The translations under genes and the position numbers were made by a program. From the NCBI GenBank assembly GCA_000004985.1, contig GG738882.1: a stretch of DNA of 64,000 nucleotides, one strand, 5' to 3'. Source of the stretch: Naegleria gruberi. Lineage: Eukaryota. The notes under the pieces were generated by a model. That model was not told the DNA's origin, did no database searches, and saw nothing but the letters and a program-made list of their open reading frames with translations. Of this stretch, positions 1 through 64,000 are shown piece by piece; the first letter of the stretch is position 1, and the number at the start of each line of letters is the position of its first letter.

Positions 1-52
1 GTATTTCACTCTCGTACGAAGACATTTAACATTTATCAGAGACTTGGACGAA

Positions 53-769
53 ATGAAATCAAGAGAATTTTTTAACAAGCATTTCCAAGTCAGCTCTTCA
101 ATAGAGGAATATAATAATTCCAAAAAACAACTTCAAATAGGAGTTACAACAGGTTTGCTAAATTATACGAATCTTACAAAAAATCCCTCATCACATGATG
201 ATTCTGAGATTTACATTCCTAGAGATGCTATTTCTGAATTTAAGAAATTGGGAAGTAATTATTCATTGATAGGGGTGGTTGACTTTACAAAATTCTCCAC
301 CTTCATTTCATGCCGCTTATTCCCAAAGAGTGGACTATTATATTGCTTTGGAGATTTCACTTCAGGTCAAGGTGAATTTCTCTACTTTGAAAATTATTCT
401 TTCGAATCTGATGATGTTATTATATTTGAAACTAATGACGATACATTTACAGAACCAGAACCAGTGAATCCATTCCAGGTCTGTAATGAACAAGTTGTGG
501 TCAATCAGTCAAATTGTTGCCCACTCTTTTATTTACAACAGGCAGAGGGAGAATTGTCAGGTATTTCATATTTGGCTCCAAGTGTTTTTTTCAACAACAC
601 TGCACATGAAGAAAGGGGTGAATCCTATCAAGAGGACAATATTGTACTACTTTCAGCAACATTTAATGTGGGAAAAACTATTTCAGTTTTTATTTCTAGA
701 GATGATTTAATCTTACGAAAGTTCAGTAATGCAAAACTTGATATTTGTGCAATCAATATTTATTATTGA
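53..769 (+). CDS. hypothetical protein (no recognisable domain)
   Basis: Open frame 44..769; first ATG at 53 (the ORF-track start at 44 is TTG). No conserved motif recognised. Overlaps the next ORF in another frame. Confidence 0.3.
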   Translation: MKSREFFNKHFQVSSSIEEYNNSKKQLQIGVTTGLLNYTNLTKNPSSHDDSEIYIPRDAISEFKKLGSNYSLIGVVDFTKFSTFISCRLFPKSGLLYCFGDFTSGQGEFLYFENYSFESDDVIIFETNDDTFTEPEPVNPFQVCNEQVVVNQSNCCPLFYLQQAEGELSGISYLAPSVFFNNTAHEERGESYQEDNIVLLSATFNVGKTISVFISRDDLILRKFSNAKLDICAINIYY

Positions 770-842
770 AAAGGAGAATGAGGAGGAACAATGTGTGAAC
801 TTTAGAACTAATCAAAACATATCATTGAAAATTCATCAGAAA

Positions 843-1442
843 AAAATGTTAGGACGTTTAAGAAACTATGGGCCAACATTCCCAGAGCTAGAAAAAGATT
901 TATCCACTTGTTTTGTTCATGATTTTGGCGACATGATCACTGTTAATGAAATTAGAGTTGGTGGAAAGACAATTTCCGATCGATATGAAATTCTCTCCCA
1001 TATTATTGATCACAGAAATGGGTGGTCACAGGATGGGAAAAGTACCGATGATATTGTTAAACAAGTTGCCTATGATTTTGTAAAGATGGAATATGGTATT
1101 AATAATCTATTGGATAAACCGTGGACAAGTGAAGAAATTTCTAAAGCAACCAAGAATGAAAAAACCATGTCGTTTAGTCTTCTCAGTTCTGTACCTGTTG
1201 AAGAACCTGAGCCATCAACTGCTATCTATCATCCATTGGAGAAGAGTATTATTGAATATAATGGAGACAAAGTTGTTAGAATTGCTTATTGGAGTAAACG
1301 TAAGAGTGGTGATGGACCTCGTGGAGGGCCTCCTTTTACAACAAAGTTTATAAGAGTTAAACATGAATTTTATGTAAAGAATGGAAAGAGAGTTAATGTT
1401 GGAGAATCTCCTGCAACTTGCCAACATTTTATATTGGCATAA
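843..1442 (+). CDS. hypothetical protein (frame open from 729; first ATG about 843)
   Basis: 237-codon open frame 729..1442 starting at TTG; first in-frame ATG gives MLGRLRNYG... No domain recognised. May be one gene with 53..769 if a frameshift or intron was missed. Confidence 0.25.
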   Translation, partial: KMLGRLRNYGPTFPELEKDLSTCFVHDFGDMITVNEIRVGGKTISDRYEILSHIIDHRNGWSQDGKSTDDIVKQVAYDFVKMEYGINNLLDKPWTSEEISKATKNEKTMSFSLLSSVPVEEPEPSTAIYHPLEKSIIEYNGDKVVRIAYWSKRKSGDGPRGGPPFTTKFIRVKHEFYVKNGKRVNVGESPATCQHFILA

Positions 1443-1523
1443 TTAACATATATACATAAGATTACTTTTTTTTATTGAATGAAATAAAGCAAATTGAAGA
1501 TAATATACAATTTATTAAGGTAT

Positions 1524-3655
1524 TTAAAAGTTTTCCTTGTGGAAAACAAATTGAACAGTTGAGTTCTTGCTCTTATCAACAGCGTACGAGTACACCTGCT
1601 TTGAAAGACCTCCTGGCCCACAAACAAAGACACCCACATTTGGTTTCTTAGCTCCTGAACTATTCTTTTCAACATATCTTCTAATATCTGAGAATTCAGC
1701 ATCCCAATTAGGTCTACCAAAGTTTCTCTTTGAAGAGTCAGCCATCTTTGTCACATGGTCAACCTTGACAACAAAATTGCCAGGGAAGAGACCTGTTTGT
1801 TTGGTTGTAGTGTTGGTACCAGTCCACCAACCAGATTCATCTTGTTCAGATACAACAACGATATCATTTCTATCCAAACTAATTTCATCTGAGCTTTGAG
1901 CATCATATTTGTGCAAAGCACGAACCATAAAATCAACCTTACCAGATTGTTGAACATTACCAGCAGTGTTTGATTGAGTTTGATATTCAGAGGAAGTAAA
2001 CATAATCTTTTTAACATCATCTGCCTTAAGCATACCTGTCATGTATGTGTGAATATCAAAGAATTCTGGATTTTCAGTTTCAAGTTGATTCAAAATATCA
2101 GAGAACCATTCCCAACTTCCTTCATCACGATTAATCCAGTAGAAACTAGCACGACGAATCTTGAGAGGAGGAGCTTGCCCAGAAGCAGCAGCATCCAATC
2201 TAAATTTGAAATGTTTTAAAAGTGAACTGTATGGAGTAACACCAATACCAGCAGCAATCAACATGACATATTCAAAATCGAAACAATATTCAGCACAAGT
2301 ACCAAATGGACCATCAACACGAATTAAATAATCAGTTCCATCAGGAGTAGTTGGTTTGTTAATTTCAACTGTTGGTCTTTGAGCTGGATTGAAAACATCC
2401 ATCAAAGTATTGGTCCAATCACCAACACATCTAATGTGGAATTGTAAGAATTCTTCCTCAGGAGCAGAAGAAATAGTGAAAGGATGCCATTCGTGTTGAG
2501 AAATCATTGGACAATTCAAGAAACAATATTGACCTGATTCATATCTGAAACTTGGCTTTTCCAATTCCAAGTGAATAACACGTGATGCCAAACAGTGAAC
2601 ACGTTTAACAATGGTCATTTCAGAACCACGCAAATTTCTCATAACTCTTTCAAGAGCATACAATGCCTATGTAAGATCAGTTTCGTATAAAATCAAATTA
2701 TTAGAAACTTACCATTGGAATAAAGAACCAAGCCCAAAATTGCTTTCCATGAACCAACAACAATACGAAAAATACCACAAACAAGTGATGAGCATACCAA
2801 AAGACTGTAAAATTCTTTGTACGACGATAGGACTTGGCAGAGGCAGCATACATGACTAATTAAAATATATTAAACTAAACATTAAATAATATTACTAAAC
2901 ACATACTAAACATGACAATGCAGAGAACATTTCCTGTAGTTCCGTATTTGTTCCACCAACAAGCTTCCAAAGGAGTTCTAGCACTATTATATAATTGCCA
3001 ACAACAAGCATAATTGAGATAGTGTCCTAATGTGTGACCAATTACACATACTACAATCCTATATATTATTATTATGTTATTATATTATTATTATCATTAA
3101 ATATTGATACATTTCATCGTTTTTTTTGTGTATCATCATCATGAGATTCGAATAAAATTTCAACCATCACATCATTAAAAACTAAACTAAACTAAACAAT
3201 AAAACATACCAATAGGCCAAATAACGATGAAAAACCAAATTCTTATCTAATGGGAAAATCGAACCAAATTTCAAACTTCTAAAAACATTCAACAATGTTC
3301 TCATAGTTGGTAAAATCAATAGGGCACAATTAAAATTCAACAATTGGCCGAAACCTCTCGCCAAAGCCACATAGAAAGGAACCACCGTAACACCAGTAAT
3401 ATTAACCAACAGAAGAGCATAATAATATCTGACGAAAGCTTCTGTGAAAAGGAATAGATTCAAAATGACCCAAATTAAAACAACCACTAGTTTTTGACCC
3501 TCTGCTGACCAATAATTCATAAATTCATGTCGATTGGTGAAACGTTTCTTCCACTTGAGAAGGAATTTACGAACGGACGAAATAGATTCGGATGAGAAAC
3601 CATTGGCGAAACAGCCGTAAAAGAAGAAATCACAACAATTGCTAAGAGCACCCAT
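1524..3655 (-). CDS. NADPH oxidase (NOX1-4 type, no EF-hands) with an SH3-like domain inserted in the dehydrogenase domain
   Basis: Four-exon minus-strand model: 3210..3655, 2907..3058, 2713..2855, 1524..2666. Donors TG|GTATGT, A|GTATGT, ATG|GTAAGT; introns 151, 51 and 46 nt. Spliced CDS 1884 nt = 627 aa, in frame throughout. Exons 2 and 3 encode the ferric-reductase TM helices with paired His (VIGHTLGHYLN, WYAHHLFVVFF). Exon 4 has the FAD motif HPFT, the NADPH motifs GIGVTP and VFVCGPGGL, and a C-terminus FHKENF as in NOX2. Between the NADPH motifs lies ALHKYDAQSSDEISLDRNDIVVVSEQDESGWWTGTNTTTKQTGLFPGNFVVKV, which fits the SH3 consensus (ALYDY, WW.G, G.FP.N.V). Confidence 0.85.
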
Positions 3656-4032
3656 CTTTTGTTTGTTTGGGTGTTGTGGAAATTTGTTGTTTGGTTTTTT
3701 TTTGTGATGATTTGATGAGTGACATTTAATAGCCTTGTCTTTCTACTTGATAAATCAGGTGAAATTTTTCCTTGACATTGAAAGAGAGGTGAGACAATCG
3801 TTTCCCTTTCTTCCTTTTAGACATGGATCATTTATGTTTGTATACTTTGTAACATTGGTTTGATTATCCAACCTTATTGTAATGTTAACTTGTAAACTAT
3901 TCGAAATGAATAGATATTTTGTTGACTCTTCTTATTTGTTCAAGTTTCTTTTAAAGACAAAAAAGTAGTTCGGTTTCTGATACTTCAAAACTGTACATAT
4001 CCAATTTTTAACAATCGAAACTAAACGAAACT

Positions 4033-5202
4033 TTATTGATGTAATTTACATCCAGGACACCTCTTTGGTCTATCCATTCCATGATAAATATCAGGTCGAG
4101 GTGCACCTGCAATCTTTAAAAACCCAACAGCTCCCTTCTCTATTCGAAAGATAGCATGATCCACAAATGAATAAGTTCCTGGCACAATTGCCTCAAACTC
4201 AATCATTGTTGCACCACCTGGTGGAACTTGTGTCACTTGTACATTTCTCTCTGGAGGACTCACTAAATCTCCCTCTCTGAAAACCTTATCAAAAATTGCA
4301 CCAATGACATGAAATGAGGAGGAAAGATTTGGACCTGCATTTCCAAAGTAGAATCGAATACGTTCTCCAGTGTTGGCAAGGAGAGGAGTATCAATGAGAG
4401 AACCTTCTCTTCCATTAAAGACGACATAGGTTGGTTTCTCATCTAATCCATTGGCATACGAATGTTCCATTAATTTTGGATCATCATCTGATGGTTCACA
4501 ATAGAATTCACTTTGCATGACATAGAATTCCTTATCTACTTTTGGCAATCCCTCTTCTGGTTCAACTAACATTAATCCATACATGCCATTACTTATGTGT
4601 GAAGGTACTGGACCTGCAGCACAGTGATAGATAAATAAACCTGAAGTTAATAATTTGAAAAATCCTGTTTTTTCTTCATCTTTTTCTGCCAATAACATTT
4701 CTGCACCTCCTCCTGGTCCTGTCACACAGTGAAAATCAATATTGTGAGCCATACCGGTTTCGTCCAAGTTTAGGTAATTGACTTGCATGACATCTCCAAC
4801 TCTTGCTCTGATAAATGGTCCAGGAACTGTTCCATTAAATGTCCAATATGGATACTTGTACTGTTTGCTGATTGGCTTCACTTCAATTGTGGTATCTAGA
4901 TTAACAACTAATTGAACTGGATAATCACGGTCAATTGGTGGAGGAATTCCAGGAGCTTTTGTTAAAATTGCTTCAACAACTGGCAACTCCAAATTTAATT
5001 CAGGAGCTTTCTTGAATTTCTTCATCATATTTTCAGGAAACAAACTATGTTTCTTTGGTGTTTCTTGTGCTTCAAGTAAACTATCACATTGGTATTTGTA
5101 GTATTGATAAACACCTGTGCCAACAGCACAGGTTAGACCTAGGGATAACACAATGTCAAAAGTCTTTGGTTTGACAGTTCTTAGTCTGTGGAACAGTTTC
5201 AT
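4033..5202 (-). CDS. nirK: copper-containing nitrite reductase (NirK family, two-domain cupredoxin), N-terminally membrane-anchored
   Basis: Single 389-aa ORF. Cu-ligand motifs HNIDFH and YHCAAGPVPSHISNGMYG (type-1 Cys/His/Met and type-2 His). N-terminal basic segment followed by one hydrophobic helix (FDIVLSLGLTCAVGTGVY). C-terminal RCPGCKLHQ. Confidence 0.85.
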   Translation of the reverse strand: MKLFHRLRTVKPKTFDIVLSLGLTCAVGTGVYQYYKYQCDSLLEAQETPKKHSLFPENMMKKFKKAPELNLELPVVEAILTKAPGIPPPIDRDYPVQLVVNLDTTIEVKPISKQYKYPYWTFNGTVPGPFIRARVGDVMQVNYLNLDETGMAHNIDFHCVTGPGGGAEMLLAEKDEEKTGFFKLLTSGLFIYHCAAGPVPSHISNGMYGLMLVEPEEGLPKVDKEFYVMQSEFYCEPSDDDPKLMEHSYANGLDEKPTYVVFNGREGSLIDTPLLANTGERIRFYFGNAGPNLSSSFHVIGAIFDKVFREGDLVSPPERNVQVTQVPPGGATMIEFEAIVPGTYSFVDHAIFRIEKGAVGFLKIAGAPRPDIYHGMDRPKRCPGCKLHQ

Positions 5203-5764
5203 TAGTGTTGTATTGTTATTTTTTAATTGAAATGTTGAATAAAACTTTTTTTATGATTCTTTGATTTCCATTTGTCCTCTAACATAATCCCATTAGTACA
5301 GAGAACGGCTGTTTTTTAAAATATATAAAAAAGGTTCTGAGCGATGGATTATGATTTATTGGATTATGAGTTGAGTACTTAGAAGTATTTGGATAATTGG
5401 ATGCTGCTTATTGTTAAGTTCAGTTTAATTTTTGATTAATTTGAATTCAAAAAATTGGCCAAGTCTCCAGGGAATCTATCTCGTTGGATTCTGGTGTTGT
5501 TGGCATGTTGTTTATTCAATTCAATGACAAACTGTATGGGGTTCACATAAAAAATTCCCAGAGATGGGTTGAGCTTTGCTTAATTGCTTGTGCATGTAAT
5601 GAATAGTTACTGAAACTCAATTACAAACCCTTGAACCATTAATGAACGAGATTAGTTTCTTGAATAGTGTTCCCAATACGTTAAATCAAGCCTTTTCTAA
5701 TGAACGGACAGAAAGAAAAATAATAGTATGACATTAAAAACTGGGTGTGATAAATTTGTTTTAG

Positions 5765-5776
5765 AAAAAGTTAAAA
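5765..5776 (-). terminator. RNA polymerase III terminator T-tracts downstream of tRNA-Phe
   Basis: On the minus strand the tRNA is followed by ATAATTTTAACTTTTTC, i.e. T4 and T5 runs within 15 nt of the 3' end. Confidence 0.5.
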
Positions 5777-5779
5777 TTA

Positions 5780-5852
5780 TGCCGACACCAGGGATCGAAC
5801 CAGGGACCTTAAGATCTTCAGTCTTACGCTCTCCCAACTGAGCTATGTCGGC
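5780..5852 (-). tRNA. tRNA-Phe (anticodon GAA)
   Basis: Reverse complement GCCGACATAGCTCAGTTGGGAGAGCGTAAGACTGAAGATCTTAAGGTCCCTGGTTCGATCCCTGGTGTCGGC plus discriminator A. Perfect 7-bp acceptor stem, A box TAGCTCAGTTGG, B box GGTTCGATCC, anticodon loop CTGAAGA. Confidence 0.9.
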
Positions 5853-6003
5853 TTATTGAACATTGTATTTAGGACAAAATGATGATTCATATGATTCATA
5901 TACCATTTCTTCCGCAATAAAGCCGATTTATGCCTATTCAATCAAAATTCCTCATATTCGAAGTTGGTTTCCGATTAATTGATTTTAAAATCAACAATAA
6001 AAA

Positions 6004-6894
6004 ATGTTAACTTCCATTCAAGCCACATTCAAATCCCTTCCTAACAAATCTATCCGAGTAAGCAAAAACTGCTCTGTTTTGCCAAACTTTACCCAACATA
6101 AATTGTATAATTACTCTACAAGTAGCTTTGATCCTTTTGAAGGAAAAACCGAAGGATTAAACAAGATTGATTTTATTGATGTGTTGCCATCACAAGTTAC
6201 ATCATCTAATAGAACACTTCTTCCTCAAGATATGATAGCAGTGAATGAACAAAATGTTGGTGACTCATATTATAAACAAAATATTAGACAAAATGCCTTG
6301 TTGTGGAGAAAAAACATCAAGAAATTGAGAAGGGTTGACCTCGGACCAATCGGATCGGCCACCTTTGAGAATTATGACATTAATTGGTATGTAAATTAGC
6401 AAATTAATATTCTAATAATTTTTAAATTGATATATTTAAATAGGATTCAATGTCATGAAATGGTTCTAGTTGAAAAGGGATTAAATAGTCAATTTGTGGA
6501 CGAAGGTAAAGCTTATGATCCACTCATTCCAAAAGGAAAGGATATTACTATTACATTTATGTTTGAAATTGAAAATGAAGTTATTAGAAGAGCCACCCTT
6601 AAAAAGTTTGGTGATATTGAAAATAATTTCAAAATTCAAGTTTGTAAAAAGGCAACTGGTGAAATAATTTATACAAATTCTTGTGTTCCAACTGAAGAGG
6701 GAAGAACTACAAATTCTGGAATGACATCTGCTGTTCACTTTTTTACAGTTCCTTTCTCACAAGAGCAAATTGACTTTTTGAGAAATAATACAGATTCTAT
6801 TCGGATGAAGTTAACTGTTGATGATGAAAGATATCCTCATACTACTGTACTCAGTCCAGCACTTGTAACGGAATTGCTTAAAGAATTTGATTAA
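6004..6894 (+). CDS. hypothetical protein, two exons
   Basis: Exons 6004..6386 and 6444..6894 joined by a 57-nt intron (TG|GTATGT ... TTAAATAG|G). Splice joins ...ENYDINW to IQCHEMVLVEKG... in frame; CDS 834 nt = 277 aa. No domain recognised. Confidence 0.6.
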
Positions 6895-6895
6895 A

Positions 6896-7567
6896 TTAAT
6901 CCAAATCTTCACTATCAGTATCCTCATCTCCCTCTTCTTCACCTTTAAATGATTCAACTAATTGTTCATGCATATTTGAATATTCAATCACATCTTTTGG
7001 ATCTTCTGCAGATTCCCCTTTCAACCAGCAAAACATATAAACAATGGAAAGTAAGGAAAATGCAAACCCTGAAATTATTCCAATTCCAACTGCATAACAA
7101 GGTATTGCAAGAATAAAGTAAATTCCTCCTCTGAATAGATAATTACACCAAATCTTACTCACTCCTGGAATTTCTCTATAACAAGGACAAGGAAACTCAA
7201 AAGCAAATAGACAAGCTCCAATTATAATACAATAAATTCCCATATACCATCTTTCTTCCGACAGTAATTTCAATACAGCAATGATTCCACATAGAACATT
7301 CACTTGAGTGGTAATAAGTGATCAAAAGGGAGAGATCTATTCAACCTACATATTGCAACAATGGCCCCAGCAATAAATAAGAATTTACCAAACTTTGGTA
7401 TGGCCCCAAGTTTGTTCTGTATAAACTTCTTTGCGAGCTTAAACTTTGTTGCGTTTGATACTGGCAAGGCTATTTATTACATCAATACAACACAAGCATC
7501 ATGATCACACCTTAGTCACATTTTCAACAAGGCTTTGAGAAAACTCACCAGAAGCTATTGAGAGCAT
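6896..7567 (-). CDS. small polytopic membrane protein with acidic C-terminal tail, three exons
   Basis: Exons 7549..7567 (ATGCTCTCAATAGCTTCTG|GTGAGT), 7389..7469 and 6896..7302. Introns 79 and 86 nt (GTGAGT and GTAAAT donors). CDS 507 nt = 168 aa. The ORF-track start at 7303 is GTG and not real. About three predicted TM helices, then EEEGDEDTDSEDLD. Confidence 0.5.
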
Positions 7568-7626
7568 TTTATTTAAAAATACCACAAAAAAAACTCAACA
7601 CACTACCACACAGAGAATCAGACGAT

Positions 7627-8614
7627 ATGAATCACGTTACTGCTCATTACAAGCCTTTATTGGATCAAATTAATGAATTGGAAAATTCGAGAAGGCTTCA
7701 GGAATGCAAGCTGGTGGAAGAGAGGACAAGACACGCTAAGACTCTTAAGGAATTGGAGGAATGTAAGTATCGATGATTGTCAACAGATTTCTCAAAGGCT
7801 AACTTTTTCAGTCAACTTGAAGCATCAAAAGCTGCTCGCTAATGAAACATTATTGAAGGAAAAGATTACTCATTTGGAAGCTGATTTGATGCATGAAATC
7901 AAGACTGGTGAACAACTCAAGCAATCTGCCAAATACTGCAAGCAAGAGGAGGAGGTTTTTCAAACTCATTTGGCAAGATTTGAGGTGGAAAGTAATCAAG
8001 TAATGTAAGTTGAGAATATTAATTGTATAACCTAGTTGTGATGAAAAGTTGTGATTTGAAAAAGGAACTTGAGGATGCAGAGAAGAACTTTGAGAAGGCT
8101 TGTGAAATGTGGAACAATCGACAAAATGTTAGAGAAATGCAAATGTTGAAATCTCAAGTTGAAGAATATGAAGGAAGTAAGTAGTCAATGTTCAATAGTG
8201 ATAATTGTTTCAGGACTAAGGGCTGATGAGAGTGTGTATGAGGAAAAATTGAAGAGAATTAAAAGTTTGGAGGCTCAAATCAAGATGAAGAAGGAGCAAT
8301 CGAATGAGATGGACTCTTTCATCAAGTCTTTAGATGACAAAATTGCACAGATGCGTAATGATATCGAGAAGGCGAAGGGAAATTGTTCATTGGTAAATGA
8401 TGTTATTTCTACTGAACAGGCAGAGTTGGCCATTCAACAATTTATAACTGAGAGCACTCAACTTCAAAAAAATCTTGAAGATATCCAAAACTACAACCAA
8501 ATTACAAGAGAGGATATCGAGCACCACGAAAGAATGCAAGAAACCATCCTTCAGCTCATAGAATCAAAAATTTGTGAAGCTTGTTATCAACTTGAAAACT
8601 CAATGATAGATTAA
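7627..8614 (+). CDS. coiled-coil protein, four exons
   Basis: Exons 7627..7762, 7812..8004, 8049..8176 and 8214..8614. All donors GTAAGT; introns 49, 44 and 37 nt; CDS 858 nt = 285 aa. Heptad-rich sequence throughout; no specific family recognised. Confidence 0.6.
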
Positions 8615-9004
8615 TTTATTGAGCTAATAAATCTTTGAGATGAATATCAAATTCAATTAATAACAGAGTGGGATAGCTCCAAATCTGACGGACAGTGCAA
8701 TGTCTTATTGAAGCCAGCCAAAGTGTGCAATTAAGCACTACTCTGAACCCAACAAAAAATTGAGATAATAGTATTGCACCCCGTAGGATGCTTTCAGCTA
8801 TTACACTGAAAAGAACTGATACTACACTCGATCAAAGCCAATTGGCGAGAAAGATACTATGAAGAATTGAGAAAAGCACAGAGTATAAATAGTGCTGTTG
8901 TTATAAAGATAGGAATGTAGGTTCTTGTGGTATTGTTTTATTTTGATGAGTTTACCAATTGCTTGAACATGCAGCAAGAGGACAAAAATTCTGTTAAAAA
9001 AGCT

Positions 9005-9010
9005 AAAAAA
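9005..9010 (-). terminator. RNA polymerase III terminator T6 downstream of tRNA-Arg
   Basis: TTTTTT starts 6 nt after the discriminator; a second T5 lies 4 nt further on. Confidence 0.5.
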
Positions 9011-9015
9011 TTAGA

Positions 9016-9089
9016 TACCGACAATGGGGCTCGAACCCACGACCCCAGGATTAGAAGTCCTGTGCTCTATCCAACTGAGCTATGACGGC
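9016..9089 (-). tRNA. tRNA-Arg (anticodon UCU), one acceptor-stem mismatch
   Basis: Reverse complement GCCGTCATAGCTCAGTTGGATAGAGCACAGGACTTCTAATCCTGGGGTCGTGGGTTCGAGCCCCATTGTCGGT plus A. A and B boxes present, anticodon loop CTTCTAA. Acceptor pairs 1-72 G-U and 5-68 U-U. Followed on the minus strand by T6 (9005..9010) and T5. Confidence 0.7.
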
Positions 9090-9188
9090 TTACATCGGTT
9101 TTCTCAACATTACAATTAACAACTTGAATGTACATGGATACTCAAGGAATACCTTATTTCTTTCCAATTATTCAATTTTTAATCACAT

Positions 9189-11144
9189 ATGATGGTGTTA
9201 CTGTTCTCAATTATTCATTCCTTCACAAACTCAATCATTTCGGTATTTAGGAAAAAAATGAGTGGTGGAGAATCTCAACTGCTACCAGCAGCAGTGGCAA
9301 CACCATCTCTTCTCTCAAATAACTCTCTGTCATCATCTTCTTCAAGTAATAGACAATTGAATGGTGGTGATTTATCATCAGTTATGATGGCTGCTCTTCA
9401 ATCTTCATCGGATCATTCTTTGGATCAATTATTTACCGATAATACTAACAATACATTTCCAACATCATCATCTTCAATAACACCAAATAATAGTGATAAT
9501 GCTACAAGTATTTTACTTTTCCTATCTAATGCAGGAAGTGTAATTGCAAAAAGCGAAATTGCTTCGGTTTCAGAAAGAGTAAAAGGCTGGATTAAAAAGA
9601 TTTCTCAATCAAGTAATCAAATTAGATTTCATTTACAATTTAATATTAGTTTAACTCTTGGACAAATACTTAAATATGGAATTCCGATTACTGCTGTATT
9701 ATTATATTGTATATATAAATTAATTAAATATGTAAAATATAAGTATTTAAGAGATAAATCAAAGGATATTTCAAATCCGAATAATAAGTATAGAATATCC
9801 TTACGAAAACTTTGGAAGAAGAATACAAAGGCTTCTAGTCAAGATATTATGGACCAATCTGATGAGGAAAACTCAATGTATAGTAAAAATGTAATTGTGG
9901 ATGATTCAAAATCTGTACAAACTAACTCGGAATATGCATTTCCTATTTCATCTAGTTATTCATTTAATGAGAAAACAATTAATGGTGTTAAGGGTGTAAT
10001 GCTCAATTCAGGAAGATGGTTATCATATGAAGAATATGGAAACACTTCAACTAAAACAAGAGTTGTCTTCTTTTTCCATTCTATTGGTCAATCTAGATTG
10101 GAAACTCCAACCAATGAACATGATAGTATTGGTAAAAGATATGGAATTAGATTTATTCATGTTGATAGACCAGGATATGGTCAATCAAGTCAACAAAAAT
10201 CAAGAAGTTTTTTATCATTTGCGAGAGACATTGCACAAATGTCAAATATATTAGACATTGAACAGTATTCAGTTATTGGAGTGTCTTCTGGAAGCTGTTA
10301 TGCATGGGCTTGTGCCTATTTAAATATTGATAATAAGGTAGTTTCTTGCAGTATATTAAGTGGAGAACTACCATACTTGTATATACCTCCGTCTCAAACC
10401 TCTAGGTTTCTAAAAGATACTTCATTACTTGTAAATTATTTACCGAAATTTATATTTAAAGGATTATTGAATACTGCACTCAAAAGTACTGTATTTAGTG
10501 AGCCTGAAAGATTTTCAGGATATGTGAGACAAAGTTCTTACTTTTCAAAAGAAAATATTGAAGATTTGCAAAACTTTTGCAGTAATTGCGTATTGAGCAT
10601 GAGAGAAGGAATGAATGCTTTTGGAGTTACAGAAGTAATCAGAGAGCTTAAAATGGAGAGAGAAGATTGGAACTTTTCACTTAAAGATGTATCAATACCT
10701 GTTCATATGTGGCATGGAGAACATTCTCTGATACTACCACTACCTTTGCTTAAATCTGCCATTCCAAGTTTAATTAGTGATAGGTACAATGAGTTTAGAG
10801 TAACAGAAAACAAGATCAACTCTCAAAAACAATCAAAAAAGTCATCAAACTCAAATACTTCCCAAGGTCTTCACAGAATAGGTTCTACAGAAACAATTGA
10901 GACGATGACAACCTCTGTAACTGTTGAGACAAAAACAAAAACTGAAGAGTCCTCAAACAATAATTACAGATACACAAATGTCAATCTTCATACTGTGGCA
11001 GATCATGGTCATTTGTTCTGGAGAAGTGCTACAATGTTTGAAGAAGTTGTCAAATCAATATCTGAACATTTGGAAACAATTTATGATAACAACAGCTATT
11101 TTTCAGAAACTACCTCGATATTTGAATTTAGAACTGACTTTTAA
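9189..11144 (+). CDS. alpha/beta-hydrolase fold protein with Ser-rich N-terminal region and one TM helix
   Basis: 651-aa ORF (alternative ATG at 9257). Nucleophile elbow GVSSG in VIGVSSGSCYAWACAY, and oxyanion-hole-like FFFHSIGQS upstream. N-terminal low-complexity S/N-rich region and hydrophobic helix (GIPITAVLLYCIYKLI). Confidence 0.6.
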   Translation: MMVLLFSIIHSFTNSIISVFRKKMSGGESQLLPAAVATPSLLSNNSLSSSSSSNRQLNGGDLSSVMMAALQSSSDHSLDQLFTDNTNNTFPTSSSSITPNNSDNATSILLFLSNAGSVIAKSEIASVSERVKGWIKKISQSSNQIRFHLQFNISLTLGQILKYGIPITAVLLYCIYKLIKYVKYKYLRDKSKDISNPNNKYRISLRKLWKKNTKASSQDIMDQSDEENSMYSKNVIVDDSKSVQTNSEYAFPISSSYSFNEKTINGVKGVMLNSGRWLSYEEYGNTSTKTRVVFFFHSIGQSRLETPTNEHDSIGKRYGIRFIHVDRPGYGQSSQQKSRSFLSFARDIAQMSNILDIEQYSVIGVSSGSCYAWACAYLNIDNKVVSCSILSGELPYLYIPPSQTSRFLKDTSLLVNYLPKFIFKGLLNTALKSTVFSEPERFSGYVRQSSYFSKENIEDLQNFCSNCVLSMREGMNAFGVTEVIRELKMEREDWNFSLKDVSIPVHMWHGEHSLILPLPLLKSAIPSLISDRYNEFRVTENKINSQKQSKKSSNSNTSQGLHRIGSTETIETMTTSVTVETKTKTEESSNNNYRYTNVNLHTVADHGHLFWRSATMFEEVVKSISEHLETIYDNNSYFSETTSIFEFRTDF

Positions 11145-11148
11145 TAAA

Positions 11149-13474
11149 TTAATGATCTTCGTGGCCTATTATTTCCTTTGATCCTTTTGTGATATGGTGT
11201 TCTTCTTCCTTTTCCTTTTCTCCATCAAGTGTTTCAGAAACTACATCAATCTTGGTTCCTAATAGATCCCACAAATACTCATCTAAGGTATTTCTTGCTA
11301 CCAAGTAGTGAACATTCACTGTTGATTTCTGTCCAATACGGTGAGCTCTATCTTCTGCTTGAGCTAAAAACCCACTGTTCCAAGTCAATTCACCAAACAC
11401 CACGGTTGAACATGGCACAAAATTGAGTCCAACACCTTAATTATTGTATTCCGAAGATAAATAGGTTCATCAATACAAGCCTAACAATAAATTACATACC
11501 TGCTACTGCAATACTCAAAATAGCAACTTTAACATCTGGATCCTCTCTAAATTCTTGAGAGATTGCATGTCTTTGTTCAACTGGAGTTTCTCCATCAATT
11601 CTTACAAACTTTAGTTTTTTTCCCTCATTCTTTTCAACCTCCTCAATCTCTTTTTTAATTTCTTCTTCGATGGCATTCATTACAGATCTGTGATGAGCAA
11701 AAATGATAAACTTTTCTCCTTTCTTGAAAGTATATCTGGCATATCTTGCTACAGTTTTTTGCTTAGCAATAGCAGTCAAATTGAATTTTTGAAGAATTTC
11801 AATATCATTTGGATCAAACCTCAAATTTTTACCCTTTCTTTGATTGAAATTCTCAAATGTTAATCTGTGAGGACCTATATCCTCATCTGGAAGACTCAAA
11901 TATGTCAAATAACGTCTCTTTGGAGGTAATTGAGTTAAGACATCTCTTTTCAGTCTTCTAATCATTATCGAACGACTAAGCAACAAGTTAAGTTCTGAAA
12001 GGAATCTATTGCCTCTATAGTCTGCACCCGTAAAGAAATTAGTTTTGAGATCACAATATCTATATCCAAATTCAGTCTTTTTGAGTAATGTCTTTTTAGA
12101 TTTTGGACCACATAAAAGAGCCTTCATTTGTGTGAACAACTCAATTGGTCTGGAAGGACTTGCTGTTCCTGATATGAGAACTAATCTCTTTGCGCTTCTC
12201 AATAGTGGAATAATATTCTGGGTTCTCTTAGATCCATCATTCTTGAGCATGTGAGATTCATCTGTGATAATAATTGAAAAATCTAGTAACCATTTCACAG
12301 CATCAGAATTTTCATCTTCAGCATTCTTTGAAGCCAAATCATACGAGATAATATATACAAGATATTTCTTTGGGTTTTCCCTAGTTTCTTCAATCACTTT
12401 GGCAAGTCCTTGTGAACTATCAACAATACAAATATAAGGATCTAAAGAATCTCCAGTAAAATTAAACTCCTTTCCCATGTGCTTTTTCAGCCATTCAGCA
12501 TCTATCCATGTATTAAGCTCCCTTCTCCAGTTATTGTGAAGACTACAAGGTCCAATAATTAACATAGGCCATTCTTTCGGATAAAAAGAGGCAATTCCCA
12601 AGGCCTGTAGTGTCTTTCCCAGACCCATTTCGTCACTAATTTCAATAATTATTACATCTGTTGTAAGAAACAGTTAAACTTACCACAGCATAACTCTTCC
12701 ATCTCTTGAAATGGCATACTCAATGCCCTCTTTTTGAAAAGGTAAAATGTTATTATATAAATTAGATGGAAGTCTCAGTGAAAGGTCGTAATCTTTAGGT
12801 GATTTCTTCGATTTGTTTTTAAAAGATTTGATTTGGTTTTCGTAGTGATCCAAAACTTGAAAAACGAATGGTGGTATAGGTTCAAAAGAAACATCCTCAT
12901 GTTCCTCAGTGAAAAATCTTAAAATTTCATCATAATCATAATATGAAAAGTATAAAACTGGTGGTGCCTTAGAATTGTCCTTTTTCTCTATTGGTTCATC
13001 TTGTAAATATTCGTCCTTTTCTTGTTCTTCATCTTTTGGAAGAACTTCATGCTCTATGTGGAAAGTAGATTTCAGAGATTCAGCCAATCTATCATAAACC
13101 TTTTTACTTGGAAATGACATTTTAATACTCAATTTATCAGTTATTGAGTGTAATCCCAATTCTTTCTTATTTCTAAAAGTTGCAATTTCCAATTGTATCC
13201 TCTTTGATCTTTCCTTCTCCTCTATTTTGTGATCAGTCATCTTTTGCACTGCCACTCTCTTTTTCCAATCCCATCCTGATTTTAAATTCTTTCCGAAATG
13301 AGAACTAAAACTTCTACAAGTTGTTTGATAATTGTTCCTTTCATTCATCATCACAGAATTTGTAAAATTAAAAGAAACTGCTCCGAAGGAGTGATGATCA
13401 TGGGAAGAAGCACAAACTTTCCAACAAGATTGCAATCGGATTGTCGAAGACAATCGTTTAGTGTTGGTGAGCAT
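11149..13474 (-). CDS. SNF2-family annealing helicase, SMARCAL1 (HARP)-like
   Basis: Three exons 12684..13474, 11500..12635 and 11149..11435. Introns 48 nt (TG|GTAAGT) and 64 nt (G|GTATGT). CDS 2214 nt = 737 aa. Motifs: LPFQKEGIEYAI, DEMGLGKT (I), IITDESHMLKN (II, DESH), LISGTASPSRP (III), AGGVGLN (V), QAEDRAHRIGQ (VI). The gap RVMLC-DEMGLGKT mirrors SMARCAL1. Confidence 0.85.
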
Positions 13475-13773
13475 TTTTTTTGACTTTGTTTTCCAATCAA
13501 TTAATGTTCATCAAATCATTAGAAACTCATTCTTAGAGGATCGAGTAATCTCTAGAATTCCAATCAAAATCATCAATTTTTGATAAGATTACTCCATAGA
13601 ACAGAATGAAGGCAAACTATTTATCATTCAAATAAAATTGATAAGGAAAGCCCTTAAGATTTTTGATTAAAAATTTGGCGCCAAATCTCTAGACATCAAA
13701 TGAAAACCTTCCGAATCGATTTACCCTGGAATGTTTGTTGAGGTAAAATTACAAATTTCAAAGCCTTCAAAAA
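13475..13773. promoter_or_regulatory. inferred bidirectional promoter region between divergently transcribed SMARCAL1-like and SCAR genes
   Basis: 299-bp AT-rich intergenic segment between two start codons on opposite strands; no specific motif identified. Confidence 0.3.
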
Positions 13774-15342
13774 ATGTCTCTTGTTGTCTATCGGCTTGAG
13801 AATAGTCAAGCGGTTTCAGAGAAGAAACATCAAATCTTTGAAAAGACTTTAAATAATACTAATGATGAAAAAACGAATAGTGGAAATAATGAGGATAGAA
13901 CCAAATCAACCGTATTGGATTTAAGAACATGTACTCAAGTTGCTCAAACATCATCATTATTAGGAATGTTGGAAAATTTAAAAAAGCTCTCACTGACCTC
14001 TCAGGTGGCTATTGAGAGTATAACTAGAGAGGCCGATAAAACATTCGAAAGAGTCTATCAGGTACATGAAAAAGTTATCATTCTAACGGAGAAAGTAAAT
14101 AGAATTAAGGAGTTTTATGACAACTCTCAATTTGAAGAAATTCAGAGAAAGCAAGTTATTCAACGAGTGGATTATAAGGAACCAGAACAAGGAAGATTTA
14201 ATAGTGAGACTATACCCTATGGTTGGTTTGAACAATATCAGAAATGTGAGGATATGCCAAACTTTAGGATAGTTGATGAGTATTTATTGAAACCTCCCTA
14301 TTTACAGTCTTATTACAAGAACTATTCGAATCCTGATGGTTTATTCTCGACATGGAAAGATACCTTTGTTAGGCATTTGAGGAACGAGCAGCAGAAAGAA
14401 CGAGAGCTGCATAATCAAACACAATCATCCCAAACTCAATCAATAATCTTTCTGAAGAAGAAACATTCCGTTGGTGATGTAATAGTTCCAGAAAAGAGAG
14501 TGAAGAAAGTGATACCTGTGTGGAAGAAATATGATAAGAACAATGGATCTAAGGTAACGCTACAGCAAGAAGGAACAATATTCGAAAATATTCAACAAAT
14601 TACAATTTCTGAGAATCAAAATCAATCTCTTTCAAGAACAAGAAGCTCTGTTTTGAGAAGCGCTGGAAGTCAAAAGAAGATTGACAATTCTGTTCTTTCC
14701 CCAGAGGAGCCAAAGATAAAATCACCAATGGAAGAAAAGATGAAGACGTTGTTAAAGAAAACAAGAAGTCAAAACAACACCCTAGAAGCTGTAACTACTC
14801 AAAAACTGCCAGAAATACAGCCGAACCAAAACACCTTAACACCTGATTACTCACCAGAATCTAAGGTAATAGAAATTGCTCCCTCTTCTGAGCAAGTTAA
14901 CCAACCTGTCAGCATCATTCCACCAGTTCCTAATATTCCTCCTCCACCTGTGAATATCGTACCAGTCGCTAAACCTGTTGATCTTAAGCCAATCGTTCCA
15001 CCAGTTCCAAAAACTCAACCAGTGCCTCCTTCTATTAACATTTCTCTTTCTCAAAGTTTGGTCAACTCTGCAACAGCAATATCTGGAAAGGCAATGTTGA
15101 AACCAACATCACCAAGAGAACAGACAGCTAAAAATGATGCTGTTGCTGATCTTCTGGAAGGAATAAGAAACGGAATCAAACTTTCCAAAGCATCAGAACG
15201 TGTTCTTGCTGAAAAACCAGCTGCAAAGCAGTCATTTGATGTGTTCAGTGTTTTGAAAGAAAAATTCAAATTTGCAAATGCTGAAATGTCAACAGATTCA
15301 TTCTGTCCTTCAGCTTCTGGAACTTTTACTGAGGATTGGTAA
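13774..15342 (+). CDS. SCAR/WAVE family actin nucleation-promoting factor
   Basis: Single 522-aa ORF. The N-terminal SCAR-homology region aligns with WAVE (IPYGWFEQYQKCEDMP..., YSNPDGLFSTWKDTF vs FYTNPSYFFDLWKEKM). Then a basic region, a proline-rich stretch (PPVPNIPPPPVNIVP), a WH2 motif (ADLLEGIRNGIKLSKA), a connector, and an acidic C-terminus ending TEDW. Confidence 0.8.
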   Translation: MSLVVYRLENSQAVSEKKHQIFEKTLNNTNDEKTNSGNNEDRTKSTVLDLRTCTQVAQTSSLLGMLENLKKLSLTSQVAIESITREADKTFERVYQVHEKVIILTEKVNRIKEFYDNSQFEEIQRKQVIQRVDYKEPEQGRFNSETIPYGWFEQYQKCEDMPNFRIVDEYLLKPPYLQSYYKNYSNPDGLFSTWKDTFVRHLRNEQQKERELHNQTQSSQTQSIIFLKKKHSVGDVIVPEKRVKKVIPVWKKYDKNNGSKVTLQQEGTIFENIQQITISENQNQSLSRTRSSVLRSAGSQKKIDNSVLSPEEPKIKSPMEEKMKTLLKKTRSQNNTLEAVTTQKLPEIQPNQNTLTPDYSPESKVIEIAPSSEQVNQPVSIIPPVPNIPPPPVNIVPVAKPVDLKPIVPPVPKTQPVPPSINISLSQSLVNSATAISGKAMLKPTSPREQTAKNDAVADLLEGIRNGIKLSKASERVLAEKPAAKQSFDVFSVLKEKFKFANAEMSTDSFCPSASGTFTEDW

Positions 15343-15420
15343 TCTTAATTGATTATTATTAACATTCCTAATTAATGAAACACCTTGTAAACTTATAATT
15401 CAAACAACATTGAAATAAAA

Positions 15421-15876
15421 ATGAAAGATCCATCCTATTTCCATCACAAAACGCCCAATCAAATTAAATCATCAATAACCTCTCCGAACACTAACAAAAC
15501 CTTCATCAAATACTTTCAATATTCTAAATTGAAATACATTATACCAATTTCAATATGTACTTTTATTCTAGGTTATAATAAAGAATATATCGAATGGGAA
15601 TGGGATCAATACAAGTCAGCACAAAGAAAACGAGACAAGTTTTTAGCCAATAATGCCTATTATCAAAAGTATCAAACAAGACCTCCTGGATATAAAGGTT
15701 CAATGGAAGAATTACATGAGAATAGAGAACCTGTTGGATTAATTTCTAGAACCTTCTTCCGTATTAAATTATGGATTATGGAGCATGAGAGTAAATTAGA
15801 TCCTATTCTGAATCCAACCGGAAATACAGAAAATCGTGAAAAGGCCTATGAAAGTCTGAGGAAAAATCGTCAATAA
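15421..15876 (+). CDS. hypothetical small protein with one TM helix
   Basis: 151-aa ORF starting at ATG; hydrophobic segment IIPISICTFILGY; no domain recognised. Confidence 0.35.
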   Translation: MKDPSYFHHKTPNQIKSSITSPNTNKTFIKYFQYSKLKYIIPISICTFILGYNKEYIEWEWDQYKSAQRKRDKFLANNAYYQKYQTRPPGYKGSMEELHENREPVGLISRTFFRIKLWIMEHESKLDPILNPTGNTENREKAYESLRKNRQ

Positions 15877-15878
15877 CA

Positions 15879-16136
15879 CTATTGACTATTGTCTGAATTA
15901 TTGTCACTGTGTTGTTGTTGCTGTTGTTGTTGTAACGGAAATTGTTGGTTAATAATTTCAAATATTTGTAATCTTCCACACTCTGTAAATTCCAAGTCCT
16001 CAACTTGTTGCAAAGAGTCTGCGTATTGAAGAATATCTTTAATTTTCTCTTCAAGAGGACGAGACTTTATCGTTGATATTTCCTCAACAATTTCTTCAAG
16101 TGTCCAAGAATCAGCGTGAGTTTCCGAAGGCTTCAT
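15879..16136 (-). CDS. hypothetical small acidic protein with C-terminal polyQ
   Basis: 85-aa ORF with ATG start, ending QQQQQQQHSDNNSDNSQ; no domain recognised. Confidence 0.3.
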   Translation of the reverse strand: MKPSETHADSWTLEEIVEEISTIKSRPLEEKIKDILQYADSLQQVEDLEFTECGRLQIFEIINQQFPLQQQQQQQHSDNNSDNSQ

Positions 16137-16222
16137 TCTTTAATGATTTAATTCTAAGTTTTTTTTAAAGCGGGCTGGTTTCAAATTTTTGTAAACTAGG
16201 CAAGGACGACAAATTTAAAAAA

Positions 16223-16914
16223 ATGCTCAACAGATTAGCCACCACTGTACGTTATTTTTTAAACAGCTCTTGCTTACCACTCTTCAATTTCGCACACTTT
16301 TTGTACAACAAAAACAACAACATCATGATGAATTATTATTATTGCAAATTGTTATTATAAATTAACAACAATGTGTTATATTACTAAAATTTTAATAGAA
16401 GGCAACAAGCAAGATTCTCTGCAACAACAACTCCAAGAGATCATACGCTGTCGTTGCTCAAACTCCACGTGCCTACGATACTTCAAAGGAAGCTTTCAAG
16501 GCCGCTTCTCCACTCCAATCTCTCTGGAACAATGGTGCCTATGAGGATAGATTAATTTCTTTGTTGACTGCTATCCGTCCATATAAAATTACCCCAGAAT
16601 TCATTGCTGCTGCCAATGAAGCTCTTAACAAACAATACAAGACTGAAGATCTCATTCCAAAGGAAAAGAATCTTGAATTTGCTAGAGCTATGGATGGTGT
16701 TGATACTATTGAATTGGACGAACATACATTGATTTCCTTCTACGGTGAAGATTACAAAGATATTTTGAATGAATTCTTTGAATTGAAGCCTGTCCTCTCC
16801 CAAAGAGCTATGGATAGATATCTTCAATTGAATCATGAAGAATATCTTAAAATCAAGAAGGAAAGAGCTGAAAAGATTTTGACTTGGTGCCAAGAAACTG
16901 CCAAATCTTTGTAA
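16223..16914 (+). CDS. probable mitochondrial protein (presequence-like N-terminus), two exons
   Basis: An 8-codon first exon 16223..16246 (ATGCTCAACAGATTAGCCACCACT|GTACGT) is joined to 16399..16914 through a 152-nt intron ending TTTTAATAG. CDS 540 nt = 179 aa, starting MLNRLATTKATSKILCNNNSKRSYAVVAQTPRAY (basic, hydroxylated, no acidic residues). The ORF-track start at 16561 is an internal TTG. Family not recognised. Confidence 0.45.
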
Positions 16915-16954
16915 ATTCAAGTATCATAAAAATTAGGGTTTTTTACTCCGTAAA

Positions 16955-17575
16955 TTATGATTTGGTTTCTTGTACTTTTTGTTCTAGTGAAACTTTTTCA
17001 AAACTCAATCTTGCCAATTCTCTATTCGAATAGAACTTTTCACGATTTAGGGCTTGTGTTTCTCTGATATCTTTGGTTGGTTTTTGAGAATAAAGTGAAA
17101 GCATATACATTGTGAAACTTCCTTCATCACTAAGTGTTTTGGCAATTTCTTGTTTGACATGTTGTTCAGTCCAATCACTGATTGCTAAAAGGTTGAAATT
17201 TAAAAAGAAAATAATATGAAATAGACAGACAGCAAAAAAGAATAGACCTCTATGCCATTTCCCTCTTCCTGACCTTGATTTTTCAATCTTTTCAAGTTGG
17301 TCATTTGTAACTTGCAATCTGTGACGCCACTGTGAGAAGGTAGTTTGAATACTACCCAAAGTATCTGTTAGTCCGTGTAAGAATGATTTTTCATTGTCTG
17401 ATTCAATTTCTGTATTTACAATATTATTTTGTTCCTTTTTTTCTGTTAATTCCGAAGCATTAATTTTACTATCATTAATTGTAGAATAACAACATTTCCG
17501 TATATTTCCAATTTTGAAATGATGATAGAGTTGAATGCTAATTTTCGAAGAATGATTCAGTTTACGTCTTATCAT
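16955..17575 (-). CDS. hypothetical membrane protein
   Basis: 206-aa single ORF with ATG start; hydrophobic segment GLFFFAVCLFHIIFFLNFNLLAI; basic N-terminus; no domain recognised. Confidence 0.4.
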   Translation of the reverse strand: MIRRKLNHSSKISIQLYHHFKIGNIRKCCYSTINDSKINASELTEKKEQNNIVNTEIESDNEKSFLHGLTDTLGSIQTTFSQWRHRLQVTNDQLEKIEKSRSGRGKWHRGLFFFAVCLFHIIFFLNFNLLAISDWTEQHVKQEIAKTLSDEGSFTMYMLSLYSQKPTKDIRETQALNREKFYSNRELARLSFEKVSLEQKVQETKS

Positions 17576-17696
17576 TTTTTATATGACTTAATATTTTAAT
17601 TTTCTAATATTTATTTATCATTATTATTGTTATCAAATTTAATGATCAACATATTAAAGATTAATATATGAATAAGTATTAAAATTAATACTTTAT

Positions 17697-18506
17697 TTAT
17701 CGTACTTTTTGTTTCAATTTTTGAAGATTTTGCAAATCATTAATTTTTCCGCTGCTCTTTCCTTCAAAACCTGCTCTCTTCTTTGTTGAATTTGGTTTTT
17801 GTTTCTTCTTCTTCATATCTTGTTGTCTCTTCAATTTAGATTGTAAAACTTTAACATCAGAGTCATCTCTTCCTTTAACAATTTTAGTCATGGCAGACTG
17901 TAACTTTTCTTCCTTAGCAATCTTATCACCATGCTTCATATGACTCAACTTGGTTTGATGTTTACGTTTTTCCGAGAGTGCTTTTTTGATACTCCTTGAA
18001 CTCTTCAAACTATCACCACTTGTGGTATGAACATCAGTATCATCTTGCAAAGAGTCGATAACTTTAGAGAATTTCATAGAGGATGTATCAGTTTCTTTTC
18101 GTTTTCTCTTCTTTCCGTCCATTTCTTCATCTTCGAAAATAGGTTCATCATCTTCATCATCGGATCCTTCAATTCCCAATTTTTTGTTGTATCTCTTTTG
18201 TGCTTTCTTAGACATTTTAGATTTTTCAAACTTTTCCTTTTGTTTCTTGACTACATATTGTTTAAGTAATTCATCTTCATCATCCGAGTCTTCTGGGCCT
18301 GCTGTAGTAACTACAGTATTATTGGTAGAAAACATGGAAAAGACTGAAAAAAATCATTTAGTAAACAATTAACAAATCAACTTACAATTTAAAAATTGAT
18401 GAATATTGTTTGATAATTGTTCATTGTTTTCTGTCGTCGAAGAAGTGATGCCTGCTGAATTCTTGTCCGTAATCGATTCTGTTGATGAAGCTTGTTGTGA
18501 TGTCAT
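17697..18506 (-). CDS. Lys/Glu/Asp-rich nucleolar-type protein, two exons
   Basis: Exons 18386..18506 and 17697..18343 with a 42-nt intron (T|GTAAGT ... TTTTTCAG). CDS 768 nt = 255 aa. Acidic Ser clusters (GSDDEDDEPIFEDEE) alternate with KRKRK stretches. Confidence 0.55.
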
Positions 18507-18673
18507 TTGTTTTTTTTTAATCAAATTAATTTCAAATTTAATGTTGAAAATTGTCTTTGAAGCGATTTCTTGCACAAAGTTTGTTGGAGGATCCAAAAGA
18601 AAGAGATTGCAGTAATAATAACAGAGAGGTTTTAAATTGTTACATTAGGTTTTGTTATTATATTGTTAGCAGA

Positions 18674-21516
18674 TTAGGCAGTGGTTGTTGTGTTGAATAA
18701 ATTTGTACCAGTGTAATTGAGATAGAGAGGACCAACAACAAGAGTGATGGTGGCTAATAATTTACAAAGAACGTGAATACTTGGACCAGTTGTGTCTTTG
18801 AAAGGATCTCCAATAGTATCACCAATAACAGCTGCTTTGTGAATGGCAGATCCTTTACCTCCGAGAACCTTGTCCATTTCAGTCAACTTCTTAGCATTAT
18901 CCCAAGCTCCACCAGCATTATTGAAGAAGAGAGCCATTAAGATACAAGTAATAGTAGCAACCATCAAGAAACCAGCACTAACTTCTGCTCCTAGATTTGG
19001 TTGCCCCACAGCAGCACCAACACCCTTAAATATAAACCCAACCAAGACTGGAACTAAAACAGACAAAAGACCTGGGAAGATCATTTGTATGAGAGATGCA
19101 CGAGTAACAATGGCAACACATCTTTCATAGTTTGGCTTTTCTCTGAATTCGAGAATACCTGGCATTTCTTGGAATTGTTTTCTAACTTCTTCAATAACAG
19201 TTTGGGCTGTTGTACCAACAGCTCTCATTGTCAAAGAGCTGAAAACAAAGACTAAGCAAGCACCAATGAGACCTCCAACAAAGACTTCTGGAACTGCAAG
19301 ATTAACAACCTTAAAGCTAGTTCCAATGTATGCTTCAACAGTATCAAGGAAAGCAGAGAATAAAAGGAAAGCAGCAAGGGCAGCAGATCCAATAGCATAA
19401 CCCTTTGTAAGAGCCTTAGTAGTGTTACCGACAGCATCTAATCTGTCAGTAATCATTCTTACATTAGCTGGTAATTGGGACATTTCAGCAATACCACCTG
19501 CATTATCAACAATTGGTCCAAGAGTATCCATAGCTAAAATATAACTAGAAGAACTAAGCATACCAATGGTAGCGACAGCTGTACCAAATAATCCACCAAT
19601 TGGTAATCCATTTTCATCAGTAATTCCACTACTTTTGCCGAGGTAGTAAGATGAAAGAATAGCAACACAAATAACAAAAACAGGGGCACCAGTTGATTCT
19701 AAACCTACAGCAATACCTGAAATAATGTTAGTAGCAGGTCCACTCTTAGACGATTCAATAATTTCCTTCACAGGTCTCCAATTAAAGTCAGTATAATAAA
19801 TGGTGATAAAGACAAATGCAAAAGAGGTAAGAACACCAATCAATCCACAAAGCATAAACTTCCACCAAGCATTTGGATAAACATCAGATCTCAATAACCA
19901 ATATGAACAAACTACAAAGAGGCAAGTTGTGACCAGAACGCTGACATAAAAACCACGGTTGAGGGCCTTCATTGGATCATCAAGGAACTCTTGTCTGATA
20001 GATGATTCTTCATTTTCTTCATTTTCCATTAAGGTTGTTTCTGACAACTCAGTATTACGAATGAGAGAATAGCTATCGTCTCCAGCACTTCCCATCTCTG
20101 TGACATCTCTAACACGAACAAAGAACATTCCTACCCAAGTTCCAATCATACCACAAACGTGAACAACAAGTGGGAAAATAATATATGAAAGTGGGGTTGA
20201 AATTTGAGGGAATGCATTGGAAGTAAGGGTACCTGCTAAAATCATTACACCTATATTTTCAGCAGAAATACTTTCGAATAAATCAGAACCTCTTCCTGCA
20301 CAATCACCAACGTTATCTCCAACAAGATCAGCAATAACAGCAGGATTTCTAATGTCATCTTCTGGAATATTTTGTTCAACCTTTCCGACAAGATCAGCAC
20401 CAACATCTGCAGCCTTGGTAAAGATACCTCCTCCAAGTTGAGCAAATAATGCTGATAAGCTGCAACCAAAAGAAAATCCGACAATCATTCCAACAATTTG
20501 AGTAGGAGTAATCATTTCCTTTGGAATGGCAAGATATAAAATAGAGAAAAGTACAATAACTCCCAATACAGATAAAGAAACTACTAAAAATCCAACAAAA
20601 GCTCCAGATCTCATTGCAATATTTAAAGCTTCTCTGTAGCTTCTTGTAGCAGCATTGGTTACTCTCGAGTTTGCATTAACTGATACAAACATTCCAACAA
20701 ATCCAGATAATCCAGAAAATAAAACTCCAATCAAGAAACTAATAGTAACTATAGCAGCAATGGCTGCAATATGAATATCAGGGTCTGTAGAACTTTTTGA
20801 CCTTAATAAATAAAGACCAAATAATAAGAAAGCAACTGGGATAGTAATACCACCTATTGCCAAATATTGAGTTTTTAAGAATCCACTGGCTCCTTCCTTA
20901 ATAGGATCAGCTACAGCAATCATTGCACTAGTACCTCTATTTTTTCTCATCACATAAACAGCAATAAAGAAAGCTCCTACCATTGAAAGCAAACAAGAGA
21001 CAATCACAAATGAAATTTGTCCCCAAGCTTCACCGTAAACAGGTGCTGTAACAGTATATGAAAATGAAACTGCTGTTGTATCATTTGTATATTTAAGTTT
21101 GCTATTAAGAGATGCTGAAATTGAGCCAACACCTGGTGTGTTACCAGCTGTGAGGGAAGTAAATACTCTTCCATCGATTCCCGATTTTGCAATTGATGGG
21201 GAAAAGTATGGTTTCATCTTATAATTTGATTTTGGGGTTGCGTAAAAATACACAGTTACATTCGGAACAGGATTACCCAATTCACCAAGAACCTGAACAA
21301 CCAATGATTTGGAGTATTTTGTTGAGGCTTCGAGTGTAACAGCTTCCATTGGCTGCATCAACTTAATTTTATATGTTTGAGCAACTGTGATCATCATCCG
21401 AAGTTAAATATTAATAAGATAATTGTTATCAACCTACCGATCGATCCAATCATCGTTAAAAGAATCATACAGACCACAAACCATGATGGTCTTTCAGTGA
21501 TTCTTGTTCTGTGCAT
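18674..21516 (-). CDS. H+-translocating pyrophosphatase (V-PPase) with signal-peptide exon and N-terminal lumenal extension
   Basis: Exon 1 21438..21516 (MHRTRITERPSWFVVCMILLTMIGSI, donor G|GTAGGT), a 53-nt intron, then exon 2 18674..21384. CDS 2790 nt = 929 aa. Core V-PPase motifs GGGIFTKAADVGADLVGKVE, DNVGDCAGRGSD and KAAVIGDTIGDPFKDTTGPS. About 120 non-PPase residues sit between the signal peptide and the first PPase TM helix. Confidence 0.85.
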
Positions 21517-22089
21517 TTTTTTGTGTGATGAATTGTTTATGGTGTTTGTACGGTTATCATTTACGCTAATCTTTTCGTTTCCTTGGAATTGTTTGTGGAA
21601 AGTTTCTAATATTGGCCATTGTGGAAATTAATTTGATATCATTTGTGCAACAGAAAGGCCCAATGTTTTTTTTAAATATTAAACTCTGATCAAACCTGAC
21701 TTGTTATTAATCTTTTACAACTTTTTTCTTCATTTCAGATTGACCTTAATCAAGGTCAGCACAACAAGTAATAAGATTCAAAATAAATGTTGTTTAAAAA
21801 AGCAATTGAAATCCGTGTTCCAGGAATTAAATAGATGATGGTTGATATTCGGACAAACAGTAATAACCTCTCATCAAAAAACCAAGTTCAAGAATTACAA
21901 CATCTTATTGGATTGATGGAATAATCGTTACATTTGTTGACACTTATCGATAGAGAGATGAAGCGCGCAATTATTAATAAATAACCATGAGAAAGACTGT
22001 TGCTGTCTTGCAAGCGAACTGTAGTTTTACTCAAAGGCTATCCGTTACATAAATCCTTAAAAAAAAATTTAGCTCAAAGTACAACAGCA

Positions 22090-23538
22090 ATGCGGCCTTC
22101 CTCTGCATTGAATAAGACTTCATCAAGTAGTGTTCGTTTAACTCCGGTGAGAGAGAGGGATGGCAGACCCCTCACTACTAAGGCTCGTAAGTTGTCGATT
22201 ATTTTCATTATTAAAATGATCAACTTCATCATTTCTTTTTCCCCCATTAAATAGAGATGGAAGTACCCGGACCAGGAAATTATAATATAAAATCATCGAT
22301 TGGAGAAGGAACAAAAGTTTCCCTTCATGGAAGATATGGCGATGTGAGTAAGTATTTTCTTTTCAGCACAAAATTGAAAATATTTAATAGTTGAGAGAAG
22401 AGCAGGACCAGGACCTGGTTCTTATACAACCCGAGGAGACTTTGAGATGGATCAAAGCGTTCGATCAAGAAAAGGATTCAGTTTAAGTTCTAGACATAAG
22501 GAAATAGCCTCTGGTGCAAATCCAGTAGGTCCTGGTGCTTATACTTTACCTTCAGAGTTTGAACAATCACCAAGAAAGGGATTTTCAATTTCTGGAAGAA
22601 CATCATCTGCATCCAAAATCAATAATCCAGGACCAGGAAGCTACTTTAAGGAAAATAGTTTTCTAAATAATCAATCACCAAAGTATTCATTATCGGGAAG
22701 ACACTCCATTTCATCAGCAATTAATCCAGTAGTAGGACCAGGATCATACAAGTCAAAATCAGATTTTGAGATCTCTTCAAAGGGATTTTCAATTTCAGGA
22801 AGAACTAAATCAAACACAAAATCATTTGTTCCTGGGCCAGGTCAATATTCTCTAGGCACTGATTTCAATACAGAAGGAAAGAAGGGATTTTCTCTTTCCT
22901 ATCGTCATAAGGAATTATCCCCAACAAGTGTAGTACCTGGACCTGGTGCATATACTGTTCCTACATCATTTAATGGTTCACAAAGTGCAAGTTTTAAGGG
23001 AAGGACGAAAGAAATGAATGGCAAATTTGATAATCCAGGTCCTGGAGCTTATCAATCTAAATCCGATTTTGAACTAGGAAAGAAGGGATTCAGCCTTTCT
23101 GGAAGACATAGAGATAATTCACCAAATTCTTTTTCTCCTGGGCCAGGTGCTTATCAAAACAAATCAGATTTCGAATCTCATTATGGATCACCTAGATTTT
23201 CATTCTCTGGAAGACACAGAGATATGTCACCAAATAACACATCTGTTGGACCTGGAAGTTACAACTTGCCAACAGATTTCAATAATAGTCCAAAGAAAGG
23301 ATTTTCTCTGTCGTCTAGACACAGAGATTTATCCCCAACCAGTGTAGTACCTGGACCTGGAGCTTATCAAAACAAATCAGACTTTGAGGGGTCAATGAGA
23401 TCTCCAAAAGGTTATTCACTTTCAGGAAGAACGAGTCTAGCTAACAGGTCGATGGAAGGTGTTCCAGGACCTGGCCAATATTCTCTTGGAAGTACAATTG
23501 GAACATCACCAGCCCATGTATTTGGTACTGGAATTTAA
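22090..23538 (+). CDS. SHIPPO-repeat (sperm-tail PG-rich repeat, ODF3-like) flagellar-type protein
   Basis: Three exons 22090..22186, 22255..22347 and 22391..23538 (GTAAGT donors; introns 68 and 43 nt). CDS 1338 nt = 445 aa. About 14 tandem PGPG(A/S)Y...KGFS(L/I)SGR units. Confidence 0.8.
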
Positions 23539-23552
23539 CATGTATTATAAAT

Positions 23553-25494
23553 TTATTTTTGTAAAAGAGCATTAATCTCATTAATTTTCACTGGGAGAAG
23601 CGAGACCATTTGTTGTGCCAACTCGTACTCTGTTTTCGAATCGTCTAGAATAGTATTATTAGCCTTGAAGAATTTAACACAAAATTCATATTCTTTCAAA
23701 CTTTTTGCCATATACTCAATTGTCTTAGTTGGATCGGATGAAATATAATTATAGTACATTCTTGCAACAATTAAACGGGATCTAAAGTATGCTGGTTTGT
23801 TTTCATCTTCAATATTAACTTTGGAAGACTCTACAAATAATTCAGAAAACTTTCCAAATATTGTTATAGTTTTGGAAATACTTTCATTCGTTAAAATTAA
23901 ATAGCTCAAACATGGTACTTACATTGTGTTAATTTTCTTCATACTTGCTTCCTTATATTTGTCCTTCAACTTGTTCTTCAACAATAATAACTCAAAAATG
24001 GATACATAAGTTTCTCCCACTTCAAATGCAATTTGTTTAAGGATGGATCTATAATGAGCCACATTCAATTCATCAATATTTTTCTCCAACAAATCGAGAC
24101 GTCTTTCATGCATTCCACTTTTTGAAATTAAGCAAATAATTTGAGCATGTGATAAACTTACATTTTTCTATCGAGATTTTCTTCGAAAAATATTATCAAT
24201 TTGTAGAGAGAGCTGAGATCTTGTTGTAACTTAATATGATCGGTAACAAATCCGTCAATTACATAGTATTCCATTGATTTTTCAAAACACTTCTTTCCTT
24301 CTCTGAAAATTTCGAGAGCCTCACTAAAGTTTCTGCAAACATACGAGTCAGCTTCATTGTGTTCAATTGGAATGTTATTGAAATAGAATGTATCAAAATC
24401 GTGTCTCTTTTGAATAATTTCCTTCTTTCCATCTTCAGCAACTGCTAGGATACCCTCTGAAATTCTATTGCTTTCATTTAATTCAACCCACGATTTGCTA
24501 TAAATTAACTTGTCGAGACATAATTTTCCTTTGGCCATTGCTACCTTAGCAACAACTTCTTGTTCAATTGTTGAACCGGATGGATTTTGTAAGAGCACGT
24601 ACTCAGCTGCTTTTATAAAGTGAAGAGCAGTCTTATAATCCAAGGCATCTAAAAAGAATGCTGATAATTGTAAACAATTTTCAGCCCAGTCTATCTTGTT
24701 GAATTCAAGCCCACTATCCAATTGTCTTTGAAGAGTGAGATAGCAATATCTTGCTGCTAATTTTGGTTCAGTTGAAACTTGAGCAAGATAGTAGGCTGTT
24801 AATGTGAATGCTCCTTCCATATTCTTTGCAACTTGTTGATCTACTTCTTGTTCATTTTGTTTGAAGAATGAGTAAATATCCTCAGCCCTTTTTAAATATT
24901 CTCTGGCTTTCTCAAAATCATTTCTTTTCGACCAAATTGCACCCAAATAGTTGTATGATTCTGTCATATTATGGATATATTTTAGTTGGGTTGGAGTAGT
25001 GGTATCGGAAATCAAACATTCATGAATAGAAACCAATGAAGAAACTGGTTCGTTTGTAGTGCCAGTCTTTTTAGTTTCACAAACATTTCCTTTCGTATGA
25101 TCTCCTATACAATTAATAGCCTTAATTAAATGATTTTCAGCAGAAGAAACTTCATCTGTGTCATAACAAATTTTTGCTATATTCAACAATACTTTTCCAA
25201 ATAAACATTTTAATTTTTCATTTCCTACTAATTCTTTTGCCATTGCTTCCTATTCCAAGTTAATATATTTCTCCAAATCCCACTTACCAAATCATCTCTG
25301 GCCTTATACTTGTTAGAGTACGGCTGTTCCTCATCCTCTGGTTCTGTTTCCGCCAATTCAATAGCTTCAGCAATCCCTTTGTTGATTTTTTCAATTTGTT
25401 CATCATCGGAAGTGGTCTTGCTCATCATTGTATTGTTGCTGGTGTTTTGTGTTGCTGGATCGATGATAGTGGCTTCCTCTGGCAATAAACTCAT
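23553..25494 (-). CDS. kinesin-binding protein KIFBP (KBP/KIAA1279) homolog
   Basis: Four exons 25288..25494, 24162..25249, 23923..24117 and 23553..23880. Introns 38, 44 and 42 nt, all GTAAGT donors. CDS 1818 nt = 605 aa. Blocks matching human KIFBP: PYSNKYKARDDL, AYYLAQVS, LQRQLD, IDWAENCLQLSAFF, EYYVIDGFVTDHI, SLKEYEFCVKFF and QMVSLLPVKINE. Confidence 0.8.
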
Positions 25495-25713
25495 TTTTTT
25501 GTTGTTTTAAATTATTACTCACTTGTGATTACGAAATTGGCGCCAAAATTTCATTCCTCACAATACAAACAACAGAAAAATCATTTTTACTTGTAATTGA
25601 AGACTAATTTGATAATGAGAATTGTTTTCAGTGAAAGTTTACAATAATAAACTCTTCCCCATCACTTTTCAATGTTTGTGTTGACATTCGAATAGAAAAA
25701 CAAATCAAAAAAA
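25495..25713. promoter_or_regulatory. inferred bidirectional promoter region between KIFBP and the actin-related protein gene
   Basis: 219-bp intergenic segment between divergent start codons; no motif identified. Confidence 0.3.
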
Positions 25714-27281
25714 ATGAAACTTGGAGCACTCAACAGTCTTGTCAGAAACCAAAAGCTTCAACAGGCAGCAAAGAGTTTTAGACCACAAGAAGAATCAACT
25801 AGTCAAGAAAATTCCACACAAAGTTTACTCTTCGATATCGGAACCTTTAGTCTTCATGGTGGTTTATTGAATGGACAAGATCAAGTGGTACCACTTGTGA
25901 AAGATTTCCATTCATGGGTTTATAGATATGATCTTACACGTGGTTTTGCTAAAGGATTAGATGAAAACAAGTTATATTTTGGATTACAATCACATGAATC
26001 TGCTTCTTTCATTCCATATCCAATTGTTAAAAGTGGTGGATGGTTCAGTAATTTGAATGATTTTTCAAAATTGATTAAAGAAGTTGTTAGCAATGTTGAT
26101 GAAAAGTTTAAATCCAAGACTGAAAATTTACCATTCTTAATGACTGGTTATGAATATTTAAATGGACAAAATAAGGCATTGGCAAAGTTGACTCAAGTTG
26201 TTTTTGAAGAATTGAAAAGTTCTAAATTTGCATTCCAGGAACAAACTAAATGTGGTCTAGTTGCCTCAGGTTTGACAAATGGAACAGTTGTAAATATTGG
26301 TTTTGGAACTAATTATTCAATTACCTATGAAGATGGTTGTCCAAAATCTCACATTATTAATCATGGATTGAATGGAAATTACTTTTCAGACCTTTTTGTA
26401 AAGATGATGACAGATCGTGAACAATATGTTGACACACGTAGTGATAGAGCTCGTGTTGTAAAAGCTAAGGATGCAAATTCATTTATTTCTTTGAATTATG
26501 ATTCTGAAAATGTACCTCCAATTGATTATCAATTACCTGATGGAAAGATTATTCATTTGGAAAATGAAAGATACGAAGCTTATGAAAGGTATGTGTTTCA
26601 ATTGAATTGATTATTGAATTTTTAACTTTAAAAAGCTTATTCGAACCAACAAGAAACTTTATTAATCCATACAAACCACTTGAGGAATCATTCATTCCTC
26701 TTCCACAAATGATTCTCAAACACCAAACTACCAACAAATCAGTGTTAGAGAATATTCTATTGATGGGTGGAGTTTCGACATTGAACGGTTTAAGACAGAG
26801 ATTATTCATGGAATTGGATTTGCTTGCTAAGGATGACACTATCAATTGGAATATTATTCAAGCTCAAGATAAATATTTGGCTTATAAGGGTCTTTCAATG
26901 ATGGCTTCAATGAGCTCTTTTGAGAGTTGTTACATTACCAAGCAAGAATATGAAGAGAGTGGTGACTCTGTCTATGTGAGAAGATTCCCAAGAGTTATTT
27001 CAGTCGCTGATGAAGATGAGGAAGATTACAAGAGAACCACTGAGGAAAATACTGAGAGAGAAGAAAACTTCAAATCTCAAGAAGAACCAAAAGAAGAACA
27101 AAAAGCTGTTGAAAATACCAAGCCTTTAGTAGAACAAGAACAACCAAAGATTGAAAAGAAGGCTTCAACTGATTTTGACACTCAAATGGAACAACTCAAA
27201 AAGTTGAAAGAATTACTGGACTCGGGTATTCTTACTCAAGAAGAATTTGCCGAAAAGAAGAAGAAAGTTCTTGGATTATAA
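25714..27281 (+). CDS. divergent actin-related protein with acidic C-terminal extension ending in a SHOCT-like motif
   Basis: Exons 25714..26588 and 26636..27281 with a 47-nt intron (AG|GTATGT ... AAAAAG). CDS 1521 nt = 506 aa. Actin-fold blocks: LLFDIGTFSLHGG, VVNIGFGTNYSITYEDG, LPDGKIIHLENERYEAYE, ILLMGGVSTLNGLRQRL and ITKQEYEESGDSVYVRRF. An extra ~95-aa tail is acidic and ends MEQLKKLKELLDSGILTQEEFAEKKKKVLGL. Confidence 0.7.
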
Positions 27282-27314
27282 ATCTATCTACAAGAGTATA
27301 TTGTTTTTAATAAT

Positions 27315-28325
27315 TTACTTTTTCTTTTCAGCTTGTTCTTTAGCTTTTTCAATTAAAGGTAACAATTCTTTTTCTTCGGCCAAAATCTTCAATAAATTTA
27401 CAAGGAAAGGAACATAATTGTGTCTTCTTCTGGCATTTTCTTGCTTCCATTGGTTGTGTTTTTCTTCTTCCATTTGGAGGTTTGCTTGAACAAGACTAAT
27501 CTTTTCGAATGAGTTTGGTTCTTCTGTTTGGAGACGTACCAATTCTTGTTCGAGTTGTTGTTTCTTATTTCCAATAACAGCCATCAAATTGAATTTAATT
27601 TCATGTTCGGAATACTTTTGAATTCTATTTTGAATTTCAGGAATAATCTTTTCAACCCAATTTTCGTTTGAACATTCACCCAAAAGAATTGGACCACCCT
27701 TCAAACCATCTAATTCATATAAATTTCCTTTAAATGGCAAATATGCAATAAAGTGGAATACATCATCGTCTTTCTTTGGTTTCTTACTCTCCTCAATAAT
27801 GAATGGTTCTGGTCTAGCAAAAGCATTGTGTGCTTGTTTTATCAATTCACTACTTCCAATACTTTCTCCAATAACATCGGATGGAAGACCCAATGAAAAG
27901 GATTTAAATTGTGTAAGCTCATCTCCAAGTTCAACTTTGGCTTCATTTGTATCAATATTCATGAGAATGGACAAAATGGCTTGTGTTGCACAAGCATTTG
28001 TAACAATTTGTTGGGCATAAAACATTCCTTCTGGTGCTTGTTCAAGAATTGGTCTTTCATCTTTTTCCGACATCCACTTGAAAAGAAAGATTAAACCATA
28101 AATTGGTCTTTAGATGAAAAATCAAACAAAATAAATATTAAATATTGTGATCACACCATACTAAAATTAGGCTTGTTTCTCATCATCAACTTACTTTAAT
28201 TCCGAAAGAGTTTCATGATCTAAAGCCCAAAGTTCTTCAACTTGCACTCCTTTAACTCCAAACTTTTCGATCAATTCAGTGAATACGCCAGGATCAGATT
28301 CAATAGTTGTCCAGTTTGATGACAT
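27315..28325 (-). CDS. ubiquitin C-terminal hydrolase, UCH37/UCHL5 type (peptidase C12)
   Basis: Exons 28195..28325 and 27315..28107 with an 87-nt intron (AA|GTAAGT ... CTAAAG). CDS 924 nt = 307 aa. [19 protein letters not shown], catalytic-Cys region [37 protein letters not shown], and the UCH37-type C-terminal coiled extension. Confidence 0.85.
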
Positions 28326-28526
28326 TTTTTTTTGGAATTGCTCTAATAATAGATTCTTCTTTTTGTTCTTTAAAAGTATTATTTTTCTATTTTATTTAAT
28401 AGCAAATAAGAATATTACTCATTAAACAAAACACTGATTATTGTTTCAAATATTTAATATAAGTGGATTTTGTATAAAAATTGGGCGGAATAAAACGATA
28501 CAATCTAATTTTCAAATAATTAAAAA
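28326..28526. promoter_or_regulatory. inferred bidirectional promoter region between UCH37 and the dynein intermediate chain gene
   Basis: 201-bp intergenic segment between divergent start codons. Confidence 0.3.
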
Positions 28527-30513
28527 ATGTCTTCAAAAGGTGGAGGTGATGATATTAAATTGGAGATTGAACGAAGAAAAGAGGAAATAAGGAGGAAGAA
28601 GGAAGCTCTGGAGGCATACAAGAATAAGAAATCTGCCTCAGGACAAAAAGTGTCTTTCATTGAGGGATTAGTGCCTCCGAGATCAGCACAACCTCAACAA
28701 ACTCCAACAGAATTGGAAGATAAACAAGAGAAAATATCTACTGCTGTGGATGATTCTAAAATATCAAAACAATCTGTTGTGCCCTTAGTGGATACTAAAA
28801 AAGCAGCAGCAATACAAAGAGGCGAATTATTTGATATTACGAATAATGGAACGATAATTTCAGAAGTTGGAGGAGAGGTAAAACGAGTGAGGGAATTAAA
28901 ATTAATTTCGAGAGTTAATGTAATTGATCTACCTCCGATTGTAAGTTGTCGAATATAACAGAAAATTTGAATTGGAATAGTCGAAAATGATTTATGAAAA
29001 ATCGTCACAAACCGATAGGGAATTCGAGGAACAAACAGTTGCAAAAATAATTGAGGTAGGACCAAATACAAAACAAGGAATTAATGTGGACGACTTGATT
29101 GTCACTGACGATTCTGATTTTACAATACCAGCAGAATACCTTACTAGTATTGAGACAGTCAAGGAAGAGAAATTGGAACAAGAGGATATTGAAAAGAAGT
29201 ACAAAGAAATTTCATCGACTAAGGAATTCCAAGAATTCTTTTTCAAGGCTTCAAGATTTGTTGAAAAGTGTGTCAGACAGCCCTTTGATCCTTTGTTGGA
29301 TTATGCAGATGATTTCACCAACAGCTTCCAAGTTTCAAAATCTGAAAAAGTTAATTTGGAAACAACATTTTTCGATCAAAATATTTGCCAACAGAAAGCT
29401 GTCACTAGCTTATCGTGGTCCCCTAAATTTGAGGAGTTGTTCCTAGCAACATATTGCAGTAGTGATGTTTTGCACGAAAATGAAGGTTTGGTACTTGTTT
29501 GGAATCAACATTATGCAAGAAAACCTGAGCTTCATCTTCATTGTGAAACTCCAATTAGTACAGCTCAATTTTACTCATATAATCCAAGCTTGGTGATAGG
29601 AGGAACATACACTGGTCAGATAGTTGTTTGGGATATTAGAGAAAAAACCTCAGCTCCTGTTATTAGAACTGCCATTAGCTCAAGAAGCCATACTGAGCCA
29701 ATCTTTGGTATGGAAATTGTTGGAAGTTCTGAAGCAGGTCACAATCTTGTGACAATGAGTACTGATGGAAGAATTTGCACTTGGTCGATGAACAAGTTGG
29801 ACACACCACCAGAAGTTGTTGATCTAACCATAACTAAATACGAGCAGCAAGAAAATTCAACACCAACCAATCCAGTAGAATTGATTCAAGGATTAGAACG
29901 TAATTCAGTATATGCACCAACCTCAATTTTGTCCCAAGTAATGAAATTCCCAAAGGGAGAAATTAATAGATTCTATGTTGGTAGCGAGAATGGAATAATC
30001 TACTCTGCAGATAGGTTTGGAAGTAAGAAAGGACTCAATACTGACAAATATCAAGGTCACTTGGCTCCTATTACCTCACTTGATTCACATCCAACGATGG
30101 AATTCTCAGATTTGCTAATTTCATCGAGTATGGATTGGACTTGTAAATTGTGGTGTCAAAGAAAGCAAACATCCCTAATTTCATTTGATGAATTTGAAGA
30201 TTATGTGTACGATGTGAAATGGTCACCTCAAAATCCATCCTTATTTGCAGCAGTTGATGGAGCTGGTATTTTGAGTCTTTGGAATATTAATATTGATCAA
30301 GAAATGCCTATTTACAAAACATCTGTTTGTTCATCAGCATTGAATAAGTTAGAATGGTCAAGAGATGGCAAGAGATTAGTGACAGGATCACTATCTGGAA
30401 GTGTGTATATGTATAATATTGATGAAGAAATTGGAATACCTAAACAAAAGGAATTAGAAACTAAATTATTGGAATCTGTAATAGTTGATTTAGTGGCAGC
30501 TGATACTCTATAA
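28527..30513 (+). CDS. cytoplasmic dynein intermediate chain (WD40)
   Basis: Exons 28527..28940 and 28981..30513 with a 40-nt intron (ATT|GTAAGT ... GGAATAG). CDS 1947 nt = 648 aa. N-terminal coiled coil (KLEIERRKEEIRRKKEALEAYK); WD40 blocks LVLVWNQHYARKPELHLHC, VIGGTYTGQIVVWD and DWTCKLW. Confidence 0.8.
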
Positions 30514-30529
30514 ATTAATTATTTACAAT

Positions 30530-30844
30530 TTATTCTTCCTCTGGTTCTTGTTCTTCTTCAGTAGTTTGTTCCACATTTGTTGGTACAGAAATCTTTTTAA
30601 CAATACAGACATTTGTTGATTTATCTTGAGATGATTGAAGAAGATATTTTGTTGATTCACATTCAATTGTTACTATTGGTGAATTTCCTAATCTTTCAGC
30701 TCTTTTCAAAACTCCTCTGACAAAACCCGATGTCTTTTCACAATTATTTTCCAACGTTCCGAAGGCTTTAATACAAAATCCATTATTATCTACACAACAA
30801 TATCCTAAAACTTCTTCCTCTTGTGATGATCTAAATCCACACAA
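30530..30844 (-). CDS. roadblock/LC7-fold protein, LAMTOR5 (HBXIP)-like; 5' end unresolved
   Basis: 104-codon open frame. EEEVLGYCCVDNNGFCIKAFGTLENNCEKTSGFVRGVLKRAERLGNSPIVTIECESTKYLLQSS resembles the HBXIP pattern [26 protein letters not shown]...PVVCLESDNGNIMIQ. The ORF-track start is TTG with an in-frame TGA just upstream, so the real ATG is probably on an upstream exon I could not place. Confidence 0.4.
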   Translation of the reverse strand: MCGFRSSQEEEVLGYCCVDNNGFCIKAFGTLENNCEKTSGFVRGVLKRAERLGNSPIVTIECESTKYLLQSSQDKSTNVCIVKKISVPTNVEQTTEEEQEPEEE

Positions 30845-31287
30845 TAATTTTCCAATAAATCATAACGATTTTTATAATATTAAAAATCACCTCCACCTTT
30901 TCTATTATGCAATCATCACTTACATTTGCTGAGGCAATCGTTGCAATGATTCATCCATTTTTATTTATTTAATATTTGATTTTTTATTTCTTCTCAAAAA
31001 GATCCAATGTTCAAGTCGTTTATCGTACCATACACACTAAGGAAATCAATCTCTGCATTACAATTTGTTTGTTTTACTCAATTTCCGATAAGAGGACATT
31101 TGAAAATAGGTAGGGACCGCCACCTTCCTATCAAAACGGACATTTTCCTTGTTACTCAAAGTATCCACTCTTCTTAATTGACAAACATAAAAATCAAGAA
31201 AAAAATAGACAAAGAAGCACTCACGGTTGCACCTTTTGATTTTAAAAACCAACACACTTTTGTATCGGAATTGAATTAGGAAATAAT

Positions 31288-32518
31288 ATGACCTCTGATT
31301 GTACTTCATCAATAGGAATATTCATGATGGCTATGGGGGCTGTCTTATCAGCCATTTTCTATCATCACTTGTTATCCTTGAGGACTATTCAGGAACAGAG
31401 TGGAGGATCATCATGGTCAAATATTGATAATTACAAACCAAAGATTTATACAAGTGAACCAAATGAATATAGATTTGCAATGATTGCTGATTTGGACAAG
31501 GATTCAAAATATAAGAATGATTTCAAGTGGAGGAGTTTTGTGATTGTAAGTTTTAATGATGACAATATTGATGATGATTAATCCATTATTGGAATATAAA
31601 TTATAGAAAGGAATAGTGAAAAGAAAAGCAAATGGAAAATATTCCATAGAGTTTGGAAAGGATAATTCTAAATTTGAAATTCAATCCTTATTAGCAAGAA
31701 GAAATAGAAGTATGGAATTGAGTACTTTATCTTTGTGGAGAGGAAAGTTTTATGCTACTTGTGATTATACTGGAATTGTTTATGAAATTGATATGGAACA
31801 AGAAAGAGCTTATCCAAGACATGTTTTATATTCTGGAGATGGAAATACCAAGATTCCATTAAAGGCAGAATGGTCCACTGTTGGTCCTGATGATAGACTT
31901 TATATTGGATCTATTGGAAAGGAATGGGTTGCTAATGGAGAAGCACTCAATAGACATTGTGAATGGGTTAAGGTTATTGATAGAAAATCATACAAGGAGA
32001 TTTCAGTTGATTGGGGAGAAGTCTATATGAGATTAAGGCAATCTGTTAATGCTACTGAACCAGGTTATCTTATTCACGAATCTGTATTTTATGACAAATT
32101 TTTGAAAGAATGGATTTTCCTTCCAAGAAGACATTCTGAAGATGTAAAATATAATGAAAAATCCGATGAGTATTTGGGTGCAAATATCATGATCAGAACT
32201 GACATTGATTTACAACAAGTTAAGAAGGTTGTTAGAGTTGGCAGAAAGAGCGAAAATCCAGAAGAATTTTATGATAACTTTTTGGATAAGAGATTTGGTT
32301 TTACTGACATTGTCAGATTGACCAAGACAGCTGGTAATAACCACTACTTGGCCACAAGAGTTATTGAGGTTTCTCATCCAGAAGAAATAGTTGAGACCTA
32401 TCTTACAATTTTTGATGATAATGGTGTAGTTTTGCTTGATTCTCCAACTGGAGTTTTGGAATTGCCTGAAGAGCTTGGAAAAGGTGAGAAATACGAAGGA
32501 ATTGAAGTATTTGAATAA
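31288..32518 (+). CDS. Ca2+-dependent nucleotidase/apyrase (CANT1-like), type II membrane anchor
   Basis: Exons 31288..31545 and 31607..32518 with a 61-nt intron (ATT|GTAAGT ... ATTATAG). CDS 1170 nt = 389 aa. N-terminal signal anchor; blocks YRFAMIADLDKDSK, GKFYATCDYTGIVYEID, DDRLYIGSIGKEW and EWVKVID match CANT1. Confidence 0.8.
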
Positions 32519-32524
32519 ATAATT

Positions 32525-33856
32525 TTAATCTTTTTGATCTGTTAAGAATGAAAGAAATTCGTCATAAATGAAAGGGTCATCCATATCGTCCAAATATTCC
32601 TCTACATCCTCTGGTAGATCCAAATCTCTAAAGGTAAGTTTCTTGTTTTTCCAAACAATCAATTGTTGTCGTTGTCTTTCAGATGTGTATCCCAGATCAA
32701 GACCTCTTATGCATAGTGAAGGCTTTTCCTTCTTGGTTAATATGTGTTGTGTTTCTACAAATGGCGGAATATTATCCTCTTGAATGTTTTCTCTCATCAG
32801 GAAATCAGCTTCATCTCCCAAAGGTGAAGTAACACTATCAGCACTTTTGGCTTCCTTTGGCTTGCTTGTTTTAGAATTAATAGCTTTTACAATATCTACA
32901 GTTGGTGTGACAGATTTCTTTGGTGTGAGAATTCCTTTAGAATTAATACTGATACTGGTATGAGATGGAGAATTTGCAACATTGATAGAATCATGTTTGG
33001 TAATCTCTTCATAACCCTCCACAACAATTTTAATACCAGAGGCGTGTTTAAGAACATGTTCATCATCCTCTTGTGAAGCAGCTGATTTTCCATGCTTTTT
33101 TTTCTTTTTCTCATCTGTTACCAAGAGTTGAACTATTGCACTCGATGTCTTTACCCACTCTGGTAAATATCTTTTATCAATTTTAATAGGACCTTTCCAT
33201 TGTTTTACAAAATCAAAATCTTCTGTACTCAATTCTGATGTATATCTCGATAATTCATTCTTCATTGCTCCTTTACTCCAATTTTGTAATTTTCTAAAAC
33301 ACATCACCAATACACTTGAAACTTGAGTTCCATCCAAACAGTGACAATAAATAGGATGATATTTTGAATTTAAAAACATTTCAATAATGGAAGAAACTTC
33401 ACTAAATGACAATGAAACCTGTTCCTTATACTTTTGTGTATAGATGTGATGAATTTTAATATTTTCATATTCACAAAATTCCTTTAAATCTGTTATTGGT
33501 TTTTCCGGTATCAGTGATATAATGGTTTTTAATTTTAACCTCTTTAGATATCTTAAATTTCTCAGAGTTGGATAACCTCCAACAAATATATTCTGAGCAA
33601 TACATCTAAACCTAAATGGTGGATGTAAATGATTACATGGTTGTATGATTGGTAACTTGTCAGCCTTGTTCGGAGTCGTTGGTGATTCAAGTCTACTACT
33701 ATTAATAATTGGTGATGCCGATGATGAAACAACACTAGAAGGATCGGAATGAATAGATGAAGAAGAAGCAGAAGTTTGTAGTGTTGCTGGTTGTTGTGGT
33801 GAAGAGGGTGAAAGAATCGAGCTTAGGTTGATCGTAATGCTTGTTGATTTTCTCAT
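32525..33856 (-). CDS. PFA-DSP/Siw14-like (Y_phosphatase2) domain protein with non-canonical P-loop
   Basis: 443-aa single ORF. The domain runs from CIAQNIFVGGYPTLRNLRYLKRLKLKTIISL to HPIYCHCLDGTQVSSVLVMCFRKLQNW. The P-loop reads HCLDGTQVS where the family has HCKRGKHRTG: the Cys is kept but the conserved Arg is absent. Flanked by Ser-rich N-terminal and basic C-terminal low-complexity regions. Confidence 0.6.
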   Translation of the reverse strand: MRKSTSITINLSSILSPSSPQQPATLQTSASSSSIHSDPSSVVSSSASPIINSSRLESPTTPNKADKLPIIQPCNHLHPPFRFRCIAQNIFVGGYPTLRNLRYLKRLKLKTIISLIPEKPITDLKEFCEYENIKIHHIYTQKYKEQVSLSFSEVSSIIEMFLNSKYHPIYCHCLDGTQVSSVLVMCFRKLQNWSKGAMKNELSRYTSELSTEDFDFVKQWKGPIKIDKRYLPEWVKTSSAIVQLLVTDEKKKKKHGKSAASQEDDEHVLKHASGIKIVVEGYEEITKHDSINVANSPSHTSISINSKGILTPKKSVTPTVDIVKAINSKTSKPKEAKSADSVTSPLGDEADFLMRENIQEDNIPPFVETQHILTKKEKPSLCIRGLDLGYTSERQRQQLIVWKNKKLTFRDLDLPEDVEEYLDDMDDPFIYDEFLSFLTDQKD

Positions 33857-33971
33857 TTTTTTTAATTATTAAATTATTAAAATTGTAATATTACTGTCAG
33901 TCATTACAACAATCACTATTATTTGAAAATAATTTTCCATCTTCTCCAGTTTCAGAATTTGTTTTCTGTAT

Positions 33972-35156
33972 CTAGACTTTCTTCTTCTTATTGATTTGAA
34001 CAATTTCTTCATTGTTGGCCTTATTTGAAACTGTTGATGAGCTTTGTGGAGCTACGAAACGAGTGCTGATGTGACGCTTGGCAAGTTTCTGAGCTGCCTC
34101 TGATAATGATTGATATTGTTGAGTTAGTGGTTTTTGGAAAGGTGAAGATAATGGTGTGTTTGGTGTGGAAAAAGATCTGGTAGAAGTTGGAGTTCTGGAG
34201 TAGTTATATGTTTGATTTGGTGTCATACTTTCTCGTTTACGAATATTCTTACTGGCAGTGGCTGCTAGCTTTTGAGAAATAGCTTCTCTTTGGGGAGTTT
34301 CTGGAACTCTGAATGGAGATGATTCAATTGTACCCCATGTCATTATTTCAGCTGACTCTGATGGATGAATAATAGGTGTCTGTTCCAACATGTGACCATT
34401 TACAGTCATAGAGTTGTTAATTTGTTGACTAATTTTTTCTAACACCGATTTAGGATCTTCATCAAGGTCAAAATGCTTCTGTTCTTGAATAGTTCTTAAA
34501 CTTTCATTTTTAGTAATAACTTGAGCAGATACACGTGTACCATTGTGTTTGATAATTTTGTTTGAGGGTTCTGAACTTCTCTTGATTCCTGCTGGATAGA
34601 ACATTAGAGAATTCTTGTATTTTTCAACTTCCTCATCTTCATCAATTTGCAGTCGTTTTTCTAATGTTGTTTCATCCGAGTAAGCTATAATGTGATTATC
34701 ATAATCATCGATGTGTTCCAACATGAGTTTTTCATCCTTGGCACTCGTTATCGATTTAATACTGTTATTTACATTTTCAATTGGTAATACCAAACGATTT
34801 ACATTTGATTGAGCATTCTTATCATAAATCTTTTCAATTAATTTCTTATTTCGTATCTTCCATTCTTCCATGATTTCCGAGAATGAGGCATTATCCTCAC
34901 TAGTATATTTGTTTAAAAATTGATCGAGTGACATTTTGTTTTCTTTTCTTTCCGAATCACTCAATAAATTCGGATAGTAATCTCGTTTAATTATATAATC
35001 AACTTTTTTTATATATTCCTCTTCGGAAAGTATGATCTTTCCGTCTTTCGATCGAAGCACAACATCCTCCTGCTCATAATGTGCTAAACTAAGTAGTGAT
35101 GAAGGTGTTGAAAATTTCCTAGTTGACGATAATTCTCCCCTTTTGCTTGTCGACAT
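33972..35156 (-). CDS. splicing factor ESS2 (ES2/DGCR14) homolog
   Basis: 394-aa single ORF. Blocks matching human ESS2: ILSEEEYIKKVDYIIKRDYYPNL, LDQFLNKYTSEDNASFSEIMEE, NSLMFYPAG and MTWGTIESSPFRV. Confidence 0.75.
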   Translation of the reverse strand: MSTSKRGELSSTRKFSTPSSLLSLAHYEQEDVVLRSKDGKIILSEEEYIKKVDYIIKRDYYPNLLSDSERKENKMSLDQFLNKYTSEDNASFSEIMEEWKIRNKKLIEKIYDKNAQSNVNRLVLPIENVNNSIKSITSAKDEKLMLEHIDDYDNHIIAYSDETTLEKRLQIDEDEEVEKYKNSLMFYPAGIKRSSEPSNKIIKHNGTRVSAQVITKNESLRTIQEQKHFDLDEDPKSVLEKISQQINNSMTVNGHMLEQTPIIHPSESAEIMTWGTIESSPFRVPETPQREAISQKLAATASKNIRKRESMTPNQTYNYSRTPTSTRSFSTPNTPLSSPFQKPLTQQYQSLSEAAQKLAKRHISTRFVAPQSSSTVSNKANNEEIVQINKKKKV

Positions 35157-35358
35157 TTTTTAAAATTAATATAGTCAAAAGGAGGTTTCTGTTCTCAATT
35201 CCACATCAGCCATTTACTTGAAGTTCCTGTTCAATGATAGCCTAAAAATCAAAAAGCGGCAAAAAGGCGCTTAAAAAAGTGGTTTGAAAATTGTTCTTAG
35301 TAGTTTAGGTAAATTAACCACGGGTTTATTAGTAGAGGATAATTCATATCAAGTTAAA

Positions 35359-36703
35359 TCATTGGCTAATTGAGGAATGTCCCATACATTGACGACAAAC
35401 ACCACATTTGCATCCACAAACTCCTTTGCTAAAAGGTTCGTTACATTGAAGATGTAAGATTTTCTTATCTTTTTCGGCAATCAAATCCTTCCAATTATTA
35501 GTAACAATTTGTTGTTCCTTTTCATTCTTGTCAATAAGATCCTTAAGGTACTTCACTTCATCTTCAAGGTGCTTCACAAATTCAGTAAGATTGCTGATTT
35601 CTCCTTTGTGATCCTTTTTCAAAGATATCATTTCACCTCGGAGGGTCTTAATTTCTTCTTGATGCTTCTTTTCTGTCTTCTCTGTTTGATCCTGTTGCTT
35701 CTTTGCCATTAACTTCATTTCACCTTGAAGTGTCTTAATTTCTTCTTGATACTTCTTTGCCATTAACTTCATTTCATCTTGGAGTGTCTTCATTTCTTCT
35801 TGATGCTTCTTTGCCATTAACTTCATTTCACCTTGAAGTGTCTTAATTTCTTCTTGATACTTCTTTGCCATTAACTTCATTTCACCTTGGAGTGTCTTCA
35901 TTTCTTCTTGATGCTTCTTTTCTGTCTTCTCTGTTTGATCCTGTTGCTGCTTTGCCATTAACTTCATTTCACCTTGAAGTGTCTTCATTTCTTCTTGATA
36001 TCTGTTCCTCTCCTTAATGTTGTCAATTCTAAATTGATCAAGAAGACTGATGAAAACCTCCATATTTGCTTGAGAGTTATGATGAGCGTTTGGTATGGTA
36101 GCTTGAAAAACACTTGCTAACTCTTCCTTTGTCTCATTAGTAACATTGGTGCTTTCATTACTAGGGGTAGTTTCTAACTCTTCCTTTGTTTCCATAGCAT
36201 CATTAGTACTATCATTAATAGGAGTTGGGGAAGTTGCTACCTCTTCCTTTGTTTCTTTTGTAGGTTCACCGTTGTTAGTGTTCATAAAGTTTGCTGGTAA
36301 TGAATTTTGGTGTTGTTGCACAATTTGAAGGAGACAATTGAACAATTTTTTCCAACTTTGCTCTTTGAAGTAGAGAAATGTGTGAGCAGACTTCAGGTTG
36401 GTTTCTAAATATTCCAAAGCAGCCTTCTCAATTTGACTATTGGTAATACCATTGTGAGAGGACGTAAACTTCCCAGTAATGGAGGATGACTAGTAAGGCT
36501 ACTTTGTGGTTAGTTTCGGAATATAAAACTTCTTTCAAAGCCTTACTTAATTCCTTTGCAGAAGAAAAATCAAACTCTAACTCTTGAGTGATTCCTAACA
36601 ACCTATGAATGATACTGAATACAATCTTACGAGTGTTACTATTATCATATAACTTGTTGATACAAGTCGAAAGCATAGCGGTGTTTTCAGTTGTGAGTTT
36701 CAT
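35359..36703 (-). CDS. coiled-coil protein with seven tandem 17-aa repeats and a Cys-rich C-terminus; N-terminal region in a different frame, junction unresolved
   Basis: ORF 36437..36703 (MKLTTENTAMLSTCINKLYD..., ATG start) is followed by ORF 35359..36417 in another frame (ORF-track start TTG). Several weak-donor splice options rejoin the frames (for example a 40-nt GTTTTA...CTTACTAG intron). The repeat unit is QEE(M/I)KTLQGEMKLMAKK(Y/H/Q) and the tail is CNEPFSKGVCGCKCGVCRQCMGHSS. Confidence 0.45.
35590..36000. repeat. 51-nt coding tandem repeat array (about 7 units, two of them 81 nt), near-identical
   Basis: Period CTTCATTTCACCTTGAAGTGTCTTAATTTCTTCTTGATACTTCTTTGCCATTAA on the plus strand, with one or two substitutions per unit. 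Confidence 0.8.
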
Positions 36704-37964
36704 CTGGATTCGTTAAGGATTGATTTTGAGCTGTTTTTTTTGTTTTGTTATTGCGTTTCAAATCAAGGCTGGAAGAACAGAACATGCTGCATTTTACAAT
36801 GAATGGTAAAATTGGTGATTCTATTGAACAAACGTTTTAATTCATCAAAATAATAACATCTTTCGATGATACAAGACTCCCAAGTTTGCTCTCGGTTAAC
36901 GAAATTCTTGAAATTGTATGCTTCTCCTATGGTTGGATATCAATTAGCTATTCCTCTTGAGATTTAGCAATTAGATCAAGATGAACTATTTGAAATGTAA
37001 GGAAGATGAATTATTTTGACTTCAAGGAAGGAGAATTGAATATTCGTAACGAACGCAACCTATCCAATGAAAGAGGAACCTCTTAATATAACCAAACTTT
37101 CTAATATATTTACAAAATATATGTGATTTACATGACTACATAAAGTACAATGATTAAAACGAGGATGAGCACCTAAGATAGAAGTCATCCCAAACCGATT
37201 TACCACTAGATTCCACACTTGTTGAAGTTTCTGCTTCCTTGATATGAACAATCTTTTCCTCTTGCTCCTTAATGGTTTTCTTGGCTAAATCAACCATGTC
37301 TGGGAATAATTTAGTAAAGATGTGATTTTAGTTATTAACTTCATATCTCATCAGTGCCAATTTCTTCTTTTCTTCACTCAACCATTATCCTAGATTAGTT
37401 TTCCTATCAAAATCAAATGTTTGACACAAATGTAAAAGGTCTCTTGAATGCATCACACGCTGTCCTAGCATACTTCCATAGATTGAATCATTTTCCAAAA
37501 AGGAATCCTTTTAATATCGAATCAATATTCCACAATGGATTCCAACTCTCCTTATGAAAATTACTATTACCCATACAAGTTGGTGTGTTAGTTTAAATCT
37601 TCCATTTGGGTGTAATCATTTCAATTCCAATCATCAATATTATTATTTGATTTCCAATCATCAATGGAATAATAATTATAAACAAAATCTCTTATATGGA
37701 TCATACGGAAGTAAAATGCCACTCAAATATTGTTTTCCAAACAAAGGACAACATTCAATGTTCCATAGGATTTTTCTTGATTAATTGTAATTCCTTCTTT
37801 AATTATTAAAATAACATGCAGTAGCCACGTTCATTCTCTATTTTTTTTCTATTTCATTTTAAATATTAAATATCTGACATCCATGATATAAAAAGCAAGG
37901 ATTTGACAAGGAAGGAATAGTGGAACTTGTGACGTTCCTTATTTTCTTTATGTTCCAATACATT

Positions 37965-38427
37965 TCATGTCTTTCCAGAATTTACAGTTAAATGTTCTTC
38001 CTCTCCTTTATGTGAGTGTCCTCCATTACTATTCGAAGATCCGTGTGAATGTTCAGAGAAAACGACCAAAACACGAAAAATCTGTAAGAATTGTGCTCGA
38101 TTTTGTAAATTTTTCATTCTTGCCACCAACTTTGATCGATTTTTAATTTTAAATTCAGAGCAAGAATGGGACCACACGGTTCTTAATGGTTATCATCTAA
38201 TCACATGATATGAATGGATATGAATTCAGTATTAACACTAACAATAGATGAATCGTTATAATGATGTTATTTACACATAAACAGCTGTCAAACCGAATGT
38301 TGTGATCATCATGATGACTAGGTGATGATTCATCAATGAGCTTCTTTGATCCATCTTCATCTACCTCATTGCGATCATCAGCTTCTTCCTCTGCTGGTTC
38401 TTGGATCTTAGTGCCTTATTTCAAAGG
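37965..38427 (-). CDS. 3'-terminal exons of an unresolved multi-exon gene (acidic region plus His-rich tail)
   Basis: An exon reading ...GTKIQEPAEEEADDRNEVDEDGSKKLIDESSPSHHDDHNIRFDSCLC ends at TGT|GTAAAT. After a ~90-nt intron (TTCTTACAG) it joins IFRVLVVFSEHSHGSSNSNGGHSHKGEEEHLTVNSGKT plus stop, in frame (phase 0 to 0). I could not build the upstream exons. Confidence 0.25.
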
Positions 38428-39359
38428 GAAAACACCAACACAAAGGAACGCTCAATACGTTTGAAAATATATCAAAAATTAGGAAATAAATTCCTTATCA
38501 AACAAGGAGTGATGGCTATGAAGTTGAATGCAGAGTTGATGAGGAAGATTTAATGGTGGATTGAGAGCTTGGTTCTGATCCTCGGAATCAGATCATGAGG
38601 AGCAATTCATAATGGATCAACAAGAAGAGGGTGCAAATCTTAACAGATCGACATCAGTTGGTGAGTTGTTTGATGATATTGGAGGTTTTGATCGAGCTTT
38701 TGAAACATTCCTAATTTTCATGCTTATACTGATGAAAGTCTAAACAAGCCTGTTCATTACAAGAAGGAAATGGACCAAAGCGCTGGAACTAATCGAACAG
38801 CATGTACGTATTACTTTAATGTATCATTCAACTGTATCAGCGTTTACACTCAAAGGATAAGATTGTTCTTGGTATTGTGATATGGAGAAAACTCTCCACT
38901 CACCAATAACATTGTTCAACTCGTATAACGGAATTCATTTAGGTATGTTTTTTGTTTGTTTAAAACAAGTAATTCATCAGTATAGTTTTGCTGTCATTGT
39001 CAAGGTCCTTGAAAAGCAAGATAAGTTGTACATTCATGTGAGGCCAGTTAGGAATGGTGTGACAGCCACTCCATTTCTCCTAGTGAAGTACTTGGTCCTG
39101 CTGTGCTTGTCAAGGATATCAATGAAAAGCTTATGCTAGACCCTTTCTTAAATGTCATGCAATGCCATTGTACAGCGATGAAAACGACCTTCCCATTATA
39201 GAGATTGACAAAATTTAAAAAAATGGTTGCCAAATTATTCTCCACAAAATTCATCAAAAACTTAAAGACAAACGGAAATGGTGATGAAGGGAAGGGGTTT
39301 AAAAGCTGGGTAAAGTTGAATCTCAATTAATTTCAGTTCAGAAAGGTAATTTGTGAAAA

Positions 39360-40926
39360 CTATTTACTATTATTGGTTGTGCCTCCATTAAATATTTCAA
39401 TATCCTTCTTAGTTTGGAATTTAAAGTTCTTAAATGGATTGTCTGCAGCCTCTTCCTCATTTTCTTGACCAGTCTTTTCCTCTTCTTCATCTTGGTCCTC
39501 TGGCATTTTATATTGATTAAAATAGGAGGTATCCAGTTTGGATTGCAATTTAGGAATGATTGGAGGAACTTCATTTCTAATAAGAGCCCAACTGATATCC
39601 TTAAAGAATGCATGGGTTTTGATATCTGAAATACCATGCTGAGCTCCCAATCTTTTATCTTTATCTGTTATCAGTAATTGTGTCATCAAGTCTTTGGCCT
39701 GTTTACTCACAGGATATGCTGTTTTAGATGGAAAAGTGACTGGATTATTCAAAATATTAAAGAATGTTTCTCTCTGGGTTGACCCCTTAAATGGTGTAAA
39801 ACCAAATAGCATCTATTTCAATACAGAATTAGAAAAAATTTCTCCTCTAAACATACCTCATATAATAGAATACCCAATGTCCAAAAATCAACACAAGAAT
39901 TATGCTTTTTGCCTGACAAAATTTCTGGAGAGAGATATTCCTCTATTCCAAAGATTAGGCATTCTAAAGTTAAAACTGAAACTTACCGGTACCAATAAAT
40001 GAATCAAATTCCTGTATCTGTTTCAATTCGACAATACTTTGTTTCTGGGAGGAAAAGAAGGACTTTACAAGAGTTGGTGTAACTTGTTGAACTGATTGTT
40101 TTGATAAATCAAAATCGGTCAATCGAATATGACCAGAATGGTGAAGAAGTAAATTTTCTGGTTTGAGATCTCTATAAAGAAATCCCTTCATATGCAAATA
40201 TTCCAATGCCAATACAACTTCAGCTGCATAAAATCGAACTGTTGGTTCAGGCAAACATTTGTTTGGCTGCTTTTTCAAAACTCTATCAAAGATTATTAGA
40301 TAATTCTCTTAACAACTTACTTGAAAAACTCTCCTCCTGCACAATATTCCAAAATGAAATATAAATTCTCTTTTGTTTGGAAAGAACAAAATAGTGTTGT
40401 AATAAAAGGGTGGTCAACCGTTGCTAATATTTCTCTCTCTAAAAATCATTAAATCATCATGCCAACATAAAGACATACCTGTCAAGACTCGTTTCACTTT
40501 GTTTCTACTTATCATTTCCTCCTTGTTCAGTATTTTCATTGCAAAATAAAGATCTGTTCCTTTCAGTAACACTAAATAAACTCTTCCAACATCACCTTTT
40601 CCAATTAACTTTAATTTTTGAAAATCATCAACACCCAATTTAGAATAATCAATCTTTGGACGGCCACAAGCAACTGGTAATTGTTGTGGATTCTTTGGTG
40701 GAGGTAATACACCAATTCTATTTCTTGTCTCTTCGGGAAGTGTACTCTTCAACTTTTCATCTTTTGTATTTTCCAATCTATCCAATTCGATCTGTTGTGT
40801 GCTCATCTGTTCAGCCATTATTTCCTCGAATGACTTTCCACTATTAGATGTATAAAGGTGATTGGATGATACTGGCAGTGGTGTGCCAGTGCCCAATGCA
40901 TTTGACGAGGAAGATGATGGAATCAT
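39360..40926 (-). CDS. AGC-family Ser/Thr protein kinase (DFD-type with activation-segment insert, AGCVIII/NDR-like)
   Basis: Five exons 40479..40926, 40321..40369 (49-nt microexon [16 protein letters not shown]), 39987..40282, 39857..39942 and 39360..39812. Introns 109, 38, 44 and 44 nt. CDS 1332 nt = 443 aa. Motifs [34 protein letters not shown] with a ~45-aa insert, SFIGTEEYLSPE, and the hydrophobic motif FKNFKF. Confidence 0.85.
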
Positions 40927-41113
40927 TTTTTACTGTTGAATCTTGTTAATAAAAATACTTTTTTTAATAGATATTTATACCATATTCGTCACGTGATGAG
41001 CGCCAATGGTCATATTCTTTTATAAATTTAATATTAATGCATATGAATCAGATTGCTGCTTTAAATTAGTATTATCTCGATTGTAAATTTAAATATTAAT
41101 CAATATTAAAAAA
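40927..41113. promoter_or_regulatory. inferred bidirectional promoter region between the AGC kinase and SMG1 genes
   Basis: 187-bp AT-rich segment between divergent start codons. Confidence 0.3.
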
Positions 41114-44100
41114 ATGAGCCAAGATGTAGAGAAAATGAACTCCTCGAAAACATCATCGGAAGATACCAATATTCAACAAGAAATCGAAAGTCTTATGATG
41201 AGTAGAAATAGAATCGAATTACCATCGGTAGTTACTATTGAATCTATTTCTTCTTCGACTTTGAAAATATTAAATTTAATTTTTATTGATGAAGAGTCGA
41301 AACAATTCAAGACAAAATATATTTTAATGTTAAAATCTAATTATAATGAATTTATTAATTATTTTGTTCAACAAATTCAACAATCAAAGTATGTAGAATA
41401 TACTAAAGTTTTTAATATTAATATTTGTTTAGATCCACTCCTCAAGATATTGTATTCGGAATATGTATGCTAGGAATTATTTGTTATATTCTATCTATTG
41501 AATCTATTAGTTGTGGAAGTGATAGTGAATCTATCAATAATACCTTGTTGGAAATCAAGAAGAGTACTGATATTCACTTCTTCACTCTTGTACTTTCACA
41601 AATACAACAACTTCAAGCTAAAAACCACTTTCTTTTGGTTTATCATCAATTGTTAAGCTTGCTCATTGATAATGATCGCACAAAAAGATTCGCACTCGAT
41701 CAAACAACAATCCAATATGCCTATCAATTCATCATCAAGGATTGTCAAAAGTTTATTACAAGTGTGGATAATATTCAAAACATTTTCATGGTACTAGATG
41801 TATTTGATGTTATATCTGAACTTGCTCAGCTCGATTGTAGCAGCAACGGAATTATTAATTATGTTGTTATGGCCATGCAAAATGGCTTTAGAGATGTAAT
41901 AGATATAATTGTTGGTTGGTTCTTGGATCGTAACACAATTTACAAACAAAAGATTAGAATAGGAGAGTCTTTGGAAAAAATCCCTTCTGCACTTTGGGAA
42001 GGTAAACACTTGGATTTTACTGGTAATCTTATCCAAAGATTTGTAAATGACATGTCATCATTAAGTGATGAAAGACAGTATCAAACATTTGTTATTTGCT
42101 TGAGATATCTAGTTTCATCTCTTAGTACTACTACATTTTATTCAATTCTAAATAGAAACAAGACTATTATTTCAGCATTATTAGACAATCTATTTGTTAC
42201 ATCTTTGTCTAAATTTACTGACAAGAAGAAACAAGTTTGGAAGTCTATTTCTGACTGTGTATTAGTGTTCTCTCAAAAAGTAGTATCACACAGAAAGTCT
42301 GGTGATAATAGTTCATCTACTAAAACTATGGAATCAGAAGTTGTGGAAAAAGCAATGTCATATATTGGAAACCTTTTATTACTCACTCCTCATGAAGAAA
42401 TCATTCCTGAATATTTTACATTCATTCAAACAATTGTTAAAGAGCATGAAGCATTCCTTTCAAAGCCAGTTATCAAAAAGTTTGTTTTGGACTTGTCCAA
42501 GTTTGCTGCTGCTCTCACAAATATTGATATATTTGTCTATTTAGAGTTGGCCAAAATATTTGACATTATTTTCAACAAATTTTTCAAAGCTAATTGTTTG
42601 GAGATTTTGAAATGGGTTGGGGAAGCGAACTTTGACAGACTCTTTATTTTTGGAATGATTGGTTATTCTATTGATAAAGGTAACTCGAGCTTATACAAAG
42701 AGTTGCTTGATAACGGTAATTGGATAAATGATATGGTAAAACAAGACGAAATGACTTTTATTGAAATGATCAAGAAATTAAGAGCACTTTTCCCTAAATT
42801 TAAACAAGATCTAGATGTGGACAATGTTCTCAAATTATTAGTCACTATTCTAAATGAATACATGGCTTCGAGAGATATTCAAAAGGAGATTTTGTTATGG
42901 CTTCATCTTATTTATTCATTCGAAGAAAAAAGTCCAACTGAAGTAGTGCTTGATACTTTGCATTCTATCTTAGAAAGTGATTGCTCTGTTGAAAACAAAC
43001 TCACTGTGTTAAAGATTGTGGTAGAATGTCTAAGCAAGATTGATACAGACAAGTACAGCATGTACGGAACAACTCAACTTTTAAATTGTTTCTATAAGTG
43101 TTTAGAGAGTGGAAATGACCAAATATTCAATGAAGCAGTTGAAAGCATCAAAAGATGTGGTCATATATTAGTTGATGAATCTGCATCATCAGAATTCAAG
43201 TGGTTCAGATACTACTCATCACCTTTATTTGAAGAACTTCCTGATATCTCAACTTTGAATTATCATTTCGAAAAGCTTATTAGTTCTTTCGATAAGGTTT
43301 CTCAAGATCCTTTTATTTATAAGAGTGTTCCATTTGCCGTTTTGTATTGTGTTGTGAATAGACTTAAAACTCCATTCGGTGGTGCTATGGCAACATTTGA
43401 AGGGTTTGAAAAATTATTACAATCATTCCCAGAGAATGAAAATTTGCACTATTTTATTAGTGAACTCCAAAGACACGTTAATGCAATCTCTCTTGGTGTA
43501 CATAACAATTTATTTAATGCGCAAATACTTTCTTTCTTTACAGGCAACCAAAAAGTTTGTAACGACTGGTTCAACAGGCTCCAATCCCAAATGTCTGGAA
43601 GAATTATCCACAATGGATTAAAGTCACTCATTACGGAAAAGGAAAGACCTGAAAGAATTGAGTCATTATTGATTGCCATCTGTACCACATTATGTGAAGA
43701 GTATTGTGATAGCGAGGTTTTGAATGGCGTTTTGTCTGTAATGGAAACAGAATTCTCCAAGATACCATCATTCATTCAACTTGCAAAGGCATTTATGGAA
43801 GAAAGTCAAGGAAGATTTGAGCAAGCTCTCCAACATTACCAAAGTGTCACTAGCTTCTTTGATGAGAAGAACAAACTTAAAATTAACGATAGAATTTTAT
43901 TGTGCCAATTCTATCTTAAAACCTCAGATAACTTTGATATTTTAAAGCTTGCCAATGGTTTAGATTTTACACCAGTTATGAACAAGTACATAGAATCAAA
44001 TAGAAAATCTAAAGATGTTGATACAGTTGTTAAACACTCTAACAGACATGAAGAACTTATTGTTAGCAAGTCAGAAGACTCAAACAGTCGTTTCAAAGAA

Positions 44101-47100
44101 TATTGTATTAGAAGATACCTCCACCAAAATGTTATTCCATTCGTTTCTAAAATGATTCCTATTCAAAACTTGAATAAGGTAAAGATCTCTCCTAAGAATG
44201 GAATCATAGTCAGAGTGGATCAAAATGAAATTGATTCACCACTCATTCAAGATCATTTAACCTGCCTAAATATACAAACAGCACATAATATCATTGATAA
44301 CTTGGGTGTTAAGGATGAAAAGTCGGTTTTAAAGATTGATGAGTTATATGCTATTGATCATAAGGAGGCTATTCTCAAGCTTTCTTCACAAATTACTATT
44401 GGAAATAAGGAGCTAACACAAAACATGCCCTTCAAACTTTATACTTGGATTGATCAAAATCAAAAACTTTTGGATAGCGAAACAATAACCAAGATTGGTA
44501 AAAACTTAGGTGCTGAATTGTCAGAAACTCCATCTATTCCATCTGTTCTCAAGGCTATTGTAACAGTTTCTGAGAATTCTGTATCCCTATCACAAGACCA
44601 TCTTCATATTGCTCTTGATTATCTCGAAAAATATGATACAGAAAATAAGAATAGACTGCAAATTTACAAGAATATACTCCAATATCAGAACAATCTCAGC
44701 AGACTTGAAGTCATCAAAATTGTTGCTAAACTCCTTGATGATCTTGAACATTTTGATGAAAATGAATTTAGCCAATTTGTTGAAGATATTGACTATAGAA
44801 TTTGGATTCCTCTCATTCCTCAAATTTTCAGCTTGTTTGGAGAATACTATCCTTACATCAAGTCTGTTATTCTCAAGTTAGGGAAGCACAGACTTCAAAG
44901 TATTATTTATCCATCTGTTGTTAGGTACCTTGAGCACGCAAAAAATGGTACTGATATAATTGCTGAACTTAGAAAAATTAATCCAGAGATGGTGAACAGC
45001 GTTGTTTCCTTTGTTTTAGAGTGTAAGAGGATGACTCACACATGGTTCGATTTATGGTTACAAACCTTAACTGGTTGCAGAAAGTATCTTACCAAGACTG
45101 GTATAAAGAGCCAAAAATTTCAAATATTGCTCGAACAGACATACAACGTTACCATGAACGCTGAGCCAGAAAGCAAGGTAGAACAAATGTTCCAAATTCA
45201 ATATCAGTCCATTCTTAACATGATTTATCATAGTTTATTGGAATTAAGTTATCGTACTGGTGAAATTACTGATGATGAAATTGATATCACCAAACAAAAA
45301 TTATTAGATTTGACTCACCAAATATCAAGAAGCTCCATCTTTAGAGAATTCAATGCTGAGGATGTAGTTCCAAAGCTTCTCAACTATGAAGTTCTGAAGA
45401 ATATTCCAATTCCAGGCTTGCACTTGCACGGTACCTCTAATGAAGATAGTTTGGTCACTATTGAGTCAATTAGTAGTAAGGTTAAAGTATTAGGATCAAA
45501 GACCAAACCAAAGAAAATTGTTTTTATGGGCAATAACGGCAAATACTTTAAATTCTTACTTAAAGGTAAAGAAGATCTCAGACTTGATCAACGTATGCAA
45601 CAATTTATCGGTATTACCAATATGATTTTCAAGTATAGTGACAATCCACATTTGAGAAACAGAGCCTATGATGTTACACCACTTGGTAAAAATTGTGGTT
45701 TGATTGAGTGGATAGATAATACGCAAACTATCTTTAGTCTTTACAAGAAGAAAGACAGTATCTACAAGCCAATGGATCACTACTACAAGTGCTTGTTACC
45801 AATTATCAAATCTGAAAATATTACTAAGCAGCCTTACCCAACTTCAGTTTTAAAGAAGGTTTACGCTAAATGTAAATCCACCATTGATAAGGAAGAAGGA
45901 ATTAATAGTGTAGATACTTTACAAAGACACATTCTCTTTAATCCTGCTCAAACCTCCATTAATAGCAGCTTTGAATCACAAAGAAACTTTGTATTGTCTA
46001 CAGCTTGTATGTCTACAATTGGTTATCTTGTTGGTTTGGGTGACAGACACTTGGATAATATTTTGATGGACTCTTACACCAACGAAGTTATTCACATCGA
46101 TTACCAAATTTGTTTTAATCAAGGATCAAACCTTCCTGTTCCAGAAATTGTTCCTTTCCGTTTGACTCCTTGCATTGCAATGGCTATTGGAGATGGTGTA
46201 ATGAGAACAAAATTCTCTAGTGTTTGTGAAAAGACACTTTCTTCTCTTCATAAGGAAAAGAATTTGCTTTTGAAATTATTGATGACCTTTATTAGTGATC
46301 CACTTATTGACCAAACTTCTGATCAACAACTCTATTCCATCTTTGACAAGCAATTGGACTCTCTATTCTTGGAACAAGTCATTGAAAAGAAGGAAAGTAT
46401 TTGTGATGAATTCAAGGCTACTGCAGAAGGTATTGCTTCTCTTGATATACTTGATGAAGTACCATCATCAGATCAAACTCAAATCGAAGAATATTGTCTC
46501 ATTCTTGATAATAAGAAAAAGTTACAACAAGAGCTTGAACACTTAAGTGTTAGCTCCTTTGAAAACATTCCAATGTTGAAAGAAAAGTTAGAACAGGAAC
46601 ACTCAAGAATTTCTGGTGAAAAGTCTAATTTGAACACTTTGTTAGAAGATCAATTGAAGAAATTCAGCGACGAATCACATGCTCACTTCAACTTGTTCAA
46701 TACTTTGAAATCTAGAGAATTTAACAATAACCATCTTGCTATTTCCATTTCTAAACCAGAACCTCTTTTACGTCATGTTCTTCCTTATCTTTCCATTGAC
46801 TTTACTGATTACAAGTTGAGAGAAGCTGCCATAGAAGAGAAGCAAATGAAACTCAGAAATATCAATTTAGATCTCACTAACTCCCTAAGAGAAATTCAAC
46901 TTATTTACAAGAGTTATACTGACATGGAATACATTAGTCATGATATCAAATATGTAATTTCCAACGTATTGCATCGTTTACTGATCTGTAAAGATGCAAG
47001 CCAATTTGATTCAATTATCAGGTCTATCTCTGAACCAGAGCAAGAGCTTGTTGAAATTATTAGAGAAGTTGATGACGAACTCGAAAAGATGAACAGGGAT

Positions 47101-49167
47101 TTGGTTTATCTTGAAAATAAGCAAGTCAACCATCCACCTATGACTCAATATGGTCAACAAACTGTAGATTGTTCTTTATTATTGAACCAACTTATTGTTG
47201 AAGTTGTTGAAAGCTCAAACACTATGCAACCTTCTGAACCACAAGTCTATGATCTTTGTGATTGGTGTGGTTTTAGAAATCTCCTTAAAATTGAAGGATG
47301 TATCACTTTCTGTTACGACAGTATTCCAACCATTCAACAACTTACTCCAACAAAGGATCAATTAGCACTCCTCTCAACTGGTATTAGCAACATTACCAAT
47401 GCTGTTAGACAATTTTTGGACAACTTAATGTTTGTTATTATTCCAGAGTTTATTACAGCACTTTCCCAATCTGATGCTGTTCGTCAACTTTTGGCTTCTG
47501 TTACTACACTTTTCCAAACTGCTGATATGAGCCCACAACAAAAAATGTTGGCCTATCAACTCAATATTAGCAACAAAGGATCTAGTGCTAATGTCTTGTG
47601 TTTAGCATTTGATTCACAATTCTCCCAACTAGAAATTCCATTCAAAGAATTGAGTTTAATTCCAGGTGTTTCTGATTTAATCATTGCCACCAAGTTGGAT
47701 ACTCTTAATGATATTTTTGTTGAATTGTTGAACTATAATCCATCTTACAACCAATCTCTGTTCAACATCCTCAATATTATGAAGGATCACATCGACACCT
47801 TTGTTGAAAAGATTACAGTCCCTACCTTGACTCAAACATTGCAACAATGGAATATCTATGACCCTTATGTTACCAATACCTTTAATAGCAACGAAGTTCT
47901 TGTGCACACTATTCAAAAGCTTTATGCAAACTTTGAAGAATTCGGTAATAATATGGTTCAAAAGCTATGTGCACCAAGAACAAAGGAATGTTTCATTCGT
48001 TTGCAACATTTGATTTGGAACAATCAATTTAGTGGTCAATTGAGCATCAAGAATAAGGATATTGTACACTGGAAGGAATTAATGCTAGAAAAGCTTGAAA
48101 AGTCTATCAAGCAATATGCCACCACAAAGGACGAACTCTACCAAGATTTGGTTGATTTGCAAAACTTAGAAAGCACCAAGTATCTTGCAATTTGCAAACC
48201 TCTCCTCAATGAGTCACAATTCAATGGCCTCCTTACAAATATTGCTTCCAGAAATATGAACTATGATATTATGCTCAAGACTATTCATAGCGAAATCCTA
48301 TTGGCTAAGTCAATTCTTACTGTAGAAAAGAAAGATAGACAACTTCCATTTGATACTAGCGATATGGAATCAATCTATGGTAGTGAATGTTATGGTGTAA
48401 TTAAGCGCTTATTGAGCACACATGAAAAGGAAATTCAATATAACAAGGAATACACAGATTTGACAAACCAAAAGGAAAGATATGATGAACTTCAAAATGA
48501 TATTGCTGTTTTAGTTGAAAAGTTGAAGGAACCTGAACTCGTCAACGTTCAATCTAACCAAATGAATTATTCAGATCTTGTCAGATCCAAATTCATTGCC
48601 CCATACAAGCAATTAGCTAAGACAATTTCCTCCTACATGAATATGATTTCTCAATTGATTAGTGTATTGCAATCTATGATCGAACTGAGTAGCTTCCACA
48701 AAGTCTTTAGACAATACTTGCAAATGATTGAAGCCAAACTTACAAATCATTATGAAGTTGTGAATCAATACTTTATAGATTGTAATGATTCGCTTGAGTT
48801 TAAGAAAGACTCAACTGACTCTTTATTCCATTATCAACATCATGCTCGTCTCACGACAAGAACAAGAGAGCTTAAGAATTCTGTTGATGAAATGTTTGAC
48901 TATACCATTGAACAAATCAATGAAATTTCTAAACAAATCGAAGAACAATCATATATTGAAAGTGTTCATGATGATTTACTTCCTCCTCAACAAAAGAATA
49001 CTAACAATAATTATGATGGTAATTTCATTGTCAATCTAGTTGGAAAGAGACTTAATGAAGCTGACTCAGAGGAAAAGGTCAAGGCCATCATTTCCAAGCA
49101 AATCGATTTGGCAAGCAGTGAGGAAAACCTCTCAAAGATGTATAAGGGTTGGATTCCATGGTTGTAA
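41114..49167 (+). CDS. SMG1-type phosphatidylinositol 3-kinase-related kinase (nonsense-mediated decay kinase)
   Basis: Exons 41114..41388 and 41433..49167 with a 44-nt intron (AA|GTATGT ... TTTGTTTAG). CDS 8010 nt = 2669 aa. Kinase-domain blocks KPKKIVFMGNNGKYFKFLLKGKEDLRLDQRMQQF, GLGDRHLDNILMD, HIDYQICFNQG (the SMG1-type DYN/Q in place of DFG) and PFRLTPCIAMAIG. About 950 residues lie between the catalytic domain and the FATC-like end KMYKGWIPWL, as in SMG1. Confidence 0.85.
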
Positions 49168-49181
49168 ACTAATCTTTCAAT

Positions 49182-50177
49182 TTATAAAAGTTCATCTATT
49201 TTACAATCTTTCACTGTAAATTCTTTACCGTGAGGACTTTTGTCTGTATTTCTGGAAACATTTAATTTGAGTTCTAATGGGATATGTTTCGAGGTCAAAC
49301 TTCCCAATGCAACACTCATCATGTGGTCTCTTGTATAATTTCGTATCACTACAAAATCCCACTCTGCTGAATTATCTTGTCCATCCACAAATATCTTAAT
49401 TTTATCTTGCTTATTTTCGAAATGCTCACTTGGAAGCGAAATTTGATCCATTCTTTCACAATTAATACACTCCTCTAACACTGTACTTGGCTTATTAAAT
49501 CTGAATTCAATTCTTGTTAATTCTCCAAAACTCAGACCCATTCCTAATGCTTTTATGAATGATTCCTTCAAAGTCCAATGTATGAAAAATCTCTCCATTG
49601 TTTCCTTTTTAATAGTTTCGTCTGTACAAACATCAAGTTGTTTCAGTAATAGTTCAAAATTATTATTATTTTCTTGAGAGGTATGCAGAGGATATAATAT
49701 TGTATTCCACTCCCTATCAGTAAAACATGATCTCATCAAATCATAAAACTCAGTCAATGCCAAATTCCACTTATCATCAAGCTTGGTATCTCTCACATGA
49801 ACTTCTTCAATATCCAATCCTAACACTTTTTCATTATCCTTTCCATGATAATAACCAAACAAAACCCACTGTCCCGAATGAGAAATATTAAAATCAATAG
49901 AAGATGATTCATTTCTAATTTTCTTAAGATATGGCTTTCCGTATTTACATTGTTCGATATTTAATAAATTTGTAATATCCTTTTTTAAATAGTATCGACA
50001 CAAGGCTTTTCCGATAAGTGATCGGTAACGATCCAAAACCTGATAAAACCTTCCGATCTTTATTTGCTCCTGATGATTTAAATATTCATCGGAGAGGTGT
50101 TTGAATTGTTTGTCCAAGGCTTCTTGTTGTTCCTTCACGTTGAAGAGAAATAATTTCAAAGCAAAACTTTGATTCAT
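49182..50177 (-). CDS. 4'-phosphopantetheinyl transferase (Sfp/AASDHPPT type)
   Basis: 331-aa single ORF. GLDIEEV (first Mg site) and WTLKESFIKALGMGLSFG (W/FxxKES motif). Confidence 0.8.
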   Translation of the reverse strand: MNQSFALKLFLFNVKEQQEALDKQFKHLSDEYLNHQEQIKIGRFYQVLDRYRSLIGKALCRYYLKKDITNLLNIEQCKYGKPYLKKIRNESSSIDFNISHSGQWVLFGYYHGKDNEKVLGLDIEEVHVRDTKLDDKWNLALTEFYDLMRSCFTDREWNTILYPLHTSQENNNNFELLLKQLDVCTDETIKKETMERFFIHWTLKESFIKALGMGLSFGELTRIEFRFNKPSTVLEECINCERMDQISLPSEHFENKQDKIKIFVDGQDNSAEWDFVVIRNYTRDHMMSVALGSLTSKHIPLELKLNVSRNTDKSPHGKEFTVKDCKIDELL

Positions 50178-50316
50178 TTTTTTAATAAAATTAAATTCAT
50201 TAATTATTGAATATTACTAAATATTAAAGTATACTATTTAATTTCATATTAAAAGAGTAGATGGTTGTATAAAAGAGGAAAATTAAAATATCTTTTCAAA
50301 AACAATAGAAAAAAAA

Positions 50317-51293
50317 ATGGGACAAGAACAAACAAAGCCAACATCATCGGAGCCTTCAACTCCATCAACTCCTTCATCAATTAATATTCCCTATACATCG
50401 TTTTCTGTTCCTAAAATTCAGGGAGCTTCATCTAGTGCCTTGAGAAAACTTTCAATCTTGGGAACACCAACAAAATCCTCAACAACACCAACAGGTGATC
50501 AAAAAACACAAAAAACCGGAGATGATGATATTATAGCTGTGGTGACTCTTGATGGACAGGGAGAAGCAAAAGTGGATGAAACATTTCCAGATGGAATTAA
50601 TGATGTAATTGATAGTAGAAATAATAATGAAAAGGATGATTTATTAAGAGAATTAAAACAATTGGCAGAATTTTATCCTTTGATACGATCAAAAGTGGAA
50701 CAAAAATCGTCAACTTTATCTAGTATTTTGAAATTTAATGCAAAGGATTATTTTTCTACATCTAATAATAATCCAAATGTATTTACTGATCCATCACTTA
50801 AAGAATTAGATTGTATAGATGCTAAACCTCTAGTGGATATTTGTGCAGAGTTCCAAACAAATGCTATGCATCAAAGTAAGTGTTTAAAATAGTAGTGGAA
50901 GAATGTAACATTCTGGTTTATTATAGATCGAGCTGTGGCCTTCAGACAAGAGGAAGTTTTAAAGTTATTGACAGCCACCTGTATAAAATCTAACAATACA
51001 CACAAATTATTGGAAAGGAAGAATGCTGAATTGCAGAATGTTGCATCAGAATTAAGAGATGGTATGTTCACTTTGATTTCACATTTTAACAATTGATTTT
51101 AGCTGAAAGATTGAATAGATATGTGGAACAAACAAGAAAATATGTAGATTTAATAATTTTACAAGTTCAAGAATTGGAATCTCTGCTTCCTCATTCAGTA
51201 AGAGCATCAATAGATACACCTCTCTTTGAAAAATGTAATAGTGAACCTTTATTCTCTGAACCAACAGAACAAAACAATGCAATTGAAAAATAA
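50317..51293 (+). CDS. BORC complex subunit 5 (myrlysin/LOH12CR1) homolog, N-myristoylation consensus
   Basis: Three exons 50317..50875, 50927..51061 and 51103..51293 (GTAAGT and GTATGT donors; introns 51 and 41 nt). CDS 885 nt = 294 aa. Starts MGQEQTK (Gly2). Blocks matching myrlysin: DDIIAVVTLDGQGE, HQSNRAVAFRQEEVLKLL (vs HQCAEAVAFDQNALVKRI) and RYVEQTRKYVDLIILQVQEL. Confidence 0.7.
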
Positions 51294-51342
51294 ATTAAAT
51301 AATTTAATACTACAAGTTGACATATTTTACAATTGAGAATTC

Positions 51343-52769
51343 TTAATGTTTCTTCTTTCCAAGATTGAAAGCAAGAAAACTATTCACTGTTGGATCACCA
51401 AATATACAACCTAAAGTTCCATCCTCTTCTTCTAAAGGTTCATATTTTTCTTTATCAGTTGTTCGTTCATCAGCAGGTTTCAAATGTCTCATCCAAAAAG
51501 CTCTGTCATACGCTTTCAATAAATAGTATTCATATCTGTGATTGATTTGGAAATCTGGATCCACCTCAAATAATCCCTTAGCAAATAAATCTAGTTCCTT
51601 ATGTGTCTTGAACAGCACACTCTTCTTTTTGAGATACTTGCTTGTTTCATTATTTTCACTAAAGAACTTTTGTTTGAAAGCATCATCCAATTCAAATTCC
51701 ATTTCTCCACAACCGTCTTCTCTCAAAGTTTTAACATAGTTTGCAAGAGGAAGAGGGAATGAATTTAATGAATCTGATAATCCCAAATTTTGTAAAATTT
51801 CATCTATGAATTGTTGGCAATTACCAGTCTAAAGATGCATGTCAGAAATTATGATTGTCTAAATACTTACACCACCCTCTGGTTCTCCCTTTTGTTGTTT
51901 ATAGAAAACACCAGTATTCCACTTCACAATAGTTTCGGCAAGTTTATCTCTTACGAAATCCAATTCATCCAAACTAGCAATACTTTCAATATCAGCACAA
52001 ACTAGGGCATAATTACCAGTAACAGTACGTGGAATACATAATGATGAATTATTCCATTCAATCTAATAAAATAATTATGACTTGAAATTCCCAATAACTA
52101 TAAACATACCTTCCAACATCCAACAGATAAAGCAATATGGAAAAATCCAAATGGTGCCTTTCTCTTTTCCATATCTACAAATGGTGAAATCATCTTTTTC
52201 AAATTCTTTTCCAATGAATTTTTGCTAGTTTCAGCAACAATAAGTTTGATTCTAATTTTGTTATTATCGAGCTCAGTATAAGGATTTTGGAAAGGTAATC
52301 CAGAATCCGTCAATTCACTAGTATCATCTTCGTCATCGTCATCAAATTCGTGATCATTTTCTCCGTTAGCACCACTACTTCTACGAGGTCTACTACTACT
52401 AGCACTGGCACTAGCATTACCTTCAACAGAAAGTTCTGAACCACCAATAGGTGAAGCAGAAGCTTGTGAACTATATTTCATTGTTGCTCTTTGAATACCA
52501 GTTGGTTTAATCATCTTTAAATCTTTAATTGACCTTTGCAGTTCCTTTGCCTTTTCAAAATTTGTATGTAAATAAATTTCCTTTAATCGATTCTTATCAG
52601 ATAATATTGTTGCAAATTTATCAAGACTTTCTCCTTGTAATTTATCTCCGTAGAGAGTTTGTAATTTTTGAATAACGACCTTCTTTCCACTATCTTCATC
52701 AGCCTGATTAAAAGTATTTAAATCATTATTGGTAGTGTTGGTACTTGGTCGACTCGGATTTATTCCCAT
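51343..52769 (-). CDS. PPPDE (DeSI)-like / NlpC-P60-superfamily putative thiol peptidase, N-myristoylation consensus
   Basis: Three exons 52110..52769, about 51870..52062 and 51343..51828 (GTATGT and GTAAGT donors; introns about 47 and 41 nt). CDS about 1338 nt = 445 aa. Starts MGINPSR. His block APFGFFHIALSVGCWKIEW and Cys block GGTGNCQQFIDEILQNLG resemble the PPPDE and LRAT catalytic dyad (HxG..., NC.HF). Long acidic/Ser-rich N-terminal region. Confidence 0.5.
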
Positions 52770-53163
52770 CTTGTGTTGTTGTTGATATTGTTATTATTAT
52801 TATTTGTTGATTGTTGATTATTATATAATTAATTATGATGTTATTGTACAAATGGTGATGAAATACAAAAAACACCAATTCCGTATTATTATTGCTGTTG
52901 TTATTAATACTACTACAAAAAATTTAAGTAATGATGATGATGGTGTTGGTGTTGGTGAAAAAACAAAAACTCTTCAAGTTGTTTCTTTTCCAAGTTGTTG
53001 AAATTTTTTCTAAAAATTCATCTTTCCAACTTTGAGAATCTCAAAAATAGCAAAATGAAAAAAACATGAATTTTCAGAACAATGAACAGAGTTTATCAAT
53101 TTACTAGAGAACTATTGGGGAGAGATGTATAATCTTTCCAGAATTGAAAATGGAATACTTGTT

Positions 53164-54685
53164 TTATTGTTTGCCATTTGATTTGATGCAAATATCATAC
53201 CCAGAGTAGAGAACATTACCCATGGCACAAATCTTTTTCAATTTACAAGGTTTGTCAAAATGACATACATTTTTTGGATAACCAGCTCCAAATCTGAGAG
53301 CAAACTTGTCCCATTGCTCCTTAACTGGATTCAATTGATTGAAAATTAAGCCGTTAATTGAGGCAGGAGATAGATCAGTAAGGCCATATCCATTAATAAA
53401 ATCATATTCCATTGACCAAGTAATTTTACCATCGAGATTGGCTTTAGTCAAGTTTGCAACAAAGGTAAAGATATTTTCGAGTTGGAAAGTTTGCTTATTG
53501 TACTGAACAAGTCTGAATGAAGGATTATGTTCTTCCCATTGAGTGACAGCAGGTGTTACGTAGGCAACTCCAGTTGGCTTGGTTGAGGTAGCAACATCTT
53601 TGAAAACCTTGAGGTGATCATTGTGAGTGTGACCATAGAATTGACCAACAAGAATGGAGCTATATCTTTCAACAATTTTTGACATGCCCAAATTGAATTC
53701 TCCAGTACTTTCCTCCAATGAGCTACTTGTAGAAATTCCTGGTGGAATGTGACCGAGGATAACAACCTTTTCATTGGCAGCTTGAGCAGCAGCCAAAGTA
53801 GTATTAAGCCATGCAAGTTGTTGACCTGGATCTTTATCAGTTGTGGAAAGGAGCCAGAAATTGAGAGGATTACAAAATTGAGTATTAATAACAACAGCTC
53901 TAAATCCAGGTTCCAACAAGACTGTATAATAACCCATTTCTTTGAAGGAATTGAGGGCTGCAGGTCCATCTGGGAATGAATTAAAACTGAATTGGAATGC
54001 ATCACCAACAGGATGTAAATACCAAGCATTCTTTGATGGATCCAATGGTGTTAAATTAATCGGTGCCATGTCATGATTGCCCATTGATGGAATAATTCTA
54101 TTTTGGAATTTAGATCCAGAAAGTCCTGATCTAAGAGCATTAGCAACCAACAATCCATAATTCAAATTATATTCCTGATTGTAATTCCAATCATCATGAG
54201 CCAAATTATCACTATTACAATAAAATTACAATAAGAGTTATATCAATAATTATTAATAAATATACGAATTATCATTTCAATATATCAAAAACAACAATAT
54301 TAGCAACTACTAACCCTCCATAAAACACAAAACTAGCCTCCAATGGATAAGTCTTTATAAAATCCAAAGCACTCATAAAAGTTTCCAATGGAATATCACA
54401 CGGACCATAACTTCCAAATCTTCCAGCCTTTGTAGAATTACCAGGCGATGATTTTCTACAACAAATCAACTCTCCACACTCAACACTAGATCCCTGTGAA
54501 TAATCAGAGTCTAAATGTGGATCCGTCACATGCCAAAAGAATCCACTATTTGATGAAGAACCACTATTGATTTTAATTATTGGTGAAGCTGATTGAACAT
54601 TTTCCAACAAGAAAATCATGAAAATAACCAACAACAAGTAAATTGAACCACTAATAACAATCCTATTCATGTTGTTGATCATCAA
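53164..54685 (-). CDS. acid sphingomyelinase-like phosphodiesterase (SMPDL3/ASM family, calcineurin-like metallophosphoesterase), secreted
   Basis: Exons 54275..54685 and 53164..54205 with a ~69-nt intron (GG|GTTAGT ... TAATAG). Signal peptide MMINNMNRIVISGSIYLLLVIFMIFLL. Motifs WHVTDPHLDSDY, GGGDNLAHD, GHIPPG, GHTHNDH and a Cys-rich C-terminal region. Confidence 0.8.
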
Positions 54686-54947
54686 TTGTTTTTTTTGTAA
54701 TGATGATTATGTTGATGACTTATCGCACATGCAACAGAATCACTTTGTTCTGAATGGATATTTGATGTTGTTGAAGAATCATCACATCTAAGAATCAATA
54801 ATTTCTCAATATAATATAATTAATTTGATAAAAAACGATGAACATATATTGAGAAGTTGGAACAAGATGATCAATTAGAAAAAAATAACAAACTGTTAGC
54901 TGTTGTTGTTGTTGGCATTGGTGAATAGGAAAGAAGAAGAATAGAAA

Positions 54948-55822
54948 ATGAAATTAGTGTTGTGTTCCGATTTACATTTGGAATTTAAATTGGCTCGTGT
55001 GCCACCACTGTGTCCGAGTAGTAATAATTGTGGAGAGGGAAAGATAATTGCCTTGTTGGGTGATATTGGCAAGCCTGGATTACCCACTAAGAGTTATGAA
55101 AACTTTATTGAACAATGTGTTCAGGAGTACAAGTTTGATAAGGTGTTGATAATTATTGGAAATCATGAATATTATGGAGGGTTAGTAGTAGTTTAATATT
55201 TGAAATGGGTCAAGTGATAAATGAAATTAGTGAATATTTTGAGAGAAAGAAGGAAATTAAGGAAATTGTAAATAGTTATCCATCTGAAAAGGTATATTTA
55301 TTGGATAGAGATAGTTTATTAATTGAGGAACAAGATAAAAAGATTAGAATTTTAGGATGCACCCTGTGGTCTAATGTTCCTTCGAGATATGAAAGAGACA
55401 TTTCAAGTGCTATTAATGATTATAAGGTTATTAATATTAAGGATGGTGATAAAGCACCTCGAGTTCTCACAGTTGAAGATACCAATAGATTCCACAAGGA
55501 AGATGTGGAATGGATAAAATCTCAGTTGGAAATGACTAAGGAGAACAATGAAATAGCTGTAGTATTGACACATCATGCTCCCCTCACACAAGGGACATCT
55601 CATCCAAAGCATGATTCATCCATTTATAGCTATGCCTTTTCAACTCATTTGGAATCAATAATTAAGGAAAATCCTCAAATTAGGGTTTGGGGATATGGAC
55701 ATTCACATTACACTAATTCAATTCAATGTCATCTAACACAGGTAGTTAGTAATCAACTTGGATATCGTGTAGAGTTGGATAATGTGAATGGATTTGATCC
55801 GGATTTTTCCATAGATATCTAA
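54948..55822 (+). CDS. metallophosphoesterase (calcineurin-like phosphoesterase), two exons
   Basis: Exons 54948..55180 and 55231..55822 with a 50-nt intron 55181..55230 (GG|GTTAGTAG ... GAAATTAG). The intron contains the in-frame ATG that the ORF track used for the second ORF. CDS 825 nt = 274 aa. Motifs CSDLHLE, LGDIGKPG, IGNHEYYGG, VVLTHHAP and GYGHSHY. Confidence 0.7.
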
Positions 55823-56097
55823 AGGTCATTGTGATCAACCATTTATTGAAGTTGGAATACTGTATTGATGGACTTTGGCCTAGACCATTTCACTCCGCTG
55901 GTAAAATCTTTTTGATTTGTTTTTCAATCAATTTAATTATTGAATCCTTGATTACAACATTTGAATTAGAAATGTTTTGGAGTGTGGTTATATCCAATCA
56001 TTTCTGGAATGCACAATAATTCGTGGCATTACAAAATGGCAACGTTGCGAACAGTTAAATTCACAAAGTTAGTGGAGAGATCAACACCCAAAAAAAA

Positions 56098-57912
56098 ATG
56101 GAAGAAACAGTTCTAATCAATGGCAATAGAAAGGCCAACTCTTTATCCACTCCGTTTGCAAAGGGAAAATGTGTCTTCTTCACCTTTTCAGCTGTTGGAG
56201 TCTTGTTGTGTGTCATTAGTTCTTTGGTGTTAAATTCGATCATTTTCAACATGTTGAACGGATCAAATTCTCATCAAGTAATTTCCTATAATTCTACAGA
56301 GTTTCCTTCCCTGACTGTCCAACATGTAGCTTCTGAATTAATCAAAAAGGGACAACCTGTTGGTACTTGTTCTTATGATCTTGGTAAAGTTTGTCCAATT
56401 GAGTTGCGCAGAGTACTTGACTCTATTTTACAAACCTTGAAGACAACCCAATCCAATTCTGAATTGATTTCACATGTTAGCGATGTTTCCATGTCATTAT
56501 CAATTTTGATTCAACACATCAAACAAGGAAATTCTCAAAAGATTATTTTCAATGGAATTGTTTCAAACTTTCCAATAGTTTACTATTCTATTGAATCGGT
56601 TGACATTTTACAAGCAATTGGAGAGAAACCATTGGAAGTCAACGAAAGTTTCAAACTGATGGGTGCTAAAATTATTTACTACGAAGCAGATGATGATGAA
56701 GCAACCTCTAGAAGTGTTGTAACATTTGTTAGATCTAGTCCAACAAATGAGGGAACATTCCTTCATCAATTTAAAACAGTTCTCCTTACAATCAATCAAA
56801 ATCAGTTGAAATCTACCATTAATGTTGATAATTCAACTGTTGGATTCAATATTGACTCAAATTTGAAGGTTGATGATGAATTTAATGTGAAATATTTCAG
56901 TATTGGAATGACTGACAGTGATTCACCAGTAATTACACTTTATTTCAACTCTGTTTCAAAAGGATGCCAAGCATCTGTCATCTCTGTACAAAATAACAAG
57001 TTAAATACACTCAATTCTTTACAACAAGGTCCTACAAATGTTGGTTGTAATACTGGTTTGAAGAGTTTCACCTACGATTCGAATACCATTTTGATTTTAT
57101 CTGCATTTTCATTGGCTGCCATTACTGTTAACTCACAAAGTGGTGCTCTCACAACAAAATCTCTCAGATTTAGTTACACTTCTTATAGAGGTTTAGAATT
57201 TCAACGTAAAATTAGTATTAACTTTATTGGAAATGATATGAAACCTAAAAAGGGACAAGTAAGGTCTTCCAAATTCTTTATCATCTATTCCAATGAAGCA
57301 AATGGTTTCAGTCAAGTCATGCCAATAACATTTAACGGAAATGAGTTCGACACTGCAAGAATTATTCCATTCTCCAAATCAATGAAGAATATTCAAGGCA
57401 CATACTTTGATACCTCAAATATCAATTTAATTTTCCAACAAGATGATGAATACAAGTCCATGAAAGTCACCTTCACCAATGAAAAGGAACAATCAAGTGG
57501 AAATACCTATTTAATTGAAACTCCAATTGAGGGAATTGAATTATCTTTGAAATCTATTTCACCATTGGATTGGTTAATTAGAGCACCACCAACCAGTTTA
57601 TCAGACAACTTTATTATCTCTTTACTTGTCGATCCAAATAGTTTAGATTTCCAATTAGGTCAAATGTCTTCATTGAGTACAGTTAATTTTATTGGATTAG
57701 CTCTTCAAGATGCCAAGTCAGGAGATAAATTGCATATTATGAGTGAGGGATTGACACCATTAGGAACCTTTGATAATGATCAACTCATTCCAGGAATGGA
57801 ATATTATGTTTCGGGTTCAAATGGTATTTCTCTTGAACCTTCCTCTTCTAGTGAATTAAAGGTTGGAAAGGCAATTTCATCCAGTCAATTAATCATTTAC
57901 AAACGCTCTTAG
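56098..57912 (+). CDS. hypothetical type II membrane protein with large S/T/N-rich extracytoplasmic domain
   Basis: 604-aa single ORF with ATG start. Short basic N-terminus, a signal-anchor helix (VFFTFSAVGVLLCVISSLVLNSIIF), then ~550 residues with many NxS/T sequons and no recognised domain. Confidence 0.45.
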   Translation: MEETVLINGNRKANSLSTPFAKGKCVFFTFSAVGVLLCVISSLVLNSIIFNMLNGSNSHQVISYNSTEFPSLTVQHVASELIKKGQPVGTCSYDLGKVCPIELRRVLDSILQTLKTTQSNSELISHVSDVSMSLSILIQHIKQGNSQKIIFNGIVSNFPIVYYSIESVDILQAIGEKPLEVNESFKLMGAKIIYYEADDDEATSRSVVTFVRSSPTNEGTFLHQFKTVLLTINQNQLKSTINVDNSTVGFNIDSNLKVDDEFNVKYFSIGMTDSDSPVITLYFNSVSKGCQASVISVQNNKLNTLNSLQQGPTNVGCNTGLKSFTYDSNTILILSAFSLAAITVNSQSGALTTKSLRFSYTSYRGLEFQRKISINFIGNDMKPKKGQVRSSKFFIIYSNEANGFSQVMPITFNGNEFDTARIIPFSKSMKNIQGTYFDTSNINLIFQQDDEYKSMKVTFTNEKEQSSGNTYLIETPIEGIELSLKSISPLDWLIRAPPTSLSDNFIISLLVDPNSLDFQLGQMSSLSTVNFIGLALQDAKSGDKLHIMSEGLTPLGTFDNDQLIPGMEYYVSGSNGISLEPSSSSELKVGKAISSSQLIIYKRS

Positions 57913-57986
57913 TAATAATAACAAAATAAACAATTCAAATTCAAGCAAGAATTTCAATATTGTAAAATATTAAAAAATCAAAAAAA

Positions 57987-58812
57987 ATGCAAACACAGCG
58001 ATCATCACTCACCAACTCGTCATCATCGGCGATTGATCATCATGATGGAAATTCTCGTAGTACTACCACGGAAAAAAATCAATGTATGGAAGAGTTAAAA
58101 GTTGTTGATATCTATGATTATACTTTTATAAAGTGGACAAAGAAGAATCCACAAGTAGAGAAGGATAAATCTGTTCCTGAAAGATTGAAAAGATTGGAAA
58201 ATAATTATCTTACGCACGGAATGAAGAGAACAGTGGAGGCAGCTATTGCTGTTAATATACATGGTCATCCTCATATTATGTTATTGAGGATAGGAAATAG
58301 TCAAAAAGGTTTTCATAAATTGCCTGGAGGAAGATGTAGAAGAGATGAAACTGAAGAAGAATGTTTGAAGAGAAAATTAACTAAAAGACTTGCACCAGAA
58401 GATCCGAACGAAATAATGCCAGAATGGATAGTTCATGGAGTTGTTTCTGTTTGGTATAGACCTAATTTTGAAAATTCATTTGTATGTTATTGTAATAATT
58501 TGAAATTAAATCCCAATTTTCATTCACTTGTTATAGTATCCATATTTACCAGCCCACATAACAAAACCTAAAGAAAGAAAATTAATTTATCTAGTCACTA
58601 TTCCAGAATGTAAGTCAATCATGAAAATTTATCGAAAAATTAACTAATTCTCAATGTTAATAGGTACCATAGCATACCCAAGAAATTACGATTTTATTCC
58701 AATGCCATTCTTTGATCTTTATGAAAACTCTAAGAAATTTGGATCTATCATTAGTAGTTTGCCTCAAGTAATAAGCAAATTTGAGTTTAATTACATCTAT
58801 AAAGAGAAATAA
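57987..58812 (+). CDS. cleavage factor Im 25 kDa subunit (NUDT21/CPSF5)
   Basis: Three exons 57987..58481, 58537..58609 and 58664..58812 (GTATGT and GTAAGT donors; introns 55 and 54 nt). CDS 717 nt = 238 aa. Blocks HGHPHIMLLRIGNSQKGFHKLPGG (the Nudix-like region), WYRPNFE, YPYLPAHITKPKE and FIPMPFFDLYENSKKFGSIISSLPQVISKFEFNY. Confidence 0.8.
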
Positions 58813-58824
58813 TTTATTACACAC

Positions 58825-60366
58825 TTAGTACTTTTTCTTTCCAAAGAGATTGGAAATGTAGAATTTTGTTCCTTCTTCATCTTCAGGTGGCACTTGTGTA
58901 TCATCTTCTTTGTAAATCTTAATTGACTTATCGGCACAACCTGTAATTAATCTCGATCCACTTCTATCAAATTTACATGACAATACTGCTGATTCAGAAT
59001 CAAGAGAACCAGCTTGAGGAATATTCTTAGTTCTACTAAAATGGTGACCGGTCTTCCAATCCCAGAAATCGAGGTGACCATTATCATCTGCACAAACCAT
59101 TACACCATCACTATTTACATCCATAGAGTGAACAATAACATCCTCCTCATTACCCTCATAGGAGAGCATAAATTTACCTTCTGGACATTTCCATTTTCTT
59201 ACACTATCTGGGGAAGCACTTGCAAATGTATATTCTGTTGGGTGAAGTGCAAGACTTCTTACTGATTTCTTGTGGTGTGTCAGTGTGGTACGAGTAGTTC
59301 CCTTCTTTAAATCCCACAATCTAATTGTTGCATCACTGGAACCAGTTATTATTTGTGGTTCATGTTCTTGCCCAAGAATTGAAGTTACTGTATTATTGTG
59401 TCCAGTTAAAAGGAATATTTCTCTAGTTGTTCTGATATCCCAGATACGGCAACTGCTGTCTCTTCCTCCTGTTGCCAAAATATCCAATGATGGGTGCAAT
59501 GCACAGCTGTAAATACCACTCAAGTGACCTCTATATTGTCTAATACATTTGTTTGTTTCCAAATCCCAACATTTAACACTCTTATCTTCTCCTACAGAAA
59601 ATAAATAAGGTGATCTTGCTGAAACAGCCAAACCTCTAACAGTAGATGCATGACCAGATAATGTTAATTTCAATTCACCTGATGCTAAATCAAATATTTT
59701 GATAGTTCTATCATTAGATCCTGTCACAAACCATTCATTACTAACATCCACAGCAAGAGTTCTAACCCAACCATGATGGCCAGTAATGACCTTGGTGAGC
59801 TTCCAGTTTGGATGCCACTGAGGTTTTTGTTCAATTTCTTTTCTTCTTCGTTTTTCTTGTAAAATTAATGACTTGGTAAGTTCGTCCTTTCCTTCAAGTG
59901 AATAATATGGATTATCAAAAGCAACAACTGCTGTTTGTGAATCCTCAACTCGTTGACTTTGATTCATAATTGTATTATTTAATGTACTAATTTGACGTTC
60001 ATTACTATCGTCGTATAATTGGAGTGCCCTAGATGATGAATTATCGGATGTTGAATTATTAGAAACTTGTTCATGTTTTCTCTTGTTTAAAAGTGTTTGC
60101 TCCTTTTGAGGTTCCAAAGTCTTGATAACCTTGTTAATTTTCCTACTCAATAAATTATTTGATTGATGATCAGTCCTTTTAGAAGTACAGAAATTATACA
60201 TTCTCATCCTAATTGACATTGGATCAACTGTAGGATATAAAGAATCCACTATCGATGAATCATAATTTCCAAATAATTTCTGTGCTTGCTCCGATCGAAG
60301 ATTAATCCTAGCCTGGAGCGCCTTCAGTGTTCCTTCCTCTTTACCATCACGATCATTAATAGACAT
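58825..60366 (-). CDS. pleiotropic regulator 1 (PLRG1/Prp46) WD40 splicing factor
   Basis: 513-aa single [27 protein letters not shown] and seven WD repeats with [28 protein letters not shown] and IRLWDLKKG. Confidence 0.85.
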
Positions 60367-60583
60367 TTTTTAAATTTTTATTTTTGTATTATTTAATATT
60401 TTATAATTATTGAAGGTGCAGAGAAAGTTTGTTGTTCACTACATATTCTTCTTCAAATAGGAAAAGTAACAAGAGCAAACAAGGAGAGTAAAATTCTCTA
60501 CCGTTCACAAAGGCACTTTTGGGAATAAATTAAGTCGTGTTGAAGTTGTTGTTGTAGTGGATGTTGAATAGCAGCAGCAGTCA

Positions 60584-61122
60584 TTTACTTGGATCTAGAG
60601 GAATTATTCTTGTTAGGAGAGGTTGAGGATGATGATTTCTTATTTTGGTTTGTGGATGATGGTCTTTGAATTGTTCTTGGAGTTGGTGGTGGATTTGGAG
60701 TATTAGTTGAAGTCGACGGTGGTTTTTTCTGTTGCTGTTGTCGTTGTTGTTTTAGCTTCTTTCTGAAGACTTCATCTGCGGAGAGGATTTGTTTTTTCCT
60801 AGCTTCTCTCTGCTCTAGATCCTTATTGGCAATGATAAAACTTTGTTTTAATCTTTCTTTCCGTATTGTTTTCTTGTCCTTCTTTTGTTTTATCTGTTGT
60901 TTGATGTGATTCTATTGTTTCAATAAATTATTTGTGAATAAGCAAAACTATGAAATCAAAGTATCAAATACTAACCATCTTAGCTATCTTTTGTACTTTT
61001 TCAGTATTTCTCTTCTCTAAAATCCTATCGGCAATTTCCGATGCCTTATCCTTCTTCTCCTCTCTTGTTGTCTTGCTCTCATTATTTGATGAGTAGGATT
61101 TCTTTGATGATGGCTTCGTCAT
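60584..61122 (-). CDS. small Lys/Arg-rich basic protein, two exons (coordinates approximate, +/-1 nt)
   Basis: Exon 1 about 60976..61122 (MTKPSSKKSYSSNNESKTTREEKKDKASEIADRILEKRNTEKVQKIAKM, donor ATG|GTTAGT), a ~64-nt intron, then exon 2 about 60584..60911 (NHIKQQIKQKKDKKTIRKERLK...PPPTPRTIQRPSS...SRSK). About 157 aa; family not recognised. Confidence 0.45.
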
Positions 61123-61246
61123 TTTTTTAGAAGATAAATAAAATCAAGAGCAGTTACAAAAAAATTGTTACTCAACTTGTTGAATTCAACAATAAACAAC
61201 AAGAAAATTTGGCCAATGTGGTACAAGTGAAATAAATTGTTTTTTT

Positions 61247-63793
61247 TTATTCACTGAGGACTTTGCAAGCCTCTTCCATTTCTTTCAACTCTGAAATGTA
61301 GGCCTTACTTTTTTCTTCCCAGTCCTTTAATGTTGCGTCTTCGACAATATCCAAATCAAAATCTCCTAAACCTGGAGTATTAAATCGATAGTAGTAAATA
61401 TCTCTTGTTTCTTTCATTAATTCCACTTGTGTTAACATTTGCTTGTGTTGTTTTTCTGAACTTAGTTGCAAATCAACGAGTCCATAAATTTGTGCCAGAT
61501 TCTTCTTTACATTTCCTAAAATACCTGTCGATTGTTTTGGCTTATTCTTTGGACTTGAATCATTGACGAAATTCAATTCTTCTTCCATTGATGCTTGAGG
61601 AGTTGTTGCATTCTCTTGACTTTTCTTTAAACCTGTACCAATAGATACAAAGATGAATTTCGAATGGTCCGGCCATATCTGCTTGGCTTCGAATGCCGAT
61701 ACTACAGAAGGATTATTATTTACACAAGCACCATCAACGAAAGCTCTCTCACCCATATTCATTTCCTTAAAATATAATGGAGCTGCTGATGTACATCTGA
61801 GAGCTTTGTAATCATGAATGAAATTTCCGTGAATTGTTCCAAGGTAAAAATCTGGATGTTTCCTCTTATTGTCTGGGAATCTCCAAGGATCTGAATAGGA
61901 TCTAAATATGAAAGGTGTAGATTCAGCATGCATTAACAAGTCATTATAAAATTCTTGTTCAACACCTTCCACAGGATTATTGGTATGAGTTCTCATAACG
62001 ACTTTCTTAGTATCTTCACTCAAAGGTGTGAGTGTTGATAGGGCAAACCACATTGGTATTCTATCTGGGCTATTATTAATGTATTTTGTACCCACAAACT
62101 TTTTGAAAAACATTTCCAATTGCTTTTCATCATACCATGCCTTTCCCTTCATGGTCATAAGAGTTTTTGTTACACTAATATTTCCTTCCATTTTGAAAAT
62201 TTGTTTTCCGAGTTGATGATAAATCTTTTTACATTCCTCACAAGTTAACCCAATTTGGAAAAGTTTGGCAAGAATTGCACCTGTCGAAGTACCACAAATC
62301 AAATCAAATATTTCACACATTTTCTTTTGCAATCTCTTTTCCATTTCCTCACAAATTGAAATCAAATTCAATCCTTTGATACCACCTCCATCCAAAATTA
62401 GAACATTAATTGCTTTGTCTTTTGGTTTAAGTGATCGGATTTGGTTATAGTCAGTTAAAGGTGGCTTTGTAATATGGTATGAAATGAATGGATTGTTTTT
62501 CAAAAATACAGGCTCTGGTATACAACCCACAGAATTTTCATTAATGATATAAGATGACAATTTCATAATAGGATCTAATTCTAATTGATAGTAGTGATTA
62601 AACCAACACTTTCTATCCAAGTTCTTCAAAAATACATAATCAAAAGGATATGTATCCTTAAAATCTGGAATTACTTCCAAAATGTTGGACAAAATCAAGT
62701 GTAACTGCTTGTATGAAACTATGAGCAGTGAGTCAGATTTCCAATTCTTCTCTTTTTTTAACTTTTTAAAAACATCTTTCGGAACCGTATATTTAAAAAG
62801 TGGGATTTCCCATTCTGGCATTTCATCAATATCGATATATTTCTTCTTCTTAGTTTGCTCTTCTTTTTCTTTCTGCAGCTCTGCATCACTGTAATCCCCA
62901 CCTAAATATTTACTTCTATAGTAATAATATACATTCCAAAACTCTTCAATTGAGGGTATTATTGTTGGGAATTCTTTAAAAATCTTTTTTGATCCTAAAA
63001 GTGAAAATATATCCATTACGAATCGTATACTATTGATAGATATTAAATCAAAATATCGAGATGAATTATATTGTGACACCACTCGCACAATTCCTTCTAT
63101 CATTACCTTGGTAGTGAGTTTTCTATCGACAGGAATTTTAAATCTCTTAGATGCTAAACTGGATTTGGACTCATGTGCAGAGGATGCAGTTTTTTCAATG
63201 AGATAAACCAATGAATCCTCAAAGAAGCATAATACTAGACCAAATATTCTCACAGCAAATCTTACATGTGAAAAGTAATCAGTTTTTAAATTGGTTACTT
63301 CTGTTATTTTGATGAGATCATCATGATCTGCCAATCTCACTGATGCACGTTTAAAATTGCCACTGTTCAAGGAGACAGACAATCTATTATCTTGATAATT
63401 CAAATTTGATGAAGAGGTAATAACTTCATCTGATAACACTTCAGGAATTGGCCTTGCTGGTAGTACTATTTTCCAATTATCAAAATCATCAACATCTAAC
63501 AGTATCAGTTCTAAATCGATAAATTGCTCCGACGAGACATCATCTGTGCAATTCAACAGGTGTGTTTTCACATCGGAGAGAAAGAATTTTGCAAAGTTGG
63601 AATAGTAATAATCGTTATTTTCAACAACTTCAAAATCGTGATCGTCCCCTTCACTAATTCTTGTCTGTAGATTATTTAATTTGTTCATCCACTTCCTCAT
63701 TACAATACTCTTCGAAACCTTTTCATAGATGGTTTCATAATCACTGAGTCCAACACTGGCAAGTGAAGATGACTGAGAACCGCTCTTGAACAT
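61247..63793 (-). CDS. patatin-like phospholipase domain protein (iPLA2/PNPLA-like)
   Basis: 848-aa single ORF. Patatin motifs ILDGGGIKGL (oxyanion), CGTSTGAIL (GxSxG nucleophile) and FVDGACVNNNP (catalytic Asp), after a ~440-aa N-terminal region of unknown function. Confidence 0.8.
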   Translation of the reverse strand: MFKSGSQSSSLASVGLSDYETIYEKVSKSIVMRKWMNKLNNLQTRISEGDDHDFEVVENNDYYYSNFAKFFLSDVKTHLLNCTDDVSSEQFIDLELILLDVDDFDNWKIVLPARPIPEVLSDEVITSSSNLNYQDNRLSVSLNSGNFKRASVRLADHDDLIKITEVTNLKTDYFSHVRFAVRIFGLVLCFFEDSLVYLIEKTASSAHESKSSLASKRFKIPVDRKLTTKVMIEGIVRVVSQYNSSRYFDLISINSIRFVMDIFSLLGSKKIFKEFPTIIPSIEEFWNVYYYYRSKYLGGDYSDAELQKEKEEQTKKKKYIDIDEMPEWEIPLFKYTVPKDVFKKLKKEKNWKSDSLLIVSYKQLHLILSNILEVIPDFKDTYPFDYVFLKNLDRKCWFNHYYQLELDPIMKLSSYIINENSVGCIPEPVFLKNNPFISYHITKPPLTDYNQIRSLKPKDKAINVLILDGGGIKGLNLISICEEMEKRLQKKMCEIFDLICGTSTGAILAKLFQIGLTCEECKKIYHQLGKQIFKMEGNISVTKTLMTMKGKAWYDEKQLEMFFKKFVGTKYINNSPDRIPMWFALSTLTPLSEDTKKVVMRTHTNNPVEGVEQEFYNDLLMHAESTPFIFRSYSDPWRFPDNKRKHPDFYLGTIHGNFIHDYKALRCTSAAPLYFKEMNMGERAFVDGACVNNNPSVVSAFEAKQIWPDHSKFIFVSIGTGLKKSQENATTPQASMEEELNFVNDSSPKNKPKQSTGILGNVKKNLAQIYGLVDLQLSSEKQHKQMLTQVELMKETRDIYYYRFNTPGLGDFDLDIVEDATLKDWEEKSKAYISELKEMEEACKVLSE

Positions 63794-64000
63794 ATTGAAA
63801 ATATGGGAAATATGTGAAGATTATTGTTTGATTACTATCAATTGTTTCCAAGAAAGAGAATTGGAAAAGACTAGTTGGAGAAGAGAGGTTGTTTTTTTTA
63901 CTGTGTTGTTATTTTCTGTCCTTTCCAGCAATGTGAGGATGAAATAGAAGGTTGCACAAATAAGTGTGTAGCACTCAATAATTGGTGAAACAGTGAAAAT

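What the first reader, a model, noticed from the sequence alone, without database searches (positions are those of the whole stretch)
1524..3655. NADPH oxidase carrying an SH3 domain inside its NADPH-binding (dehydrogenase) domain
The four-exon NOX model gives a complete NOX2-like enzyme. It has six TM helices with the two bis-His heme pairs, the HPFT FAD motif, GIGVTP and CGPGGL NADPH motifs, and a C-terminal FHKENF. The variable insertion site between the NADPH sub-motifs holds a ~55-residue segment that matches the SH3 consensus closely: ALHKYDAQSSDEISLDRNDIVVVSEQDESGWWTGTNTTTKQTGLFPGNFVVKV, with ALYDY, acidic RT-loop, WW.G and G.FP.NFV.

In characterised NOX systems, SH3 domains sit on the cytosolic organiser subunits (p47phox, p67phox, NOXO1, NOXA1) and dock onto the proline-rich tail of p22phox. 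A NOX with its own in-line SH3 suggests a self-contained regulation or docking mode. I do not know of this arrangement in described NOX subfamilies.
Basis: partly seen in the sequence, partly recalled or inferred. Interest (0 to 1): 0.8.

Follow-up and report, generated by a model that had tools for sequence, protein, structure and literature searches.

The report
Amoeba NADPH oxidase with built-in SH3
This is a real, intact NADPH oxidase gene from a Naegleria/Willaertia-type amoeba with an SH3 docking domain spliced into its NADPH-binding domain; the arrangement was already reported for Naegleria in 2013 and has never been tested experimentally.

Summary
On the minus strand, four exons (3655-3210, 3058-2907, 2855-2713, 2666-1524) with GT..AG introns give a 627-aa NOX. 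It has all four heme histidines, HPFT, GIGVTP, CGP and a C-terminal FHKENF. Residues 493-549 are a bona fide SH3: Pfam SH3_9 54 bits and SH3_1 53 bits, both above the curated cut-offs, and AlphaFold pLDDT 94-96 as a five-strand barrel. The 99-residue insert replaces NOX2 residues 484-506. That is the flexible NADPH-domain insertion sequence (NIS), a proposed p47phox docking site.

The novelty claim does not hold. Zhang et al. [quoted passage not shown]

New here:
- The arrangement defines one well-supported clade (200/200 bootstrap) of 25 proteins, from Heterolobosea and the jakobid Andalucia.
- The SH3 ligand-binding residues are conserved across the clade.
- Fabomonas (an ancyromonad) has a separate N-terminal SH3-NOX fusion.

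The most likely mechanism is inferred, not shown: the SH3 docks a proline-rich regulator in trans directly onto the catalytic subunit. Verdict: new member of a known but uncharacterised kind, of modest interest.

The parts
1524..3655 (-). Whole NOX gene. The CDS has four exons and encodes 627 aa; the stop codon TAA is at 1526-1524.
   Evidence: Script-assembled model. Best PDB match is NOX2 8gz3_B, E 6.6e-75. Closest homologue is Willaertia magna P0001 at 74% identity.
3210..3655 (-). Exon 1 (aa 1-149, ending in phase 2). It encodes a 48-residue N-terminal cytosolic extension absent from NOX2, then TM1-TM2 and the start of TM3 with H143.
   Evidence: Query residue 49 aligns to NOX2 residue 4.
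2907..3058 (-). Exon 2 (aa 149-199). It encodes the rest of TM3 (H157, H161), a short extracellular loop and TM4.
2713..2855 (-). Exon 3 (aa 200-247). It encodes TM5 with the heme histidines H222 and H235, and the start of TM6.
1524..2666 (-). Exon 4 (aa 248-627 plus stop). It encodes the entire dehydrogenase domain, including the SH3 insert, as one open reading frame.
   Evidence: The 379-aa ORF appears. AlphaFold model m01a8a5446fe4 has pLDDT 93.3 and pTM 0.89. Best Foldseek PDB hit is 8wej_B, activated NOX2, E 6e-29.
2298..2609 (-). FAD-binding sub-domain (aa 267-370), with HPFT at 308-311.
   Evidence: Pfam FAD_binding_8, E 2.9e-20.
1581..2276 (-). NADPH-binding sub-domain (aa 378-609), split by the insert. 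GIGVTP is at 387-392 and CGP at 596-598.
   Evidence: Pfam NAD_binding_6, E 2e-43, matching profile positions 1-155 of 156 across the insert.
1734..2030 (-). Insert relative to NOX2 (aa 460-558, 99 residues). It consists of linker 1, the SH3 and linker 2, and occupies the position of the NOX2 NIS loop (residues 484-506).
   Evidence: The phmmer alignment to 8gz3_B breaks at query 459 / NOX2 483 and resumes at query 559 / NOX2 507. The NIS is described in PMC11647612.
1761..1931 (-). SH3 domain (aa 493-549). It carries ALHKY, the SSDE RT-loop, GWWTG and GLFPGNFV.
   Evidence: Pfam SH3_9, SH3_1 and SH3_2 all pass their cut-offs. The nearest solved SH3 is myosin-1E 2xmf, E 9.8e-12. The model shows five beta-strands with pLDDT 94-96. 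Binding residues are conserved across 24 family members.

Best explanation
SHOWN. This is an intact gene for an EF-hand-less NADPH oxidase of the NOX1-4/NoxA type, from a heterolobosean amoeba related to Willaertia. It belongs to a distinct, well-supported NOX clade found in Heterolobosea (Naegleria, Willaertia, Acrasis, Pharyngomonas, Percolomonas) and in the jakobid Andalucia. In every member a single SH3 domain is inserted at exactly the same loop of the NADPH-binding lobe. That loop corresponds to the NOX2 NADPH-domain insertion sequence (NIS, residues 484-504). The catalytic core is complete: four heme histidines and the FAD and NADPH motifs. The SH3 is predicted to fold confidently, and its canonical proline-peptide-binding residues are kept across the clade.

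INFERRED. The enzyme transfers electrons from NADPH via FAD and two hemes to O2, as other NOX enzymes do. The SH3 acts as a built-in docking module that captures a proline-rich regulator or organiser in trans, directly on the catalytic subunit. In NOX2 the same surface loop is implicated in binding the SH3-bearing organiser p47phox. The organiser's adaptor function would thus be partly supplied in cis. The partner is unknown. It is probably not the tail of a p22phox-like subunit.
For: - Gene model and motifs.
- The SH3 passes three Pfam models above their gathering cut-offs, and many solved SH3 domains match at E down to 1e-11.
- AlphaFold on the window's dehydrogenase domain gives pLDDT 93.3, with the SH3 strands at 94-96. 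A full-length homologue, P0003, gives pLDDT 91.8.
- Twenty-four homologues carry the SH3 at the identical alignment position.
- The clade is monophyletic on 446 core columns with the insert removed, 200/200 NJ bootstraps. This indicates a single ancient insertion that has been retained.
- The SH3 is as conserved as the catalytic parts: mean identity 0.48, against 0.53 for the TM region and 0.49 for the C-terminal NADPH segment.
- Binding residues are kept: first Trp 24/24, FP proline 23/24, ALYDY second Tyr 22/24, RT-loop Asp-Glu 22/24.
- Transcriptome-derived members show the domain is in-frame in mRNA: Pharyngomonas GECH01006356 and Percolomonas MMETSP0759.
- No canonical class I or II ligand motif recurs inside the family. 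One bare PxxP column is present in only 13/24. This favours a trans partner.
- The NIS loop is flexible and unsolved in cryo-EM. It is implicated in p47phox binding and the Asp500 CGD mutation (PMC11647612).
- Zhang et al. 2013 drew the same inference for N. gruberi.
- An independent N-terminal SH3-NOX fusion in Fabomonas tropica suggests that linking an SH3 to a NOX is recurrently useful.
Against: - No partner has been identified, and no binding or activity data exist for any member.
- In the window protein the first ALYDY Tyr is His (H499) and the NYV Tyr is Phe (F545). The Willaertia paralogue P0011 has lost the FP proline and that Tyr. Binding specificity or competence may therefore differ between paralogues.
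- I could not obtain model coordinates or PAE. Whether the peptide groove faces solvent or packs on the dehydrogenase domain is not known.
- Kawahara 2007 found no phox-type regulatory subunit in N. gruberi.
Confidence: 0.6

Rival explanations
1. Localisation tether. The SH3 does not recruit an activator. Instead it anchors the oxidase to proline-rich actin or endocytic machinery (WASP/Scar, formins, myosin-I partners), so that ROS are produced at pseudopods, food cups or the contractile vacuole.
For: The closest solved SH3 domains are cytoskeletal or endocytic: myosin-1E 2xmf E 9.8e-12, sorbin/vinexin, CD2AP, Acanthamoeba myosin-IB, cortactin. p47phox SH3 domains score only about 7e-7. All named hosts are phagotrophic protists (amoebae or flagellates).
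Against: Ranking of SH3 sequence similarity predicts ligands poorly. The insertion is precisely at the regulatory NIS loop next to the NADPH site. That position would be unnecessary for a pure tether. There are no localisation data.
Confidence: 0.2
2. Intramolecular switch. The SH3 binds a segment of the same polypeptide, or packs over the NADPH cleft, and acts as an autoinhibitory lid. This follows the lid role proposed by Taylor et al. 1993 for the NOX2 484-504 loop. A signal would release it.
For: It occupies the NIS position. The whole-domain pTM of 0.89 is compatible with a defined SH3-to-dehydrogenase orientation. A PxxP (KPTTPDG, aa 351-357) exists in the FAD lobe.
Against: That PxxP is present in only 13/24 members and lacks the flanking basic residue of class I/II ligands. 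No other PxxP column recurs. The linkers flanking the SH3 have lower confidence (pLDDT 69-86) and low conservation (0.36, 0.43), suggesting a mobile domain. The peptide-binding residues are conserved as in trans-acting SH3 domains.
Confidence: 0.12
3. In-line organiser for a p22phox-type subunit. The SH3 binds the cytosolic tail of a small membrane partner homologous to p22phox, replacing p47phox.
For: A small multi-pass membrane protein of the p22phox/COPI_assoc superfamily is encoded 3.2 kb away on the same strand, at 6896-7567. A profile of it hits only p22phox chains in the PDB, E 5e-4. hhalign against true p22phox gives 98.3% probability, E 1.3e-14.
Against: Its tail is acidic (…EEEGDEDTDSEDLD) and has no proline-rich region, in the window and in its full-length Willaertia orthologue P0123. 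It is closer to COPI_assoc-like proteins (hhalign E 1.9e-25) and falls below every Pfam cut-off. The NOX is not next to it in Willaertia, and no NOX lies in the short flank available for a third taxon. The word-indexed search found no named Naegleria, Acrasis or Andalucia counterpart, and the exhaustive search's hits are mostly unnamed.
Confidence: 0.06
4. Artefact or relic. The SH3 is a mis-annotation, an assembly chimera or a decaying domain without function.
For: None beyond the two non-canonical substitutions in this copy (H499, F545).
Against: There is a single continuous ORF. An identical sequence occurs on an independent metagenome contig, L001. Twenty-four homologues from genomes and transcriptomes have the same architecture. 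Conservation equals that of the catalytic segments, and the fold is predicted with confidence.
Confidence: 0.02

Closest known systems
Naegleria gruberi NOX homologues with an SH3 inside the NADPH-binding domain (Zhang et al. 2013, PLoS One 8:e58126; SH3 is labelled architecture M17 in their figure legend)
   Same: Same domain order (ferric-reductase TM, FAD, NADPH-N, SH3, NADPH-C) and the same insertion site. They fall in the same monophyletic clade. N. gruberi P0009 is 55% identical over 100% of the length.
   Different: Different species; the nearest named relative is Willaertia magna at 74%. This copy has His for the first ALYDY Tyr. The 2013 paper reported only N. gruberi and gave no structural placement, no clade-wide survey and no experiments.
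Human NOX2 / gp91phox (PDB 8gz3 and 8wej)
   Same: Six-TM bis-heme core with all four His ligands, HPFT, GIGVTP, CGP and a C-terminal (K)ENF. There are no EF-hands. E 6.6e-75 by sequence. By structure, Foldseek gives E 6e-29 with TM 0.65.
   Different: The NOX2 NIS loop (about 23 residues, 484-506) is replaced by a 99-residue insert carrying an SH3. There is a 48-residue N-terminal extension and a much shorter extracellular loop between TM3 and TM4. NOX2 depends on p22phox, p47phox, p67phox and Rac. No such subunits are known in Heterolobosea.
Amoebozoan NoxA (Dictyostelium, Cavenderia, Acanthamoeba)
   Same: EF-hand-less protist NOX of similar length, 38-40% identical in the core.
   Different: These have no SH3. 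The loop at the insertion site is only about 10-20 residues.
p47phox / NOXO1 organiser subunits
   Same: They use SH3 to proline-rich-region docking to assemble an active oxidase. The p47phox contact on NOX2 maps to the same NIS loop.
   Different: They are separate cytosolic proteins with PX plus tandem SH3 domains. The SH3 here is single, in cis, and not specifically related to phox SH3 domains (E about 7e-7 against 1e-11 for myosin-I SH3).
Fabomonas tropica (Ancyromonadida) NOX proteins P0053 and P0062
   Same: An SH3 domain fused to an EF-hand-less NOX (Pfam).
   Different: The SH3 is at the extreme N-terminus (aa 8-63), not in the NADPH domain. These proteins lie outside the SH3-in-dehydrogenase clade. 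This indicates an independent fusion.

Membership tests
NOX family NADPH oxidase (EF-hand-less NOX1-4/NoxA type) | Ferric-reductase transmembrane domain with two bis-His heme sites (NOX2 H101/H209 and H115/H222) | tested here: met
   H143, H157, H222 and H235 align to the four NOX2 ligands and are invariant in 89 sequences. Pfam Ferric_reduct scores 47 bits against a cut-off of 28.
NOX family NADPH oxidase (EF-hand-less NOX1-4/NoxA type) | FAD-binding HPFT motif and FNR-like FAD lobe | tested here: met
   H308-P-F-T311. Pfam FAD_binding_8 scores 72.8 bits. The predicted fold matches NOX2 and NOX5 dehydrogenase domains.
NOX family NADPH oxidase (EF-hand-less NOX1-4/NoxA type) | NADPH-binding GxGxxP and CGP motifs and a C-terminal aromatic residue | tested here: met
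   G387-IGVTP392, C596-GP598, and a C-terminal KENF ending at F627. Pfam NAD_binding_6 scores 148.6 bits.
NOX family NADPH oxidase (EF-hand-less NOX1-4/NoxA type) | No N-terminal EF-hands or peroxidase domain | tested here: met
   No EF-hand Pfam hit. The N-terminal extension is only 48 residues.
NOX family NADPH oxidase (EF-hand-less NOX1-4/NoxA type) | NADPH-dependent superoxide or H2O2 production | not testable with these tools
   This needs an enzyme assay. No published assay exists for any member of the clade.
SH3 domain | Matches SH3 profile HMMs above curated thresholds | tested here: met
   SH3_9 54.1 bits (cut-off 30), SH3_1 53.4 (22.9), SH3_2 37.2 (21.8).
SH3 domain | Five-stranded beta-barrel fold | tested here: met
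   The AlphaFold model has strands at 246-250, 269-275, 280-285, 291-295 and 299-302 of the dehydrogenase construct, which is 493-549 in the full protein. pLDDT is 94-96. A homologue gives the same result.
SH3 domain | Conserved peptide-binding residues (ALYDY tyrosines, RT-loop acidic residues, first Trp of WW, Pro and Tyr of the FPxNYV motif) | tested here: met
   Clade-wide: Trp 24/24, Pro 23/24, Tyr2 22/24, Asp-Glu 22/24, Tyr/Phe 22/24. In this copy Tyr1 is His and the last Tyr is Phe.
SH3 domain | Binds proline-rich (PxxP) ligands | not testable with these tools
   This needs peptide-array or pull-down experiments.
Heterolobosean SH3-containing NOX (Zhang et al. 2013, SH3 architecture M17) | SH3 located within the C-terminal NADPH-binding domain, and orthology to the N. 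gruberi proteins | tested here: met
   The insertion column is the same as in N. gruberi P0009 and N. fowleri P0010. The clade has 200/200 bootstrap support.
p47phox/NOXO1 organiser family | PX domain plus tandem SH3 domains in a soluble protein | tested here: not met
   There is a single SH3, no PX hit, and the domain is embedded in the membrane enzyme. The resemblance is functional only.
p22phox (Cytochrom_B558a) - for the neighbouring gene at 6896-7567 | Pfam PF05038 above its gathering score, and a C-terminal proline-rich region | tested here: not met
   The window protein scores 13.2 bits and its Willaertia orthologue 23.1 bits, against a cut-off of 25. There is no PRR and the tail is acidic. 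Remote homology is nevertheless supported: hhalign 98.3%, and p22phox chains are the only PDB hits.

The most novel reading that the evidence does not exclude
SH3 domains were fused to EF-hand-less NOX enzymes at least twice independently: inside the NIS loop in Discoba, and at the N-terminus in ancyromonads. Together with SH3-bearing organisers in opisthokonts, this would mean that SH3 to proline-rich docking at the NOX dehydrogenase surface is an ancient, recurrent solution for switching on NOX. The Discoba enzymes would then be a minimal, 'organiser-in-cis' oxidase. Their still-unknown proline-rich partner could be the ancestral NOX activator, or a wholly new one.
Probability: 0.25. Interest if true: 0.55.

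Novelty: new member of a known kind. Interest (0 to 1): 0.3.

Why it matters
NOX regulation is understood almost entirely from animals, fungi and plants. In animal NOX1-3, SH3-bearing organisers assemble the complex in trans. The Discoba clade carries the SH3 on the catalytic subunit itself, exactly at the loop implicated in organiser binding and chronic granulomatous disease in NOX2.

This gives a compact natural system for asking how events at that loop gate electron transfer, and which partners regulated NOX before the phox subunits existed. Naegleria gruberi is culturable and N. fowleri is a lethal pathogen, so the partner and role of this oxidase are experimentally reachable.

The architecture itself has been in the literature since 2013. 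The value here is confirmation, a wider phylogenetic range, structural placement and testable hypotheses, not discovery.

Tried and rejected
I modelled the exon-4 dehydrogenase domain of the window and a full-length homologue (P0003) instead. Model coordinates and PAE are not exposed, so the SH3 orientation could not be analysed.

2. I looked for an intramolecular ligand. Only one PxxP column exists (aa 352), in 13/24 members, with no class I/II context. I rejected it as a conserved cis-ligand.

3. I looked for a p22phox partner. Follow-up shows a p22phox/COPI_assoc-superfamily protein without a proline-rich tail. It is not linked to the NOX in Willaertia, and no NOX lies in the short flank available for a third taxon. 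I rejected it as the SH3 target, and its role as a NOX subunit is unresolved.

4. A second NOX or SH3 copy in the window: none.

5. The Willaertia NOX locus for synteny: P0001 is not in the contig index.

6. The first NJ bootstrap with Biopython timed out. I redid it in numpy.

7. Literature searches for functional work on Naegleria or Acrasis NOX found nothing. The 2022 NOX evolution paper (PMC9421330) does not mention SH3 or Discoba.
Full report
**1. The observation**

The region 1524-3655 carries a gene on the minus strand. A script assembled four exons: 3655-3210, 3058-2907, 2855-2713 and 2666-1524. The donors are GTATGT, GTATGT and GTAAGT, and all acceptors are AG. The introns are 151, 51 and 46 nt.

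The window is about 33% G+C throughout, with short introns, as expected for a protist nuclear genome.

Pfam finds Ferric_reduct (110-232), FAD_binding_8 (267-370) and NAD_binding_6 (378-609, one stretch covering profile positions 1-155 of 156). Inside the last it finds SH3_9 (497-546, 54.1 bits, E 1.4e-14), SH3_1 (53.4 bits) and SH3_2 (37.2 bits). All are above their curated cut-offs. This is far beyond chance.

phmmer against the PDB puts NOX2 first (8gz3_B, E 6.6e-75). For residues 493-550 it finds dozens of solved SH3 domains, the best being myosin-1E 2xmf at E 9.8e-12.

The four heme histidines (H143, H157, H222, H235), HPFT, GIGVTP, CGP and the terminal FHKENF are all present.

The SH3 lies in the middle of the uninterrupted 379-codon exon 4, so it is not an intron or a join artefact. 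The three splice junctions are colinear with 24 homologues, without indels. An independent environmental contig (ENA ERZ929261, L001) carries the identical exon-4 ORF.

**2. Where the SH3 sits**

The NOX2 alignment stops at query 459 / NOX2 483 and resumes at query 559 / NOX2 507. The 99-residue insert is linker, then SH3, then linker. It therefore replaces the NOX2 NADPH-domain insertion sequence (NIS, 484-504).

In NOX2 this loop is flexible, and residues 483-507 are unsolved in the experimental structure. It influences oxidase activity. It also contains the 491-500 segment and Asp500, which are implicated in p47phox binding and translocation (PMC11647612).

AlphaFold2 was run on the window's exon-4 dehydrogenase domain with an 89-sequence alignment. 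It gives pLDDT 93.3 and pTM 0.89. The SH3 forms five strands at pLDDT 94-96. The preceding linker is weaker, at 69-83. Foldseek's best PDB match is activated human NOX2, 8wej_B, E 6e-29. A full-length homologue (P0003, 60% identical) models at pLDDT 91.8, with six TM helices and the same SH3. Coordinates and PAE are not exposed, so the orientation of the SH3 groove could not be examined.

**3. Relatives**

A search of 5.8 billion proteins found the same architecture in these taxa:
- Willaertia magna (74% identity, plus a 54% paralogue)
- Acrasis kona
- Naegleria gruberi and N. fowleri (55%)
- Pharyngomonas kirbyi
- Percolomonas sp. WS
- the jakobid Andalucia godoyi (48%)
- several unnamed environmental or transcriptome sequences

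In all of them the SH3 is at the identical alignment position. Amoebozoan NoxA proteins, Thecamonas and others have only a short loop there.

I removed the insert and built a neighbour-joining tree from 446 core columns. The 25 SH3-bearing sequences form one bipartition in 200/200 bootstraps. This points to one ancient insertion, retained since before the Heterolobosea-Jakobida split.

The SH3 is as conserved as the catalytic parts. Mean identity to the query is 0.48, against 0.53 for the TM region and 0.49 for the C-terminal NADPH segment. The linkers are lower, at 0.36 and 0.43.

The residues that form the proline-peptide groove are kept:
- first Trp: 24/24
- GWWxG glycines: 24/24
- FP proline: 23/24
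- second ALYDY Tyr: 22/24
- RT-loop Asp-Glu: 22/24
- NYV Tyr/Phe: 22/24

The window copy has His for the first Tyr and Phe for the last. The Willaertia paralogue P0011 has lost the Pro and the Tyr.

Two Fabomonas tropica (Ancyromonadida) NOX proteins carry an SH3 at the extreme N-terminus instead. They fall outside the clade, so this is an independent fusion.

**4. What is known**

Zhang et al. [quoted passage not shown] Their figure legend lists SH3 as architecture M17.

Kawahara et al. 2007 found one N. gruberi Nox and no phox-type regulatory subunit. I found no other paper on the arrangement and no functional work. The 2022 NOX evolution study does not mention it, and it reports p22phox, p47phox and p67phox as restricted to opisthokonts.

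The gene is a new member of a published but uncharacterised kind.

**5. Mechanism**

What is shown: an intact catalytic core, and a well-folded, conserved SH3 with a preserved binding groove at the NIS position.

What is inferred: the SH3 docks a proline-rich protein in trans onto the catalytic subunit. No class I/II motif recurs within the family, and the only PxxP column (aa 352) is present in 13/24 members. This argues against a conserved cis ligand.

The rivals are:
- a localisation tether to cytoskeletal or endocytic PRR proteins, since the nearest solved SH3 domains are of that type
- an autoinhibitory lid
- docking on a p22phox-like tail

**6. A side lead relevant to the last rival**

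The gene at 6896-7567 is on the minus strand, with exons 7567-7549, 7469-7350 and 7302-6896, and encodes 181 aa. It is a small multi-pass membrane protein.

Evidence linking it to p22phox:
- A three-sequence profile of it hits only p22phox chains in the whole PDB, E 5e-4.
- Its Willaertia orthologue has Cytochrom_B558a as its only Pfam hit, at 23.1 bits against a cut-off of 25.
- An exhaustive HMMER search of 1.84 billion representatives recovers true p22phox proteins at E about 1e-5: a Brachionus 'Cytochrome b-245 light chain', and a protein beginning MGQIEWAMWANEQ.
- hhalign against those two gives 98.3% probability, E 1.3e-14.

Evidence against a partner role:
- It is closer to COPI_assoc-like proteins (E 1.9e-25).
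- It is below all Pfam cut-offs.
- Its tail is acidic, without any proline-rich region.
- Its conserved neighbour is a DUF3501 gene, not the NOX. The NOX is absent from the Willaertia locus and from the short flank available for a third taxon.
- The word-indexed search found no named Naegleria, Acrasis or Andalucia counterpart, and the exhaustive search's hits are mostly unnamed.

It is therefore not the SH3 target. Whether it partners the NOX at all is open.

**7. Verdict**

The architecture has been published since 2013, and this gene is a new member. Modest added value comes from the Discoba-wide clade, the NIS placement, the conserved binding groove and the independent ancyromonad fusion. 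Interest 0.3.

Noticed in passing
window 6896-7567 (minus strand; exons 7567-7549, 7469-7350, 7302-6896): A 181-aa small membrane protein of the p22phox/COPI_assoc superfamily lies 3.2 kb from the NOX gene on the same strand. A profile of it hits only p22phox chains in the PDB (E 5e-4), and hhalign against true p22phox gives 98.3%. It is closer to COPI_assoc-like proteins, falls below all Pfam cut-offs, and has an acidic tail without a proline-rich region. It could be a divergent NOX membrane partner, like fungal NoxD, or it could be unrelated.
   Followed up: partly
window 6004-7567; L002 10001-12035; L003 10001-11013; L004 4842-5854: The p22-like gene and a DUF3501 gene form a conserved convergent (tail-to-tail) pair in the window, in Willaertia magna and in a third unnamed taxon. 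The NOX and NirK genes are not part of the Willaertia block.
   Followed up: partly
P0053 and P0062 (Fabomonas tropica, EukProt EP00163), aa 8-63: Two ancyromonad NOX paralogues carry an SH3 domain at the extreme N-terminus rather than in the NADPH domain. This appears to be an independent SH3-NOX fusion, and I did not find it described in the library searched.
   Followed up: partly
window 4033-5202 (minus strand): Immediately upstream of the NOX gene there is an intron-less 389-aa copper-containing nitrite reductase (NirK, AniA-like). It matches 1kbv_A at E 4.9e-94. It has an N-terminal extension of about 70 residues that contains a hydrophobic segment. A denitrification enzyme in an amoeba genome.
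   Followed up: partly
window 3655-3611 (NOX residues 1-15): The N-terminus MGALSNCCDFFFYGC fits the loose N-myristoylation pattern (G2, N6) and has adjacent cysteines that could be palmitoylated. Willaertia P0001 also starts MGVLAN, but other clade members do not start MG.
   Followed up: no
window 5780-5852 and 9016-9089 (both minus strand): tRNA-Phe(GAA) and tRNA-Arg(TCT) genes lie among the protein-coding genes.
   Followed up: no
L001 (ENA ERZ929261, run ERR1078381, PRJEB11402), 1649 bp: An environmental metagenome contig encodes a protein identical to the window's exon-4 ORF (379 aa). The same or a very close organism therefore occurs in that sample. Prokaryote-style gene calling there annotated only the exon-4 ORF.
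   Followed up: no
P0001 (Willaertia magna ABK040_001626): The deposited Willaertia orthologue ends prematurely (…KPKVGKY). It lacks the CGP motif and the C-terminal KENF, so it is probably a truncated gene model rather than a truncated gene.
   Followed up: no
P0011 (Willaertia magna paralogue), SH3 region: The second Willaertia SH3-NOX paralogue has lost key SH3 groove residues: FP is now FR, NYV is now EHL, and ALYDY is now VLEDY. This suggests relaxed or altered ligand binding in one paralogue lineage.
   Followed up: no

Follow-up and report, generated by a model that had tools for sequence, protein, structure and literature searches.

The SHOCT domain (PF09851) was defined by Eberhardt et al. 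2013 (PMC3581485), who found it in 19 eukaryotic species; most members of the family are bacterial or archaeal proteins in which the domain follows membrane or Band-7 modules. For Naegleria gruberi, the same paper describes 14 SHOCT proteins, including 1 with eight repeats, and its Table S3 includes the architecture Actin~SHOCT (n = 1) along with CH~SHOCT, CH~SHOCTx3, SHOCT~VHP, Ax_dynein_light~SHOCT, and Tubulin_2~SHOCT, although the table gives no species for the CH, VHP, and dynein-light-chain architectures and the main text never takes up cytoskeletal SHOCT fusions. The initial annotation of the locus studied here presented SHOCT as an oligomerization and membrane-associated motif, but both roles are hypotheses: SEC of a CD4-SHOCT fusion with a bacterial SHOCT, the sole published test, showed no multimerization (PMC3581485), and the anchoring of disparate domains to the inner leaflet by SHOCT-like domains is a computational prediction from a 2024 PSP paper (PMC11237479). 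Proteomes of the N. fowleri secretome and extracellular vesicles contain a different SHOCT protein (A0A6A5CCE5, 69 kDa) in abundance.

The actin and actin-related protein (Arp) family of N. gruberi is greatly expanded, with 78 members reported. Canonical Arps (Arp1-Arp6, Arp8, and Arp10/11) share the actin superfamily and act as complex subunits rather than as filaments, and tArp, confined to SAR, offers a precedent for a clade-restricted Arp. From Discoba, the kinetoplastid axonemal ALPs (PDB 9y6s and 9e5c) are divergent actin-fold paralogues that do not form filaments, are ATP-bound, have no reported SHOCT, and carry terminal extensions that are specific to each paralogue and are believed to help in docking. 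Each single-headed inner-arm dynein of Leishmania has its own ALP together with either a centrin-like protein or a DNALI1-like dimer.

We analyzed a 64,000-nt window of N. gruberi nuclear DNA (contig GG738882.1, GC approximately 33%), in which the Actin~SHOCT gene was identified on the plus strand at 25714-27281, with its ATG at 25714 and its TAA stop ending at 27281. The initial annotation had these coordinates exactly right and did not mention that the gene has 2 exons. Two long ORFs in different frames were identified at the locus (25714-26610 and 26607-27281), and because the reading frame is broken at 26610, a 47-nt phase 2 intron at 26589-26635 (GTATGT...AAAAAG) must be removed, its excision restoring the frame. 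Exon 1 (25714-26588) is an ATG-initiated ORF comprising codons 1-291 and 2 nt of codon 292, and exon 2 (26636-27281) encodes the remaining actin core, the linker, and the SHOCT domain, with the TAA stop at 27279-27281. The splice junction, lying between YE and SLF (ENERYEAYE/SLFEPT), aligns with GNERFRCPEALFQPS of actin, and removal of the intron brings back the actin motif ENERYEAYESLFEP. Downstream of it, the actin core and the SHOCT tail are read through in 1 exon and 1 uninterrupted frame. ORF callers run on ENA assemblies break the gene at the intron into fragments P0003 and P0007.

The spliced CDS is continuous over 1,521 nt and encodes a protein of 506 aa with the same sequence as N. 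gruberi EFC41947.1, XP_002674691.1, and UniProt D2VM90 (NAEGRDRAFT_70053), which UniProt names "SHOCT domain-containing protein." Although a SHOCT had been regarded as unexpected on a eukaryotic Arp, that UniProt name, the 14 N. gruberi SHOCT proteins, and the published Actin~SHOCT entry speak otherwise. Pfam, UniProt, and PMC3581485 already contain the architecture, so little is new here apart from how the protein is conserved and how its active site has changed. Our literature search found the gene, protein, and orthologue identifiers of NAEGRDRAFT_70053 mentioned in no paper, and a look-up of expression in PMC7594500, PMC11772885, and PMC10802493 returned nothing on the gene.

The actin-like core (aa 36-409, 25819-26987, with the intron inside) matched Pfam Actin (PF00022) at 118.6 bits (E = 3.3e-34, aa 84-409), confirming the divergent actin fold that had been proposed. 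Actins in the PDB were matched by sequence at E = 4e-29 and approximately 105 bits, with residues 77-407 of the query corresponding to actin 42-372, and the best 60 PDB sequence matches were conventional actins throughout. This alignment required short gaps only, and no large insertion, Arp-type or class-specific, was seen. The AF2 model, built on a 68-sequence alignment (mean pLDDT 85.7, pTM 0.78), was confident over the actin core and reached a TM of 0.85 to actin; in a Foldseek search with this model, all 50 of the matches listed were actin structures (TM 0.82-0.87, identity 24-27%). Both the HMM match and the four-subdomain fold thus place the core in the actin fold.

Identity to conventional actin is only 25-30%. 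In the structure-based comparison, it was 28% to actin and 18-20% to the kinetoplastid ALPs, the latter being no higher than that to the Arps; in the structural ranking, actin came first and the kinetoplastid ALPs second-best, with the Arps below actin. We scanned 1.84 billion representative proteins with HMMER, and only sequences from Naegleria and Willaertia scored above 450 bits, the next-ranked match reaching 138 bits. Nine next-ranked matches that were scanned were ordinary or tandem actins without SHOCT, and their Pfam Actin scores were 280-670 bits, compared with 119 bits here. No orthology to any canonical Arp class (Arp1-11) was identified. The label "Arp" in the initial annotation therefore does not fit any conserved class: the protein is an orphan actin-like protein, nearest to conventional actin and found, among sequenced genomes, in Naegleria and Willaertia only, a confinement different from that of tArp. 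Of the kinetoplastid ALPs, it has the actin fold and a terminal extension, but no specific sequence link to them was identified, and when the first 152 aa were compared with PDB sequences in search of one, no match was significant.

The active site departs from that of conventional actin at D154N, D157F/Y, H161Y, G15F, and T303V. The substitutions D154N, D157F/Y, and H161Y, with numbering checked against PDB 3chw, are common to all 4 orthologues, in which the phosphate-2 loop reads NIGF/YGTNY instead of actin DSGDGVTH. The phosphate-1 loop is DIGTF, again in 4 of 4 orthologues. In actin, we take this loop to be DNGSG, and against the actin reference assumed here, T303 is replaced by V and R210 by V or M, while D11, Q137, G156, G158, G301-G302, and K213 are unchanged. 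The set of conserved nucleotide-hydrolysis residues (D11, Q137, D154, and H161, with both phosphate loops) is consequently not intact. By what holds for the actin/Hsp70 superfamily in general, hydrolysis should be crippled when D154 is replaced by Asn and H161 is lost. From these substituted catalytic positions, ATPase activity is probably lost or much reduced in the Actin~SHOCT protein. Nucleotide binding may persist, as the substituted phosphate loops presumably resemble Hsp70/MreB-type loops.

After the core, the protein continues for 97 residues (aa 410-506), in agreement with the approximately 95 first estimated, and ends exactly in MEQLKKLKELLDSGILTQEEFAEKKKKVLGL, the peptide that had been put forward as a SHOCT match. 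An HMM search bore this out: PF09851 matched the whole protein at 38.7 bits (E = 7.6e-10, aa 477-504, 27189-27272) and the isolated tail at 45.1 bits (E = 7.4e-12), against a Pfam gathering cut-off of 27 bits, and the match spans profile positions 1-28 of 28 with no indels. One reversed and 9 composition-preserving shuffled tails gave SHOCT matches in 0 of 10 cases at E <= 10, and the six-frame translation of the window contained no second SHOCT-like motif. AF2 predicted a two-helix hairpin (aa 472-504, 27174-27272) with helices at 472-487 and 493-504, a block-mean pLDDT of 89-96 over aa 471-500, and a D-S-G-I turn between the helices; only 2 residues separate the domain from the stop codon. 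The tail thus has the features of the family, namely, 2 short amphipathic helices, a conserved Gly-containing turn and Glu, and a C-terminal position. Unlike most SHOCT members, it is attached through a long acidic spacer to a soluble eukaryotic actin fold. Amphipathicity of the helices is only moderate (hydrophobic moment 0.30-0.32, mean hydrophobicity negative), the charge of the hairpin is near neutral at about +1 by residue count, and helix 2 has a KKKK cluster beside its hydrophobic VLGL end. A WH2-like LKKL was considered and rejected, as it sits within the SHOCT helix and Pfam WH2 gave no match.

Some bacterial-type membrane proteins have tails that looked approximately 80% identical by eye to that of the Actin~SHOCT protein, including the terminal ILGL (LELKKLKKLLDMGILTQEEFDEKKKQILGL in P0174 and AEQLKKLKELLDCGILSQEEFDTKKKQILGL in P0226), although conservation across the family is too high for the origin of the Naegleria copies to be read from identity alone. 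P0174 and P0226, along with P0156 and P0157, are metagenomic bacterial-type membrane or multi-SHOCT proteins with units identical by eye to about the same degree. A homologue search with only the 44-aa tail as query returned 3 candidates and 1 archaeal match. When 6 copies of the tail were joined into a synthetic query, most matches were Band_7_1~SHOCT or multi-SHOCT proteins of bacteria, with the exon 2 fragments P0007 and P0160 also among them. These short and synthetic queries returned targets of similar length only, leaving full-length Naegleria orthologues unlisted despite their near-identical tails, so missing Naegleria SHOCT paralogues are no evidence of absence there. The PDB sequence search with the tail returned SNX5 only, at an insignificant E of about 1, and thus found no solved SHOCT structure.

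The initial annotation had allowed that the tail might be convergent amphipathic-helix chemistry, and with 28 residues of simple K/E/L-rich composition, a SHOCT could in principle be matched by chance or owe its place behind the core to misassembly, to contaminating bacterial DNA, or to two genes fused in one model. We consider either origin extremely improbable and rejected both. The full-profile match at 38.7-45.1 bits against a cut-off of 27, the empty shuffle control, and the near-identical bacterial-type tails of P0174 and P0226 indicate homology and not convergence; core and tail share 1 exon and frame in a gene with a spliceosomal intron; and the Actin+SHOCT layout recurs in 3 other genomes, with gene order shared with N. 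fowleri. As judged from its sequence, the tail is homologous to SHOCT and is a true member of the family.

At the other end, the N-terminal extension (aa 1-35, 25714-25818) begins with a basic stretch, MKLGALNSLVRNQKLQQAAKSFRP, of net charge +5, acidic residues being absent from the first 24 aa, and AF2 predicted a helix at aa 3-21. Conventional actin, in contrast, has an acidic N-terminus and lacks the 97-residue C-terminal tail. A mitochondrial presequence was considered for the basic helix, and its hydrophobic moment is low, at 0.14; possible roles for this conserved helix are targeting and pairing with the acidic linker. The charged linker between core and SHOCT (aa 410-470, 26988-27170) includes the acidic stretch already noted in the initial annotation, with 19 D/E and 11 K/R over aa 410-468 (net charge -8). 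Linker helices were predicted at 418-441 and 443-450, followed by a low-confidence segment, the block-mean pLDDT being about 50-60 over aa 441-470 and below 50 at 463-466. An Arp2/3-binding acidic motif (ADEDEEDY) was rejected, as its aromatic residue is not conserved in orthologues.

Orthologues were identified in N. lovaniensis (XP_044551347.1, BLASTP identity 64%), N. fowleri (XP_044561923.1/A0A6A5BTX6, 63%), and Willaertia magna (KAL9642115.1, 52%), and the Actin+SHOCT layout is kept in all of them. Neither outcome that would have counted against the initial annotation, a failed SHOCT HMM match or a tail lost or variable among orthologues, was seen. Identity to the N. gruberi protein over the SHOCT domain was 89-93% in Naegleria and 75% in Willaertia, with no indels among the 4 orthologues. 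It fell to 71-72% and 55%, respectively, over the actin core, 66-69% and 40% over the N-terminal extension, and 38% and 30% over the acidic linker, where N. lovaniensis and N. fowleri have insertions of 23-25 residues. By residue identity, the SHOCT unit is the best conserved and most constrained segment of the protein, and the gradient from SHOCT through core to linker is the pattern that would be expected of a functional end-module on a variable tether. The N. fowleri gene has an 87-nt intron (L001 4894-4980) at the same codon position as the 47-nt intron of N. gruberi; this shared intron is absent from Willaertia, where a 43-nt intron was identified at codon 78 instead (L002 4236-4278).

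[quoted passage not shown] Upstream and divergent on the minus strand (24158-25494) lies a KIF1-binding-protein homologue with KBP_C (E = 8e-26) and a TPR; its coding sequence falls into 2 ORFs (24158-25243 and 25228-25494) that overlap and differ in frame, implying a short intron, and it is also a neighbor in N. fowleri (L001 1770-3771). Downstream and convergent (27315-28073, minus strand), a UCH37/UCHL5-type deubiquitinase with Peptidase_C12 and UCH_C was identified, its stop codon only 33 nt from that of the Actin~SHOCT gene; as its ORF begins at Peptidase_C12 profile position 73, a 5' exon must lie beyond 28073. The WD40 beta-propeller protein (28987-30513, plus strand) stays beside UCH37 in N. 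fowleri. Further upstream, we identified a 363-aa protein with 4 SHIPPO/sperm-tail PG-rich repeats (22447-23538, plus strand, E = 1.4e-42) approximately 2 kb from the Actin~SHOCT gene, the repeat family being associated with flagella and axonemes, and a membrane H+-pyrophosphatase (18674-21397, minus strand, 801 bits).

We favor, with roughly even confidence, the reading that the Actin~SHOCT protein does not form filaments as actins do but acts as an actin-fold scaffold or complex subunit, deficient in hydrolysis and not treadmilling, that is docked by its SHOCT hairpin. On this reading, the core would serve as the scaffold or subunit, its non-polymerizing behavior being inferred, and the charged helical spacer with the low-confidence, probably flexible segment would hold the hairpin off the core. 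The hairpin would be the docking element that secures the protein at its site or on its partner, most probably through protein-protein contacts. The conservation gradient, together with a neutral and moderately amphipathic hairpin placed after an acidic spacer, favors protein docking over electrostatic membrane binding. We also counted for the docking reading that Table S3 of PMC3581485 pairs SHOCT with CH, VHP, and Ax_dynein_light, cytoskeletal domains of eukaryotic type.

A hairpin that binds the inner leaflet and tethers the actin-like domain below the plasma or an organelle membrane would accord with the prediction for SHOCT-like domains (PMC11237479), with the mostly membrane or Band-7 context of bacterial SHOCT, and with the KKKK cluster beside the VLGL end of helix 2. 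We consider this unlikely, as the hairpin is near neutral with negative mean hydrophobicity and a modest moment, a linker of net charge -8 precedes it, neither a TM segment nor a lipidation motif is present in the protein, and a membrane role for SHOCT rests on that prediction only. It is quite unlikely that the protein is a filament-forming isoform, one of the 78 N. gruberi actins and Arps, that polymerizes or co-polymerizes with its tail decorating filaments. An actin-length core (query 77-407 to actin 42-372), conventional actins as nearest relatives, and the great expansion of the family are compatible with such an isoform, but the identity of 25-30%, the Pfam Actin score of 119 bits against 280-670, the conserved D154N, D157F/Y, and H161Y at hydrolysis positions, and the basic helix in place of the acidic actin N-terminus all argue against it.

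[quoted passage not shown] The kinetoplastid ALPs are the nearest structural neighbors after actin, and an Ax_dynein_light~SHOCT architecture exists (PMC3581485 Table S3, species not stated there). Against these points, the ALPs, at 18-20% identity, are no closer than the Arps and are more distant than actin (28%), the N-terminal 152 aa have no PDB sequence match, and the Leishmania ALPs are ATP-bound, in contrast to the substituted catalytic residues here. A broader proposal, to which we give only a small chance, is that a bacterial-type SHOCT hairpin was co-opted in Naegleria as a shared cytoskeletal docking or pairing module, with Actin~SHOCT as an inner-arm-dynein-type ALP or another complex subunit. 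The module would possibly also be carried by CH-domain, villin-headpiece, and DNALI1/p28-like proteins, and SHOCT-SHOCT or SHOCT-partner contacts would set the placement of the Actin~SHOCT protein.

SHOCT is a very widespread domain without an established function, and Naegleria is a eukaryote reported to have many copies (14 proteins). To our knowledge, a partner of SHOCT has yet to be reported from any organism, and if the shared docking module proposed above is true, SHOCT would gain its first cellular function. Conservation of the Actin~SHOCT protein extends over 3 Naegleria species, including the pathogen N. fowleri, and Willaertia. Here, SHOCT is fused to a well-understood fold and is constrained more than the actin core, which would make this protein a tractable handle on what SHOCT binds.
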